Assembly (NCBI GenBank): GCA_010015805.1
Contig: ML978129.1
Coordinates: 372,001 to 436,000 of the forward strand
Length of the DNA stretch: 64,000 nucleotides
Origin: Rhizodiscina lignyota
Lineage: Eukaryota
Reading direction: 5' to 3'
Part shown: positions 1-64,000 of the stretch, one piece after another
How the letters are laid out: every line of letters begins with the position of its first letter
Position numbering within the stretch: position 1 is the first letter of the stretch
Made by a program: the position numbers and the translations under genes
The notes under the pieces: model-generated
The model's database searches: none
Told to the model about the DNA's origin: nothing
Seen by the model: the letters and a program-made list of their open reading frames with translations, nothing else

Positions 1-181
1 CGACACATTTGTCAAGCGAGCTACTCTTTGAATGGCTCTCACGGATATGGGTGCCGGTTTTCTGCTCGAATCAGTGTGTAGCGTGTCGTATCATTCACGT
101 CATTTACTCGGTATCAAATTTCGGGACGAATTGTCTCTGCATTTGCATCTGAAGGTTTTGATAGCTCTGACCGAGCTTGAC

Positions 182-2505
182 CTAGCTCTCCTTCCCTAAT
201 CGTGCCAGCTCCCCTGTAACAAAGTCCTCTGCGTTCATCAGCTCTGTACTTCCGTACACTATACGTCGTTTGGCCGTCACAGAGGGCGCTCCTGAACTAG
301 CAGCGCTGGTCCTCTTTGCCCATTCCTGAAGATTGCCATACTCATCCATGCTACCACCTCCGACAGTAAACACTATCGCTTCACTAAAACCTTGACGCCT
401 CTGTCCAAAGCTTGCTTCAATGCCACGTCCGACATTGCCTAAGCTTCCGGGCATATTGCTCTGCTGATTTCTGACTTGGGCGGACTGCGGCATGGTACCT
501 CGAGCATTCGCAGAGCGAGGATCAAAATAAAGGTAGCTTTCTGTCTTTGCAATCGCAGACGAGGACGCATTCTGGGGATCCATGAGAGATTCAGTGATCT
601 TGGTGAGAGTGAAGTCCTTGTTGGCGGGTAGAAAGTTCTTTACTCCTGAGATGAGGTTTTCAAAGTTAGCCCCGAGGCCAGCATCTTTGAATCGATCCGT
701 TAGCCTCGATGATATGGAGCTGAAGCCTCGGAAGAGCTCATTTGATGCTGATGGCTGAGAGACCTGTGTTGGCGCTGAGGACATCATGGTCATTCGTGTA
801 ATTTCACGAACGCTATCCTTATTAGCCGACTATTTAATGCCATGTCAAAACGAGACTTACCGCTTGACGTAGGACAGCGCTGTAGTCTCGACTCCAGCTG
901 TCCGTAATGCCTCCTCAAATCGATCCATGTCTTGCCTCGTGACCTCTTGCTCCGTGCTGAGGTACCAGATGATAAACAGTCTTAGTTTATCGAGCGGCTC
1001 CTTGCCATTGTCATTCCCATTGATTAGCTCGAGGATTTGCTGCTTCGTTTGCTTGGTAATGTTCTCTTCCAATTGGAAGAAATTGTCCAACTGCCTGTCC
1101 TTGATACCTTTCAAGAGAGCCGTTGCAATGTTCATGTGCATATCCAAAACTTTCTTTCTTTCTCTCAACTCCGGCAGAAGGGTCATCGCTGTCTTCAGAT
1201 GCGCTGTTGGCTGACTCATCTCGTTTTGTAAGTCTTCTATTGATGAAGCACCTGTTCTGCGCGTCACATCATTTGCGTCATCCTTGTAGCGTGTCAACTC
1301 GGTATCAATATCTTCTGCAACCTGTGGGAACGGCACGCCAGCATTCCGATTCCAGAAGAAGTCGTTCGCATCGAGGCTGTAGTCGCGCTTTGTAAGACCT
1401 TTTGATGGGTTCTCTTCATCTATTGGTGTTTCTAGCGTGATTCGGTTCAGGTGCATCTTCAGCACGTCTTTCACAAGTGACTGATAGGTCCAGGAATGAG
1501 AGAGCATGGGTATTAGGTCAACGTTTCGATCAATGATGATGAGAACAGGTCTTTGGGTGGTCGATGGTACCGTGGTATTTTTGGCACTGGAGAAAAGGTT
1601 ATCTTTCGAGTTGAGAATATGATCGCGCAGCTTCCGGTCGAGTTTTGCGGCGATCATCTCAGCGGCAGCACCTTTGGGGCAGCGAATGATAGGGATTGTG
1701 CCTGTCCTGGTCAGCCACGTAACCCATGCGGAGAGGAAACCACGTATACACACCCATCGTGACCACGACACTGAAAAGCCCGCTGACAATGCGGTCCACC
1801 GTAACGTCCAATTCCTCGTCGGTTGTCTGCGCACTGTTCATAGCCCAATACGTCTCCTTTCCCATTCCCAGACTAAACAGGTCCGGCTCGCTCACGATGA
1901 AGTTCAGATACTGATCATATAACTGTGCAATATGTTCTGCGGTGCCATTTGTCGCCGTTTGCGTGGCAAACTCTTCGAGAAGCGGTCGGGGTATGGAAGT
2001 TATAAAGTTGATATAAGCTGGAGAGTACAGATTTCGCGCGAGGTCGGAGCTGATGATCTGAAGGTTCGCAGGTGAGGGTTCTACAAGGTATATGACGGGT
2101 ACATCGGGTATCATATGGCGCGTTGTGTTGATGTTGCTGCGCAGCATTGTTAGCATCTTATGAAATATGGCTGTCAAGGACCTGGACATACAGGTGGATG
2201 GTGACGCCGCTGGCACGGAGGTCGCTAACCCGAAGCACCGTACTAATAACATCTCTTCCCAAGTTATCAAAGACCAGCACTTTCCATATTGGTTGCCCCT
2301 CTGCGTTCGTGATGGGACTGTTGTGGGGAATAACTCCAGTGCTGACACCATCTTGCTCGTCTGAAGTCGGCGCGGGGTCGTGGTTCAGGTTGAGGATCTT
2401 TTGTATGGAGGCTGCGATCAGGAATGTGAGCAAAGCTGCAATTCAGTGGATGCGACTGGCATTACCTATTTGGCGGTCACGTAATGTTTGGTGATGCGAC
2501 GCCAT
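182..2505 (-). CDS. SLY1: Sec1/Munc18 (SM) family protein Sly1, ER-Golgi vesicle fusion; multi-exon
   Basis: ORF pieces 182-793, 857-1834, 1659-2351 and 2158-2433 join across GT-AG introns. Motifs: WKVLVFDNLGRDVISTVLRVSDLRASGVTIH, RPVLIIIDRNVDLIPMLSHSWTYQSL, VFTVGGGSMDEYGNLQEW, IVYGSTELMN. The first exon reads MASHHQTLRDRQI (ATG at 2505; an in-frame upstream ATG at 2523 is possible). Confidence 0.95.
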
Positions 2506-3549
2506 GGCAGATGTTGAGGCCATTCGCCGCTGAAAGCAATTATTACCTCATCCGTCGATAGCCAGATTTGGAGGCCTTCTCGAAAGTATTAGAGCGGGAA
2601 TTTTGATATGGGCGAAAGGGAGCGCGTTACGTGTTTCGAGGGTGCCAAATTATCCACTTGTCCAAAGCATTCGAAAGCTCGAAAGCTGATCGCTTTGGGT
2701 CTAGCGCAGAATCACACAGTCACGTGCGTATCTTGGCGCTGCCAGGATAAAGTGCAGCTTCGAACTCACTTTCTTGCAACCTCCTTTCATCTCCCCCAAC
2801 CTCACACCACCTCAAGCACACCAGTTTCCCTTCTTCTTGACGCGCAAACGCCACAGTGACGTTCCCTTTTGATAGAGAATTTCTTTGCTTGCCAATTTTG
2901 AAGCAGGCAGCTGATGAACGACATCTAAGTCGGGCGTCAGTTGTGGAGGAGGAGAGCGCGTTCGGTCGGCCGGTCGGGGTGCAAGTGCCAGAGTATTGGA
3001 AAGTGACTTCTCACACGAAGCAAGCAAACACCAAGCTGCCAGTGAGCAATAAGCCTCAAAGGACGCACTTAAAGGTCATTTGAAAAGGCATTGCACTCGC
3101 GAGTCTCAAATCTCTCATTCACGCAGCTGAAGACCGCGTCTTGAGCGCGGGCTGGCACCGGTGTGGTGGCGACTTGTGACGACAGCTTTCATATCACAAC
3201 ACGGCAACACCGCAGTTCACGCAATAAAGCGACGACGCCACTGAAAACAACAGTCTGCCAGTCGAGAGAGCGCTGTCCGAAACAGCGAGTTCGTGCCACG
3301 GACAAATCCATACAATTGGTTCAAAGCTCCCAACGTCATCCTCCGCAACTTGGGCACACTGTAACGAGGGACTTATCTGCCTGGTGCAGCGCCGAAAAGG
3401 GTATAGTGCGGCCGTCAAAACAGGTTAAGCGCGCTTGCGCATAACAGCGCTACCGGGATAGTGCGGCGCGTGGGACTGCCGAACCTCCCCACTCGCAGCG
3501 TCAGCCGTTTGCCCAACACAATTCGCACTGCCGCCCCGCGGATCTGAGA

Positions 3550-6500
3550 ATGGCGTCTCCACGTCACATGAACGTTGATCGCCCGCAGCAGGCAAATGGC
3601 AATTTGTACGCAGACGGCGGTGAAGGCTACGCCTATGGCTCCATGTTCTCCGCCACTGCTCCTGGCCAGGCGTACGAGCAGACTTGGAGTCCACTTGACC
3701 CCAGTCTGGCTGCAGTAAATGCGCACGACGCTGCGCCCTTCCCGCAAAGCTGGCATCACAGTTCACAACCCCAGCAACAACCACCACCTCGCCCTCAGAT
3801 ACCTTTCAGTGCGAATAATAATTTCTACGGCGCCTCGTTTGCGTCAAGCTCTGCAGGCTTTCCAAATTCAAGCTACGCGTTCGCCGGCCATGCGAACAAT
3901 TTCAATGCATTCAGCAACGCCGCCCTTGACCCGTCGTTGGTCACTCCTACAACAACTGCACATAATGGTAGCTTCGCGTCAGCCTCTCCCTTCTATCCCA
4001 CATCCGCCAATCAGGCTACGGTCGCTCCTGCAGCTTTGCATGATCATGTACCCAGCAAGACTCCAACACCCGTCTACAACGTAAGTAGCATTCATCATGA
4101 AGATGAATCCGCATTTGATCGCTGACTGCTGCAACAGACATCTAATCGGCCTGCTCTGCCAATTCACGGCCGAGTTGGATCTGGTGTGTCACCAATGGGC
4201 CAATCCGTGTTCTCTGCTGTGCTGCCAAAGGGAGTTGGCAACGGCCGCTTCCTCATGATAGATGGTGATGAATTAGCAAAAGTAACCAAATCTACCAAGC
4301 TGAGCAACTTTGTCAATATTGGCGTCGATGAACAAGAATACGCCATCCAAAGAAGTGAGAGAGACCAGTGCCGTGACTACATAATGAAAATGCTAAGTGA
4401 TCCACCAGTTGCCAAAGTTGCAAGTCTACCGCCGAGAAAGTCACGCAATGAAATCAAGAAGCTTGCAGAAGGCGATCCGAAGATCCTTGGTATGTGCGCA
4501 GCGGTACTTTCGTGTCTGCATTTAACGCTAATAATATCCCCCAGCCAAGCTTTCCAAGAGACAGTCGAAGACTTCGAAGACTAAGGCGCCTAAAATTCCT
4601 CGACCAAGGCTTCCCTTCGGCCGCACGGATTCCAAAGATGTCTCAACACCCTCTTCTATTGAAACATCCTCTTCGGAGGAGGATTCTGACTACAGCTCAT
4701 CTGACGATGATCTCGATATTATCGAGACTCCGCCACTTCCCGAATCAAGGCCACAGGGCGCATTTGATGCAGTCAAGTACGATACTATCAAGGCAGTTTG
4801 GCTTGCTAGAAAACTCCGTCCAACTGCGGATCAGATACGAATCGGCCTAAAGGACCTCTGGGAGGTTCTGAGGACGCTCCGTGACCGCTGGAAGTCCGAT
4901 GGCGACGCGTTGAAAGTCGCAACAGAGGCGAAGAAGCACAGCGAATTGCCCATGCTTCGAGAACGCGTGAAAAGTCAGAGGGACATGCTTCAGGTTGCTC
5001 TAGCAGCACTATTAGAGCATGGAAACCCAGAACTTCTCGCTCTGTGAGTACACCATCACGTTCCCCCTTCCAAATTTGCTGCACGTGTTCTGCACGCCGT
5101 TCATTTACTTGCACCGGTGAACGTGTTCTTTACGAGAGCCTGAGTCCCAGATCCACCTTGCTTGAGTGATTGCTTAGTCTATGGGGCATCCTCTTGAATG
5201 GCCGTGATGAAGCATTCGAGACCAGCGATAATTGGCATAAGCCACACATTGCGCTGCTCAACAAGTGAGAGAGCACTGGGGCATGTCGCGGCGTTTAAGG
5301 CGCTGCGACAGAATGATGCGCCCGTGACTCACAAAGATTACTTGTGCCCGCTTGAAACATTGTTTTTGATGAACACCACGAATAGTTTTTAATTGATAAA
5401 GTGCATTGCTGATGATGTTCCAGAGTGGGCGAGATCCGACCTTTCCTCCAACTGTGCCGTCTTTTCTTTTCAGATCGTGTCAGAGACAACGATGTTGATG
5501 GTCAACTTACAAAGTTGATGCTGGAGGTTCGTTATTCTCCCTGGCTAGATTAATCATGATGAATCCACCCACTAATAAATGTCCGTAGCTCCTTCGCGGA
5601 TGCACAACAATCACGACCGAGCTCTTAGATGAGTACAATCTCAAGAAAATCCTTACGATGTACACGAAGCGGGGAAACGATGCTACCAAAAAGTTGGTGA
5701 AAGAAGTTGAAGACAAGGCAGCTGCAAATTCGAAAGCTCAGGCTGAGAAGTCTAAACTGGAGAAACCTGCTGCTGACGGAAAAGAGAAAGATGTCAAAGC
5801 CAAGTCCACAACATCGACTACCCCTCGCACCTCAACTCCGGATTCTATTAGTGTTGTCAAGAAATCTCTGGGAGACCCTACGGCCAAGCGAAGCGCCTCA
5901 ACTGGCCCCAGCTCTGTCAAGCCTTCTCCAACGCTACAGAAGCGTTCGCCATCCACTGTCGTAGATAAGACTGCAACCACGGGTACTGGTGCTGCAGCTG
6001 CGAAACCTAAGGTGCAACCAGCAGCCAAAGTCCCTAGTATGTACTCTGGTCTTCAATCCGCCGGTAAGAAGTCGACTGCTACTCCTGCTACAGCCAGTAA
6101 GAAGATCACAACGCCAGCAACCGAAAAGAAGGCTGCTCCTCCAGCGGCTTCGATGGTCGCTAAGTCAACTTCCACCTTCTCATTCAGTGACTACATGCGT
6201 GATCTGAATAAGCCCAAGGAGCCGGAGCGACCCAAAAAGGATCAGGAAGAAGAGCGTCCGCCTGAAACAGAAGAGCAGAGGGCGAAGCGCCTACGCAAGG
6301 AGTCTCGTCGCAAACTCCGCGTCAGCTTCAAAGAGGGCCCTGCCCTGGTTCAAGTTCGGTATTTCCACCACGAAGTAGAAGAAGACAGTGGCCGCGATGC
6401 AAATATGGTCCTCAATGCTGGAGATGTCGGAGACGAAGGACGCATGTTCAAGCAACATAAAGAAATGGAATACGATGAAGACGAAGAAATGGCAGATGCT

Positions 6501-7538
6501 GATGATGACCGTCTCCTCGAGTTCAAGTCGCCTACGCTTATCGACTTCAGCACCGTCGAGGTGGAGGAGAGGAACCGAAACTACGCTCCGTATGGTGGCG
6601 GTCAGAACATCCCAGATTCTCCCGAGAAAGCTGTGCAAGAGAAGCACGAATCTGACACCTTAATCCAAGTCTACGTCAATAGGGCTGATATTCCAGCTGA
6701 TCCGCGCGAACCGGCTAATCCATATTCGGGAGAAACGATGCCTGTAAGGGAGTTTGGTGTGCCTCCACAGAACATCCTTGATCGGGCTGCAGCTTTTCAG
6801 CCACATCAAGCGGCCGCATCTGCTGAATCAGCTTCAACTGTCGATATCTCTGCAATTCTCAGTGCATTTGGTAAGCCAACACAGCAGCCTAGTCAACCTC
6901 AGCAGGTTGCACAACCAGCACAAAATGGCTTTGAAAACTTGCAGAACATCTTTGCCCAATACTCCACACCCAATCAACCCGTTCCGCAGCCACAGCCAGA
7001 ACCTCAGATTGCGCAACATGTCTCTACTACTCCAGATCTCACTTCAATTCTAGCATCTTTGCAAGCCCATGGCTCCACACCTCAACCTCAACAGGCGCCA
7101 ACTCCGCAACCTCCACAGATGCCACAGATGCCACGGATCCCGCAGATCCCAAATGTATTCCCTCCTGCAGGACAAGCCCCCGACTTCAACGCGATGATGG
7201 CCATCTTCGCCCAGGCCGGAATGCCTCCGCCGACCATGCCTGGCTTTGCGCCACAGATGATGCAGCAAGGTTCAAACGACGGACATTATGAGCACCCAGA
7301 GCGCAAGCGCATGCGAGAGAATGGTGAAGATGGTGAAGACGGTGATAGAGGATACCCTCAAAAGAAGAAATTCGGTGGAAAGAAGAAGACTTTTGGCGAG
7401 GTTGGTCATTCTCATTCGGCCGAACTTTTTGCACCCGCTAACATTATTCTGTAGAAACCAAAGTATGTCGTCGCGTGCAAGTTCTATAAGGAGGGGAACT
7501 GCCGCAAGGGTGCTGACTGCACTTTCGTGCATGAGTGA
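3550..7538 (+). CDS. PNUTS/Ppn1-like PP1 regulatory protein (TFIIS-N-like region, RVxF motif, C-terminal CCCH zinc finger); multi-exon
   Basis: Exons join ORFs 3550-4125, 4186-4584 and 5658-7454. RVSF PP1-docking motif in RRKLRVSFKEGPALVQVRYF (6318-6329). The terminal exon after the AG at 7454 reads KPKYVVACKFYKEGNCRKGADCTFVHE* (C-x7-C-x5-C-x3-H). The helical segment LLRGCTTITTELLDEYNLKKILTMYTKRG resembles a TFIIS N-terminal domain. Confidence 0.75.
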
Positions 7539-7988
7539 GATACATCCCCTCGACCTGGGGATAGGAGTCGGAGATGAATATTCCGGCCATTGCTTTCAAC
7601 TTGCTTCATAGCGTCGGCGCCGATACCTGCAAAATTCCGAATCATTTTCTTTTCATCACGATTCGAACACTGTATCATATTCGTGCCAGTTTCAGACGGA
7701 CTGGTATATGGCGACATGCGCACTTCAGATGGAGGGATGTCTCCACAAGCGAAGTGCATCTCAGAAATGAGTGGCAGACTCAGGTTCTGTTTTAGCTAAG
7801 AAGCGATTCACTCTGAATACTCAAATCTGCATATATTACATTAAACCGTACCACTACCAACCATTCTCGTACCCTTAGAGCTTAGCTAGTAGTGATCCGT
7901 GATCTCACAGAACTCATCGCCCCGGTACACTGTTTTGTACTTGGCTACCTCAACCAATCATCAAATGGGTATTAAAAAGCCAACTTGT

Positions 7989-9083
7989 CTATTTAATGTT
8001 CTTTGCCAAATCGACAACTTCTGGCATGTCTTTGCTCAGTGATGTCAAAATGTCATGCCATACCTTGTCAATCAGCTCTCTACCCTTTTCGCCGCTTATT
8101 TCAGCAGCATCCCTGAAGCACTCAGTAGCTGTTTCTTACGTCGGAGAAAATTAATCAACTTACGGCTGTACTGCATCGTGTCGCCAGAATTTCCCCTGCC
8201 CTTTCTCGCCCAACGTCGCCCCACTCACGAAGATCCGTGATCCCGCCTCGGTGGATCTCATGCAAACAAATTCGACCATGCTCTTTAAGACATATCTGAA
8301 GGGATTGGACGAGAACTCGCGACCGATTCCGGATTTGACGTAGCCTGGACACGATGCAGTGACAATGAGTGATGAGGACTGGTTCTCGTGCTGCACTGAA
8401 GCAGCTATCCTCTTCATGGCGCACATGATGAATAGCTTTGATGCAGCATATTGATCCGCGCCTTCGTCGAGGAATGCGTTTTCGCCAAATGCTTTCTTCG
8501 AACTGTACGACTCGATGATGTTTGCAGCTTCCCGGTGCGCCGGCTTGACTTTGAGGCCTCTGTGCAATCCGGACGTTATGAATTGTAAACTGGAAGGGCT
8601 CGACGGGTCTGGATTTTCTTGGAGCTTGGGAAGTAAGAGCAGCGCAAGCAGCACATTGGATAGCGTGTTGACTTGGATGGTCTCTTCCCAGCCGTATTTC
8701 GACACCACATACGAGAACTTCCTCACTCCAGCGTTCAAGATCGCAACATCAAGGCGCTGAAGATCCTTGGAGGCACGAGCGGCGAATGATTTGATACTGT
8801 CATAAGAGTCCAAGTCAAGCTGCCAGACCTCCACCACTGGCACCACACCGGTCCGCTTCGAAACGTTCTCGATCGTCTCCTTGGCCGCGTTTCCCTTCTC
8901 TAGGTTGCGGACGCCAGCAATGATTTTCGAAGCACCAAGCTTTGCGAACTTGATACATGCCTGTAGTCCGATGCCGCTATTCGCTCCCGTGATTAGTATC
9001 GTCTTGCCCGAAAAGCTTGTAGTTGGATCCGCTGGCAATTTGATCCACTTGTCGTAGATGTAGTGTATCGTTCCGTCACTCAT
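7989..9083 (-). CDS. Short-chain dehydrogenase/reductase (retinol-DH/WWOX-like)
   Basis: TGANSGIG Rossmann motif, LNAG, and YAASK (YxxxK). One intron after ...HDAVQP (GTAAGT...CAG), then a final exon PDAAEISGEKGRELIDKVWHDIL...NIK*. Confidence 0.9.
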
Positions 9084-10572
9084 CTTGGATTGGGAAGTGA
9101 AGAGTTCTGTAGACAGCCTTGGAAGGAAAGAATCACAAAAGGATCAGTAGCAAATAAATCAAAGCAGTTGCGGCCGCCGCTGACACGAGCTCTGTAACCA
9201 AAATTCGGACAAACCGGGTGTAGTGCAATTCCGCTCCTCTTCCCTCCTGGAGTCACGGAGAAGCGCTGTAAGCCGTTGAACCACTAGAGTAATCAAGTAG
9301 AGAGTAAAAGCGAGACTGGCTTTATCCGACGAGTGTCAGACGATGAGAATACATTATAAGGCAATTTGCTTTGGAGCTGATTGAAAACAAAATAGACGAA
9401 GACATGGGAATTTGAAAGCATGGACTAGAAATATAGTCCGTTCCACACCGTTACCCCTTTGGATGTCGAGCTGATGTTTTGGACTCCAGATAGGGATCTC
9501 GCTTTGAGCGAGTCATGGATTCGTCAGCCCAAGTGGAGCAGCTTCTAGCATTCGAGCAGTCTTAGAGTAGAACATGAACCCCATATTGACTACATAACTA
9601 AAGAAGTTGTCAAGTCTCGGTCGAGAGTAAGAATGTATATCGGAACCGCTCTGTGTAACCCATTTCTGCACTACGCCATTTCGGGCATAGTGTAGATACT
9701 CAACCACATTCTTACACGATCTCACGCGTCTCTTTCTTCTATACCTCTCTCTTCCGTCCCCTCCGCACGGTATGCGGACGCATCTAAATTTAATCTCCGC
9801 TGGTTAAATCTAAGAGGATTTTGTCTGACTGCTGCCATTCTGCTTCCATTAGGAGTTCTTTGCGTATCGTAAATGGGCGACTTTTACGGGACGAACAAAA
9901 GCACTTCTGAAGCCACGGACTGAAGAAATTGCCGATCAGCTGCAGAGGTGATTCACCCAAATATGCCTTGGCAGATTTCTCGTCTCATTGGTCTATGGCG
10001 TTAAGGAGGCACGGGAGGTCGAAGTTTGCTCTCTTTCGTAAGGTTCAGGGCAAGGCTGACTGTACAGCACCGCCACCACCCCAGCTGAAGCCATGAGGAA
10101 AATCCTTCCCGAATTGGTATCCACAGAAGCTCTTATGCTCTTGAAACTCTTCCCATCATGCTCATAAGTCACTCATGCTAACTTGCAAGAGATCGGAACC
10201 CGGCAGGCTGCCCGAATCTCGCCGTCGCTCAGGCTAGCTTAGTATCATGAGATTGCCGCCTTTGTGGTTGTAGGAGCATGCTACTAGGAGATACCCGAGA
10301 AATACGGGTATACCTTGAGCTCTGGGCAGGGCACAGCACAACGGTTGGACGATGTGTCCGTGGGTTGGCGACATTCGCCGCCGGTATAGCAGTCTGCCTC
10401 GTGGTCCAAAAAGTCTCATTCCTCTTTATCCCATGGCAATGTTGTGGTGGCCTTGGGTGTATATAATATTCAAGGCAAGAGCAGCTTTCTCGCAGTTCCA
10501 ATCACGCGACAGTCTTCTCCACAAAACCCTAATCGTTTCCTCTTTCAAAGTCATCTCGTTTCCTCTTTCATC

Positions 10573-11403
10573 ATGGACCCTCCGCCGTATTCAGGCGTCG
10601 ATATGAAGGAGCTGGAGAAAGAGCCAAAACCGGACTACACAGAGTACCCAGAGGAGGCTCACGCCAACCAAGGAATGATCGCAGAAAGCTCATCCAGCAT
10701 GTCTCCAAAAGGGCCCAAGCTCGCAGACCTTTTTGTCGACTCTAGCAAGCCCCTAGCACCAAACCGCGTCTTCTGGGTTCCTTGGTTCACACTTTTCGGT
10801 AAAACCATCGAAGTCTTCGATATGACTGCCCATATGCAGGGCCACTGGCAAGGTGCTGTTAACAAAGAGTATCGCGAGCTCTGTAAAGCGATGTACGAGA
10901 AGTACAAGACAAGTGAGCAACCATGCTACGTCACCCAAGCGCGGGATACTCTCCGGCACCACTACCGCTTTTGCAATGCAAGTGGCGATGAGCTGGTCGA
11001 ATGGGACCATGGTTGGCATTCACTGAGGGATGTTCATCTCATGTTCCCGAAGGACTCGAAGCATTCTTCTCATCAAGTCGATGTCATCAAGGCGAACAAG
11101 GTGTTCACGCGCGACCGCGTCTTCACCGTCAACGGCACGATGTTCTCAGTTGAGATGGACCACACGTGGCGGAACAATCAGTTCACACTGTACAAAATTG
11201 TGGGAAACCAGAAGGTTGTAGTAGGACGGTATGGCATGAAGTTCGGCGGGGCGTGGTTTGTCGGAGGCACTTTCGCTCTCGACAGCACGCAGGTGGATGA
11301 GCCGATCGCTATCCTAGCTTGCTTGATCATAATCAAGCAGAACAAGCAGCGAGCAGCAGAGAGAAGCGGCGGCGGCGGCGGAGGTGGTGGCGGTGGTGCA
11401 TAA
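10573..11403 (+). CDS. Hypothetical protein, possibly LURP-one/tubby-like beta-barrel, with a poly-Gly tail
   Basis: Intronless ORF from the ATG at 10573 (MDPPPYS). Beta-rich alternating pattern ending in a hydrophobic helix (EPIAILACLIIIKQ), as in tubby/LURP folds. The fold call is inference. Confidence 0.6.
   Translation: MDPPPYSGVDMKELEKEPKPDYTEYPEEAHANQGMIAESSSSMSPKGPKLADLFVDSSKPLAPNRVFWVPWFTLFGKTIEVFDMTAHMQGHWQGAVNKEYRELCKAMYEKYKTSEQPCYVTQARDTLRHHYRFCNASGDELVEWDHGWHSLRDVHLMFPKDSKHSSHQVDVIKANKVFTRDRVFTVNGTMFSVEMDHTWRNNQFTLYKIVGNQKVVVGRYGMKFGGAWFVGGTFALDSTQVDEPIAILACLIIIKQNKQRAAERSGGGGGGGGGGA
11368..11397 (+). repeat. GGN trinucleotide tract encoding Gly10 just before the stop
   Basis: ggc ggc ggc ggc gga ggt ggt ggc ggt ggt, followed by gca taa. 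Confidence 0.9.
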
Positions 11404-11950
11404 GTTCTTCCATGTTCTCTGCGAGCAGTATGGCTTTGAACTCCTTGTCTCGTCTTTGTTTGATACTTTTAATAGTAGCTCCCACCAAGCAGCCTGGACA
11501 TTTTGTCGCAATACTACACTCAGATGTGCTTTCCACAAAAGACATCTAAAGCCATCAATTCAAGGAACTTTATGGACATCTTAGAGAGCATGTTGACTCG
11601 TGTAAAGTTTTGCTTCCCCAGGCCACAACTGGTACATGAGTCATGCGCGATAATTCCACAGCATGTTGCTCACCCTCCCCTTCTCCGTACTAAGTACGCT
11701 CAATTATCACGAACGCTTCGAGATACAACTATCTACCATATATCATCAATACCGGAGTGATATCCAGGTCGCCACCTACGGCTCCGGTGGTACTCGACAT
11801 CGGCATGCGGCTCCTTAGATCCTCTTCTTCCAAATCCCTTGTCATCGGCACGCCCTTCCGCGGCCGCACTTGCGACACAGTAAAGATTAGCGGGGCACTT
11901 CGTGCCTCGATTTCAACAAATTCCAGCGAGCTTCCCAATTGAGCTCTTAG

Positions 11951-13291
11951 ATGTCTCCTAAGGCGCTGACGGGATTCTTTAGATCATTTTCACCTTATAA
12001 TCGTTCAGTATTCTCAGCGTCTCGTTCTTATAGACTCGATTGCGTCCTTGGTTGCGCATTTCCTAGGCGCTATTCACATTTCTCTAGAGGATATCAATCC
12101 ACTTTCTCCGTTATCTGTACGCGCAAAATGTCTACTAAGAATGGTACGGTAGCTACCGATGGCTCTGCTCCTCCCAAACCGAACAATTGGGCCTCGCCAG
12201 GCCCAGCAGCCTTCGACTTTCGCTCCGACACCATCACGACGCCAACCGCGTCGATGCTCGCTGCTATCAGCGCTTGTACCCTCCTCGACGACGTATTTGT
12301 CGAAGATCCAACTACAAATGACCTTGAATCCTTCATCGCATCTCTCACTGGCTTTCCTGCAGCCCTCCTAGTACTGTCTGGCACCATGGGCAACCAGGTC
12401 GCACTGCGGTCGCACCTAGCGGGCCCACCCCACTCGATACTCTGCGACCACCGTGCACACATACTGAAACATGAGGCTGGTGGATGTGCGAGCTTGAGCC
12501 AGGCGATGGTTATGGGTGTAACGCCGAAGAACGGCGTATACTTGACGTTAGAGGATGTACAGGAGAATGCGGATCTGGACGACAATGTCCACCACTGTCC
12601 TACCAAGGTCATCAGTCTGGAAAATACGCTCGGAGGGGCGATTATGCCGCTAGAGGAGTGCAGGAAGATAAGCGAGTGGGCACGTGAAAGAGGGATCATC
12701 ATGCACTTGGACGGAGCACGGTTATGGGAAGCTGTTGCGGCAGATGCGGGCACGCTGAAGGAATACTGTGCGCTGTTCGACAGCGTGAGTCTTTGCTTTA
12801 GCAAAGGATTGGGCGCACCAATTGGCAGTATCATTGTTGGATGCAAAGACTTTATCAAGCGGTGTAGATGGATAAGAAAGAGCATTGGCGGTGGACTCAG
12901 AATGGTCGGCGTTATCTCGTCGGCAGCAAGAGTATCAGTTGAGGAGACGTTCTTGAGCGGCAAGTTGAAACAAAGCCATGCCAATGCGCGGAGAATCGAA
13001 GTGATGTGGAAGGGGCTGGGCGGGAAAGTTGACTTGCCGGTCGAGACGAATATGGTGTGGCTCAATCTCAAGGCTGCGGGAATCAGCGCGGACGAGTTTA
13101 TCAAGTTGGCGCAAACAGAGGGATTGAGGACAATGGGCGGAAGGCTCGTTGTGCACTACCAAATATGCGAGGAGGCAATCCAGCGGTTAGAGAGCCTTGC
13201 GAAGAGAATATTGAAAGGAGGAGAGAAGCGCGTCGCCAACGGGGATGTTGAGATACCACCAAAGAAGCTGAAGATTCATGACGAACGATAG
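11951..13291 (+). CDS. GLY1: Low-specificity L-threonine aldolase (PLP-dependent)
   Basis: FDFRSDTITTPT, SGTMGNQVAL, LENT, HLDGARLWEA, and SLCFSKGLGAPIGS (PLP lysine). Second in-frame ATG at 12128. Confidence 0.95.
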   Translation: MSPKALTGFFRSFSPYNRSVFSASRSYRLDCVLGCAFPRRYSHFSRGYQSTFSVICTRKMSTKNGTVATDGSAPPKPNNWASPGPAAFDFRSDTITTPTASMLAAISACTLLDDVFVEDPTTNDLESFIASLTGFPAALLVLSGTMGNQVALRSHLAGPPHSILCDHRAHILKHEAGGCASLSQAMVMGVTPKNGVYLTLEDVQENADLDDNVHHCPTKVISLENTLGGAIMPLEECRKISEWARERGIIMHLDGARLWEAVAADAGTLKEYCALFDSVSLCFSKGLGAPIGSIIVGCKDFIKRCRWIRKSIGGGLRMVGVISSAARVSVEETFLSGKLKQSHANARRIEVMWKGLGGKVDLPVETNMVWLNLKAAGISADEFIKLAQTEGLRTMGGRLVVHYQICEEAIQRLESLAKRILKGGEKRVANGDVEIPPKKLKIHDER

Positions 13292-13584
13292 ATGATCAGA
13301 CATGACATAATAGACACGTATTTTGTCATGTCTCAAACGTAGATATCTACACGGTCATGTGTCTGATCCCCGTTTCACGTAGTACCCCTTGAGGATGTTA
13401 CACATTCCTTATAGCCAAGAATCCACATTCCTAAGATCGTCAAGATGTTGTTTCATTGTTCTCGTTTCTACGTCACAGGATTCATTCGTCCCATATGTAA
13501 TGTCGCGTTTCTCGTCGCATGGCTGCTAATGTATTTCGCTAATCGCACCTTCCCCCGAGTACGAACCAGACAACTTCCAACACC

Positions 13585-14352
13585 ATGTTCGCGCCATTAT
13601 CGTTGCTCTTCCTACCACTCCTCCTTACCGTTTCTCTCGCCAGTCCGGAAGCCACGACAACACTGACGGCGTCAGCAGCAGCGGCCACCGCCACTGGGCC
13701 AGCAGCATCTTCCGCAGCAGCCGCTGCTTCATCTGGCCAGCCAAATCCTTTTGTCATCCCTCCTGCCGGCCTTGGATTCAAAGCTGGACAGGCATCTGTA
13801 CTGAACTGGCAGCCTACCACACATGACACTGTGACTCTCGTGCTGCGAAGCGGCAATGGAGCGAACTTGGAGGCTGGCACGGTCATCGCGAAGAACATTC
13901 CCAATACTGGCGCGTTTACTTGGACGCCAGACGCTTCCATCACCAAAGGTTCCGATTATGCTCTTGAGATTATTGACGACGCAAATCCGGACAATACGAA
14001 CTATACGCCCTTATTCAGCATTGATTCGACAAATGTGAAGGCGACAGCGACGCCGAAAGTTACGTATGGATTCGCGAGTACAAAGCTTGCAACGACCGTT
14101 GAAACGACGACGACGACATCGACATCGAAAAGTGTGACCGGCAGCACGAGCAGCAGTGTGAGTGGAAGTGTGAGCGGTAGTGTGAGCAGCAGTGTGAGCA
14201 CAACTGTTAGTGTGTCGACGACGAGTGCGAGCGGGTCATCGGATACAGCGGTGGCGACCGAGACTGGAAGTGCTGGAGTGGCGAGCAGGGAAATATACGG
14301 AGCTGCGGATTTGGTGGCTATTGCTGCGGTCCTGGTGGCTCTGGTTGCTTAG
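13585..14352 (+). CDS. Ser/Thr-rich GPI-anchored cell-surface protein (Kre9/KNH-like N-terminal Ig-like domain)
   Basis: Signal peptide MFAPLSLLFLPLLLTVSLA, the NPF..P..G...W.PT...VTLVL..G...IPNTGAFTWTP...DYALEI...NYT..F domain, an S/T-rich stalk with SVSG repeats, and a hydrophobic C-terminal GPI signal. Confidence 0.88.
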   Translation: MFAPLSLLFLPLLLTVSLASPEATTTLTASAAAATATGPAASSAAAAASSGQPNPFVIPPAGLGFKAGQASVLNWQPTTHDTVTLVLRSGNGANLEAGTVIAKNIPNTGAFTWTPDASITKGSDYALEIIDDANPDNTNYTPLFSIDSTNVKATATPKVTYGFASTKLATTVETTTTTSTSKSVTGSTSSSVSGSVSGSVSSSVSTTVSVSTTSASGSSDTAVATETGSAGVASREIYGAADLVAIAAVLVALVA

Positions 14353-14429
14353 CTTGACTGTTTGCTGGTTGTATGATTACCACACATAAGAAACTCCAAT
14401 CGATCGGCTTATTTGTTTAACATGGGTTC

Positions 14430-15933
14430 TCACTCGTAAAGCGCGTCTATTGGATTCCTCGGTTCGCGCACTGTGCTGCCCTCAAATCTTTGCAGTAGAG
14501 AGACGTTCCAGTCCTGAAAGCGCTGGGCAGAAGATGGTAGCAGATCCGCATTAGACTGCAATGCATCTTCAAGGGATGCATAAGCCGCGGTCGGTAGTTC
14601 GATGTGCTCGAATGAAGTGCTTTGCCTTTCTATGACACGGCTTAAGTCGAGTTGGTGTTGCCAAAAAACTTTCATTGCACGTGTAGGATCGTGCCTCGAT
14701 TCATGATGAACAGAGCTTGAAAAGCAGAGATCGGGGGTGAAGACCCAAAGCTGATTTATCGTCAGTGTTAACGATATGTAGCGCGGTTGGGGATGAAATA
14801 CCATTAACCCTCCAGGGCGTTCTTTGCCAGAACCTTGCTGCTGAATCGCAAACTTACGGACGCCGATATTCTGTATCGCTGCAAGAAGTTGAGCTGATAT
14901 CCACTGCTGGATATCGTTCTGCTCGCTCTCATCTTCATGCGCGACAATGACCGCCCACTTAAAGATGCGATAACCGCCGGCGATATCATCGACCACACCA
15001 ATGGGCATATTACATTGATTGCACAAAACATCAAATGTGGCTGCTGGTTCAGACAAAGTTTTATTCGTCTACGTTTGAAATAGTCAGCTATCTCAGCTAT
15101 CTATATGTATCTTGCACTTATCTCGCCCATCTCTTTTCATTCGAGCAGGGCAATGAAACGGCAAGGAACCTGCAACTTTGAGATGCAGGCTCGTTCAATA
15201 TTGGGCGGTAGTAACGGAGGTCTTGTCACTGAACAGGACAGAGCCTCCTTCTTTTACGCCCGTGCATAGGGTTTGCTAAAGGTTCAAGTGATAAAAGGGA
15301 AACACGACCTACCACAGCGCCAGCGCAATCTTCCGCGGCGAGGAGAAAATACATTGTGTCAACGAAGCCTGTGCCAGAGGAAGCCGTGAGCTTGTTGCCA
15401 GCGGCGTAGCCTTTGCGGGATGGTGCATCATTTGCATCATGGTGACTGTGATCGTGATGTTCGTCAGGCTTATGACAGTGCCAAAAGTCCATCATATCTG
15501 CCCAGTTCTCACTGGGGAGGTCTTTCCACTCGCGCACGGTTCCCTTTGGAATTAACACGTTGTCGCATTTCCCACATTTGATTTCCGTTTCCGTGCTCAG
15601 GGACAGTGCGTCCCATGGCACAGGATTGTCTGAACCGGAGTCTGGGAAATCGCTGTACCTCAGCAAGCCTGGGGCCTTTTCTTCAAGCAGCAGGCGTAAT
15701 GTGAGTTCCTTTGCCGGAGTGGGTGGAAGAGCGAGTGCTGCAGAACCACCACCCGAGATCTTCGTTGGTAATCTGATGCTTGCAGATTCACCTTCATGAG
15801 TTACAGTGATTGACTCGCCGTCTGCAGAGAGCGTGGCTTTGGTCTCATGGTTGTGTTCAGATTTGAGTGTCGCGAAGAAGGTGACAGTGCGTATATTCAA
15901 AAGAAGCTCAGCATACAGCTGAATAGAAGCCAT
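14430..15933 (-). CDS. IPA1: HECT_2 / UBE3D family protein (Ipa1-like)
   Basis: Signature CGKC...WKDLPSENWADMMDFWHCHKP and a second CNQC...G motif. Phase-0 intron 15312-15069 (GTAGGT...CTGAC...TAG) and a short in-frame intron near 14800-14750. Confidence 0.85.
15103..15263 (-). ncRNA. Intronic box H/ACA guide RNA; 5' pocket complementary to U2 snRNA (snR81-like)
   Basis: Read on the minus strand. Hairpin 1: GGGCG/CGCCC lower stem, pocket UAAAAGAA + GUUACUAC, GGAGG/CCUCC upper stem, then H-like AUAUUG 14 nt below the pocket top. Hinge hairpin: GAGCCUGCA/UGCAGGUUC. Hairpin 2: CUUGC/GCAAG, pocket CGUUUCA + GAUAAGU, UUGCCC/GGGCGA, then an ACA box exactly 14 nt below the pocket top, followed by 3 nt. 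Confidence 0.8.
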
Positions 15934-16023
15934 TGTCAGAATACCATAATCAAAATCCCAAAAAGTTTGGAGAAGAAGTGGTGTTTGGTTGTTGGAGGAG
16001 ATTGAAGGAGAGAAAGTTTGAGA

Positions 16024-16063
16024 ACGCGAGTGGAACTTTTATACGCGTCGCGGATAAGATAAG
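16024..16063. promoter_or_regulatory. Motif cluster in the 308-bp IPA1/RRP4 bidirectional promoter
   Basis: ACGCGA (16024), MCB-like ACGCGT (16043-16048), and tandem GATAAGATAAG (16053-16063). Function is inferred only. Confidence 0.35.
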
Positions 16064-16241
16064 ATCAGATCATCGTAGGCTGCGGTGCGGCATAACTAAT
16101 AAACTGCCATATCAAACTGATGTCAACCCAACATTTTGTCAAGCTCAATTGAGGCTCTTTGAACCTTTTCTCCCCCGTTCCACCCTCACACTTAGTCGAG
16201 GCTACCTTGAAATATATCATTGGCTGCCCATAAACCTGAAA

Positions 16242-17373
16242 ATGCCGCTCACGATCCTACCTCCGGCCCCAGCAGCACCTGTCGCACGACACAATGAACC
16301 TTCTGACGAAGACGAGTTCTGGGACTCCGATGGCGATGTGGAGATGGAAGAAATATCGAGGGCGGGCAAACGCCCACGCCTATCGAGGAAGAACATAGTT
16401 ACTCCAGGAGAGCTTGTCACGGACGATCCACAATGGATGAGGTCCGCGTTTCGTATTCTATCCCCAGTAAAACATGAGGACTAATTAAATATCCAGAGGT
16501 CATGGCACATTTCAGCTACCATCTTCCACGTCTATCCACTCCACTGTGTCCGGGACACTGATAAAGACGAACAAACTCCTCTCCATCCTGCCCCTACGCG
16601 CGCGCTACACTCCCGAGATAGGAGATTTGGTCGTTGGTCGAATATTCGAAGTCCAGCAGCGGCGATGGCGTGTCGATGTTGCAGCATCTCTTCTAGCTGA
16701 TCTGCCTCTGTCCGCTATCAACTTACCGGGAGGCATTCTGCGACGAAGGACGGCGGTCGATGAGTTAAACATCAGGACATTCTTCACGGAAGGCGACCTT
16801 CTAGTGGCAGAAGTACAGAGCATTCGCTCTGATGGGAGCGCTTCCCTGCATACGCGCAGTCTGAAGTACGGCAAATTGAGGAATGGATACTTCATGTCCG
16901 TGTCCGGATCAGGTGGCAGTGGTGGGAGAAGAGGTGGTGTTGCGCGCAGCAGAAGACAGGTCATCACGATACAGACAGCAAGAGGCGGTGGAGAGATTGA
17001 CGTTGTGCTCGGGGTCAACGGCTACATCTGGATCGCGAAGCATGTGGAGCCCGATGAAGCAGGCAAAGACGTGAGCATTACCAGGCTCGAAGAGACCGTC
17101 AGCCAGAGCATATATTCGAGCCAGAACGACGAGATTGGTATTCAAACGCGAAAGGAAATCTCAAGAGTAGCCGGAGTGATCAAAGCATTGGTCGAAGGAG
17201 GTAGAAGAGTGGATGAGGAGCTGATTGTCAAAGGCTACGAGGCAAGCCTGGAAGTGGATGCCGAAATGGATATTCACGGTACCGCTCAAGCAGATGAAGA
17301 AGGTGCAGAATGGCTCGGAGGCGAGAAGGGGAAGAGAGTCGTAGAAATTGCGTTAAGTTCCATGATTGAATGA
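16242..17373 (+). CDS. RRP4: Exosome complex cap subunit Rrp4 (S1 + KH domains)
   Basis: [20 protein letters not shown] across intron 16442-16496; [39 protein letters not shown]. Confidence 0.96.
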
Positions 17374-18185
17374 GCTGGATATGGTAGGTGTTCGTGGTGC
17401 AGCAGTGCGGTGTCTTTCTCGAGCATAGCATCATGATACCCTGTCTGCGACTAATACAATACACGAAACGACTAGGCAAAACACAGCAGCGTGCGGAAGA
17501 TTGTGGCCGCTTTATTGGTTTTATCATGGATCGTCTGGCTGTTTTACTGACTCTTAAGCCCTGTGAAGCAAATAATTTACAAACGCAAACGCTGCGTCGG
17601 CCGTTTGTCGGATTCTGATTCAGCAGCACATTGCTCACGTCAACACTTCTATTGCGACCTCTGTGCAATCACAGGCCATTCACTACGAGCCAAGAGATGT
17701 ATTTCCCCTCAGCACGGGTTTCCTCTCTGCCCATCTATGCCCATTCATCGAATCATCATCGTGGTTGAATCTGTCCTGCAGGTTGATTAGGAGTCTGCCG
17801 GGGAGAGACAATCCTCATTCAAGCTGTTACCGCAGCCCCAAGACTACCTTGTGACTCTCAATCGCTTCAATTATGAGGGTTCCTGTTCGTTTTAAGCCAA
17901 TTGGAATTATTATAGTTGCTTATTCATTGTACGTCGTCCATATTATGAAAATGAAGCGAGTAAAAGTCTTGGAGCCTCCTGAGAAGAGTATATTTAAGAG
18001 AGCTTTCATTCCTCTGTTCTCAATTCCTTCACTAGCTCTCTATCCATATTTCATAGCGTGCGCATTCTGTTTGCCTGTCCAAAGTGTTGGCAAGATAAAT
18101 TCCAAGGGGACTCGTCACAAGCAGATATCAGTCTCTTCCGGACTTGTAACGCAACATCCAAACCAAAACAACACAATCAGTCACA

Positions 18186-19286
18186 ATGCATCACGGCTAC
18201 CCTCATACCATGCGCGCAATTGTCGCCGAAAAGAATGGGCCGCCATCCGTTCTCGAAATCAAAGAAGACTATCCCACGCCTGAGGCCAAGCCCGACCTCG
18301 CCGTAATCAAGGTCAAAGCTTTTGGCATCAACTACGCTGAGAAGTACATGCGAGCTGGTGACTGGCCAGACCACTGTCCCATCAACGGTATCGAGTGCGT
18401 CGGAGTCGTGGTCAATTCTGAATCTACCGACTTTCCCGTCGGTACGGCTGTTGCAGCGTTAATGGGCGGCATGGGACTCGCCATCAACGGCAGCTACGCC
18501 GAATACACAGCAGTGCCACTCGCGAACATCGTCAAACTGGCTAGCTCTGAGGAAGAGCTGTTGAAGACGGGACTAAGTTGGGCCCAGGTGGCTGCCATCC
18601 CGGAGACCTATGCTACGGCGTGGACGTGTCTGTTCCGAAACCTCGAAATTAAGAAGGGCGATAGACTGCTCATCAGAGCAGGAACGTCCGCCCTGGGCCG
18701 CGCGGCCATCAATCTCGCTGTCCAGGCTGGCGCCGAAGTTACCGCTACGACGAGGAAGGCGGAGCGTGCAGAAGGCCTGAAGAAACTCGGAGCGAAGGAC
18801 GTCATTCTCGAGTCGGAGGGACTGTCGTCACAAGTTCTGCGGGGCGAGAAGGGCGAGAAGTTCGACGCAATCTATGAACTTGTGGGGAACAGCGTGGTGC
18901 TCGATTCGCTCAAGCTCCTCCACAGAGGCGGCCGCTTGTGTATGGCTGGCTTCCTCGGTGGTTTAGATCCCATCAAGGATTTCAATCCATTGTGGCAGAT
19001 GGCCAGTGGTGTGCACTTCAGCTTCTTCGGAAGCTTCGTGTACGGGCAACCCGAGTTCCCAATGTCAGATGTACCTCTGGCGGACATAGTGAGAAGCGTT
19101 GCGGAAGGTACATTCAACGCAGAGCCATGGAAGGTCTTCAAATTTGAGGAAATTCAGCAGACGCACGAGTTAATGGACAAGAACGAGGCTGGTGGTAAGA
19201 TGGTGGTTGTGGTTGAAGAGAAGAAGAAAGCACCGATTGTTCTGGATCAACTCGAGCAGGAAATCAATGAGGTAAGCCGTGGGTGA
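18186..19286 (+). CDS. Medium-chain dehydrogenase/reductase, quinone-oxidoreductase-like (no catalytic Zn Cys cluster seen)
   Basis: IKVKAFGIN, GIECVGVV, GSYAEY, AAIPETYATAW, LLIRAGTSALGRAA, GKMVV. Intronless. Confidence 0.9.
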   Translation: MHHGYPHTMRAIVAEKNGPPSVLEIKEDYPTPEAKPDLAVIKVKAFGINYAEKYMRAGDWPDHCPINGIECVGVVVNSESTDFPVGTAVAALMGGMGLAINGSYAEYTAVPLANIVKLASSEEELLKTGLSWAQVAAIPETYATAWTCLFRNLEIKKGDRLLIRAGTSALGRAAINLAVQAGAEVTATTRKAERAEGLKKLGAKDVILESEGLSSQVLRGEKGEKFDAIYELVGNSVVLDSLKLLHRGGRLCMAGFLGGLDPIKDFNPLWQMASGVHFSFFGSFVYGQPEFPMSDVPLADIVRSVAEGTFNAEPWKVFKFEEIQQTHELMDKNEAGGKMVVVVEEKKKAPIVLDQLEQEINEVSRG

Positions 19287-19546
19287 CTCTCAAACTTGTA
19301 ATACATATCTGCCTGAATAGATGAAATCTTTTTGCTCGAAAATTCAACGGTAGCAAGTATGCAGTCTTCATAGTATTAATGCATCCCTTAACGGAAAGAA
19401 GGTTTTCTCCGCAACGAATCGGTATAATCCGAGGGTCCACACTTCGGCCACAGCAACACAACTCCTGGGATGCAAAAATGTTCCCTCAATCTAGCGAAAG
19501 GAGAGGACCCCCTCCTACTTCAATACAATCCACTCGGTCGGCTTCC

Positions 19547-20584
19547 TTACTCCAGGTATTCACCGCCCGTCTCCTTGTGGATCACGTCGAACATCGGCTT
19601 CGCTGCAAACCAGCCTGCCATAGGGCTTCCCACAGCCTTGTATGTATATTTCGCATCCTCCTCGTCGATCTTGATCGTCTTCCCACCGGTGCCGACAGCG
19701 GCGGCATCGGCCATCAGCTGAGCATGGCAGCACTTCTCCAAGCTAACGAACCAGAAGACGGCCGCCTCGATGGAATCGGCGCAGGTAAGCAAGCCGTGGT
19801 TCTGAAGCAATGCGGCCTTCTTGTCGCCAAGGGCCTTGGCGATGTTCTGGCCTTCCTCTTCAGCGAAGACAATGCCGTTGAAGGAGTCGTATACGACGTG
19901 ATCCTGGGCCCAAGTCAGTTTGGTTTTCTCTTTCTTAGGTTGGACAATTATGTACCTGATAGAAAGCACAGGAATCCTGTGTGATGATGTCCAAAGGCTT
20001 GCCGAGAGAGCAGAAGGAGCGGCCGTAGATGCTGTGGCTGTGAGCAGCGCAAAGGACATCCGGTCGAGCCTCGTGGATGGCGTGGTGGATCATGTATGCC
20101 GCAGTGTTCAGGAGACGGCATTCACCGCCATCGATGACCTTGCCCTCCTCGTTTACGCGAATGAGGTCGGATCTCTTGATCATGGAAAATGCGACACCGA
20201 ATGGGTTGACCCAGAAGGTCCTGGGTTCAACGGGATCCTGGAAAACAGTCAATCAGGACCGCCTTAAATTGGGAGATGTCTAATAGCATACTCGGAGAGT
20301 GATATGGCCTGCTACACCCTATATCTCATTTGTAAGCACGTGCCTGTTAATGTTTCCACGTTGTACGGAAGACCTACCTCATCGAAGCCATATTTGCCAA
20401 AGATACGGAATGCTGCGGCCAATCGACCCTTCAGATACTCACGCTCCTCGTACTTGTCCTCAAACTTGGGCGGCTTGGGGAAGTTTAGGCGCTCCATCTT
20501 CGCCTTTTGCTCTCCAACGCCGGGCTCATGGGGAGCCTTTGGCTGATGTAGCTCGGCAAGATCCTCGGTTCTTCCTGGAGCCAT
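19547..20584 (-). CDS. Class II aldolase/adducin-head family protein; multi-exon
   Basis: LAAAFRIFGKYGFDE|GVAGHITLR|DPVEPRTFWVNPFG, IHHAIHEARPDVLCAAHSHS, and LLQNHGLLT (metal-binding His residues). Confidence 0.92.
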
Positions 20585-22937
20585 TGTGACGTACTTTTGA
20601 AGATTTTAGTTTGAAGAAGTGGAAGTGAGAAGTGGCTACGTGATTGTCGAAAGAATTGAGGGTCGGAAAAGTAAGAAGATTAGGGCCAAGGGACCAATAT
20701 CAGTCAATCCGAGGGTAATCGGCACCTACTCGATGTCACAAGTCTCGCGCTTTTGCGGGGCTAACCCCCACCTTGCCACCTCCATACAGGTTGTCTTGTC
20801 TATTCTCCAGGCTACTTTTCCGTCGTGCAATCAGCGCCAAGGTATCCGGCGCATGATATACCGCTTTAATTCCGCTGCGAGATTCTGGGATGGGGCAGCT
20901 ACGACGACATTTTTCAAACTTTTCCTACGGACTGAGCCAGCACACTGCTGTCAGGCTTGGAAGTTCGGCGTATCTCTTACCCAAACAGGTCGGCAGGAAG
21001 TCATCCAGTAGGGCCACAATGACGGATGTGAGCCAGTACCGAGACAGCGAGAGTTCGATAGCACGGTTAAAATGTGCATCAGAGCATCAGCATCTCTGTC
21101 TCACAGGATGCGGCCGCAAGGGCCCTCCGAGGCCCTCCCGCTAGCGATCGTAGATGCCTGGTAAGAATAGTGATCGTACCGCCGAAAAATGTCCACATGG
21201 CAGAGGGACGGCTCTGAGTAAGATCCGGGCAGTCGATTGATCGAATTAGCTTGTACGGAGTGATTTGCATTGTTCAATATCGCTCCCACTCAAAGACAGC
21301 CAAGCATAAGAGCAATCGACCCGTCTCGGAGTGTTGCACCCAGTTGCCGATTCATCAGAATCGGCCCGTGGAGCCAAGAGCTCTATGCGTGTGGAAGACA
21401 GAAGTCGAAAATTTAGGACGGTATGGGCACCGAGGAAACAGTTGTAATAGGTGAGGTATAGGCTTTATATCTTCACACAAAGCCTGTCAGCTATTAGTAT
21501 CCAAATCGCGAGTCAGCGATCCAAGGCAATCCTCAATTTCCGCTTATATCGGCGAGCATTGGCTACGTTCGACCGATTATATCTCCCCCAGATCATCACA
21601 CGAACAAGCTAGTCTGAGGCTCCACTCCTTAAAGAACATGACATACTGGAGATTGTCTAAATATTATCCGGCCCTATCACTCGATCCGGGGTAATAAATT
21701 CATTGATCCGTCGTACTGATTGGAGTATTCTATCAACGACCTTTCCGCCTCACAACGAAGTGGGTTTCATCTACAGAACCATAATAGAGTGTCTCCTCTA
21801 TTTTCAGTTTCCTTATGTTATCCAACTTTCAAATTTACTGAGCTGTGACTCGTGAACACTAACGACAAAGATCGAGTATATAGCGCGAGAGGCGTCAACC
21901 ATTTTGGTGACCCTCGAGCCCAGCCATGAGACGGCCGCGACCCCGTCTTGGCACCTACAGCTATTTCACGAACTGGCATCTTCCGAATTTCATTTTCAAT
22001 ACTGAGGTCTTGGGTTTTTGCCTTGATGTTGAGAACGGAGAATAAGACGGATGCACCGAAGCAATGTCCGTGAGGGTTAGCAGGCCAAGAGGCCCTTCTA
22101 AATCCAGGCCTGTACGGGAGATCTTCGACTTCATCCGTCTGGGATTTGAGAATCGAGAAATATGACGAGCAAAAGATGCGAAATGGCCCGCATGGCCGTG
22201 TTTTTATTCCGTGGAATCGAGTGAAGCCTGGACCATCGTATTTCGGAGACTTTTTCGCAGAACGTTCGGCATACCGAAGATAGCCGCCACCACCCAACAT
22301 TATCCTGCATGGAGTTCGGGGACCCCGTATGGTGTGGGGCCATCCAGGCGTGGCTCTGAGGCAAAATTCCGATGCCGGATGGTTCGCTGCACGCGAGCCT
22401 TCGCTCAGGTTCTAGCGTAAGAACGTCGGCTGAGGAGACGGCGGCTGCTTACGCATTGCGCTGCGTCTCAGCGTCATATGGATGTTTCTTCATTTACATT
22501 CAATCGGTGGTTACATGCGAAAGGTTTTCAACAATCTTTAAACCCATTCTCGATCAGTCGACTGGAAAGACGCCAAGTTCGACGTCACCGTACACAATCG
22601 CCGTAGGAACATGTAGGGAGACGCGCTAGAACACCGGTAGCGATTGGGATTGGTCTCACCGTCCTTTACCATTCCCCTGGGCGGGTTAGCGATTTTCGAG
22701 TGGGGTTTCCCTTCCGGGCACTTTTTGACAATAGGGCGTATGACTGGCGACAAGACCCTTGGGTTAGTCATCGACACCATCTGCTACAAGCCCATCCCAT
22801 CGCAAGAATACCTATACGCCTTTAGCTTGAGGAAATCTTGAACCTGGGGCTTTGCAGCGAGCTTACTTATTACATCCTCCTGCCGTGTTGAACGAGAGGG
22901 CGCGCGACACGCCTTTCCGTCATTGCGTTCACTCCCC

Positions 22938-25621
22938 ATGGCCGACCAACACCATTCAGAGCCGGACATGGCTCAATTCTTCGACTTTTCTGACGCCGAG
23001 ATGCCTGACGTCTCACAGGCAATCGCAGAATTCACGACGGCTCCGTCTCCGCAGCTTGCTCCTGCAACATGCCCAAACCATTTCAATGAAGGGTACAGCA
23101 CGCCCTTTCGTCATTCAAGTGCATTGGCTCACGTGTTCACAGCTGTCTTTGTCCCACTACGCTGGGCGACTTCACCAACAATGCCGACTTCGATCTTTTG
23201 CCCGATGTTGCAGGTGCCACTGATCCGACAATCCGGATCCCGAGATTCTCGAGACCCGAGGCTTCCTGCGAGTACTGCCGCATTATGAAGTTGGATTGCT
23301 TCTTCTCATTCGAAGCGCAAAAGAGTTGTACCTCTTGCACTGCCCTATTCCGGCCTTGTAGTTTCATTCAAGAACCAGCGAATGCCATGGCCACACTACA
23401 TCCAGTGATGGAAGACGTAATGATTGAACAAGGCAGCCAGACCGGGCTGATCGCCTTGAAGTCCTGGAACCACGCCCGAGGTGGTGACGATGAATCGAGG
23501 TTGCCTGGCAGGAAGACCGGCATCAGATTCTCTCGAGATAATATCAAGATTCTCAAAACTTGGATGATGGAGCATCACGATCACCCTTACCCAACCGAGG
23601 AAGAGAAGGAGGAGTTGTGCCAGAGAACCGGCCTCAAGTCGGTCCAAATCTCAAACTGGCTTGCCAACACTAGGCGCAGGACCAAACAGTCCATGCGCTC
23701 ATCATCGCCCAGTCTGCCATCATGGCCGAATACTGGCTCTGAGGCTATCAACATCAGACCAAATAAGCAGGGTTATACTCATAAGAGCAAAGAATGGGAG
23801 ACCATGACGCCCATGGACAGATGGAAAATCTCGCCACCTGAAAATGAACCTGCCAATGTTGAAGATATTGCGAACGCCGTTGCTAGTACCACATTGACGC
23901 CACCGGACTCTGCGTCACTACAGGAGAGCAGAAAGACCCGTGCAATTGGTTCAAGCGCAAACTCCGATTCGGGTTCGCTTTGGAAGGCAAGGTCGTCAGC
24001 TTCTCTGGACACAGGCTTCTCAGCTGTATCGAGTGGATCATTCTCTAATGCATCTCTCGGCTCGGCTCTCTCCCATGGCTCCTCTCGCAACTCCTTCAGC
24101 TCTCTCGGGAGTAAGGTGTCAAAAGACCGTAGACGACGACGTCGCACCGCAGCTAATCCATCGAAACGAGCCAGCGCAGATGATACTCGTCGCATCTTCC
24201 AATGTACATTCTGTACAGACACATTCAAGAACAAATATGACTGGTCGCGGCATGAGAAGTCTTTGCATCTGAGCTTGGAGAAGTGGATATGCTCTCCAAT
24301 CGGTGAAGTCTTAACTGACCCTTCGACTGGGATAAAGAAGTGTGTGTTCTGCGACGAGGTCAACCCAAGCAATGCCCATCTTGAGCAACACAACTATCGC
24401 GCCTGTGAGGAGAAAGGCTTGCAAGCCCGTACGTTCTACAGGAAGGATCATCTTCGGCAGCACCTGCGTCTGATGCACAACTGCAAGATGATTGCGAGCA
24501 TGGAGGCATGGAAGAGCGAAGCGGCATATATTAAATGCCGCTGCGGTTTCTGTGGTGCTGAATTTAATCGCTGGAGCGATCGAGTGGATCATATTGCGAA
24601 GCACTTCCGCAATGGCGCGCATATGAGAGATTGGAAGGGCTGCAGAGGATTTGAACCGAGTGTCGCCGCACAAGTCACCAACGCTATGCCACCGTATCTC
24701 ATTGCCAATGAGGCGAAGTCACCCTTCCCATTCTCTGCGACCAACGAAAGCAGCATCAGACACCATTACCCGACGGCTGGCGAAGGGATGGACCTTGAAG
24801 CCATACTTCCAACTACCTCACTGGGTGTGTACGATATGTGCCAAACCGCAGCCGTAGGCCCTTCGCGGCAAAATTCTTTGCCCTCACTGACAGTATCCGA
24901 CTCCTTACAAACACCGCCTTCCACTTCGCTCACCGGAGCACATCAATATCCCCAGTATCCTTATCCATATGGCCGGCCCACCGTTGGTAGCACAACCTGC
25001 TGGGAGATCTTGACTGTCAGACTCGGACGCTACGTTGCAGACCAAATGAATAAATCACCTGGCGAGCTCATAACAGACGAGCAGCTGCAACGGGAGGCTC
25101 GGATCATTCTCTACGACGACGACGACACTTGGAACCAGACCGCTGCCGATAATCCGGAGTGGCTGAGCTTGTTCAAACAGGCTCATGGCCTCGCTCAAAA
25201 GGAAGAGAACAACATCGACCCGATTGAGGATCTTGGAATTGGAGATTTCACATTCGATCATTTCTTCGAGGGCTCCAACGCTGGGCTCGGAGGTCTCAGC
25301 CTTGCGGAGGACCTCGAGATTCCAACCACGACCGCCCTCGACGCCGTCATCGGTACGGGCGACCTGGGATTCGGTGCGCTGACAACTCATGCGCCGGGAG
25401 TAGGCGAGTTTGCCGCTATGAGCATGGGTCTCGATTACCAGGAATTGGAGAGCGCTGTCAAGTCGAGCGCACAGATAGAGATGATGCGACCTGCTGTCGA
25501 CCTGATGGACCTGCATTGTCTGTATGCAGATTGTCGGAACGAACCGATTGAGAACCCACTTCCCACCACATCTGCTGGTGAGAATTGTGGCGAGAATTGT
25601 GCACAGCGATCTCTTTCTTAA
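22938..25621 (+). CDS. Transcription factor with a Zn2Cys6-like cluster, TALE/KN homeodomain and C2H2 zinc fingers
   Basis: Intron 23093-23142 links MADQHH... to the 807-aa ORF. CEYC-x6-C-x9-CTSC-x6-C; ILKTWMMEHHDHPYPTEEEKEELCQRTGLKSVQISNWLANTRRR; FQCTFCTDTFKNKYDWSRHEKSLH; CGFCGAEFNRWSDRVDHIAKHF. Confidence 0.92.
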
Positions 25622-26091
25622 CGAAGCTGATGACAAAGGTTTCTTTTGCGTAATATCTTCGCGCGTTACTGGTTTTTGCAGGTTTCATTTCTAGCAGTTA
25701 AAAAAAAAGCAATGGAATTATCTCTCGTCAAGGACGCAATTTTGTCAACTTAGAGAGGCTTTACTGGATCAAGGAGCTCAAGGTCAAACAAGGTCATATT
25801 TAATAAATAATGACATAATGTTCACTGTCGTCATCATTTCCTCCTTTACCGAAATGCACACTCTGGAGTCTGAAGTAAGCGGATATTCTTGCACGACCAG
25901 AATGCACTGACAAACGATCGATTAACTTGTTTCCTGTTAACTTTATCTATGTTTCTTGTCTATAACAACTGTTCTCCTTAGAAGCAGCTTTTGGATTACT
26001 GATAACATTTCTCTATATGGTCTTCAATTGGGTATCTTGGCATTGGTTTTGATATTCCTTGACCGGTGCAATGATTGACTCCCAATACGGC

Positions 26092-27965
26092 TCAGACTTC
26101 TTTCGTTCCGATTTCAGTGGTAATGGCGTTCTTCTCGTCCAATTCCTGCCCGTCTCCGATGGAGTGCGGAGTGTGTACACCATCATTTTCATATCTCACG
26201 CCATCGATCACCGAAACCTCGCCGTACATCGGCGCGTCGATAAGAGTTTCGTTGGCGGGAAAGAAACGATTCAGCGTAACGTAGACGACCGCGGCGCTTG
26301 AAAAGCCCCAAAGGTAACTCATATCCCAGATGCGTTCGATCCCACTATTCAGCGAGACAGTAGGACTAACTGCTTTCGCCAAGCCAGGGATATTTGGCGT
26401 GACTGAAACTAAGAAGGAAACTGCTGCGCGCCAATTTATACCAGCTTGATACCGGTAGCGGCCATATCGTCGGTACAGGCTTGGGACATCGTAGTTGCGA
26501 TGCTTGACGATCCAGTAGTCTGTCGCAAGAATTGCCGCGATGGGTGCGAGGAAGATGGAGAGCCCAGACATGAAGGTAAGCAGTGAGCTAGCGGAATGCA
26601 CGATCTTCCACGGGACCATGATCCAGCCTGCAGTGATAGTCGCAATGATAGCGCTACGTCGAATGTTGAGGTATTTCGGGAGGAGGCCAGTCAAGTCATT
26701 GGCACAGGAGATGACGTTGGCAGACAAATTAGTACCTATTTGTGCGACGACCTGGAGCATATTAGCACAACCTGCTATGTTTGGCTGGAGGGAGAAAATG
26801 CGAACCCAGCAAAACCCGACAAAAAAGGCCCCGCATCGTCCCCATGGGTCATCCCATCGGTCAGCAAGGTCAGTCGGGCTCCAGATATATTCGCCGTAGA
26901 CTACCTTTGCCGCGCTGGTGCTGATGATGCCGAACATGGCGAGCAAAAGACTCAGGAAAGGCAATGCAAACCCTTGCCAATACACTCCTTTATGAGTACG
27001 CATGTACCGCGTAAAATCAGGAATGTTGGTGGCCATCGTAGCCCTAGCGACACTGAGTCAGTATGCTTCTTTCCAATTCTCTTGAGCAAAGGACACCTAC
27101 CAGCCACCACAGACACTTGAGAAGCTGCTGAGTGTCACCCACGCCCGAGTGGATCCTGATACTTGGTAAGGCTGGTTCCAGATATCGCCTGTGGAGCCAG
27201 CCTTCTTGGCCATGGCAATCACCACAGCGACACTGACGATCGGAACGATGAATGTCTTGAAGGCAAAGAACCACTTGAGCTTATGCGGAGCAATAAGCAG
27301 GATCGGAAACTGAATTGACCAGAACACGAAATGCGCGATCAGCTGAGCTGAAGTCAGGCCAGCACTCTCGGGGAAAGCATTGGGCAGGTGCCGGAATGAC
27401 GGCCAGATCGCACGAATACATTGGTACATGGCCAGACTCCCGGTCCATGTTTGTATCGCATGCCAAAACAATGCGGTAATCGCTCGAGTGACGATTGCGA
27501 AGCGCGAGAGGTAGAAGCCGAACGATGCCCTAGCGACTATTGGAAATGGAATGTGATAGTGTGCTCCAATGATGCCGTTAAGCACCAAAGGCACTGTGTC
27601 CGTTATTGATCCAAATATAGCTATCATTGTTAGCAAATTCAAAATCGCCATGGGGTCATTCCCGCCGACATACTGCAAACTACGGCTTCTCTCCAAGTCA
27701 AACCCGCAGCAATGATAGAGCTAGGTGCCTCCCAGGCTTGAGCGTTGAGAGCATCACTGCACCAAAATCCGAGGATTGTCCACGAAGTCCAAGTGCGCCG
27801 TTCGAGAGGCGTGACATCGGTATCGATATTCGAATAAGCACCGTCGTCGGCAAATGTCGTTGCCTGGCGTGGGAGAATCCAGCCTCGGCCATGAAGCCGA
27901 TCATCAGCCTTCTTCAGAACATGGGCTGTTGAGGATTTCACCCGCTGCCTCAGTACCTCTGTCAT
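26092..27965 (-). CDS. NCS1 family nucleobase:cation symporter (Fur4/Dal4-like); multi-exon
   Basis: WTSWTILGFWCSD, YHIPFPIVARASFG, W|ATMATNIPDFTRY, GTNLSANVISCANDL, LPKYLNIRR, and GINWRAAVSF. Confidence 0.92.
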
Positions 27966-28101
27966 GCTTGTTTGGTTCCGTTAAATAAGTCTCTCTTCCA
28001 AAAGGCAATGCTCGTAGGAGAAGGCAGAATTGATGAAGTTATGGGACTAGAAGACTTTCATGACTTGAACGCGTAGAAATGGAAATTTCGCCTAGCTACT
28101 G

Positions 28102-28330
28102 GATAAGTCGGAACTTGAGTACTTGGAAATAAAAAAACGAGGATTCCATTATCTCCATATTAGACTAGGAAACTTCGTCGGAAGTACGACATGCGATCTT
28201 TGCTCTACGTGCGGCGAACGTGCCGCCGGAGATCCTTGAGGTCCATGACTCTTTTGATAGAATACTCGGTCGTCTTGGACGAGAACTATTCTCTTCCATT
28301 AGTACATCTTATCAAGGGATTCTCTTATCA
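28102..28330. promoter_or_regulatory. Cluster of GATA sites upstream of the NCS1 permease (putative AreA/Nit2 nitrogen regulation)
   Basis: GATAAG 28102, ATTATCT 28148, TGATAG 28255, CTTATCA 28308 and CTTATCA 28324, all within 370 bp of the start codon. Confidence 0.55.
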
Positions 28331-29534
28331 GCGGTGAAAATTTTAACGCCAGTGGATCTGAGTGGTTCTGCACATGAAGCCTTGTAAGCCCAATCAGCGT
28401 TGAAGGAGCAGTGCACACCCTGTGAGGCACGCGATGATCTCAGTTGCCCTTCTAGGATTTTCGTCCAACGCCATTATGAAGGGAAAAACGCCGACGGCCA
28501 TAAGGATTCGGCTCGACTCACGAACGAAAGGCGGACCCAATGTTTTGGATGCCGATGCCGATAAGGACGAGAAGCACCACCCAGCCTCCCACCCGGAGAT
28601 TGACCGATTTAACGGCGCAACCCGCCCAGAAATTGGGCTTAGCTTGTGGCTGGGTGGCTGGCGCCTTTGTTCCGGCTCCTGGCCATAGACAACTACCCAG
28701 GTGGTACGTTCAATCCTGCGAGAGACATGCAAAGAGACAACACAACCGCTTACATTGCTTGACGATTTCATCGCCAAACCTGGCTCAATACTCCATTGCA
28801 GCGCCTCAAGCAGATTTCACCAATGAAAGCGCAGATCTCTATCGCACAATATTGCAACGCCTTGTTCTGACCTCGAGACAGTGGAAATATATAAATCTCG
28901 GCCTGGGAGGCCTCACAAACATGACTGAACCTCAGAATGCTTTCCAGGCTCCAATCCGGTAAGTTAGCAACAAATAGCGATCTCCTCCAAGCTTAGAGCA
29001 AGGCTTTCGGTCGCGATTCTGCCGCAAGAGACACAGCCTTGTTTTCTCGACGGGCTTCATTCATTAGGCGGGTCTTTGAATTGCATAGGAAATCGACACA
29101 TTAAGGAGAGGCGTACAGCGTAGAATTGCCACTCTGGAAGAACACACAGCAATAGCAGGCAATTGCGCGCACTAATGCGCGTGGCCACACTTTGCAATCA
29201 ACACCGACAAACTCGTCAATTGTATAGACTGTCAGTCTTCAGGAGTTAGATATTACACGGACCTTTCGTACAGCGATTTTACGCCAGTGCGCCTTCGGAA
29301 TTGCCAAATTCCTCGAGTCGTCTAGGTGTATATACTTTGAGATAGCAATTCATATGCACTTTGCTCGGTTGCGAGTGCAGAACCTGAGAGAAAGGACAAG
29401 GAATTAAATCCATCACTGTTCTGCTTCTGGAGCCATTCAGCATCGATCCTTGAGGCCACTTGCTGAGTAGTAAACGGCGTGAAGGGTACATAAACAACTG
29501 CTGATTTGGCTAGGAGGATATCCATTCAAATAGG

Positions 29535-32500
29535 TCAATTCCAGGGCCATAATAATCTTCCGAGTCTCCGCAACAGTCCTGTTTCTGCGCGTCTCCGCTC
29601 GACGATCTCTAACAGCTCCCTGGCTTCGTTTTGGTCGAAGATGCCTTTAATGGCATCGTCCAGGCATACCTCCTGAGGCAGTTGCATTGACTTAAACCCC
29701 GATCGTACTGTGGTACTTTCTCCATTGTCAACCTGGACGTGAGGATCAGCTCCAGATAGCAATAGCATGCGTACTTCTTTGGCATTCCGCGAGCGAAATT
29801 GTTTCCCGGGAGCAGCGTACATCTGTCCGAGACGTGCTTTCCAGACCGATGTTCCATATTTGTCGCACTCGAAATTCGGATTGGCTCCGTGGGCCAGAAA
29901 TCGCTCGATCCAGCGCAAGCGAAGGTCTTCGGTACCATTTTTGCGGATATTAAGCATCAGGGAAACCCATTCAAGGCTATTGGGATTGGCGCCGCTTTCG
30001 AGTAATGCTTTCACCATCATGTCGGAAGACTGTACTATGATTTGGTTATGGTAGATTCCATCGCTCGTGAATCCAGCCTTGTTGACTGGAGTCCTGGCCC
30101 ACACACGGAGGACTTCCTTCAAATACGAAGTCCACACTGTTTTTCGGCTGCTTGCGCTATTATTCTCGTTGGGATCGGCGCCTTGTTTGAGGAGGATGTA
30201 AACCATGTCTGTGGGGTCTATTCGAGGATGTTTGCTATTCCAGTCTAACCAGTCAGGTTGCAGGGCTTGTGAAAGAAGTGGACGCCTCCAGGATGATCGT
30301 ATATGACATTGTCCGAGGTCTAATTTCTCCTTCACATAGAGATGGGTACCGCCTTGCACACACAGTTCGAAGAGAGAGTTAGTAGGGAAAGATCTTGGCA
30401 AATGGTTGTGAACGCAGACTACATGCTCTTGCAAAGACATCGATGGATTGCTAGGCCAGCGAGAGCTGAGACATAGAGTACGATCAAGCTCATCAAGCAC
30501 ATCGGCCAGTGAACTGTTCGTTTCAGCTTCTACTTGCGAGGCGCAGAATATTAGATCGTCGATCAAATCTAGGAGCATATCGGCGCGGTCGTGGACATTC
30601 GGTATGGCTTTGACCATACCGAGTATTGCGTGTGCAGTGGAAGCGTTTGGATCAAACAAGGGGCCAATTTGTTGTGCAAATCGTTTCTGTAGGCTGGGAT
30701 GCTTGAGGAATTCAGCCACCGTTCGATGCAAGAAGTCCACGCGGTGAAGGCCGAGGGTATCGCCGGCGTAGTCTTCGTCTCGTCGAACTTCAAGTAAGCC
30801 CATTGATCGCGCGGCAATCCGCTTTTGCATCTGCGATTCCCTCCGAGTAAGGTTTGCTTTCTCCATCTCCCGTATTAATGTGACATTGTCCCTCCATGGT
30901 TGAACATCCATCTTTAGAGTAGAACTGGGATCCTCTTCAAGGTCATCCAAGAAGAAATGTATGAGGAGATACAGCGGCTCGTCGCACGTGAGACTCAGTT
31001 GGAAAGTTCGTGCCATCTGTGTCTGATAAATGTCGTCGACCGAATCCAACATATGCTGGAAGTATTCTTCGAGATCTGACGGAAGTAATCGGAGCCTCTT
31101 CTGCAATGTTTGAAGAGTATCGGCGTTTGTTAGCCCATCCAAGAGAGATCGGACAACTAGAAATACCCAAAAGAAGACACCTTGGGCTTTGTCAACGATC
31201 TCAACCACAAGTTGATCATATCTATCATCTTCTTTCCTCGCATGGACAAAGGTTGGGTCCTCCTCTAATTTATTGCGCACATAGAGCGCTATGTCATCTC
31301 GGGTCAAGTCTTGTAGACAAATCCTGCGATCATGGTAGCCATCAAAAGCTGTCTGAAAGATCGGCCAAGGACGACTAGAGGCACAGATCTTCACATTCTC
31401 CTCAGCAGAGATGTCTTGGAGAACACCGAGGATATCGCGAGGATCGCCGAAGTATTCATCCAGACCATCCACGAAGAAACAGAAGCACGTTGAGGCCTTG
31501 AGCTTTCCCCTCAACATACGTAGAGTCTGAAATAGCTCTGCTCGATCCCAGGGTTCTTGGCTGGCACTTTTCAATCGGTGCGGCAACGCTACTGAGATTG
31601 CATCGGGACACTTCCTGAGGATCTCATAAAGCAATGTTTGCAAGAGGCCTTCTTGAGATCTCTGCTTTGTGGTTCCGGAATGCCAGAAGAAGAAGGATGC
31701 AGTCACAAGCTTATTACGCCCAGACCATACTCGTAAAGCATCAACGGTTTGAGGATGATTGCATATGAACTTCATAAGCGTCGACTTGCCAGAACCCGGC
31801 TTTCCGCTGATCCAAAACATGCCACTGTCGATATTAGGCTGCTTTAGCCAATGCACGAATTTGATGCGTGATTTTGGGTCATCCACCACGTCATGGTTAT
31901 CGAATATCCATTGGAATGTTTTCGTATGGGCTTCAGGAATAATAGATCGTCGGACTCTCATTTGCTTGAATCTTAGGCTTTCTAAGATCTTTTGTTCGAC
32001 AAGCAGATCCGAGCTGGTCGAGGCAAGATCAGACACCGTCTTGTGGAAGGTCTTGAAGTCAGCCTTGCTGATCATTCCGGAGACTGAGTGGCCAAACGAC
32101 TCTACTTTGGACGCAAGATCTTGTATTTGCTTGTTGCGGTCGATTTCCATTCTTCGGTTTGCATCCGAGAGATCGTCGAGGATTCGGAGAACATCGGACT
32201 GTCGATCACTTGAGAAGAGATTGTTAGAGATCTAAAGGACTAATTTTATTTTGATTCCGTCTCACCTCAACAATCCTACAAGCCGCAACAAGAGCTCAGA
32301 CTTGACATCATTTAGACGCCGCTCAAGCTCACGGATGCGGCCTTCCTTCCAATAGCTCCTCAGAGCCTGACGGAAGCTCTGCCATATTTTGGAGATCTTC
32401 GGATCTTCGTCACGCCGGAGTTCCTTCAGTATGTTTCGAAGTCTTTTCGCGTCTTCCATGCAGCCTCTTGCCAACTTCTCCACTGCTTTTTCATGGGCGG

Positions 32501-32729
32501 GAATGTTCGAGGGAAAGGCCCCTCCTGTTGCTCCTCGTGGTCCTAGGCTGAGGTTACGAATGAAGTCCGAGAAGTCATCTTCGATCTTAGCAAGGTGTAC
32601 ATGTCTTTCAGGAGCCCCATCTGCAGATTCATATATTTCGTATGTGCTGCTGAGAAGCTTCGAGCAAAAATCGACGAATTGAATTACATTTCCGGCCAGG
32701 GCCAGCGCCGTAAATCCATCCAAGACCAT
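29535..32729 (-). CDS. NACHT-domain STAND / fungal NLR-like protein (about 1045 aa) with an N-terminal helical (HeLo-like/SesA-type) domain and degenerate ankyrin-like C-terminus
   Basis: N-terminus MVLDGFTALALAGNVIQFVDFCSKLL. Intron 32265-32209 restores the frame into the 871-aa ORF. Walker A WISGKPGSGKSTLMK, Walker B CFFVDGLDEY, KICASSRP, KAQGVFFWV, VDFLHRTVAEFL, and four LL..GA(D/N)P motifs. Confidence 0.9.
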
Positions 32730-33155
32730 TGTTAAACTTGGCCACGGGTCAATAGCCTCGTGAGTAATTCGCACAGCTGCAAGATGCTTAAGGCACGCGC
32801 TCAATGGCTCAGTACGCTGGCGGAACAACAGTAATAGTTAAAATGAGGTTGCGAGAACTTGGCAGGAAGTCATGACTTTGCAACGAGAGATAGTCGGAAT
32901 CGAATAGATGAGAAGAGCGAAAGCTTACCGGTGCACAACGTTGCCGGGACGTCTGCAAGGCTGCGCTATGCAGGGATGGGAGGCATAGTCGACAAGCTGC
33001 GCCTTGCCCATGTGGTCCAATGATGGGAAAGACGGCGCAATGAGCTCTGAACACACGAAACGGAAGGCTGCTTGAACTCAACCATGATGAACTTGAGAGG
33101 GGCACTGGGCGAATACGATATATAAGAGAGAGGGTGTGGATGGTTGCTGTACGTA

Positions 33156-33179
33156 GCGTTCCGGCGTTCCGGCGTTCCG
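33156..33179. repeat. 8-bp tandem repeat (GCGTTCCG)x3 in the NACHT/T5orf172 divergent promoter
   Basis: gcgttccg gcgttccg gcgttccg, three exact copies. Confidence 0.85.
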
Positions 33180-33888
33180 CTTCGTGTGGGAATCGGTCTC
33201 TGCAATGGACGGGAGTCTCGTACGGGTTCTTGTTACTATGTAGTCCTTTCAAGTAGCGATAATCGTTCCACCCTTATCGACAGCGTTGAACACATTGAGA
33301 CGTCAGGAGAGTCCTAGCAACTGGGTGGCTGGCTGGGTGCCACCCCTGGTAAGCGGCGGGACGCCCCGGCGGTTGGACTAACCACCCCATATTACGGTAT
33401 AGCCAGTTGATCGATCGAATGAAGTCAACTAGGAGTCCAGTTCATCTTTTATTCAATTTTTTTGTGGTGCGAAGAAGTTAGGGAGAAGCCAATTATAGCT
33501 AATCATGCTCCATTCGATCGAAACGGCGTGTATCGTAAATGGCCTCGCCTATGCATCCACTGTATCAGCCATTGCGGCACAGCAATATTGCTCTCCATCC
33601 CTGCGTACGAGTCCTACCTCCTTGGGCGGCTCTCTGACAAACCTGAAATTCTTTCAATCCTTCCTCCAGTGGCTGAGCTTCTGCCTGTGAATCCTTCGAT
33701 TAGGTACAGACTTAGTCTCTGCGACAATTAACCATACATACCGGGCACTTTGCGATACGACTTCCTGACTTTCTCTCTCCTCTCTCTGCTTGACTCAACC
33801 ATCTCTCTTTAAAAACACAAGCAGTATCAAGCTGAGAGCATAATTCATACTTCGGATAAGCTCGAGAACTATTGTTATCCTTCTCGCC

Positions 33889-35745
33889 ATGGACGCCCCA
33901 CAAACCCCGGACAGACGACCCGCTCTCTCTAATCGAGCTGTGAACTCCACCCTCCCTCTCGACTCCTTCGATACCCCAGATTCGCAGCGTTCGACCTATT
34001 TTGACTCTGAAATCTGGGACCAGAATTCTCCACGTGTAAATGATGGGCCGATCTCGCCGTTCACTCCACCAACGACTGTTGACTCGAAGCCCTCCCCTCC
34101 CTCGCGAGTCGGGCACTCTGGCGAAGACGAAGACGTCCGAGTGCGACAAATTAAGCCTGAACCCGAAGATAACGATATAAATCAATTCATAGAGAGCGAA
34201 AATACCTGCGACAAATCGGAGAACCCCAAGAAGAGTGCTTTTGTATCGAATGCGACCGACGCCGATTGGAGGAACGCTTTCGAGACACCATCGAAGTCTT
34301 CCGGAGCCAGCTATCGTAACTTACGCAGCACAAAGCAAAGGCAAGCTGCCGTTTTTGGATTGAGTAGTGCAAGCGGCTCAAGGGGATCGCCCTCACCGAT
34401 AGGCAGATCTACGTTGACGAGGACCTGGAACCCGACCATTGGGTTAAAATTCGCCGACAAAGAAGTCAGCACTGTGCAGAGCGACGCTTCGACAACGGTA
34501 GAAAGTGAGCATGTCACGGCAAACATTGAGTTTTCAGTTGTGGAAACCAGTAACGCCAATTTCGAACAACAAATAGAGATTCCGCTAAGTATTTTCGAAA
34601 TTGACCTGATAAAGATTCTACCCCCTGAGTTCAACAAGAGGCTCTATGAAAGGTCAAACAAATGTTGTGCTTCGAAGGTCGACAAAATTCGTCGACGATG
34701 CAAAAGGCCAGTCTGCAGTGACACGGAAATCTGCGATTCGCAACTGGAAAGCCTCTCATCCTCCGAGCCACTTTTGGATATTCCCAGAACGCTGAGCACG
34801 GTCCGAAGTCTTGTCCACGCCACGTTCTGTAATGGACGTAAGGGACACAAGCGCATTGCGGAGGAGTTGCTCAACAAGCTGGAAGTAGAGCTGGAAAGGC
34901 TTCGTAATGCATGGCCAAAGGATCCAAATGAACTTGAACTCATGAATGGAAAGCTCGACAGGAATTTAGAGACTTTCAGTCTGTGGATCAAGACTCTGTC
35001 TGGGACATATGTCCACACAAAAGTAGGGGTTACCGAATCGATCCAGGAAGCGACAGTCAGAGATGAAGACTCTGGCACAGAGTCCAAGGCCTCGATTTCG
35101 TCAGCAGTGAGATTCGCGCAGAGTATCTCTGTATCAGCAGACTCTGGACATCCTGCCGCGTCCAGGAACGCCTCTGGAGACCAGCGATCTGAACCAAAAC
35201 TAACTGCGTCCGTTAAATCGTATATCCAGAAGTTCGAGCGGTACTCCACGAAAGAAACGCGCCAGTACGCTCCGAGTGAGCTTGTATTGCGAAGAATACT
35301 CGCGCCACTGTCGAAGACGGAACTCAAGAGCGGGACTATATATATGTATTGGTTCCCGCCAAACTTCGGACTCGTCAAGATCGGCGTGACAAGGAGGAAG
35401 GCAGAGAAGCGAATAAGCGAGTGGGAGAAAGTGTGTGAGCACCGTATTGAAGATTGTATGAAAGAGACGCCATTCGAACATGTACAGCACGCTCGACGAG
35501 TTGAGAAGCTCATTCATGCTGAATTACAAGAATTCCGGAGACAAGCGACTTGTAGAGGTTGTGGTAGGAATCATCGGGAGTGGTTTGACACGCATAAGGC
35601 CGAGGGCGTGATTAGAAAGTGGTTGGCATGGATCACAACGGCTCCGTATGAAGAAGTAGTCGGGCCAGAAGGAGAGAAGCATTGGCGCCTGAGAGCTTCG
35701 CTCTCGGTGAAGGCGTTGGAGCATATAGTACCTGTCAAGGCATAG
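33889..35745 (+). CDS. T5orf172/Mug113 (GIY-YIG-like) domain protein with a long disordered N-terminus
   Basis: GTIYMY...GLVKIGVT...EKRISEWEKVC...HARRVEKLIHAEL...CRGCGRNHREWFD. Intronless, 618 aa. Confidence 0.85.
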   Translation: MDAPQTPDRRPALSNRAVNSTLPLDSFDTPDSQRSTYFDSEIWDQNSPRVNDGPISPFTPPTTVDSKPSPPSRVGHSGEDEDVRVRQIKPEPEDNDINQFIESENTCDKSENPKKSAFVSNATDADWRNAFETPSKSSGASYRNLRSTKQRQAAVFGLSSASGSRGSPSPIGRSTLTRTWNPTIGLKFADKEVSTVQSDASTTVESEHVTANIEFSVVETSNANFEQQIEIPLSIFEIDLIKILPPEFNKRLYERSNKCCASKVDKIRRRCKRPVCSDTEICDSQLESLSSSEPLLDIPRTLSTVRSLVHATFCNGRKGHKRIAEELLNKLEVELERLRNAWPKDPNELELMNGKLDRNLETFSLWIKTLSGTYVHTKVGVTESIQEATVRDEDSGTESKASISSAVRFAQSISVSADSGHPAASRNASGDQRSEPKLTASVKSYIQKFERYSTKETRQYAPSELVLRRILAPLSKTELKSGTIYMYWFPPNFGLVKIGVTRRKAEKRISEWEKVCEHRIEDCMKETPFEHVQHARRVEKLIHAELQEFRRQATCRGCGRNHREWFDTHKAEGVIRKWLAWITTAPYEEVVGPEGEKHWRLRASLSVKALEHIVPVKA

Positions 35746-36457
35746 CTTTTTCGTTAAAGGCAGACAACCCATCTGAGTTCGATCGGTTTTGCTCGATGGT
35801 GACAAACCAGCGCCTCATTCTCAAGTTTCCCCTTGGCCGAATTCGCGCCAGATCCACCAAAGGGCGTGAGAAATTAAGAAGCGACCAGCTATGACGTCGA
35901 CTGCAAGTTATCTAGCAATTTGAAAGCTGGACGAAAGGATGTTGGTTTCTGCTTTGACATCGGTTCAACAAATCGTCCGCCTCAGAAGCCCCCTGACGAA
36001 GTGTTTTCACATTAGTAATGCTCCATGAAGGGTTAGGACTACGATAGGGAGCGGACAAAGGGTGAGAGACGAGGAGAAGGAGAGCCCACTGGAAGCCGAG
36101 AATCTCGACTTGGCAGTCGAGGAAGTCGTTAGGCTGCGGAGACATCACGATCGTGTTGCTTGAAACGCGTGTTGAAAGAATGAGGAGATTCTTCCCCGGG
36201 ATGCGTCTCCGCACCTGATTGCTTGGACCCTCCACGAACCGGCAGCACCGAAAAGTCGGCGACGTTCATTTATAATGCACTTTCTTTGTAACACTGCAAG
36301 TTCGCAAGACCATCAAGCTCGCAAGATTGTCAAAATCACATGTAGGGCGCGTTGGTTGTAGTCTGCGCGTGAATATAAAAGTCGCTTTCGAAGTGACGAT
36401 GAGCTGGTTCAATTGAACACAAGCTTTGTGGAAGAGGTTTGAATTGAACTCCACATC

Positions 36458-37572
36458 ATGTCGAAGCTCATCGTTGTCGTTGGCATCACGGGATCACAGG
36501 TAAATCCCCCCAAAAAATCTCAAGCAATTGGCGAATACACAGTCTGGAAAGGATGCTGATTGCTCCCAGGGCGGCTCCGTAGCCCGCACATTTCTCGACC
36601 TGCCCGGCTGGCGTGTCCGCGGCATCACACGTAACCCCTCAAGCGCAGCAGCGCAGGACTTTGCAGCAAAAGGCGCGGAAATCGTCAAAGGAGAGCTCGA
36701 TGACAAGGCGTCTCTAGTCGCCGCCTTCACCGGCGCCAATGCCATCTTCGCCGTCACGGACTTCTGGGCGCACTTCGGCAACGCGGACAACGCGGCCAAG
36801 GCAGAGGCAGCCGGCAAGACGATCAACGAGTATGCATACGACCTCGAAGTCGTGCAGGGAATCAACATGGCGGAGGCGGCGGCGAGCCCCGAGGTGTTCA
36901 AGACGCTCGAGCGCTTCGTGTTCTCGAGCCTGGCCGAAGTGAGGAAGTGGACTGGAGGCAAGTACAAGTGGGTGTGGCACTTCGACTCCAAGGCCGAGAT
37001 TGTGAACTACATCAAGGAGAAGCTGCCGGAGCTGGATGCGCGCAGCTCGTTCGTGCAGATCGGGCACTATATGACGAACTGGAAGTTGTTCCCCGCGATG
37101 GCACCCCAGAAGCAGCCCGATGGGAGCTTCCTTGTCCAGAAGCCCGAAGCACCAGAATGCCTCATCCCTTGGGTAGCAACGGAGAGGGACACCGGTGCTT
37201 TCGTCAAGGCCCTGGTGGAAATGCCAGCCGGCAAGCAGATCATTGGTGTGTCGGAATACATGACATGGCCAGAGTGGACGAAGCTGTGGGGTCGCGTCCT
37301 CGGTGTTGAAGCCAAGTTCGTGCAACTGCCAATGGATCAGTTCCTCAGCGATGTGCCTGAAGTGCTGAAGAGGGAGTTGTACGAAAGCTTCGCGTTCAAT
37401 GCAGAGTTCGGATGGACTGGAGGCGATCCGGACGTGTTGAAACCAACTGACGTAAGTCTCATGTAATGCTTCTTGAGAGAAATCTGCTAACACAATTTAG
37501 CTTCCTGTTAAGATTCCCCTCACTTCAGTGGAAGACTATATCAGGAGCGAAGATTGGTCGTCGATCATGTAG
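36458..37572 (+). CDS. NmrA/HSCARG-like atypical SDR
   Basis: MSKLIVVVGITGSQ|GGSVA across an intron, VRGITRNPSS, AIFAVTDFW, FVFSSL, WHFDSKA. Last exon LPVKIPLTSVEDYIRSEDWSSIM*. Confidence 0.92.
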
Positions 37573-38327
37573 TTGGTTGGCGATAACATTTGATGTGTAC
37601 GAAATATTAGCGTGAATGTATCAATTGTGTTCAGCTTTTCAATCTAGTTTCATTTTCACCTGCACGCTACGATAAAGTATTAGCCCGAACGAGATAATCA
37701 TCTGAAGGTTAGGGATGTGACATGAAATGAGCATTGTGATCAAGTTTAGATTGAAACGAGTGTCTCACGCCCCCAGCTCGCATTCAACGTAGAGGAGCAG
37801 CGGTCTTGCAAGTTAAATATATCATATCTCTGTTCAAGACTAAGACGTACAAAGGAGCCAACTTCTTCAGCGATTGCGAGGAGATCAAATCTCCAACTCC
37901 CAGTCTTGACAGTAGACAAGCGTCTCGACTGACCCAACGTCGTCTCAACTAAAAGCGGGTTAAACCAACAAACGACATCAACAAAGCGAAGTTTTGGTAT
38001 CCAATAATACGAAGCGAAATCCAACCCCCTTTTGAGGAAGAAAATAGAAAAATCAACCCGAAATCGAAGTAAATCTCGAAACTTCGGTCCCCAAAGCGTA
38101 GATTAAATATACAGTGAAATCTCAAAAGATGAGCGAAATCGAAAAATCAGGCGGGACGTCAGTACATCGCTAAAAGCTTTCCAACCCCCACATGGTTCTT
38201 TTTAAATCAATGATGAAAAAGGAAATGCTGTCTGTGTCGGAGTCGAGTTTGTCGAAAATGAGATCGCTCATCCACACCAGAATAGACAGCCGTCCAGCTC
38301 TTTCAATTACAATTCAAGATGCATCAA

Positions 38328-41300
38328 TCAAACGTCGACGGTAGCCTTTCTTCTCCAGAATTTGGTTCCCAGACCACTGCCTCCAGCTCGCTTAGAGGTC
38401 TGACTGCTCTTGCTTCCCATCCTGCCAAGCCCAGGCCCCTCAGAGCCTATCAGCTTCGCTGCCTTGCTACCTGGAGGGGGTCCATCACTGGAGCTCCCAC
38501 CTCCAGGTGGTCCACTACTGCGCAAGAAATCAGCTAGATCGTTCGTCGTCTGGTGCTGCTCCGTTCTTGCCGCTTTGGCCACACCGGCTCTGGCCCGAAC
38601 GCTCCCTGTTGGAGTGGAGGGCGCAGAGACAGACGCGCCATTCGCGCCAGAGGGATTGTTGCTATTGCTCCTGCTCCGGCTGGCGCCGTTAGCACTGCCG
38701 TTAGCACTGCCATTCGCTTGCCTGCCCCCACCGACGCCAACCGTCAGCGCCTGTGGCGCATTATTGCTGGGCGGTTCCGTGTTCCGCAAGAAGTCTACAA
38801 GGCTCTCTTCTTCTCGGGCACGCTGTGGGCGGTGTGCGCCCGGTAGCGCGGTGAGCAAGTCCTCGTCCTCGTCGTCCATGTCGATGGCGTACGGATCTTT
38901 GACCCTACGACGCGTCTTCTTGGGGATTCCTCCATCTGAGTTTCCACCCATCCCGGAGCCAAGAAGAGCGGTACGTGAGTTTGTAGACGGAGCGTTCGAG
39001 TTGCGCGTCGAGCTGGTCATGTCATCGCTATCGAACGTATTACGCTGATTGTTGTTGAAAGGCGCTACGACTCTCGGATTCGGTTGGTTCAAGGGTCCAC
39101 CTGCGCCTGGCGGACCCTGCCTAATAAAATCAATGAGATCCCTATTGCCTTGTTGCTTAACCGCCGGATCGCGAGCCTGCATGTTGCTCTTCCTCTTTCC
39201 TCCTGAGCTCGACGGAGCCGTGGCAGCTGCTCCTGTCGACACGAGGGCATCGGTGCTTCCGCCTGAAAACCTGTTAGCGCCACCTGCAGAGTGCGCCGTA
39301 AAGCTATTCAGCATACTGCCACTTCCGACACTGCCCGCCTGGCGACTGCCACTGCGCGGGATAATCGGCACCACATTCATCTCCTTGTCGGGCCCTGTGG
39401 TGCGAATGAAGTCGGCGAAGTCGCGCATGGACTCTTGCATGACGCGTGGTTCGCGAGCGACGAAGGTCAACTTCTTCTTCTTGGCGGGCTGCTCTGGCGC
39501 GTTAGCGGCCGTCATGTTGGCGGTTGTGCCAGCGCTATCTCTATTCGACGAAGCAGTGCTATCTCTGTCGCGTAAATTCGAGCCGACGGGTTGTGGCCCA
39601 GGTACGCGATTGACAGAGCTTTGGGTATTCTTGCGTGAGTGCGTGGGGGTTGGGATAGTGCGATACGTAACTTGTGTGCTTGAAGGAGTTGGCGTATGCT
39701 TTATGCCTGCAGGTGCAGGAGCTGCACTTGTGGTCGTTTGTCGTGTAGAGTTCGTCGGCTGTGGCACCTCTCTCACAGGAGCAGGCGCAGCAGGTCCAGG
39801 TGTCTGTGATACCGTCTGCCTCTCTGAGGGCGTCGGAGATGGCTTCAGCGTCGTGGTAGGGGTTGCACCAGACTGCGAAAGTCAGCATTTGATTCCTTCA
39901 TGATGGAGTGGGAGAGCAGATAGTAATTGAACAAACCTCATCGGCCACTCTAACAGGCGTTAGTGTGTACTTGACAGTCTCGCTTTCGCCGCTCTTCAGC
40001 AACTCCTCAAAGTCTCGCCTCTTGCTCTCACTACTTGCTCGGTTCGGGTCCACGGGGCGAGGCATCAAGCCACTGGCGTCACCTTCTTTGCCACTGCCAC
40101 CTGTATTTCTTCTCGTACTCCTGGAGCTTGAGGGTCTTGCTTCTGCAGAAGCTGCCGCAGCGGTAGACAATTGTTTGTTCGCTGGCTTCTGCTCATTCAT
40201 ATCAGTCTGGAGGGGTGGCAACGCCTTTGACTTTGAGTTTGCGGATGCAGTGCTTGCACCACTACTCTTGCGCTTGTCGGACCTATCAGGAACTTGTGCG
40301 CTAGCATTGCTGATCGCTTGCAGTGCTGACGTTGTCCTCGGTGGGAACGCTCCTTGCTGTTGAGCAGGGCTTTGATGGCTGCTACCTGGTCTGCTTCCTG
40401 GTCTGCTTGCGCTCTTTGGCGGAGGCTGCAGTGGTCCATCATTGGGTGCGGAGACGAATTGATTTACATTCCTGTGATTAGAGAGACCCGAATCACCTCT
40501 GTGTGCACTTTGTGGTCGTTCCTCAGACGTATCCCGTGGTCCGGATGGTGCAAACGGCGGGTATGTACCGGCTTGGGCCCCATTCACATTCCTCGCTTGC
40601 GGCACCCCTTGCTGTGGCTGCGAAGTAGGCTTTTGTTGATAATCGCCCATCATCTGTCCTTGAATACCCTTTCGATTCTGCTGCGCACTGGTTGCGCTGC
40701 TCTGTGGACTTGGAGTTCGAGGCGCAGGGATCGCATGGTCCGAACTAAGGGCAAATCCAATCGCAGATGAATCATACTCGTCTGTATGCCCGCGAGCCGC
40801 GGTGCTTACTCGATTAGATGCAACACTGGTATACGCCACAGTGCTGAACGGATCATAATCATCGTCGACCATTGGAGTTTTCTGGGCCGCACCGGTCTGA
40901 GGTGCAGGTGCTTGTATCGGCTGCTCTGGAGTCCTCTGCGCTGCTGCCACCGCTTGGAACTCTGTGTCTTTGGGTGGCACCATTGGGGATGGAAAATCCT
41001 TCGGTGGCACTCTCGGGGACATCTGGGATGGCTCATCCTTTGGAGGTACTGCTGGGCCCCTTTCCTCAACGACCTCTTTGTGGGTGTCCATATCGGCCAT
41101 AGAAAGTGCAGCCCCAGCAGCTGCAGCCGCACCGACTGCGGTCGCAGCAGTTGCATCCATGCGCGGCTCCTTCTCAGGCACAGTTACTGCGTCGCTTTCA
41201 ACAGCCGTAGCTGGTGGAATTTCGAACGGTGGCGGATGCTCCTGTGTTGGCGTAGAATCTGGACTCTTCTGAACCTTGAGCGGAGCAGGCAAGGCAGAGA

Positions 41301-43290
41301 GATGCTTGGGTCTTGACATGTCCTCTTCCTCGCCAGCCTCAGCGACAACAGGCATCTCTCCTGTCTTTTCAGTCTGTGCTTCAATGGCACTCTCCTTCGG
41401 TGTCTCTTTGAGTAGCCCTTTAACGTGTCTCTCCGCCGCAATGAGAGCTCTCTCCTGGTCGGTGAGCGGTTTAGGAGCCGGCTTCTCCTCTTCAACCACA
41501 GCGTCATTTGGCTCGACACTAGTACCAGATTCCGCGGCTTGTGATTGTTCATCGAACAACTCTTTGGCACTCTTCTGCTGTGCCAGAGCTTCGGCAGTCT
41601 CCTCCTCTTGCTCTTTCCCTCCACTCTTCTCTGGTGTCTCTTCACCACCCTCCTCTCTTTCTATTTCTCTTTCTCCTTCCCCTTCTTCTTCTTCATCCTC
41701 ATCAGCTTTGCTGCTCCTGCTAACCACAGCTGTGATGGCAGAACCAATTGCAGCAGCAGCGCCAGCAATGAGACCAGACTTCTTCTCAGAATCTTGTGAG
41801 TCGTCCTTCTCCTCATCAATTGCCTCTTCAGTGGCCGCGTGGCTTCCCATGAGGTACTCAAGCCATGTTTTGGACGGTGCCGCGCCAGGTGCGGAGTTCG
41901 ATCTGAGCCTCCGCAGCGTTGGTCTCTCCAGGGGCATTATCAGTTCTGGCTTCTCACTAAAGCTGACTCGTCTCCTAGGCTTCTTCTCAACTTCTTCTTT
42001 CGGCTCCTCGTCTACAATCTCCTTCGCCAAGCCTGGAACTTCAATCTCCTCAACATCGCGGTCGTTTCCAGCCTCTGGCAGGGGAAGGGCAATGTTTGCT
42101 GCCATCTCCAGCTCAGAATGCTCTCGTGTGTCTGGCACTTCCTCATCCTTGCTCTTCTCAACATGGAAGGCCTCGGCATCTGCAACAGCAACGCTAGGTC
42201 TTCTCGAGCCGCCAGCTTCACTTCCGCCCCATGCGGAGCTCTCACCAGCGACGCTTCGTGGACCAAGCGAGCCGAAGCTGCCAAATACGCCCCTTCGACC
42301 GGGAGAGCCTGGGGTATGAGTGCCTCGAGTACGTTTCCGCCAAGTTCGCCAAAGGCGACCGAGAACAGGGCTGAGAGCCACTTTCTCCATGTCCAAATCC
42401 ATCACTACAACCTTGGCATCTGCTGCCTGCTGGGGTGGCCTGCTTCCGGTAGAAGCTCTCTGCTTTCTCGACCTAGTGAAAGCTGCCTGTCCTGCCAAAA
42501 CGATTGTTTGCTCTGCCAAATACTCAATCACTGATGTCAGGAAAATCGCAGCCGCCGGGCTAACGAGACCAAGGTCGGCGATGGTCTCGCTGTCCGTGTC
42601 CCCATTTGCACGCGAAACTTCGGCGGCATCGTGCTTTGCGTGATGAAACTCCTCATCATCGTCCAGGAAGCGATCTTCGTCTTCATCTTCGAGGTCGCCG
42701 AGGCGAGTATACACCATTATTCTTAGCCGGGTACGCTTCCATGTGAGTGCGAGGTTGAAGCCGTTGATGTCGCCATTCGTTGCACCGTTACGCAAGTCTG
42801 CTACACCCTCGGCATCGGCACGAGAGACTGGTCGTGACCCCCCTTCGTCGTCCGTGTCTTCCTCTTCACCATCAAGAAGCTCGCGTAGTTCTTCATCAGC
42901 TGACGCGATTGCTTCTCGGGCCAGTCGCGGCTTGAGCACTTCTGTTATCGCAGGACGCAGCTTCTTGAGCTTGCCACTTCTAGCCGTCGCCAGTATTGAG
43001 AAGAGAGTCTGGTCCAGGAAGGCGTTGAGAAGCCCGAGGGCCTCCTCGCTGAACTGTGCGCCTTCCTTCTCGCCCTCCGCAGCCTCTTGGTTCTGCTGCT
43101 CGTACTCTTCGTTGGCGTGATGGTCATTTACCATCTGCGTCGCCGCAGCGACAGCCACGTAGGCCGGTGGAGGAGTCGGAGTAGCAATGGCGCTGTTGTA
43201 AGGGACGGGCGATGTAACAGACCACCGGTCATTGCTGCATGCGGACCCCGGGCGTGAGGCGTATGGAGAGGCTAGAGTAGGCTGAGGCAT
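38328..43290 (-). CDS. Large, mostly low-complexity protein with a helical (possibly histone-fold-like) N-terminal domain and four DF(I/L)R..(G/E)P motifs
   Basis: The 1130-aa and 482-aa ORFs join via an intron near 39936-39870 (GTTTGT...CTGAC...CAG). N-terminal LLNAFLDQTL...LKPRLAREAI...WKRTRLRIMVYTRLG...AAIFLTSVIEYLAEQ. Function unknown. Confidence 0.8.
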
Positions 43291-45777
43291 GTTGGCAGCT
43301 CAATTCTGAGATGTTCGAGTAGTGATAGTATAGATAAAGACAGAGTGACAGCCAGCTCGCCCTCTCGCCCTCTGTGCGACGAGGTTGGAGAGCCGCAGGA
43401 AGTTTCGTGTTGTGTAACTCGCCGTGCTCGATCGGCCGGAGGTATGGTCAGGGTCCGGGGATGGCGCTGCAAAAAAAGAAATCAGGGTTAGCGGGCCGCA
43501 CGGCGGATGGGGGAGCGATTGCGCAACATTGGGGTCTGGAGAGCAGGTGAGAAGTGAGACGTGTATTCGAGAATTACCTCTGGAGGCAGCTGCGCACAGC
43601 GGAGTGAATGTCTGGGGCTCAAGTAAGACGATGGGGGGCTCGAAGCTGGCGCGGCGATGCGCTGCTTCGCGGAGGAGCAGCGTAGATCGACCTGCGCCGA
43701 AGGGGACGGCTGCCCGCACGACTCCGGCTGGGTGCAGGCTGCAGCGCGGACGCCAATTGCAATTGCAACTCAGCAGAGTATTTGAGTGTAGCTAGAACAG
43801 CGAGGAGCGATAGATGCCCGCTGCTGCTGGGAGGTGAGGTTGGAGGAAGAAGGACGGGCAGCTTGACGGGTGTTCACTAGGCCGACTCTAGCCAACGGCA
43901 TGTGGAGCATGAGGTGATGCTTCTTCTTCAGAGAGAACGACGCCCGTCACTTAGGAGGCGTTCGTGCGCCAGTCCGCTTCGAGGGCGACAGCAACCCACT
44001 GGCCTGCCCAGCAAAGGCAATCGATCGGAGCGTCAGGCGAGAGTTGTCGTGCCTCAGGTGCCCTCAGCTCTCGCGGCGCGGTGATCATCTCTAGCAGCAG
44101 CAAATAGGAGAGCCAGCCTTACACGCACTCACAAGATGCCGTCGACCCCTGCATCTGAGATCTCGGTGTCACTTGGGCGTCGCGATGCTGCGAGTCCCGG
44201 AGGCAGAGCAGACGCAATCTGCCAGCTCATCACCGCCGTCTTCCTCGATGCCTGCTCGAGCGCGCAGCACCGCATGCCCGCACGTTCTCTGCCCTCGCAG
44301 TCCTCCTCGAGCCGTGAGACGACGTCTGCCCCTTTCGGTGCGTGTGCTAGCCCGCACCAAGGGTTTGATAGCTGGGACCCAATGCACCGGGGCGCTCAGC
44401 CCGCTAGGCCGGGTGCAGCTTGGTGCGCATATCAGATTCAGTGCGCATGGCCAGCGAGAAAATTTTATATCGCATTGCATCCAGCATCCATCCGGCTAGG
44501 CCTCCCCGTCCTGCCATTCTCTGCTCCTGCAGCCATTGTTTCGCTCCTATTCTTCCATCATTCATCCGCTTCGGCGCATGAACCGCCCTCGAGCCCATCC
44601 CTCTCGCTCTCCCCACACCCTCCCGAGCGTCGGCAGGCCCAACGGGACAGCATTGCGCGCGAGCAGTAGTGTGGGGGCGGCACAGCGACAGCTCATGATT
44701 CTCTATCGGGCCTTCCAGGGTCTCCGACTGCCATGTCCGTTCGTGTGCGGTCCGGCTCGAGCATGGGGCATTGCCCTTGATGTCGTTTCGACCCTTCGTC
44801 GCCTGTCGCCGCCGTTTCAAGATACGCGATGCATCTGAGACTTTCCCATTGCGTAAACCTCGAGCATTCGCAAAAGTTTGACGCCATCGGAGGCGCTCAG
44901 AAGGGGAAGGAAAGTTCCAAAACCCTTACCTTGCGCTCGACGCAACTCACCACCTTGATATCGGTGCCTGTACGGAGTCATGACGCATCCCAAACCCATG
45001 TTCCAATACATATGCCAAGCATTGCGGAGTGCTGCTAGTGGGCAAGCATGGGCCAGGTTTGCTCATCCAATATGCTCGGTGCTTCCTCACAAAGTCTATC
45101 TTCTAATTCTCACTCTTATCAAGACCGCAGCCATTTGATATGGGCATGTACATAAGCTGCGAAGAGCAACCGCTTACTCACTCGTTGCAGCCGATGCAGC
45201 CAATACAGACGACATCACTTGTCCGGCCGCCTCTCCAGTCGGGCCTGCATGATCGTATTGGCCCTCGAAACCGTTGGATCGGAGAATAAAAGCGTCAGAC
45301 AATGCACCACTCGCGGCTACGGAGTGGCAATGCCGATCCCAGGTCGAGCTAGCGGCGTCTATCATGGCAATCTGAACACCAGATCTATCGACACGCCGTT
45401 TTCAGTCACAATACCTCGTACGGCAATAGCCTCTCCTAGTTCCATAGCTCACACTTCCAACATTTCCAACATTTCCTTGCATTTTTGATGTGCCAGTTGA
45501 GTCACAGGCGGAACAGGATTGACTCGGCAGGGTACCAATCCAAGTCGATAGTGGAGTCCAAGTCTAGCACAAACTAAGATCATCGATATTCTGTACTTCA
45601 TCCACTATGCATAACTCATAAGGCGTATGGCCATCAGCGTGACTTACTTCCATTTCCGGAGGTAAACTTGAGTTCAGTCTCCCCTGAACAAGGGTATCCC
45701 AAAGCCAGACGTCATATGAATATTTCCCCTTGCGCCCGTGACTGTCTTCACCACTCCAGTTTCCGCACGTTGAATAT

Positions 45778-47926
45778 TCACTTCTGCGGCCGCGGCCCAA
45801 TAATCTGCCTCCTGGCGCCGAAGCCAATACCCTGCGCTCCGCGATTCTGGCTATCCCCGCCCAAGTATCCGTACTGATGGGCATCCCAGCCCTCTCCCTG
45901 CGGCCCAAATGCACTCTCCTGATCCTTTGCCACAGCTTTACTCTCCTTCTGCGACTCTTCCCACTCTCTCTGCCTCTCACGCTCGCGTTCCATCTCCCGC
46001 TCGAGCAAAGACTTGGACGCCCACCCGCCCGCTTTGGTCTTCTGCTGGGAGGTTAGGCGTCGCGCGGCCTCGGCTTCTTGCTCGCCAGACGTCGAGATTG
46101 CGGCATCTGGTGCTGTGGAGACGGCCGGCCTAGCTGCAACAGGAGGAGCATTTTGAGCGAGGAAACGACTCGTCCTATTCGTTCCAGGTTGATATCGTTC
46201 CGGATCTGGCAGTGGTCGTGCTCCACCAGAGCTGGATGCCCCCGGATCTGGGAGAGGTCGGGCCGGTAAACCAGGCGCCGATGCCGTCGGGTCAGGGAGC
46301 GGCCTTGAACTGCCGAGTCCATTGCGGCTCTGGCGCATATATGCTCGCTCGTCTCCCGCCCAGCTGACTTCGCTGTCTTTCGGGCTCGGAGGGCGTTGCT
46401 GTACCGGAGCTTGGCGCGGACGACTTCGAGACCGCGCTCGATCCTTTCGCTGTGCCCTATCATCCTCTCGCTGGAAGCGATCCTGCCTTTCACGCTCGTA
46501 CTCTGCTTCTCTAGCCTTAGCTTCCTCAAGCTGTCGCTCGAGCTCTTTGACGCGATCGTGCTCGGAGTTGTGCTCATCATCTACGTAGTTACCGCTGACT
46601 TGTCGGCTGCTAGTCTGACTTCGTGCTTCTTTTTGATATTCCGAGAGGTATTGGCCCCTGAGTCGAGCATCGCTGCCGCCACGCTTCCTCTGCACCTCAG
46701 CCTTCTCTTGCTCGTACCGCTCAACTTCCGCGCGCTCCTCCTCTCTTCGTTTCTCCTCTGCCTCTTTCCATTTTCGCTCTTCCTCCTCCCACTCTCGCTT
46801 CTGCCGGTCGACTTCGAGCCTTTCTTGTTCTCGCGCCCGGCGCGAGTCCTCTTCCCACTTGCGCTCTTCTTCGGCCTTTGCGCGCTCCTCCTCTGCTGCG
46901 CGTTCTACGCGGCGCTTTTCTTCAGCCTCTTCCGCTTGTATACGGAGGCGCTCTGCTTCCGCCTCTGCTTCACGGCGCTTGCGCTCTTTCTCGGCAATGG
47001 AGGGGACGTAGGGAGCTGCAGAGGTAATCTGGCGTCGAGCACCAAAAGAGATGCCTTGGTTTCCTTGTGATGCACCGCCCATGTAACCTAGATATGAAGA
47101 AATGAGCATGTTGTATCATTACACAGCGACAAATGTAATGCAGAATCGAACATACCGTACTGATGAATATTCCATGCCGGAGCTGTAGTGCCCTCGTCGC
47201 TCCTCTTACTCCAGCTGCTTGTTGGAGCGGGTGGGCTTGCTGTTCCTCCACGGGTCCCCTCTGTCGTGCGTGACCCGCTGCTTCCACCTGTCAGCGCCGG
47301 AGACATTGCTCTCCCAGCGCCTGGCATGGCTTGACTAGCATTACCGCTCCCTCTCGTAGGGCTGTATCTGCCGCCAAAGCCATTCGATCCGCCGGTAGGT
47401 GTCGGGCTCATTGCCCCTCCGCGCTTCGGTCCGATACTGGTGCGAAACTTGGAAGGGTTGACTTTGTTCGCAACGCGTGAGAATGCTCCTAGGCACTGAA
47501 GAACTTGCGCCGGATCTTTGGACTCGTACAAATCTACTGTGAGGAAGCGGTCGTGTGCGGGCATGTTGAGCGGCGGCGATTCGCAGGCGCGGAGGAAGTG
47601 GGATATGTTCTCCATCTGCACAAACGGCATGGCTGAGGCTTTGAACTTGATGCCTGGTGGCGGAAGGGCCATGTTCGCAAGTCTGGTTGAAATGAAGTTG
47701 ATTAGATATCATGTCGTGAAGCCTAGCTCTTAGAATGGACATGCAACTGAAAGACATACCTGCACAGCGTTACCCCATCTTTGAGCGCTTCAAGGAGATC
47801 CCCAGGAGGAAGCCTCTCGCCCAGCGTCTCTTCTATCCATGCGCGAGCTTCATTCGCGGCAGCCGGAGTGTATCGCGCGAGCCGCAACTTCTTCATGTCC
47901 TGGTCGAGGGAGCTGACTGACGCCAT
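45778..47926 (-). CDS. Calponin-homology (transgelin/Scp1-like) actin-binding protein with two calponin-like repeats and a coiled coil
   Basis: MASVSSLDQDMKKLRLARY...LLEALKDGVTLC, MPFVQMENISHFL, FLTVDLYESKDPAQVLQCL; repeats HQYG|YMGGASQGNQGISFGARRQI and HQYGYLGGDSQNRGAQGIGFGARRQI. Confidence 0.9.
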
Positions 47927-50182
47927 GATGGCGTTGAAAAAATCCGAGACTCAAGATACGTGCTGAAGCTCTAGTTGTGAGGACCAAATATTTGAAAGTG
48001 TCGTGCCTTGTTCTGTTTAATGACGAATTCATGCGCCGGCTAGTCGGGGAAGCGTGACCGTTTCGTCACGGAGTCTGCGGAGCGAGTACGCGTCCGCCTT
48101 TGAGTCACTTTGTTCGGTCGTAGGTCCGTTCAAGTCGTAAATCGTATAAACACAGTCTGGCAGAATGGGGTATCATGAATGTTATGTTAGAGGGAAAGTG
48201 GGAGGACTGCCGACAGCGGTCTTGGTGGAATGCGGACGCGTTGGCGTGCAAGCCACACCCAGCCATACCCAGCCACACCTTCGTCTCATTCGTCAGGGGC
48301 ATGCAAAAGTTGGGACGACATCTCATCGGAATGAGATTGATGGCCTTCGTTATCGACCCTTTAGTTATTCTATCTGCTCTTTTCGAAAGCGTAATAAATC
48401 TATAATCACTTGGATCTCTATCCTACGTGCAAGCCTTGTTCCAGATCGTGCAATGTCTCCACCAGCGGCTCCTAAAAGACAGAAAGAGCATTGAACTAGG
48501 AGAACCCAGTGGGACTGCCCAGAATGCGTGCATTCATATCCTGCAATGCTAGAAGAAGGTGTAACGTTGCTGAAAGTATAAGAGAATGGTTTAAGGCGTT
48601 TCGACGCAGCATTCCACCAGAAGCTGCCCATCGGATTAGACTGCCGGCCAGCCGACGAAAGTAGCCGGTGACCGAATGGGAAACTGTTGGCCTTGGAGGG
48701 TTCTAACATGACATGGTGTATAAACGCTTGGTGCGTCGGAGAACCGGTTATCGCATTGATCTTTGCGAGGTCGAATTCCTCAACAGGTAGTACGATGTTT
48801 GGCCTCCGATCCTTCCATTTGATAGGGGGCAAGTAGGTTGCCTTTATAATGAAAGATATCTTCGCAGTTCTACGGCAAGAGACTGACAATTGAAGCTGTA
48901 CAGAATTCCAAGAACGATCAGAAACCAAAACGATGCGATGCGACATCTGGGACTTGAAACCGCGCATCTGAGTTTATTAGAGAGTGGCGGCATGTCCGAA
49001 TACACGTCAATGTTGATATCTTCTATCCTTCTCGACATCAGAATGCCCCTCCAATATAAAATGAAGTCGATTCGACACGTGGAAAGCTATTTTGAGAGGA
49101 ACGCTGCGCAATCCTGTGACCTCGCATCGGGAAAGTTTGCCAGAAAGTTTTGATGGAAATGAGAAATAGATGGAGCAGACACTTTAAGAAGACATAAGAA
49201 GCCCAGGAAAGAGATGGGTTGAATCAATGCGCGGTCTTAAGTGTGGCACGGGTTGTCATGATGTATGCGAATTTGGTGAAAAGCAGCGTAGCCTTTTTTG
49301 CGGTGTTATTGCGTGCCACGTACCGTGTCAATACCCGCCGCCTGTATGTGCTATTTCTTATACTGTGTTATATGTACAACTCGCGTATTCTAATCCCTGT
49401 GCTTTCGAGCACTGGTACGGAAAACATCAGGTAATGCTGAGTTTATCCTGGCCCCTCTTGCCCTTAGGGGCTGAGACCTCGTTGAGACGGACTGGGGGGT
49501 TCAGGTTTTTTTGCCCTTTGCTATGAAGGGTTCGATTCTCGCAGACATCATTCTTTTTCTTCTTTTTTGCACCTGTGGGCCACAAGTGCACCAAGGCCAC
49601 CATTATCCTCTTCTTTTATTCTTTTTCTTTTTTAACTTGCGCATATGCTCCACGCAACAAACACCAACGTTCTCGCACCATTTCTCGTGTATATTAAGCC
49701 CCGGACTGTGCTCGAATTTCGATACTCAGGACCGACCGTCTACAATCAATGCGAATCCACGGTTCAAACGTTTGCCTTATGAGAGGATTACCTAATCGAA
49801 CGCCCTCAAAGCCCGTCAACCAGTTGCGTGAGTGCTTGTTAGCCAGCCTTGCCTCATCCAGAGACGTCGCGGAAACTCTACTTGAGATGTTTGGTGCAGA
49901 GCCGCACAAAGGAGAGATGTATAATCTGGCCATGCGATATCATGGAGACATTTACATATAGAGAAGTGTATTCGCCAGAGGATACGCGACGTCATTTAGA
50001 AGACTCCAGCAAGCCACTCTGAGAACATCACAACCTTGCTCAGAGATGAATTGGGTTATGCATTTTACTCTCCACTGATGTTACCGAAGACTTCCAAACC
50101 TTCAGAGCCACGAACCCTTTCCAACATAATTGGTCTGCCCTTCCGATTTGGACCCTTTATTTTTCCTTCGAGGCCAACTTCT

Positions 50183-51277
50183 TTAATTGTATTTGTTCTG
50201 TCCGGATGCAAGATCTGTAGGAGCACTGCTCGCGAATTCTTCTGGATACACAAGCTTTAATGGATCTTGAAAGTCCACCCAACCCAGATATGGCTCAGAG
50301 ATGGCCCACCCGAGTACCCTCTGTGTCTTTCTGTCATGCTTCTTCAGCGAGTCGGGCGAGATGATGAGGTATTGGTTCTCTTCTTGTCGAAGAACTGCTC
50401 ATCATAGGGTCTGTCAGTTTTCGTCTTGAGGCATAAAGGAAGCGAGAACAAAAGCTATGGACAGAAGAACAACACTTACATCCTCTCGTACAGAAAGTCG
50501 CATAGACCAATCGCGACTGATCTGCCGTCTTGTTTGCAGATCCTCCATGGTAGCAGGATCCCAGCATGAGGAATGCATCGCCAACTTCCAGCTCTGCGCG
50601 GAACGTATTTGCATCTGTTTCAATGGGCTTATGCTCATTCCCCCACAGATGTGAACCTGGTATGAACCTGGTTGCGCCGTTGGCCTTGGTAGCTCTACTG
50701 CCCGCAACAAATAGCCCAACTGCGGTTTCGCGCGTATTTAGATCGCGGTCATCAACCCATTCAGAGATCTCGGTGTGCACTTGGTGGTGAATGTAGTCAT
50801 CCTGAATCCATGTCAGTATTCGCTCCTTGTCAAGTGTAAGGATGAGGGTACCCTATGAATCTCCTGGTCCGGAGCTCCTGGACCAATCTGAATCCCGGTG
50901 GTCGCACTGATCTGTGGCAGCGATACCGACTTTTTTTGCTCATTCCCCCACCAGAATGTGTTTGTCGTCGTCAGAAAATGCCGTACGACAGCCTGGTAAA
51001 TCGGATCCATGAGCTGTGTCTTGGTGAATGTTGGCGCATAAGTATTCATCGCGGTGGCTCGACGTGTTTCTCCGGGGAAGAAACTTCCGCTCCATGGCTT
51101 GTCTGCCTCTAGGCGATGGGCAATTTCACTGTTGGTTTGTTCGACAGTAGCCCTGTCTAAGAAGTTGGTGACCACGACGCCACCATCCCTCTTCAGCAGC
51201 CAGAAAATATCCTCAACAGGAGTGTCGCGAGTCACGCGCTGTACACCGTGAGGATATTTGCTTGTCGTACTGGGCAT
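50183..51277 (-). CDS. Phytanoyl-CoA dioxygenase (PhyH) family Fe(II)/2-oxoglutarate dioxygenase; 2 introns
   Basis: LKRDGGVVV, IGPGAPDQEIHR|DD (HxD), NGATRFIPGSHLW, YHGGSAN, and RG|FLRQEENQYL. Stop TAA at 50185-50183. Confidence 0.92.
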
Positions 51278-52563
51278 GTTTTGTGCTGAAAGAATTTTAT
51301 TCAACGAACGAATATGCTTTACTACAAGTAAGAGAAAGATGTAGGGGAGGGTTCCTGCCTGGTACACAAGGCCAGAGAAATATCTGCTTCTCCTTCAGCG
51401 ACTTCAGTGTCTCCACTTGTGACTCAAACATACCGCAGCCTAGGTATATAACAACAATAGCTTCAACATGATATCCGCAGACAGCGGCTTAATCTTCCTA
51501 ACCGGGTAGGTCTGCATGATCCCTTTTCCTCCGCCGACTCAGACATGATCCGAACGTTTCCTTTAGTGTCCAGAAGCGTTCCAGCAGCTAGAGACATTCC
51601 GAGGTTCAATGGTGCTAGTGGGAAGAATTTATCTGCTACATGGTGTGATCACGCAACTTTAGGACCATATTTCGTCTTTGATATTGACACAATACCTAAA
51701 ATCTTCGGCGATAGACGCGATATCAAGGCCGGCCTCAATTGAACTCGGACCGGCTTCAACAAGATGCAGGCAAAGTGGAGCGAGGCGGCCAAACTAAGCT
51801 CGCGCCAATCAATCGAGCAAAGCTTCACTGTGAACCACGTGGTTACTGCGTTCAATCGATTCAATCCAAACTCTATTAATTTAACACGAGGCATTGTTTG
51901 AGCTTCATTACACTTATTCCTTATAATTTAATACCATAGCACTACAACTAAGAAACAATCAACATGATTATCTAGGTTATATACTTCCAATGTCGTCCAG
52001 CTGGTTCTGCGACTTCCGTACCTTATCAGACGTCGTACGTGAGGCGGCGAGGCGCAGGGGCCTATCTTGCATTGCAGATCACTCTAATATCGTAATGCAG
52101 AATCTGTTTTGAGGTGGAAATCAATTTCCGAATTCCGTGCTAACGAGGAACCAAAAAGAGGAACTAGAAAACAATCTGCTCTTAGAAACTGACAAGGGCA
52201 TACTCGAAGTTGTGAATACTATTACCTGATGGGGTTAGTTCCAGTGCTTGTTGGCCAATAAGAAGACCAGCTCTTTTAATCAATCCCGAAGCGGAGCTAT
52301 CCCAACAAGCGTCAATTGCGATAGATTCTGCCGTATGGTGTGCTTCATATGCGCACACCATTCACCAACCTCTGGTCTAGACTGGGTGGTCGCTTTTTAT
52401 TCATTGACATTAAATGCAGAAATGGTACTCTCTGATTGCTTGGTTTTCATTTTCATCGAAGAATCTACATTCCCCTGCAGGATTTGGCCGCATCGCGTTT
52501 GGCAGATATAATACTATTGAGAAGTACTGCATTTGAGAACTCCCTTCAATAGACTTTGCTACC

Positions 52564-55063
52564 ATGGCTATTAAAACATCCGCTGCCGAATCTTCGAAAG
52601 AGTTGAAGGGGGAATCGGCCCCAGGAGGAGATCGAATCACCGTCTCTCAAGATGAGTTTAATCTTGCGCAGCTGGGATATAAACAAGGTATGACAAGAGA
52701 CCAAAAATTCGACAATTCTGCAGCAGTTGTGCGGTAACTAATTATCCTATCTTAAGAGTTCTTCAGGCATCTTGGAATATTCGAGAATTGGGCTTCTGTC
52801 TTCACCGTATGACAGCCATTGTAGAGCCAGCGTGCTAGGTTGTTAATATCATCCCAGGCAATGAACTTCGTGTCTGGTATTGCCGGACTTCTCTCATGGG
52901 TATTATATACTGGAGGTGCGCGATGGAGATTCTGTAATCATAAAAGTAGTCATGGGCATTATCCACTAACCTCACGTTTAGGCCCGACGCCAGCATTCAC
53001 GTATTGGATCATTGTTGGAGTCATGGCACTCAATGTTGCTTTCGTTATGGCCGAGATCGCTGCTGCATATCCGACCGCTGGCGGTATCTATTTCTGGTCA
53101 TATCGGCTGGGCGGAGCAGAATGGGGACCATTCCTTGCCTGGATGACCGCCGTATGTGGCCCAAATGCAATGCCTTGGTCGAAGCAATATATAACTTACC
53201 TCTGACAGTGGTGGAATTTCGCTGGGTGGCTTTGTTCGATCCCGAGCGTGCAACAAAATTCAACCAATTTCCTCATGTCGGCCATAGAGATCAAATATCC
53301 GGAGCTGGAGGTGCTACATAAAGGATGGTTTACTTGGATACTAACGTAAAGTTCAACGACTTGCCTTGGACTGGGCCATTGCTGAAACTAGAGATTACAG
53401 GGCTATTGGGACGTTCATTGCGCTAGCGCCAAACATCATCTCGCACAGAGTACTGTGAGTGTTCTCTTTCAACATCCTCTACATGACTTGCTCCACACTC
53501 CCCGTATAACTCGCGTAAACGACTATCAGATTAGTCCTGACAGTTAATAACAGACGATGGTACCTTCGCTTCGCCGTTGTCAGCGCCATGACTCTCTTCT
53601 TTTGCTACACAATCTGGCTTCCTATCCGGGTAAGGCATTACTGTACATCCAGAGTGTAGTTATTAGGTGCGCGAATACTAATAGAGTGCGGATCAAATAG
53701 GCTTCCGGCAAATTCCAACCAGCCAAAGCAATCTTCCAGCATTTCGAGAACGGAATCTCATTAGGCCCCAAGAAACAAGCATCTGATGCCTATGTATGGA
53801 CTATTGCGGTTCTTTTCAGCGCCTGGTTTGTCCCCAGCAGTGGATAGTCGTTTACGAAGCTAACTACATAGGGTGTTCTACGGCTTCGATGGCTGTGTCC
53901 ATCTGGCAGAAGAGACACAGGAAGCGAGGTGAGTGTGTATTGTTCAGCATTGCGAGTGATGCTTGCTAATGGACATCCTAAGTGCTGTGGTCGCCAGAGG
54001 AATGTGGCTGTCAACTCTCTCATCCTGTAAGAGCTTTAAGGCGTTAAGGATGCCAAAGACACTAAACAGTACATTTAGGGGCCATCTCCATACCGACATT
54101 GATCATCATACTTTTCTGCATCCAAGACTTTACGGCCATTGTCGACGCCACCTACTCCAATAATTTCGCGGAATTCCTCATCCAAGTTGTTGGGGAAAAT
54201 GGTGCAATCGCAATCCTAGTCCTATTGTTTATTGATTCGACTTGCGTCTCTGCGGCCAATATTTTGTCTTGCCAGGTTTGTTCACCTCTGCCCGACTCCT
54301 GAAAACTACCGCGTTATTTCTTCGGCCCTGACTGAGAATCACAATTCGCTCATGTGTCATCTTGTTCAACAGCGTGTCGTTTTCGCAATCTCACGAGATG
54401 GAGTACTACCATTCTCCAAGTATTTCCGCCGCCTGAACAGAAATAAGATACCTGTCAACGCCGGTTTCCTTGTGGCTTTCCTCAGCATCGCTATTACAAC
54501 CGCCGTCATCGGCTCTACGGTTGCATTCACAGCCATCACAGCCACGTAAGCCACCTTGAATTCCTCTCTCACCCACTCTTAAGTTCTCCTGGCCATATTG
54601 CTAATAGCAAATGCACGCACAATAGTGGTACCATCGCCGCCAACTTCAGTTACATCATCCCTATCCTGGCCCGGAACACAGTAGGTCGGCGCCGCTTCCA
54701 ACCTGCAAAGTGGAACTTGGGCCGAGCCAGCCCACTCATGGGTCTGGTGGCTATGCTCTACATCATGTTCTTGTTTGTTGTGCTATTGCTTCCCCAAGTG
54801 TACCCTGTAAATGCTGTGAGTGTATAATCCCAAAAAGCCTACAACAGAGCGGCTGACGACACTAGCAAACTCTCAACTATGCACCAATCTGCATCGGAAT
54901 TGTCACACTTGTCAGTTTCTGCGGATGGATCCTGCCTTTCGGACTGGGAGCAAGGCATTGGTTCTACGGCCCGAAGAAGACGATTGAGGACCAGGAGCTG
55001 AGGAAGATGACGGTCGTGGATCAAACCGGAATAGTGACGGTAGATGGGAAGGGCGTTGCGTAG
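52564..55063 (+). CDS. APC-superfamily amino acid/GABA/choline permease; 14 exons
   Basis: Manual splicing of 13 GT-AG introns gives a continuous protein: LAQLGYKQ|EFFRHL, MAEIAAAYPTAGGIYFWS, W|VFYGFDGCVHLAEET, RVVFAISRDGVLPFS, and LNYAPICIG...WFYGP. Confidence 0.88.
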
Positions 55064-55876
55064 ATTGGAAAGCTACCTCTGTCCTCTTTAGGTCAGTAGC
55101 TTGCTATTGCCCGTTTTCGAGGTTCTTGAGGTTTCGTTCATTATTCACAGAGCGAGAATCCCTACGACCTCTACTCTTTTCTGCTCTCTCTAGAAGGATT
55201 AGTCGTGCCGGCGTGCTATGTATACTACTGGTTGGATAAGATAAAGAATCAGACTAAAGGGAAAGTCTTTCTAACACGTACCAGCAGTGTTGAATGACTA
55301 TAAACTTAGGCATTGAGAACCCTCTCTTAATCTCTCAGTGTACTCAGGCCACTCATTCTCATAGCCATCCATCATTCGTTTGAACTGTTCGTTATGGCCT
55401 CGCATCGACGCTACGATAGAGAGCAGGCGCTCGGAAACACGCTCTCGCGGAGTTGACGACGACTGTTATATTGCATCTTACAGTCTCTTCTGCCACCAGC
55501 GCTGCAAGGTGTAAAGTTGCAGTCGTTGTTCAATATAATCTCCGCAGCGTATTGGCCGCGTGATAGAGCGACAAGATTAGATATACGTCAAGCTTATCAC
55601 GTGCATGGATTGAGCAGTATCACAGGCGGCACCAAAAGCTCACTGTGGTCTCTTCACACACCCGCCCTGTATGTACAGTGCAAGAGACTAAGCTTGTTAA
55701 ACCTTCTTGAATATTCCGGGTATGGTATGCTACACTTTTAATTCACTGCTGTTGAAACTCACTACCAAGAGTAACTCAGGGCAACAGACCAGGGGACCCA
55801 GCACCAAGCTGGCCCGCTCCAGTAACCGAAACCCAAGATCCAAAGAAAACAAACTGTATACACCACCGAAGCTACC

Positions 55877-58800
55877 TCACGCGGCAGACATGTCCAAGCC
55901 CGCGTTCTTCAGCCCCGCCATGAACGCATCCTTGATATCACCCTTGCCAGTCTTCCGCTTCTCCTCCTTCACCGGGGTATCGTGCTTCATCTGGTCCTTC
56001 AGCGCCTCCTCTACCATGTCCATGACCGCCTGCTCCGCGTTGCCGCCTTCCTCATTGCTTCCCTCCTCACCCACAACGCGCTGATCAAGCGCCAGCTTGG
56101 TAGTGCACATCTTGTGGATCTGCTCCTCAATCGTGTCTCGAGTGATGAGCGTGATCACCTCTACTGGACGCGTCTGGCCGATTCTATGCGCGCGGTTGCT
56201 CGCCTGGACGTCATCTTGCGGGTTGAACGACTGATCGAGAATGATGACCTTGTTGGCGCTCTGCAGGTTGATGCCAGTGCCGCCTGCCTTGGTGGTGAGA
56301 AGGAATACGGGGATCTCGTCGCTCTCATTGAAGTCCTCGATGAGGTCCTGGCGGTCAACGACCGGAGTGCTTCCGTCGATACGTGCAAACTTGATCTGCT
56401 CGGCTTGGAAGACAACCTCGAGAATGTCCAGGGTACTGTTGAACATCGAGAAGATGAGCGTGCGGTCGCCGTTCGCAATGTGCTGCTTCAAAAGTTCCAC
56501 CAGCTTCTTGACCTTGCCGGAATCCATGCAGTCCTCGTATGAGCAAGCCCATTCAGCAAGGACATCGTGGTCATTGCAAAGCTTGTTGAGCGAGCCGTCC
56601 GAAAAGTCCATCCACCGGTCGTGATTTCTCTCCCACTTCTGGCGGCTGAGCTTGGGGTCATCGCTACTCGAAGCGGTCTTTGCCATGTTAACGATGTCGC
56701 TTTCCTGGTATAGTCGCTTCAAACACAGCCGATGGATGGCAGCCAGGCGCAACGCCATCATCCGATTGCCGATCTTAGGGGTACCACTGTCTATGGCTTC
56801 CTGGAGATATCTCGCCTCCTCCTGCAGGATTTCGTTGTAGACCTCCTTCTGTAGCTTTGTCATGTCGCAATACTCGATCTTTGAGGTCTTGGCAGGCAGA
56901 TCCTTCTTGACTTGGTGCTTCATACGGCGGAGGATGAACGGCACCATCATCGCTCGTGCACGCTCGATACGTCGAGCGGAGAGTAAGGCGGCATGATCCG
57001 AATCCGTCGTCTTCGCCTTGTGCTTGAAGATGGCCTGCAGATCGTCCCTGTGCTCCTCGAACAAGTCGGGCATAATGAAGGCAAGTAGCGAGGTAAGCTC
57101 CTGCAAGTTGTTCTGTACTGGGGTACCAGTCAACAGAATGCGACATCGCGACTCGATGGCCATGAGGTCATTGTACCGCTTGGTGTTGCGGTTTTTCAGC
57201 GCTTGTCCCTCGTCGTAGATAATGGCCACGGGCTTGATCTTGTGTAGGAACTTCTGGTCATCCCTTTGCTTTGTCATGTCATAAGTGGTGACAACCACGT
57301 CGACGCTGTCTTCCTTAATGCTTGCCAGGATCTCGTAGCGCTGCTCTGGTCGCTCAGATTGCGTACCATGATACGCTACGACGTCAAGTTCAGGTGAGAA
57401 TTTCTCGAATTCCTTGATCCAATTGGCAATCGTTGAAGCGGGCACAATTACAAGGTGAGGGCCTTTAACACCCGTCTCCCTCAAATGTGTGAGGAAGCCA
57501 ATGATCTGACAAGTTTTGCCTGTGCCCATTTCATCTGCAAGGATGCACGATAGTCTCTTTGAGAACATGAGGCTTAGCCAGTTCAGGCCCACGATCTGAT
57601 AGTCCTTCATGGGAAAGTCCTTTGACATGATCGATGGCTGTGGGATGAAGTTGGTCTTCTTTCTAGCCTGGCTGCGTGGAGGTGTGCCGATCGGGGTGCC
57701 GATCGGGGTGCCAATTCCAGAGTCGCGAGTGGAGTTTGAATCGCTTGTAGAGCCGTCAAAAGTGGTCAGGTCGAGCTTCGCTTCTCCCTGAGAAGCCCCA
57801 TAGACATCGACCCCCCAAGTCTTCATGACACCAGTAACAGCTTGACCAAGAGCCTTGCACTCTGCCGAGAGCTCATCAATCGCTTTGAAAGCTGCAAACA
57901 TGTCCTCGCATTTCTGGACGATGTTCGTTTGGCCAATTTCTTTCGTCATCTTTTTCCCAGCCTTAGTCGTACGCTCAAGCTTGACGGCTTGAACATCCTT
58001 CATCCTCTTGAACGGACGAGCCTTGATGATAGCTTCAACGACATCCTCGGGCTGCTCAGACACGTCGATGATGTTAGCAGCGTCTTGAGTGTTGAAGAAC
58101 TCGAGAAGATCGCCGCCAAATGCATCGTCTTCCGACTCTTGCTGAAATCCAGAGTCATCGGCTTCTGACGCGATTTCGATTGTCTCCTGCGGTGGTGGTG
58201 AAGATGCGTGCTTGCGACCTTGAATAAGTCTGCGCCTCCTCTGAACGGGCGCCTCCTGTTTGGCCTCTTCTTCGCGTTCCTTTTCGACCTGGGAAAGCAA
58301 CGTACGATATGACTGATTCTGACTAATTTCCGGTCGGCTTATCTTTCTGTATTTATCATGAAGATTGGTGTGTTCATGCTTCTTGACAGTCTGCTTCATG
58401 ACAGTCTGCTTCATGTTATGCTTGATGGGTTGTGCCACGCCTTTCCGTGCAACAGGGCGGCGATCATCGTCCTGGTCTTGCGTGAGATCGATAGTTTGGG
58501 ATCGTGACTTTTGAGAATTCGACTTGTACAAACGTGCCTCATTCTCCTCTTCCTCCACCATATCTGTGAGGATTTTCATCGACTCTTCGTATTTTCCCTT
58601 TGCCTTGATAAGAGCATCCTGACACATGTGAACCGTTGCGGAAGGCAGCACCTTTCGCATTGACTCGACCTTGGTACGAATGTTGTAGTCCTTAATCTCT
58701 GCTATTGTGAGGTCGGGAACGTCAACCGGTCGAGCACGGGATGGTCCGGTCTGCTTCAGCTGCTTCGGAGGCCTCGTTGAGTTGTTGAATGAACTAGACG

Positions 58801-59443
58801 TGTTGTCGATTGTACGCTTTTGCGGGTTGTAGCCGAACTCTGCAATCGCCAGCTTATTCTTGAAGCTAGACATGTCATCATCGCCACCCTTCTGTGCCGC
58901 CGAGGACCACTTAGTGGGCTTGATATCCGAGTTGCGCGGCGCCAACTCGTCTTCGTCAGAGTCTCGATCTACGGGTGGATCATTGGTAAGGTCGATTTGA
59001 GAAGCCGAAGGCAGTTTTGGAGGTGGTCGAAATTTTGTGCCAGGCGGAGCCATCAGGTTACCGAAGTTGACAGGTCTCTGACGGGCTGGAAACATTAGCG
59101 GTGGTGATGTTCGTTGTGTGTACCCCTGTGTCCGCTGTGTGTTCTTCGCCGCAGGTGAAGTCTCGGGTACTCGTGTGATATCTCTCTTTCTCGCCTCTGG
59201 AGTCAGAACTTGTGTCGGCTGTGTGATGTGGTGCGGAGGAGAGGAGGGCACGGCGGTGAGGAGTTCCGAAATCAGCTGCGACTTTGTCACAGGAACCGTT
59301 GCGATAGTCTCGTGCCCGTCAAAGTCGTCGAACAAGATCTCGCCATCGTCGTTTTGCGAATCGTAGACAAAAGTGGAATCGTCTACATTGCCCTTTATAG
59401 GTGAGGAGCTCACGATGGGATCTGGATCTCGTCCGCGAGCCAT
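55877..59443 (-). CDS. FUN30: SNF2-family chromatin remodeller, Fun30/SMARCAD1/Fft-like
   Basis: KDYQIVGLNWL, ILADEMGTGKT, DEGQALKN, LLTGTPVQNNLQEL, FKHKAKT...LLSARRIERARAMMVPFILRR, GINLQSANKVII...SFNPQDDVQASNRAHRIGQ, and a CUE-like segment. Likely ATG at 59443. Confidence 0.88.
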   Translation of the reverse strand: MARGRDPDPIVSSSPIKGNVDDSTFVYDSQNDDGEILFDDFDGHETIATVPVTKSQLISELLTAVPSSPPHHITQPTQVLTPEARKRDITRVPETSPAAKNTQRTQGYTQRTSPPLMFPARQRPVNFGNLMAPPGTKFRPPPKLPSASQIDLTNDPPVDRDSDEDELAPRNSDIKPTKWSSAAQKGGDDDMSSFKNKLAIAEFGYNPQKRTIDNTSSSFNNSTRPPKQLKQTGPSRARPVDVPDLTIAEIKDYNIRTKVESMRKVLPSATVHMCQDALIKAKGKYEESMKILTDMVEEEENEARLYKSNSQKSRSQTIDLTQDQDDDRRPVARKGVAQPIKHNMKQTVMKQTVKKHEHTNLHDKYRKISRPEISQNQSYRTLLSQVEKEREEEAKQEAPVQRRRRLIQGRKHASSPPPQETIEIASEADDSGFQQESEDDAFGGDLLEFFNTQDAANIIDVSEQPEDVVEAIIKARPFKRMKDVQAVKLERTTKAGKKMTKEIGQTNIVQKCEDMFAAFKAIDELSAECKALGQAVTGVMKTWGVDVYGASQGEAKLDLTTFDGSTSDSNSTRDSGIGTPIGTPIGTPPRSQARKKTNFIPQPSIMSKDFPMKDYQIVGLNWLSLMFSKRLSCILADEMGTGKTCQIIGFLTHLRETGVKGPHLVIVPASTIANWIKEFEKFSPELDVVAYHGTQSERPEQRYEILASIKEDSVDVVVTTYDMTKQRDDQKFLHKIKPVAIIYDEGQALKNRNTKRYNDLMAIESRCRILLTGTPVQNNLQELTSLLAFIMPDLFEEHRDDLQAIFKHKAKTTDSDHAALLSARRIERARAMMVPFILRRMKHQVKKDLPAKTSKIEYCDMTKLQKEVYNEILQEEARYLQEAIDSGTPKIGNRMMALRLAAIHRLCLKRLYQESDIVNMAKTASSSDDPKLSRQKWERNHDRWMDFSDGSLNKLCNDHDVLAEWACSYEDCMDSGKVKKLVELLKQHIANGDRTLIFSMFNSTLDILEVVFQAEQIKFARIDGSTPVVDRQDLIEDFNESDEIPVFLLTTKAGGTGINLQSANKVIILDQSFNPQDDVQASNRAHRIGQTRPVEVITLITRDTIEEQIHKMCTTKLALDQRVVGEEGSNEEGGNAEQAVMDMVEEALKDQMKHDTPVKEEKRKTGKGDIKDAFMAGLKNAGLDMSAA

Positions 59444-59811
59444 GCTTGCTCGCTTGACGAAAGGCGTTTGGAGAGGTTGGTGTTCAGTTGCGATTTCCAA
59501 ATGAAAGACGCTCAAAGAAATCGCCGCAACCGAAGGAAAGGATTGCTCCTGCGCAAACGGAGAGAGCAACAGGACAATGAAGTGAGTTCAAGTGCATGGC
59601 ACCAAAAGAGGATTGAGAGCAAGGGTGCTGCGCAGCGGCGGTGTTGAAAGTAGAGAAATGGAGGAGGTTGTGGAGCCCGTGCTAGCGTAAAAGTGCGGGA
59701 GGCGACGCGCTCGAGGCGCGACAGAGCGTGATCACCACTCAACCCCTGCTCTCTATATCTCTGCGTGCCTTTCTTTGCATTAGCTTCAATTCACCGGAAG
59801 TTCGTGAAACA

Positions 59812-60245
59812 ATGACTTCGAGATTTAATCCCAGAGATCCAGCGTCGCCTGAAAAGGACGAGACAGTCGATGCTGCGGGCAATTCTGTCATCGCTCCGGC
59901 GGTGCCCACGTACGATTCATTCATTGCCACACCCTCTTAATTTGGAAAAGGGATACTGAGAGACCGCAGACCAGTGATAGTCAAGCTGCTTGGATTCACT
60001 CTAGCCATGATTACATTGCCTATCGGCACATATTTTGCTACAGTCCATTCTATATTCAAAGGTGATATCCAGTCCGTGTTGCGATATAACGATATGCTGA
60101 AGACCTTTCAGGAAACCATACATTTGCAGGCGCCACAGCAGCTGTCGTGGCAAACATAGTCTTAATAGGCTACATAATCGTTGCTTTCCGGGACGATCAA
60201 TCAGAGCAGCAAGCTGCGGCAGGCAAGGAGAAGAAAACTGAATAG
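59812..60245 (+). CDS. VMA21: V-ATPase assembly factor Vma21; 2 introns
   Basis: APAVPT|PVIVKLLGFTLAMITLPIGTYF...K|GNHTFAGATAAVVANIVLIGYIIVAFRDD...KKTE* (KKxx ER-retrieval signal). Confidence 0.93.
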
Positions 60246-60971
60246 TACATGGGCGTGGGAGAGGACTGGTGTAACACTGAAGAGCTTCCCGCACTATTTG
60301 CTCTCTAACAGATGGATGATATACATGACAAGCACATGTCATGTCTGCATGGCACTGGTGGACCTCAAGAAGCGTTTCAAATTCTCATTTCAAATTCTCA
60401 GGCTTAAGTTGGAAGGCAAGAGATACCACTGCAAGGCTACTTTTCATGAATGTGGAAAATTGATTCTTGCCACGTCGCATATCTATGCAGAACGCGATTG
60501 TTCACATTCAACAACCTTTCCTGAAGTACTAGCTAGCTCAAGACGTCACAGCCGCTCTGTACTACAACCACCATCGTCGAAAGTAAGAAACTACAGGCGC
60601 CCTAGTACGAGTAGCCCCAATGGGGACCGATTCAATAGGGTCAGGAATGCAGAATCCACCCCGGCGATGTGTCCATACAAGTGAAGCTTCGAGGCCGTAA
60701 CTCGTGTCAATCCATGTCGGCCCAAAACCATGCACATCCTAGTCCTCAGTGATCAACCTCAGATGCAAAATGAAAGTCGTGTCCATCCCATTCTGTATGC
60801 CACAAACAAAGCCAGAAAAAAACTCCAGACTCCTGGTGACGGGCCCCAGCGTTGGTCGAGAGGTACAGTTCCAATGCAGGTAACATCACCATTACGCAAT
60901 TATGTACCCAAACCGTCGATGCTGAAGTGGAGCTCGTTCATTCTAGCCCTGCATATCGAAACAGGAGACTT

Positions 60972-62587
60972 TTAGTTCTTGCTGAAGCGCCTCTTCAGCC
61001 AGCTCTTCTTCTTCTGGCTCGGCGTGCTCTGCAGCGCCGGTCTTGCCGTAACCTGCACACCGTCCTTGCCAGGGACATCCGGAGCTCCACCGTTCTCGCC
61101 GTTGAGAGAGATCAGCTTGTTGGCCGGCTTCTGTTGATTGCCAGTGTAGCTATGCGGAGGCGGCTGCAGAACCTGAGCACCTTGAGGTGGGTGGTTGAAG
61201 TATCCACCGTTTGGACCATTTCCAGGACCATTCTCGTACGATGCCATCTCTTCCTGAATCGGCCTCTTGAACGGAGCGCCACCAAATCCGGTGAAACCGT
61301 ATTGTTCGCCGGGATCCTGCTTCGGGGCAGCGTTGATGCGGTCGATCGAGCTGTTCTCGCTGCTTGGGTCGGTGTTGTTGGTCCACGGCTCGCTCTGACT
61401 GCCATTCGAGACGCCAGTGTTCACGGTATCCCTCGATCGCTGATAGCCTGGACTGGGATACAACGCTTCTCCATTGTTGTTGTACCGAGTTACGACAGGC
61501 TCCGAGTTCTGGCGCCTATTAGGCTTCATCTGACCGGGCGGTGCCATGGGAGGTCCATAGCCATAGTTGCCATTCTCGGCGTAGCTGTCGCGATTCTGAC
61601 CGTAGTATCCACCATACTGTCCGGCATATTGCGAGCCGGCACGTGAATATCGAGGTTGCTGTTGCAAGTTGTCGGCTGGATGAAAGAGCCAATTAGCGGA
61701 CTGGTCCAAAACACCCATGTTGCGCGCCAAGAAATGATAAACGGAGCTAGCTCCGCAGAGACGCGCGGCCAGTTAAGACAGCATCATCGTGTGAAATATT
61801 CATGTGAATAGTTTTTGAGAGGTGCTTTCTCGATCAATTGCAGCTTTGCGTGGTGAGAGCATATGAGACAGAAGTGGAATGTGTGGGGTTAAGCTCTTAC
61901 CTCCGAAGTAACTGTTGCGCCTGCTCGGATATCCAACACCACTATCAGAGAACATGCCAGTGTCTGTACACGCCATTAGCCCTTGAAACATTGTATAGGA
62001 TATATTGCAGTGGCATACTTGGCCGAGCAGTAGCCGAATTTCGCCGCTTGTATTCGCCATCGATAGCTGCCTCGAACGAACGAATTGTGTCCAGCGGTCG
62101 CTCCCATCGCGGCCGCGTAGGGTTGGAGAGGTCAGGTTCGGCTACTTAATGTTAACTGAAACAAGTCTTGTTGTTATGGAAGAGGAAGTGTCTCATACCG
62201 ATAGGATTTCCGAACGTGTCTACATGCTGAACGGAGCGAAGGGAGCCAATTGTCGAAGCCTGAAGGGCGGCAGCGACTGTCTCATCGTCAGTGAAATGCC
62301 AAAAATGTACGACTTGACGCAAGGCGGTGTGGCTGGAGCTGTGTGCATGTGGAGGTAGATTACGCACTTGGTTGCTCTTCGTTCATGGCAGCATTTGGAT
62401 TTGCTTTGCCAGAGATTGAAAGATGGAGGCGTTGCTTCTCCTCGTGAGTCTCTTTGCCGTGCTTGATCTTGGTGGGCGAGCCTGCTGAAGAAACACTCTT
62501 GTCGCTCCTCAAAGAGAACGCGCCTGACTTTGAGCGCGGACGCTGGGCCGGCCTCTCAGGCGTCTCGTCTGCGGCGGTGGCGGACAT
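60972..62587 (-). CDS. DUF2406-like conserved fungal protein; multi-exon
   Basis: KANPNAAMNEEQP, LRSVQHVDTFGNPI|AEPDLSNPTRPRWERPLDTIRSFEAAIDG, and C-terminal KKKSWLKRRFSKN. Confidence 0.85.
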
Positions 62588-64000
62588 GATTCAGCGATGA
62601 AATCACACGTTCCGGGTGTGCACGATGCAGGGTCTGCAAACGCTCGCCTGTGTTGCAGCTGGGAAATTGTGGGAAGTGCGCTGGGAATGCAGCCGGTTTG
62701 TCGATAGCACGGGCAGCGTGCTGGAACGAGCGTCGGTGGCTGGCTTCCCGAGTGACAGGTGCGGAGCCGTGAGGTGAAGCGATTGAAATGATGGCGGAGG
62801 CTGGGGAATGCAAGTAAAGCTCTCCGCGGGGAACGAGAGAGGTGGTGTTTTTGATAAGTTTGCGACTTAAGCAGGCGGCCGGCGCGGAAGAGAATAACGA
62901 GCGATTACGCGTGAAACTGCGGCCCGGACAGTGGTCGAGGCTCACAACAGGATCTGCGTGAGGTGTGGTGGAGGGTGGGGTGAGGGAGCTATGAAGTTTG
63001 GTGGAAGAACTGGAGCTGGTGCAGCGCGGCAGCCATTGATCGCTGCAGGCGCCAAACACGATCTCACTAATGCAGAACGTGCCAAGCCGCTTGTGCGATT
63101 CGGGCGCCTTCCCTCGCTAGCGCTGCCTGCTACAGAGCACGCAGATTCCATATTTCGCCAGCCAGAACGTCGCAAATTCGCCGGCGCGCTCAGAGTGTTA
63201 AGTCCACGCATTCCTCACCTTCGCAGCGTCTCGCACAGCTTGACAGCTCCATCCACGGCGCTGCAGCTCATAGCATCATCCCGCAGGCCAGGACTTGATT
63301 CCCGTGCGCATCATCCAGGAAGAGGCCTGCAGCTCACGCACATGCTCGCTATCCGCCCTCCAGCCGGCCTCTTCTGGCACCGACGAGCTGCCTCAACCTG
63401 CCACGTCCTTCACCTGTTGCAGGGTCCATTGCTTGCTCTACAGCATTCGAAAGTGCTTCATTCGCCTCTGCCGCCTCCAATTCTTCATTCTCTGTCCTGC
63501 TGCAAATTTTCTCCCGCGTCTTTCCGCCGTTGAGCGACATTTTCACAGTATCAGCGGTGACAACGCTTGCGTAGGCTGCCCCAACATTCAATAGGGACTG
63601 GGCCAGGGTGCCTTTCTAGCGTGGCCTTTTGCCTCTTTGCTAGGAGAGAGCCTATCAGGGCTGCGGGAGCATGTCAGCGAGAACCAACTTTTTCACCACT
63701 GTGCAACTTCATCTTGAAGAGAGTCGGATGTCGCAGCCAAAAAGAATAGGCTGATCCTTCCACTCCCCGCAGTGTCTTGTTTCAAAAAGTGGGACGGTTA
63801 TTGATACACCACCCGAACCGACGCTTTTCTGCACGTCAATTGCATGCTAACCTGTTCGCGCATCTCAAACCAGTCGACGCACCGCTGGACGTCGGCTTTA
63901 AGCTGTTTATGACAGGGTTCCGGAAGCGCCGGAACATATCAATGCTGCAGCTGAAGGGCGCCTTAAAAGCCATTCCCTCTTTCTGGCGCAAATCAGACCC

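Follow-up and report, generated by a model that had tools for sequence, protein, structure and literature searches.

Few modifications of the spliceosome are more conserved than the pseudouridines beside the branch-site-recognition sequence of U2 snRNA. In Saccharomyces cerevisiae, snR81, a box H/ACA guide for this region, is an independent gene and not intronic. The 5′ pocket of snR81 guides U2 Ψ42 with 7+7 pairs, and its 3′ pocket guides 25S Ψ1051 with 9+3 pairs (PMC6049503). In the main text of the fungal snoRNA survey of Canzler et al. (2018), snR81 is listed as found only in Saccharomyces (PMC5824354). The vertebrate equivalent of yeast Ψ42 is Ψ41, which is guided by SCARNA4 (ACA26) and by the 5′ hairpin of Xenopus SCARNA15, and these RNAs restore the modification in yeast carrying an snr81 deletion (PMC5733568). 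A further fungal H/ACA guide to the U2 region that recognises the branch site, Schizosaccharomyces pombe pugU2-43/44 (SPNCRNA.1709), was found through a search for its pocket arms (PMC5473140). Among intron-encoded RNAs, Gao, Jones and Rivas (2021) described an ‘H/ACA snoRNA intronic’, recognised by covariation, whose host gene is conserved across Pezizomycotina (PMC8216456). As far as the main texts go, a survey of Neurospora predicted no snRNA pseudouridine guides (PMC2780460), and a study of Aspergillus fumigatus found no H/ACA RNAs experimentally (PMC2377427).

We describe here an intron of an IPA1-like gene of the fungus Rhizodiscina lignyota that, judging from its sequence, probably encodes a box H/ACA guide of ~160 nt for the pseudouridine of U2 that corresponds to yeast Ψ42. 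Like snR81, the predicted RNA has two hairpins and a 5′ pocket that pairs with U2 around U42-G43, in this case with 7+7 pairs and one mismatch; unlike snR81, it is intronic, and the conserved arms of its 3′ pocket (..UUUCA and GAU..) appear to point to a different substrate. Its predicted target is the identical U2 pseudouridine modified with the help of vertebrate SCARNA4 and Xenopus SCARNA15, and Rfam searches detected no similarity to either of these RNAs by sequence or model. Vertebrate scaRNAs are defined by Cajal-body CAB boxes; in the fungal element we noticed, as a possible counterpart, only an nnAG conserved in the 3′ hairpin's loop. The RNA resembles pugU2-43/44 in being a fungal H/ACA guide for the U2 region that recognises the branch site, but pugU2-43/44 acts on positions 43/44, does so through its 3′ pocket (ACAGAUAC / UGAAAA), and lies downstream of RPC10 outside any intron (PMC5473140). 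It shares with the RNA of Gao et al. its intronic origin, a conserved host gene and covariation, but the latter has another host gene and an SSU target, and in the main text of that paper ‘IPA1’ and ‘U2 snRNA’ each occur 0 times (PMC8216456). We found no published H/ACA guide for this U2 site in filamentous fungi in main texts, to which supplementary tables may add more, and a full-text search of the literature returned nothing relevant on an snoRNA in an IPA1 intron or on guides for U2 pseudouridines in Pezizomycotina. The RNA is of a known kind, and a description of it for this fungal group was not found in the main texts of the literature.

The host gene and the predicted RNA

The locus lies on the minus strand of a window of 64,000 nucleotides, which is the whole stretch of R. 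lignyota DNA that was analysed. Exon 1 of the host gene matches the Pfam profile PF09814 over profile positions 1-193 (E 6e-57), and the profile continues in exon 2 at positions 200-369. HECT_2, the family to which this profile assigns the gene, is the one named for IPA1/UBE3D-like proteins. Over exon 1, identity is 100% to P0001, a database protein of 402 aa whose source gives Rhizodiscina lignyota as its origin; as this protein reads across the AGAV/TNKT junction, the intron can be placed at 15312-15069. A branch-site-like CTGAC lies within it at 15087-15083 on the minus strand. The other intron of the host gene, further down, is only 51 nt long, and we attribute the several-fold greater length of the 244-nt intron to long-term retention of the snoRNA. 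The features of the gene and of the predicted RNA, all on the minus strand, are as follows.

15313..15933 (minus strand): exon 1 of the IPA1/UBE3D-like host gene, HECT_2 family, with the ATG at 15933 (from the Pfam match and the identity to P0001)
15069..15312 (minus strand): host intron of 244 nt, with a GTAGGT donor and a TAG acceptor (from reading of the sequence and the P0001 junction)
15103..15261 (minus strand): predicted mature box H/ACA RNA of ~159 nt, with ends inferred from the lower stem and from ACA+3 (fold, covariance models R1 and R2)
15203..15261 (minus strand): 5′ hairpin with pseudouridylation pocket (fold and covariation)
15261-15257 / 15207-15203 (minus strand): lower stem of the 5′ hairpin, GGGCG / CGCCC (reading, fold)
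15248-15244 / 15220-15216 (minus strand): upper stem of the 5′ hairpin, GGAGG / CCUCC, with stem and loop together spanning 15216-15248 (reading, fold)
15249..15256 (minus strand): 5′ arm of the 5′ pocket, UAAAAGAA, of which AAAAGAA pairs with U2 U44-U50
15208..15215 (minus strand): 3′ arm of the 5′ pocket, GUUACUAC, which pairs with U2 G34-C41 except for a U-U at U40
15196..15201 (minus strand): H-box-like AUAUUG (ANANNG, then A), 14 nt past the upper stem of the 5′ hairpin
15166..15192 (minus strand): extra hinge hairpin of 9 bp (reading, fold)
15111..15165 (minus strand): 3′ hairpin with second pocket (R2 match, covariation)
15165-15161 / 15115-15111 (minus strand): lower stem of the 3′ hairpin, CUUGC / GCAAG (reading, fold)
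15160-15154 / 15122-15116 (minus strand): arms of the 3′ pocket, CGUUUCA / GAUAAGU (reading, fold)
15103..15108 (minus strand): ACA box at 15108-15106, 14 nt past the upper stem of the 3′ hairpin, and 3-nt tail UAU ending at 15103

The minimum free energy fold of the R. lignyota element reproduces this architecture. Its energy of -62.3 kcal/mol corresponds to z = -4.94, and none of 200 shuffled sequences was as stable. The H-box-like AUAUUG agrees with the ANANNA consensus at five of its six positions and is followed by an A. An earlier, sequence-only reading of this DNA had described a hairpin-hinge-hairpin-ACA fold on the minus strand of a 244-nt IPA1 intron, with both pockets 14 nt above the H-like and ACA boxes, an H box that departs from ANANNA at its last base and an extra 9-bp hairpin in the hinge. 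The intron is borne out by reading of the sequence and the P0001 junction, the fold by reading and by the free energy calculation, the 14-nt spacing in both hairpins, and the variant box and the hinge hairpin are likewise present. That reading had also spoken of a guide hosted in an mRNA 3′-processing gene; an IPA1-like host it has, while a functional link to mRNA 3′ processing is unsupported.

The Rfam search that had been proposed as a check was run, and no Rfam family matches. At the gathering score there is nothing in the whole 64-kb window, and at E<=10 the interval 14950-15450 contains only two chance-level matches of 13 bits, to snoU61 and to Thr_leader, both of which we rejected as identities. 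The library presumably includes a model of snR81.

Complementarity of the 5′ pocket to U2

The reference for pairing was the yeast U2 sequence, of which nt 31-78 are printed in PMC4712673, and it stood in for the U2 of R. lignyota and of the organisms carrying orthologues. This reference is supported by a synthetic intron-U2 mimetic (PMC12342898), in which a 17-nt stretch of U2, GUGUAGUAUCUGUUCUU, matches yeast nt 32-48. Against yeast U2, the R. lignyota arms form 14 Watson-Crick pairs (7/8 + 7/8) and leave U42-G43 unpaired. On the 5′ side, AAAAGAA pairs with nt 44-50 at 7 of 7 positions; on the 3′ side, the arm pairs with nt 34-41 save for a single U-U mismatch, which faces U40 and is the second position counted from the target. 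The pocket thus flanks an unpaired U-N with 14 pairs to yeast U2, and in yeast at least eight guide-substrate pairs are enough for pseudouridylation (PMC6049503). The target position lies 14 nt above the H and ACA boxes in R. lignyota and 14-16 nt above them in orthologues, a distance made up of the 3′ arm, the lower stem and 1 nt.

The U2 sequence that the sequence-only reading had given is correct for yeast, as the portion printed in PMC4712673 confirms, and the pairing it had claimed, 7/7 and 7/8 with U-G left free, is found with that sequence. Its description of the RNA as snR81-like suits what the 5′ pocket would do, as judged by complementarity only; homology to snR81 is unsupported, for no model matches, the genomic setting differs and the 3′ pocket appears to differ as well.

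How often such complementarity would be met by chance depends on how much of the arms is considered. Full arms 25-55 nt apart that are complementary to U2 34-41/44-50 with one mismatch or none occur once in the 64-kb window, against 0.07 occurrences expected from 100 Markov-1 simulations. The minimal 10-nt core, AAGAA..GWTAC, is at chance level in the same window (6 found and 5.46 expected). Because the core alone has chance frequency, the weight of the argument rests on the full arms, on the fold and, above all, on conservation.

The element in orthologous introns

To survey orthologues, 25 homologues of the host protein were aligned and the alignment was used to scan metagenome contigs. The scan gave 283 pattern matches; a relative is encoded by 203 of them, from which we retained the best 80, with 40-62% protein identity. 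A gap of 279-451 nt between the flanking exon matches is present at the homologous position in 52 of these 80 loci (the best 80 of 203); the exon matches of the remaining 28 are truncated or overlapping and failed the both-exon filter. The gene placed divergently beside the R. lignyota host gene is that of the exosome subunit RRP4, and a match to it was found within the flanks in 0 of the 80 orthologous loci (best 80 of 203).

A covariance model of the 5′ hairpin, R1, was seeded with R. lignyota and 58 distinct loci. It matches the R. lignyota window once, at 15191-15266 (56.7 bits), and matches exactly once in 78 of the 80 orthologous loci (best 80 of 203), on the strand of the gene and inside the intron gap; no further match at E<=1 was found in 425,400 bases. 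In the two loci that have no match, L038 and L044, the contigs end just after exon 1, 20 and 57 nt past the point to which its residue 200 aligns. Across the 60 distinct rows of the 5′ hairpin alignment, 83.6% of cells are paired, compared with 33-47% when the partner is slid, and none of 500 shuffles (mean 73.5%) reaches the observed value; these counts lean towards structure, as the R1 seeds were selected by an arm-based pattern and the alignments A3 and A5 were fitted to the models. Both sides change in 10 of 12 pairs, 97% of cells are paired in the lower stem, and both stems covary; at one covarying pair, for example, GC is found in 30 sequences and AU in 25. The slid controls speak against an alignment artefact, as does L018, a locus outside the seed that R1 still matches with an E of 3.6e-10. 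RNAalifold run on A3 recovered only the lower stem, and the free energy z-scores of two orthologues (-0.04 and -0.30) are not significant.

For the 3′ hairpin, model R2 was built from 29 hand-checked seeds; L064 and L068 were omitted because they proved exonic, and L049 was excluded too. It matches R. lignyota at 15103-15169 and 55 of the 80 loci (best 80 of 203). In the corresponding alignment 81.7% of cells are paired, as against 27-48% with slid partners, and both partners vary in each of the 11 pairs. The ACA stands at the same aligned position in 56 of the 56 rows of A5 and is invariant among the 29 seed sequences. Conservation in orthologous introns was one of the tests by which the sequence-only reading had proposed to stand or fall, and it passes: the 5′ hairpin is present in 78 of the 80 loci, its stems covary, and arms and ACA are kept.

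The carriers of the element are diverse, as two divergent groups of them show, represented by L054 and L061. The nearest named relatives of L054 are Xylona and Teloschistales lichens, at only 46-48% identity, and that of L061 is Zasmidium, at 52%. With named relatives so distant, the element appears to be spread widely, across Dothideomycetes-like and other unplaced ascomycete lineages at the least.

The guide arms of the 5′ pocket are conserved in these sequences, in most of them as a short core. At least five contiguous pairs from U44 are formed by the 5′ arm in 60 of 60 distinct sequences (core AAGAA), and at least five from C41 by the 3′ arm in 57 of 60 (core GAUAC); the two runs add up to at least ten contiguous pairs, again in 57 of 60. 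The three exceptions for the 3′ arm are R. lignyota itself, with its single mismatch, and L049/L050 and L052, where the arm is out of register. Since the R. lignyota arm is otherwise extended, the U at position 2 of its 3′ arm is best seen as a lineage-specific change. The arms most often read cAAAGAA / GAUACAA and form 5-6 plus 5 pairs.

If the RNA is a genuine H/ACA guide, its 5′ pocket might nevertheless have another RNA as its true substrate, for example a site in rRNA, so that the fit to U2 would be secondary or coincidental. Such a reading would account for the fact that most orthologues keep just 5+5 or 5+6 contiguous pairs, and for two A's, conserved at positions 6-7 of the 3′ arm in most orthologues, that do not extend the U2 duplex, position 6 facing A36 unpaired. 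The longer variants, by contrast, among them GAUAUUG, all track the U2 sequence. In L030-33 the 3′ arm GAUACUAC forms 8 pairs and reaches G34, and in the L048 group the 5′ arm CUGAAAAGAA, whose pairing reaches U2 G53, and the 3′ arm GAUAUUGC, with 8 pairs that include two G-U, together form 10+8 pairs, 18 in total. Arm extensions of three separate groups (GAUACUAC, GAUAUUGC and CUGAAAAGAA), and that of R. lignyota (ACUAC), thus follow U2. The target U is, moreover, a known conserved pseudouridine that is H/ACA-guided in both yeast and vertebrates (PMC6049503, PMC5733568). Searches of fetched eukaryotic rDNA, which does not come from the right organisms, yielded no equally good site, the best scoring 12.5 for the 5′ pocket as against 14 for U2. 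We therefore regard another substrate as improbable and favour U2 as the target of the pocket.

We give somewhat less credence still to the proposal that the intron carries a conserved structure acting in cis on the host pre-mRNA, for instance in the control of splicing, from which no stable trans-acting RNA would be made. The position of the element, 15 nt upstream of the branch-site-like motif and 19 nt from the branch A, would suit such a role, as would the retention of a long intron at the homologous position in orthologues. Against it speak conserved loop sequences beside covarying stems, the invariant ACA, the H-type box and a distance of 14-16 nt from pocket to box in both hairpins; these are specific hallmarks of H/ACA RNAs for which a splicing switch would have no need. 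Finally, a chance fold with chance complementarity, for which only the chance frequency of the short core motif speaks, is refuted by the comparative data, with a covarying element in 78 of 80 introns (best 80 of 203) beside the z of -4.94 and the 0.07 full-arm occurrences expected per window.

Among the 60 distinct sequences, the H box is canonical ANANNA in 44 and ANANNx in 16, including R. lignyota, the variant form being mostly AnAnnGA. As R. lignyota shares its ANANNG and the A behind it with 15 other distinct orthologues, we consider this form a tolerated variant. The hinge hairpin of orthologues is much longer than the 9 bp seen in R. lignyota.

Proposed mode of action and the 3′ pocket

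Returning to the reading of the element as a U2 guide, its maturation and action would plausibly run as follows. By analogy with other intronic H/ACA RNAs, the core proteins Cbf5, Nhp2, Nop10 and Gar1 would assemble on the two hairpins in the pre-mRNA, and splicing and debranching would be followed by exonucleolytic trimming to a protected RNA that ends 3 nt after the ACA. The internal loop of the 5′ hairpin, as its sequence and conservation show, fits U2 on either side of the equivalent of U42-G43, the 3′ arm with G34-C41, which includes the branch-site-recognition GUAGUA, and the 5′ arm with U44-U50. The target U would thereby be left unpaired just 3′ of GUAGUA and 14 nt above the H box, where Cbf5 would be expected to isomerise it to pseudouridine. 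The 3′ hairpin would provide a second, independent pocket, with a suggested target other than that of snR81.

A guide conserved in one intron over many ascomycete lineages would offer a concrete and testable answer to how this U2 site is modified. It would also be another case of an snoRNA kept long-term in its host intron, and the R1 and R2 covariance models can be used to annotate named genomes.

A more far-reaching interpretation, which we put forward as an unlikely one, is that the R. lignyota RNA founds an H/ACA family of scaRNA-like character that extends throughout Pezizomycotina. If this were true, the family would have kept to the IPA1 intron through a divergence of the host protein to ~40% identity, and would replace snR81 as the guide for U2 Ψ42 outside Saccharomyces. 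The RNA would be three-domain in most lineages, with a conserved middle hairpin (UACCCUCUUCC...GAUGGGUU), from which, together with the CAB-like nnAG loop, it would gain a third function or, in fungi, a localisation signal of the Cajal-body type. Since such a U2 guide is set free only when the intron that hosts it is spliced, it could, in that event, couple modification of U2 to splicing capacity. The CAB box has the consensus ugAG and lies in the terminal loop of scaRNAs. In the apical loop of the 3′ hairpin, a Y-N-A-G-R motif is present in 28 of 45 distinct sequences.

The conserved cores of the 3′ pocket arms are ..UUUCA and GAU.., and as sequences they do not suggest a 5′ duplex of 9 bp at Ψ1051 as in snR81. 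A short motif of the 25S Ψ1051 site is absent from the rDNA-bearing contigs, which were gathered with the ITS1 primer and none of which is a complete fungal rDNA. When these contigs were searched with the pattern AUC-U-N(1-2)-UGAAA, the only recurrent site was one in small-subunit rRNA, ~255 nt upstream of the ITS1 primer site. As a candidate target of the 3′ pocket this site is a lead only, since in ranked scans it ties with several others at 9.5-12 and the stretch around it is variable among these rDNAs. In L101 and L129 the sequence of the site is GGUAAUC-UU-G-UGAAAC; plant-like loci have AAUC-UU-UGAAAU.

Hairpins of the predicted RNA among orthologues

In most orthologues of the predicted intron-hosted H/ACA RNA, the H box is followed, ahead of the 3' hairpin, by a long, irregular middle hairpin (for example, at positions 3233-3305 of orthologous locus L006 and 3250-3335 of L054). 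Its apical stem and loop are conserved as UAYCCUCUUCC...GAUGGRUU, and the apical stem covaries among the orthologues, AUCC/GGAU in some versus ACCC/GGGU in others. The hairpin at the corresponding place in the window is just 9 bp long (15166-15192). The middle hairpin may represent a third RNA domain that was shortened or lost in the window's lineage.

In the 3' hairpin, most orthologues have an nnAG motif in the apical loop at one aligned position (within columns 36-46 of A5, the 56-row alignment of this hairpin that includes the window), with UCAG, UUAG, CGAG, UGAG and GGAG among its variants, and the form Y-N-A-G-R is found in 28 of the 45 distinct sequences. The loop of the window (15129-15147) has an AGAG close by, off the aligned position. 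The nnAG motif is similar to the CAB box found in animal scaRNAs.

In three orthologous loci representing two distinct sequences (L049, at 2107-2193, L050 and L052), the 5' hairpin retains the 5' arm CGAAAGAA, its 3' arm reads (G)UAUACACGA, which is out of register with U2, and the H box is AUAUCA. These loci may belong to a lineage whose U2 pocket is decaying or pairs with a bulge.

The intron 3' of the RNA and the neighbouring genes

Three further features of the window lie in or around the host gene:

15083-15101, minus strand: 9-nt tandem duplication, reading GAUAGCUGA GAUAGCUGAC
16489-17373, plus strand: RRP4-like exosome subunit gene, divergent from the host gene (RRP4_S1 at E 3.5e-32)
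13543-14352, plus strand: Ser/Thr/Ala-rich ORF on the downstream side of the host gene; its N-terminal domain is Kre9/KNH-like (E 6.3e-20)

The duplication lies just past the point where the RNA is predicted to end on its 3' side, and it doubles a branch-site-like GCUGA(C) motif. The exosome trims snoRNA 3' ends; the adjacency of the RRP4-like gene to the host gene is not conserved, as the flanks of 0 of the 80 best orthologous loci (of 203) gave a match to it. The Ser/Thr/Ala-rich ORF probably encodes a cell-wall protein.

Eukaryotic rDNA in prokaryote records

Many prokaryote genome records, of isolates as well as MAGs, were found to include short contigs of eukaryotic rDNA (L083, L092, L101, L129 and other loci fetched with an ITS1 primer). 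Among them are fungus-like and plant-like 18S-ITS sequences, for instance under the record titles Streptomyces actuosus and Collinsella aerofaciens, and these contigs look like assembly contaminants.
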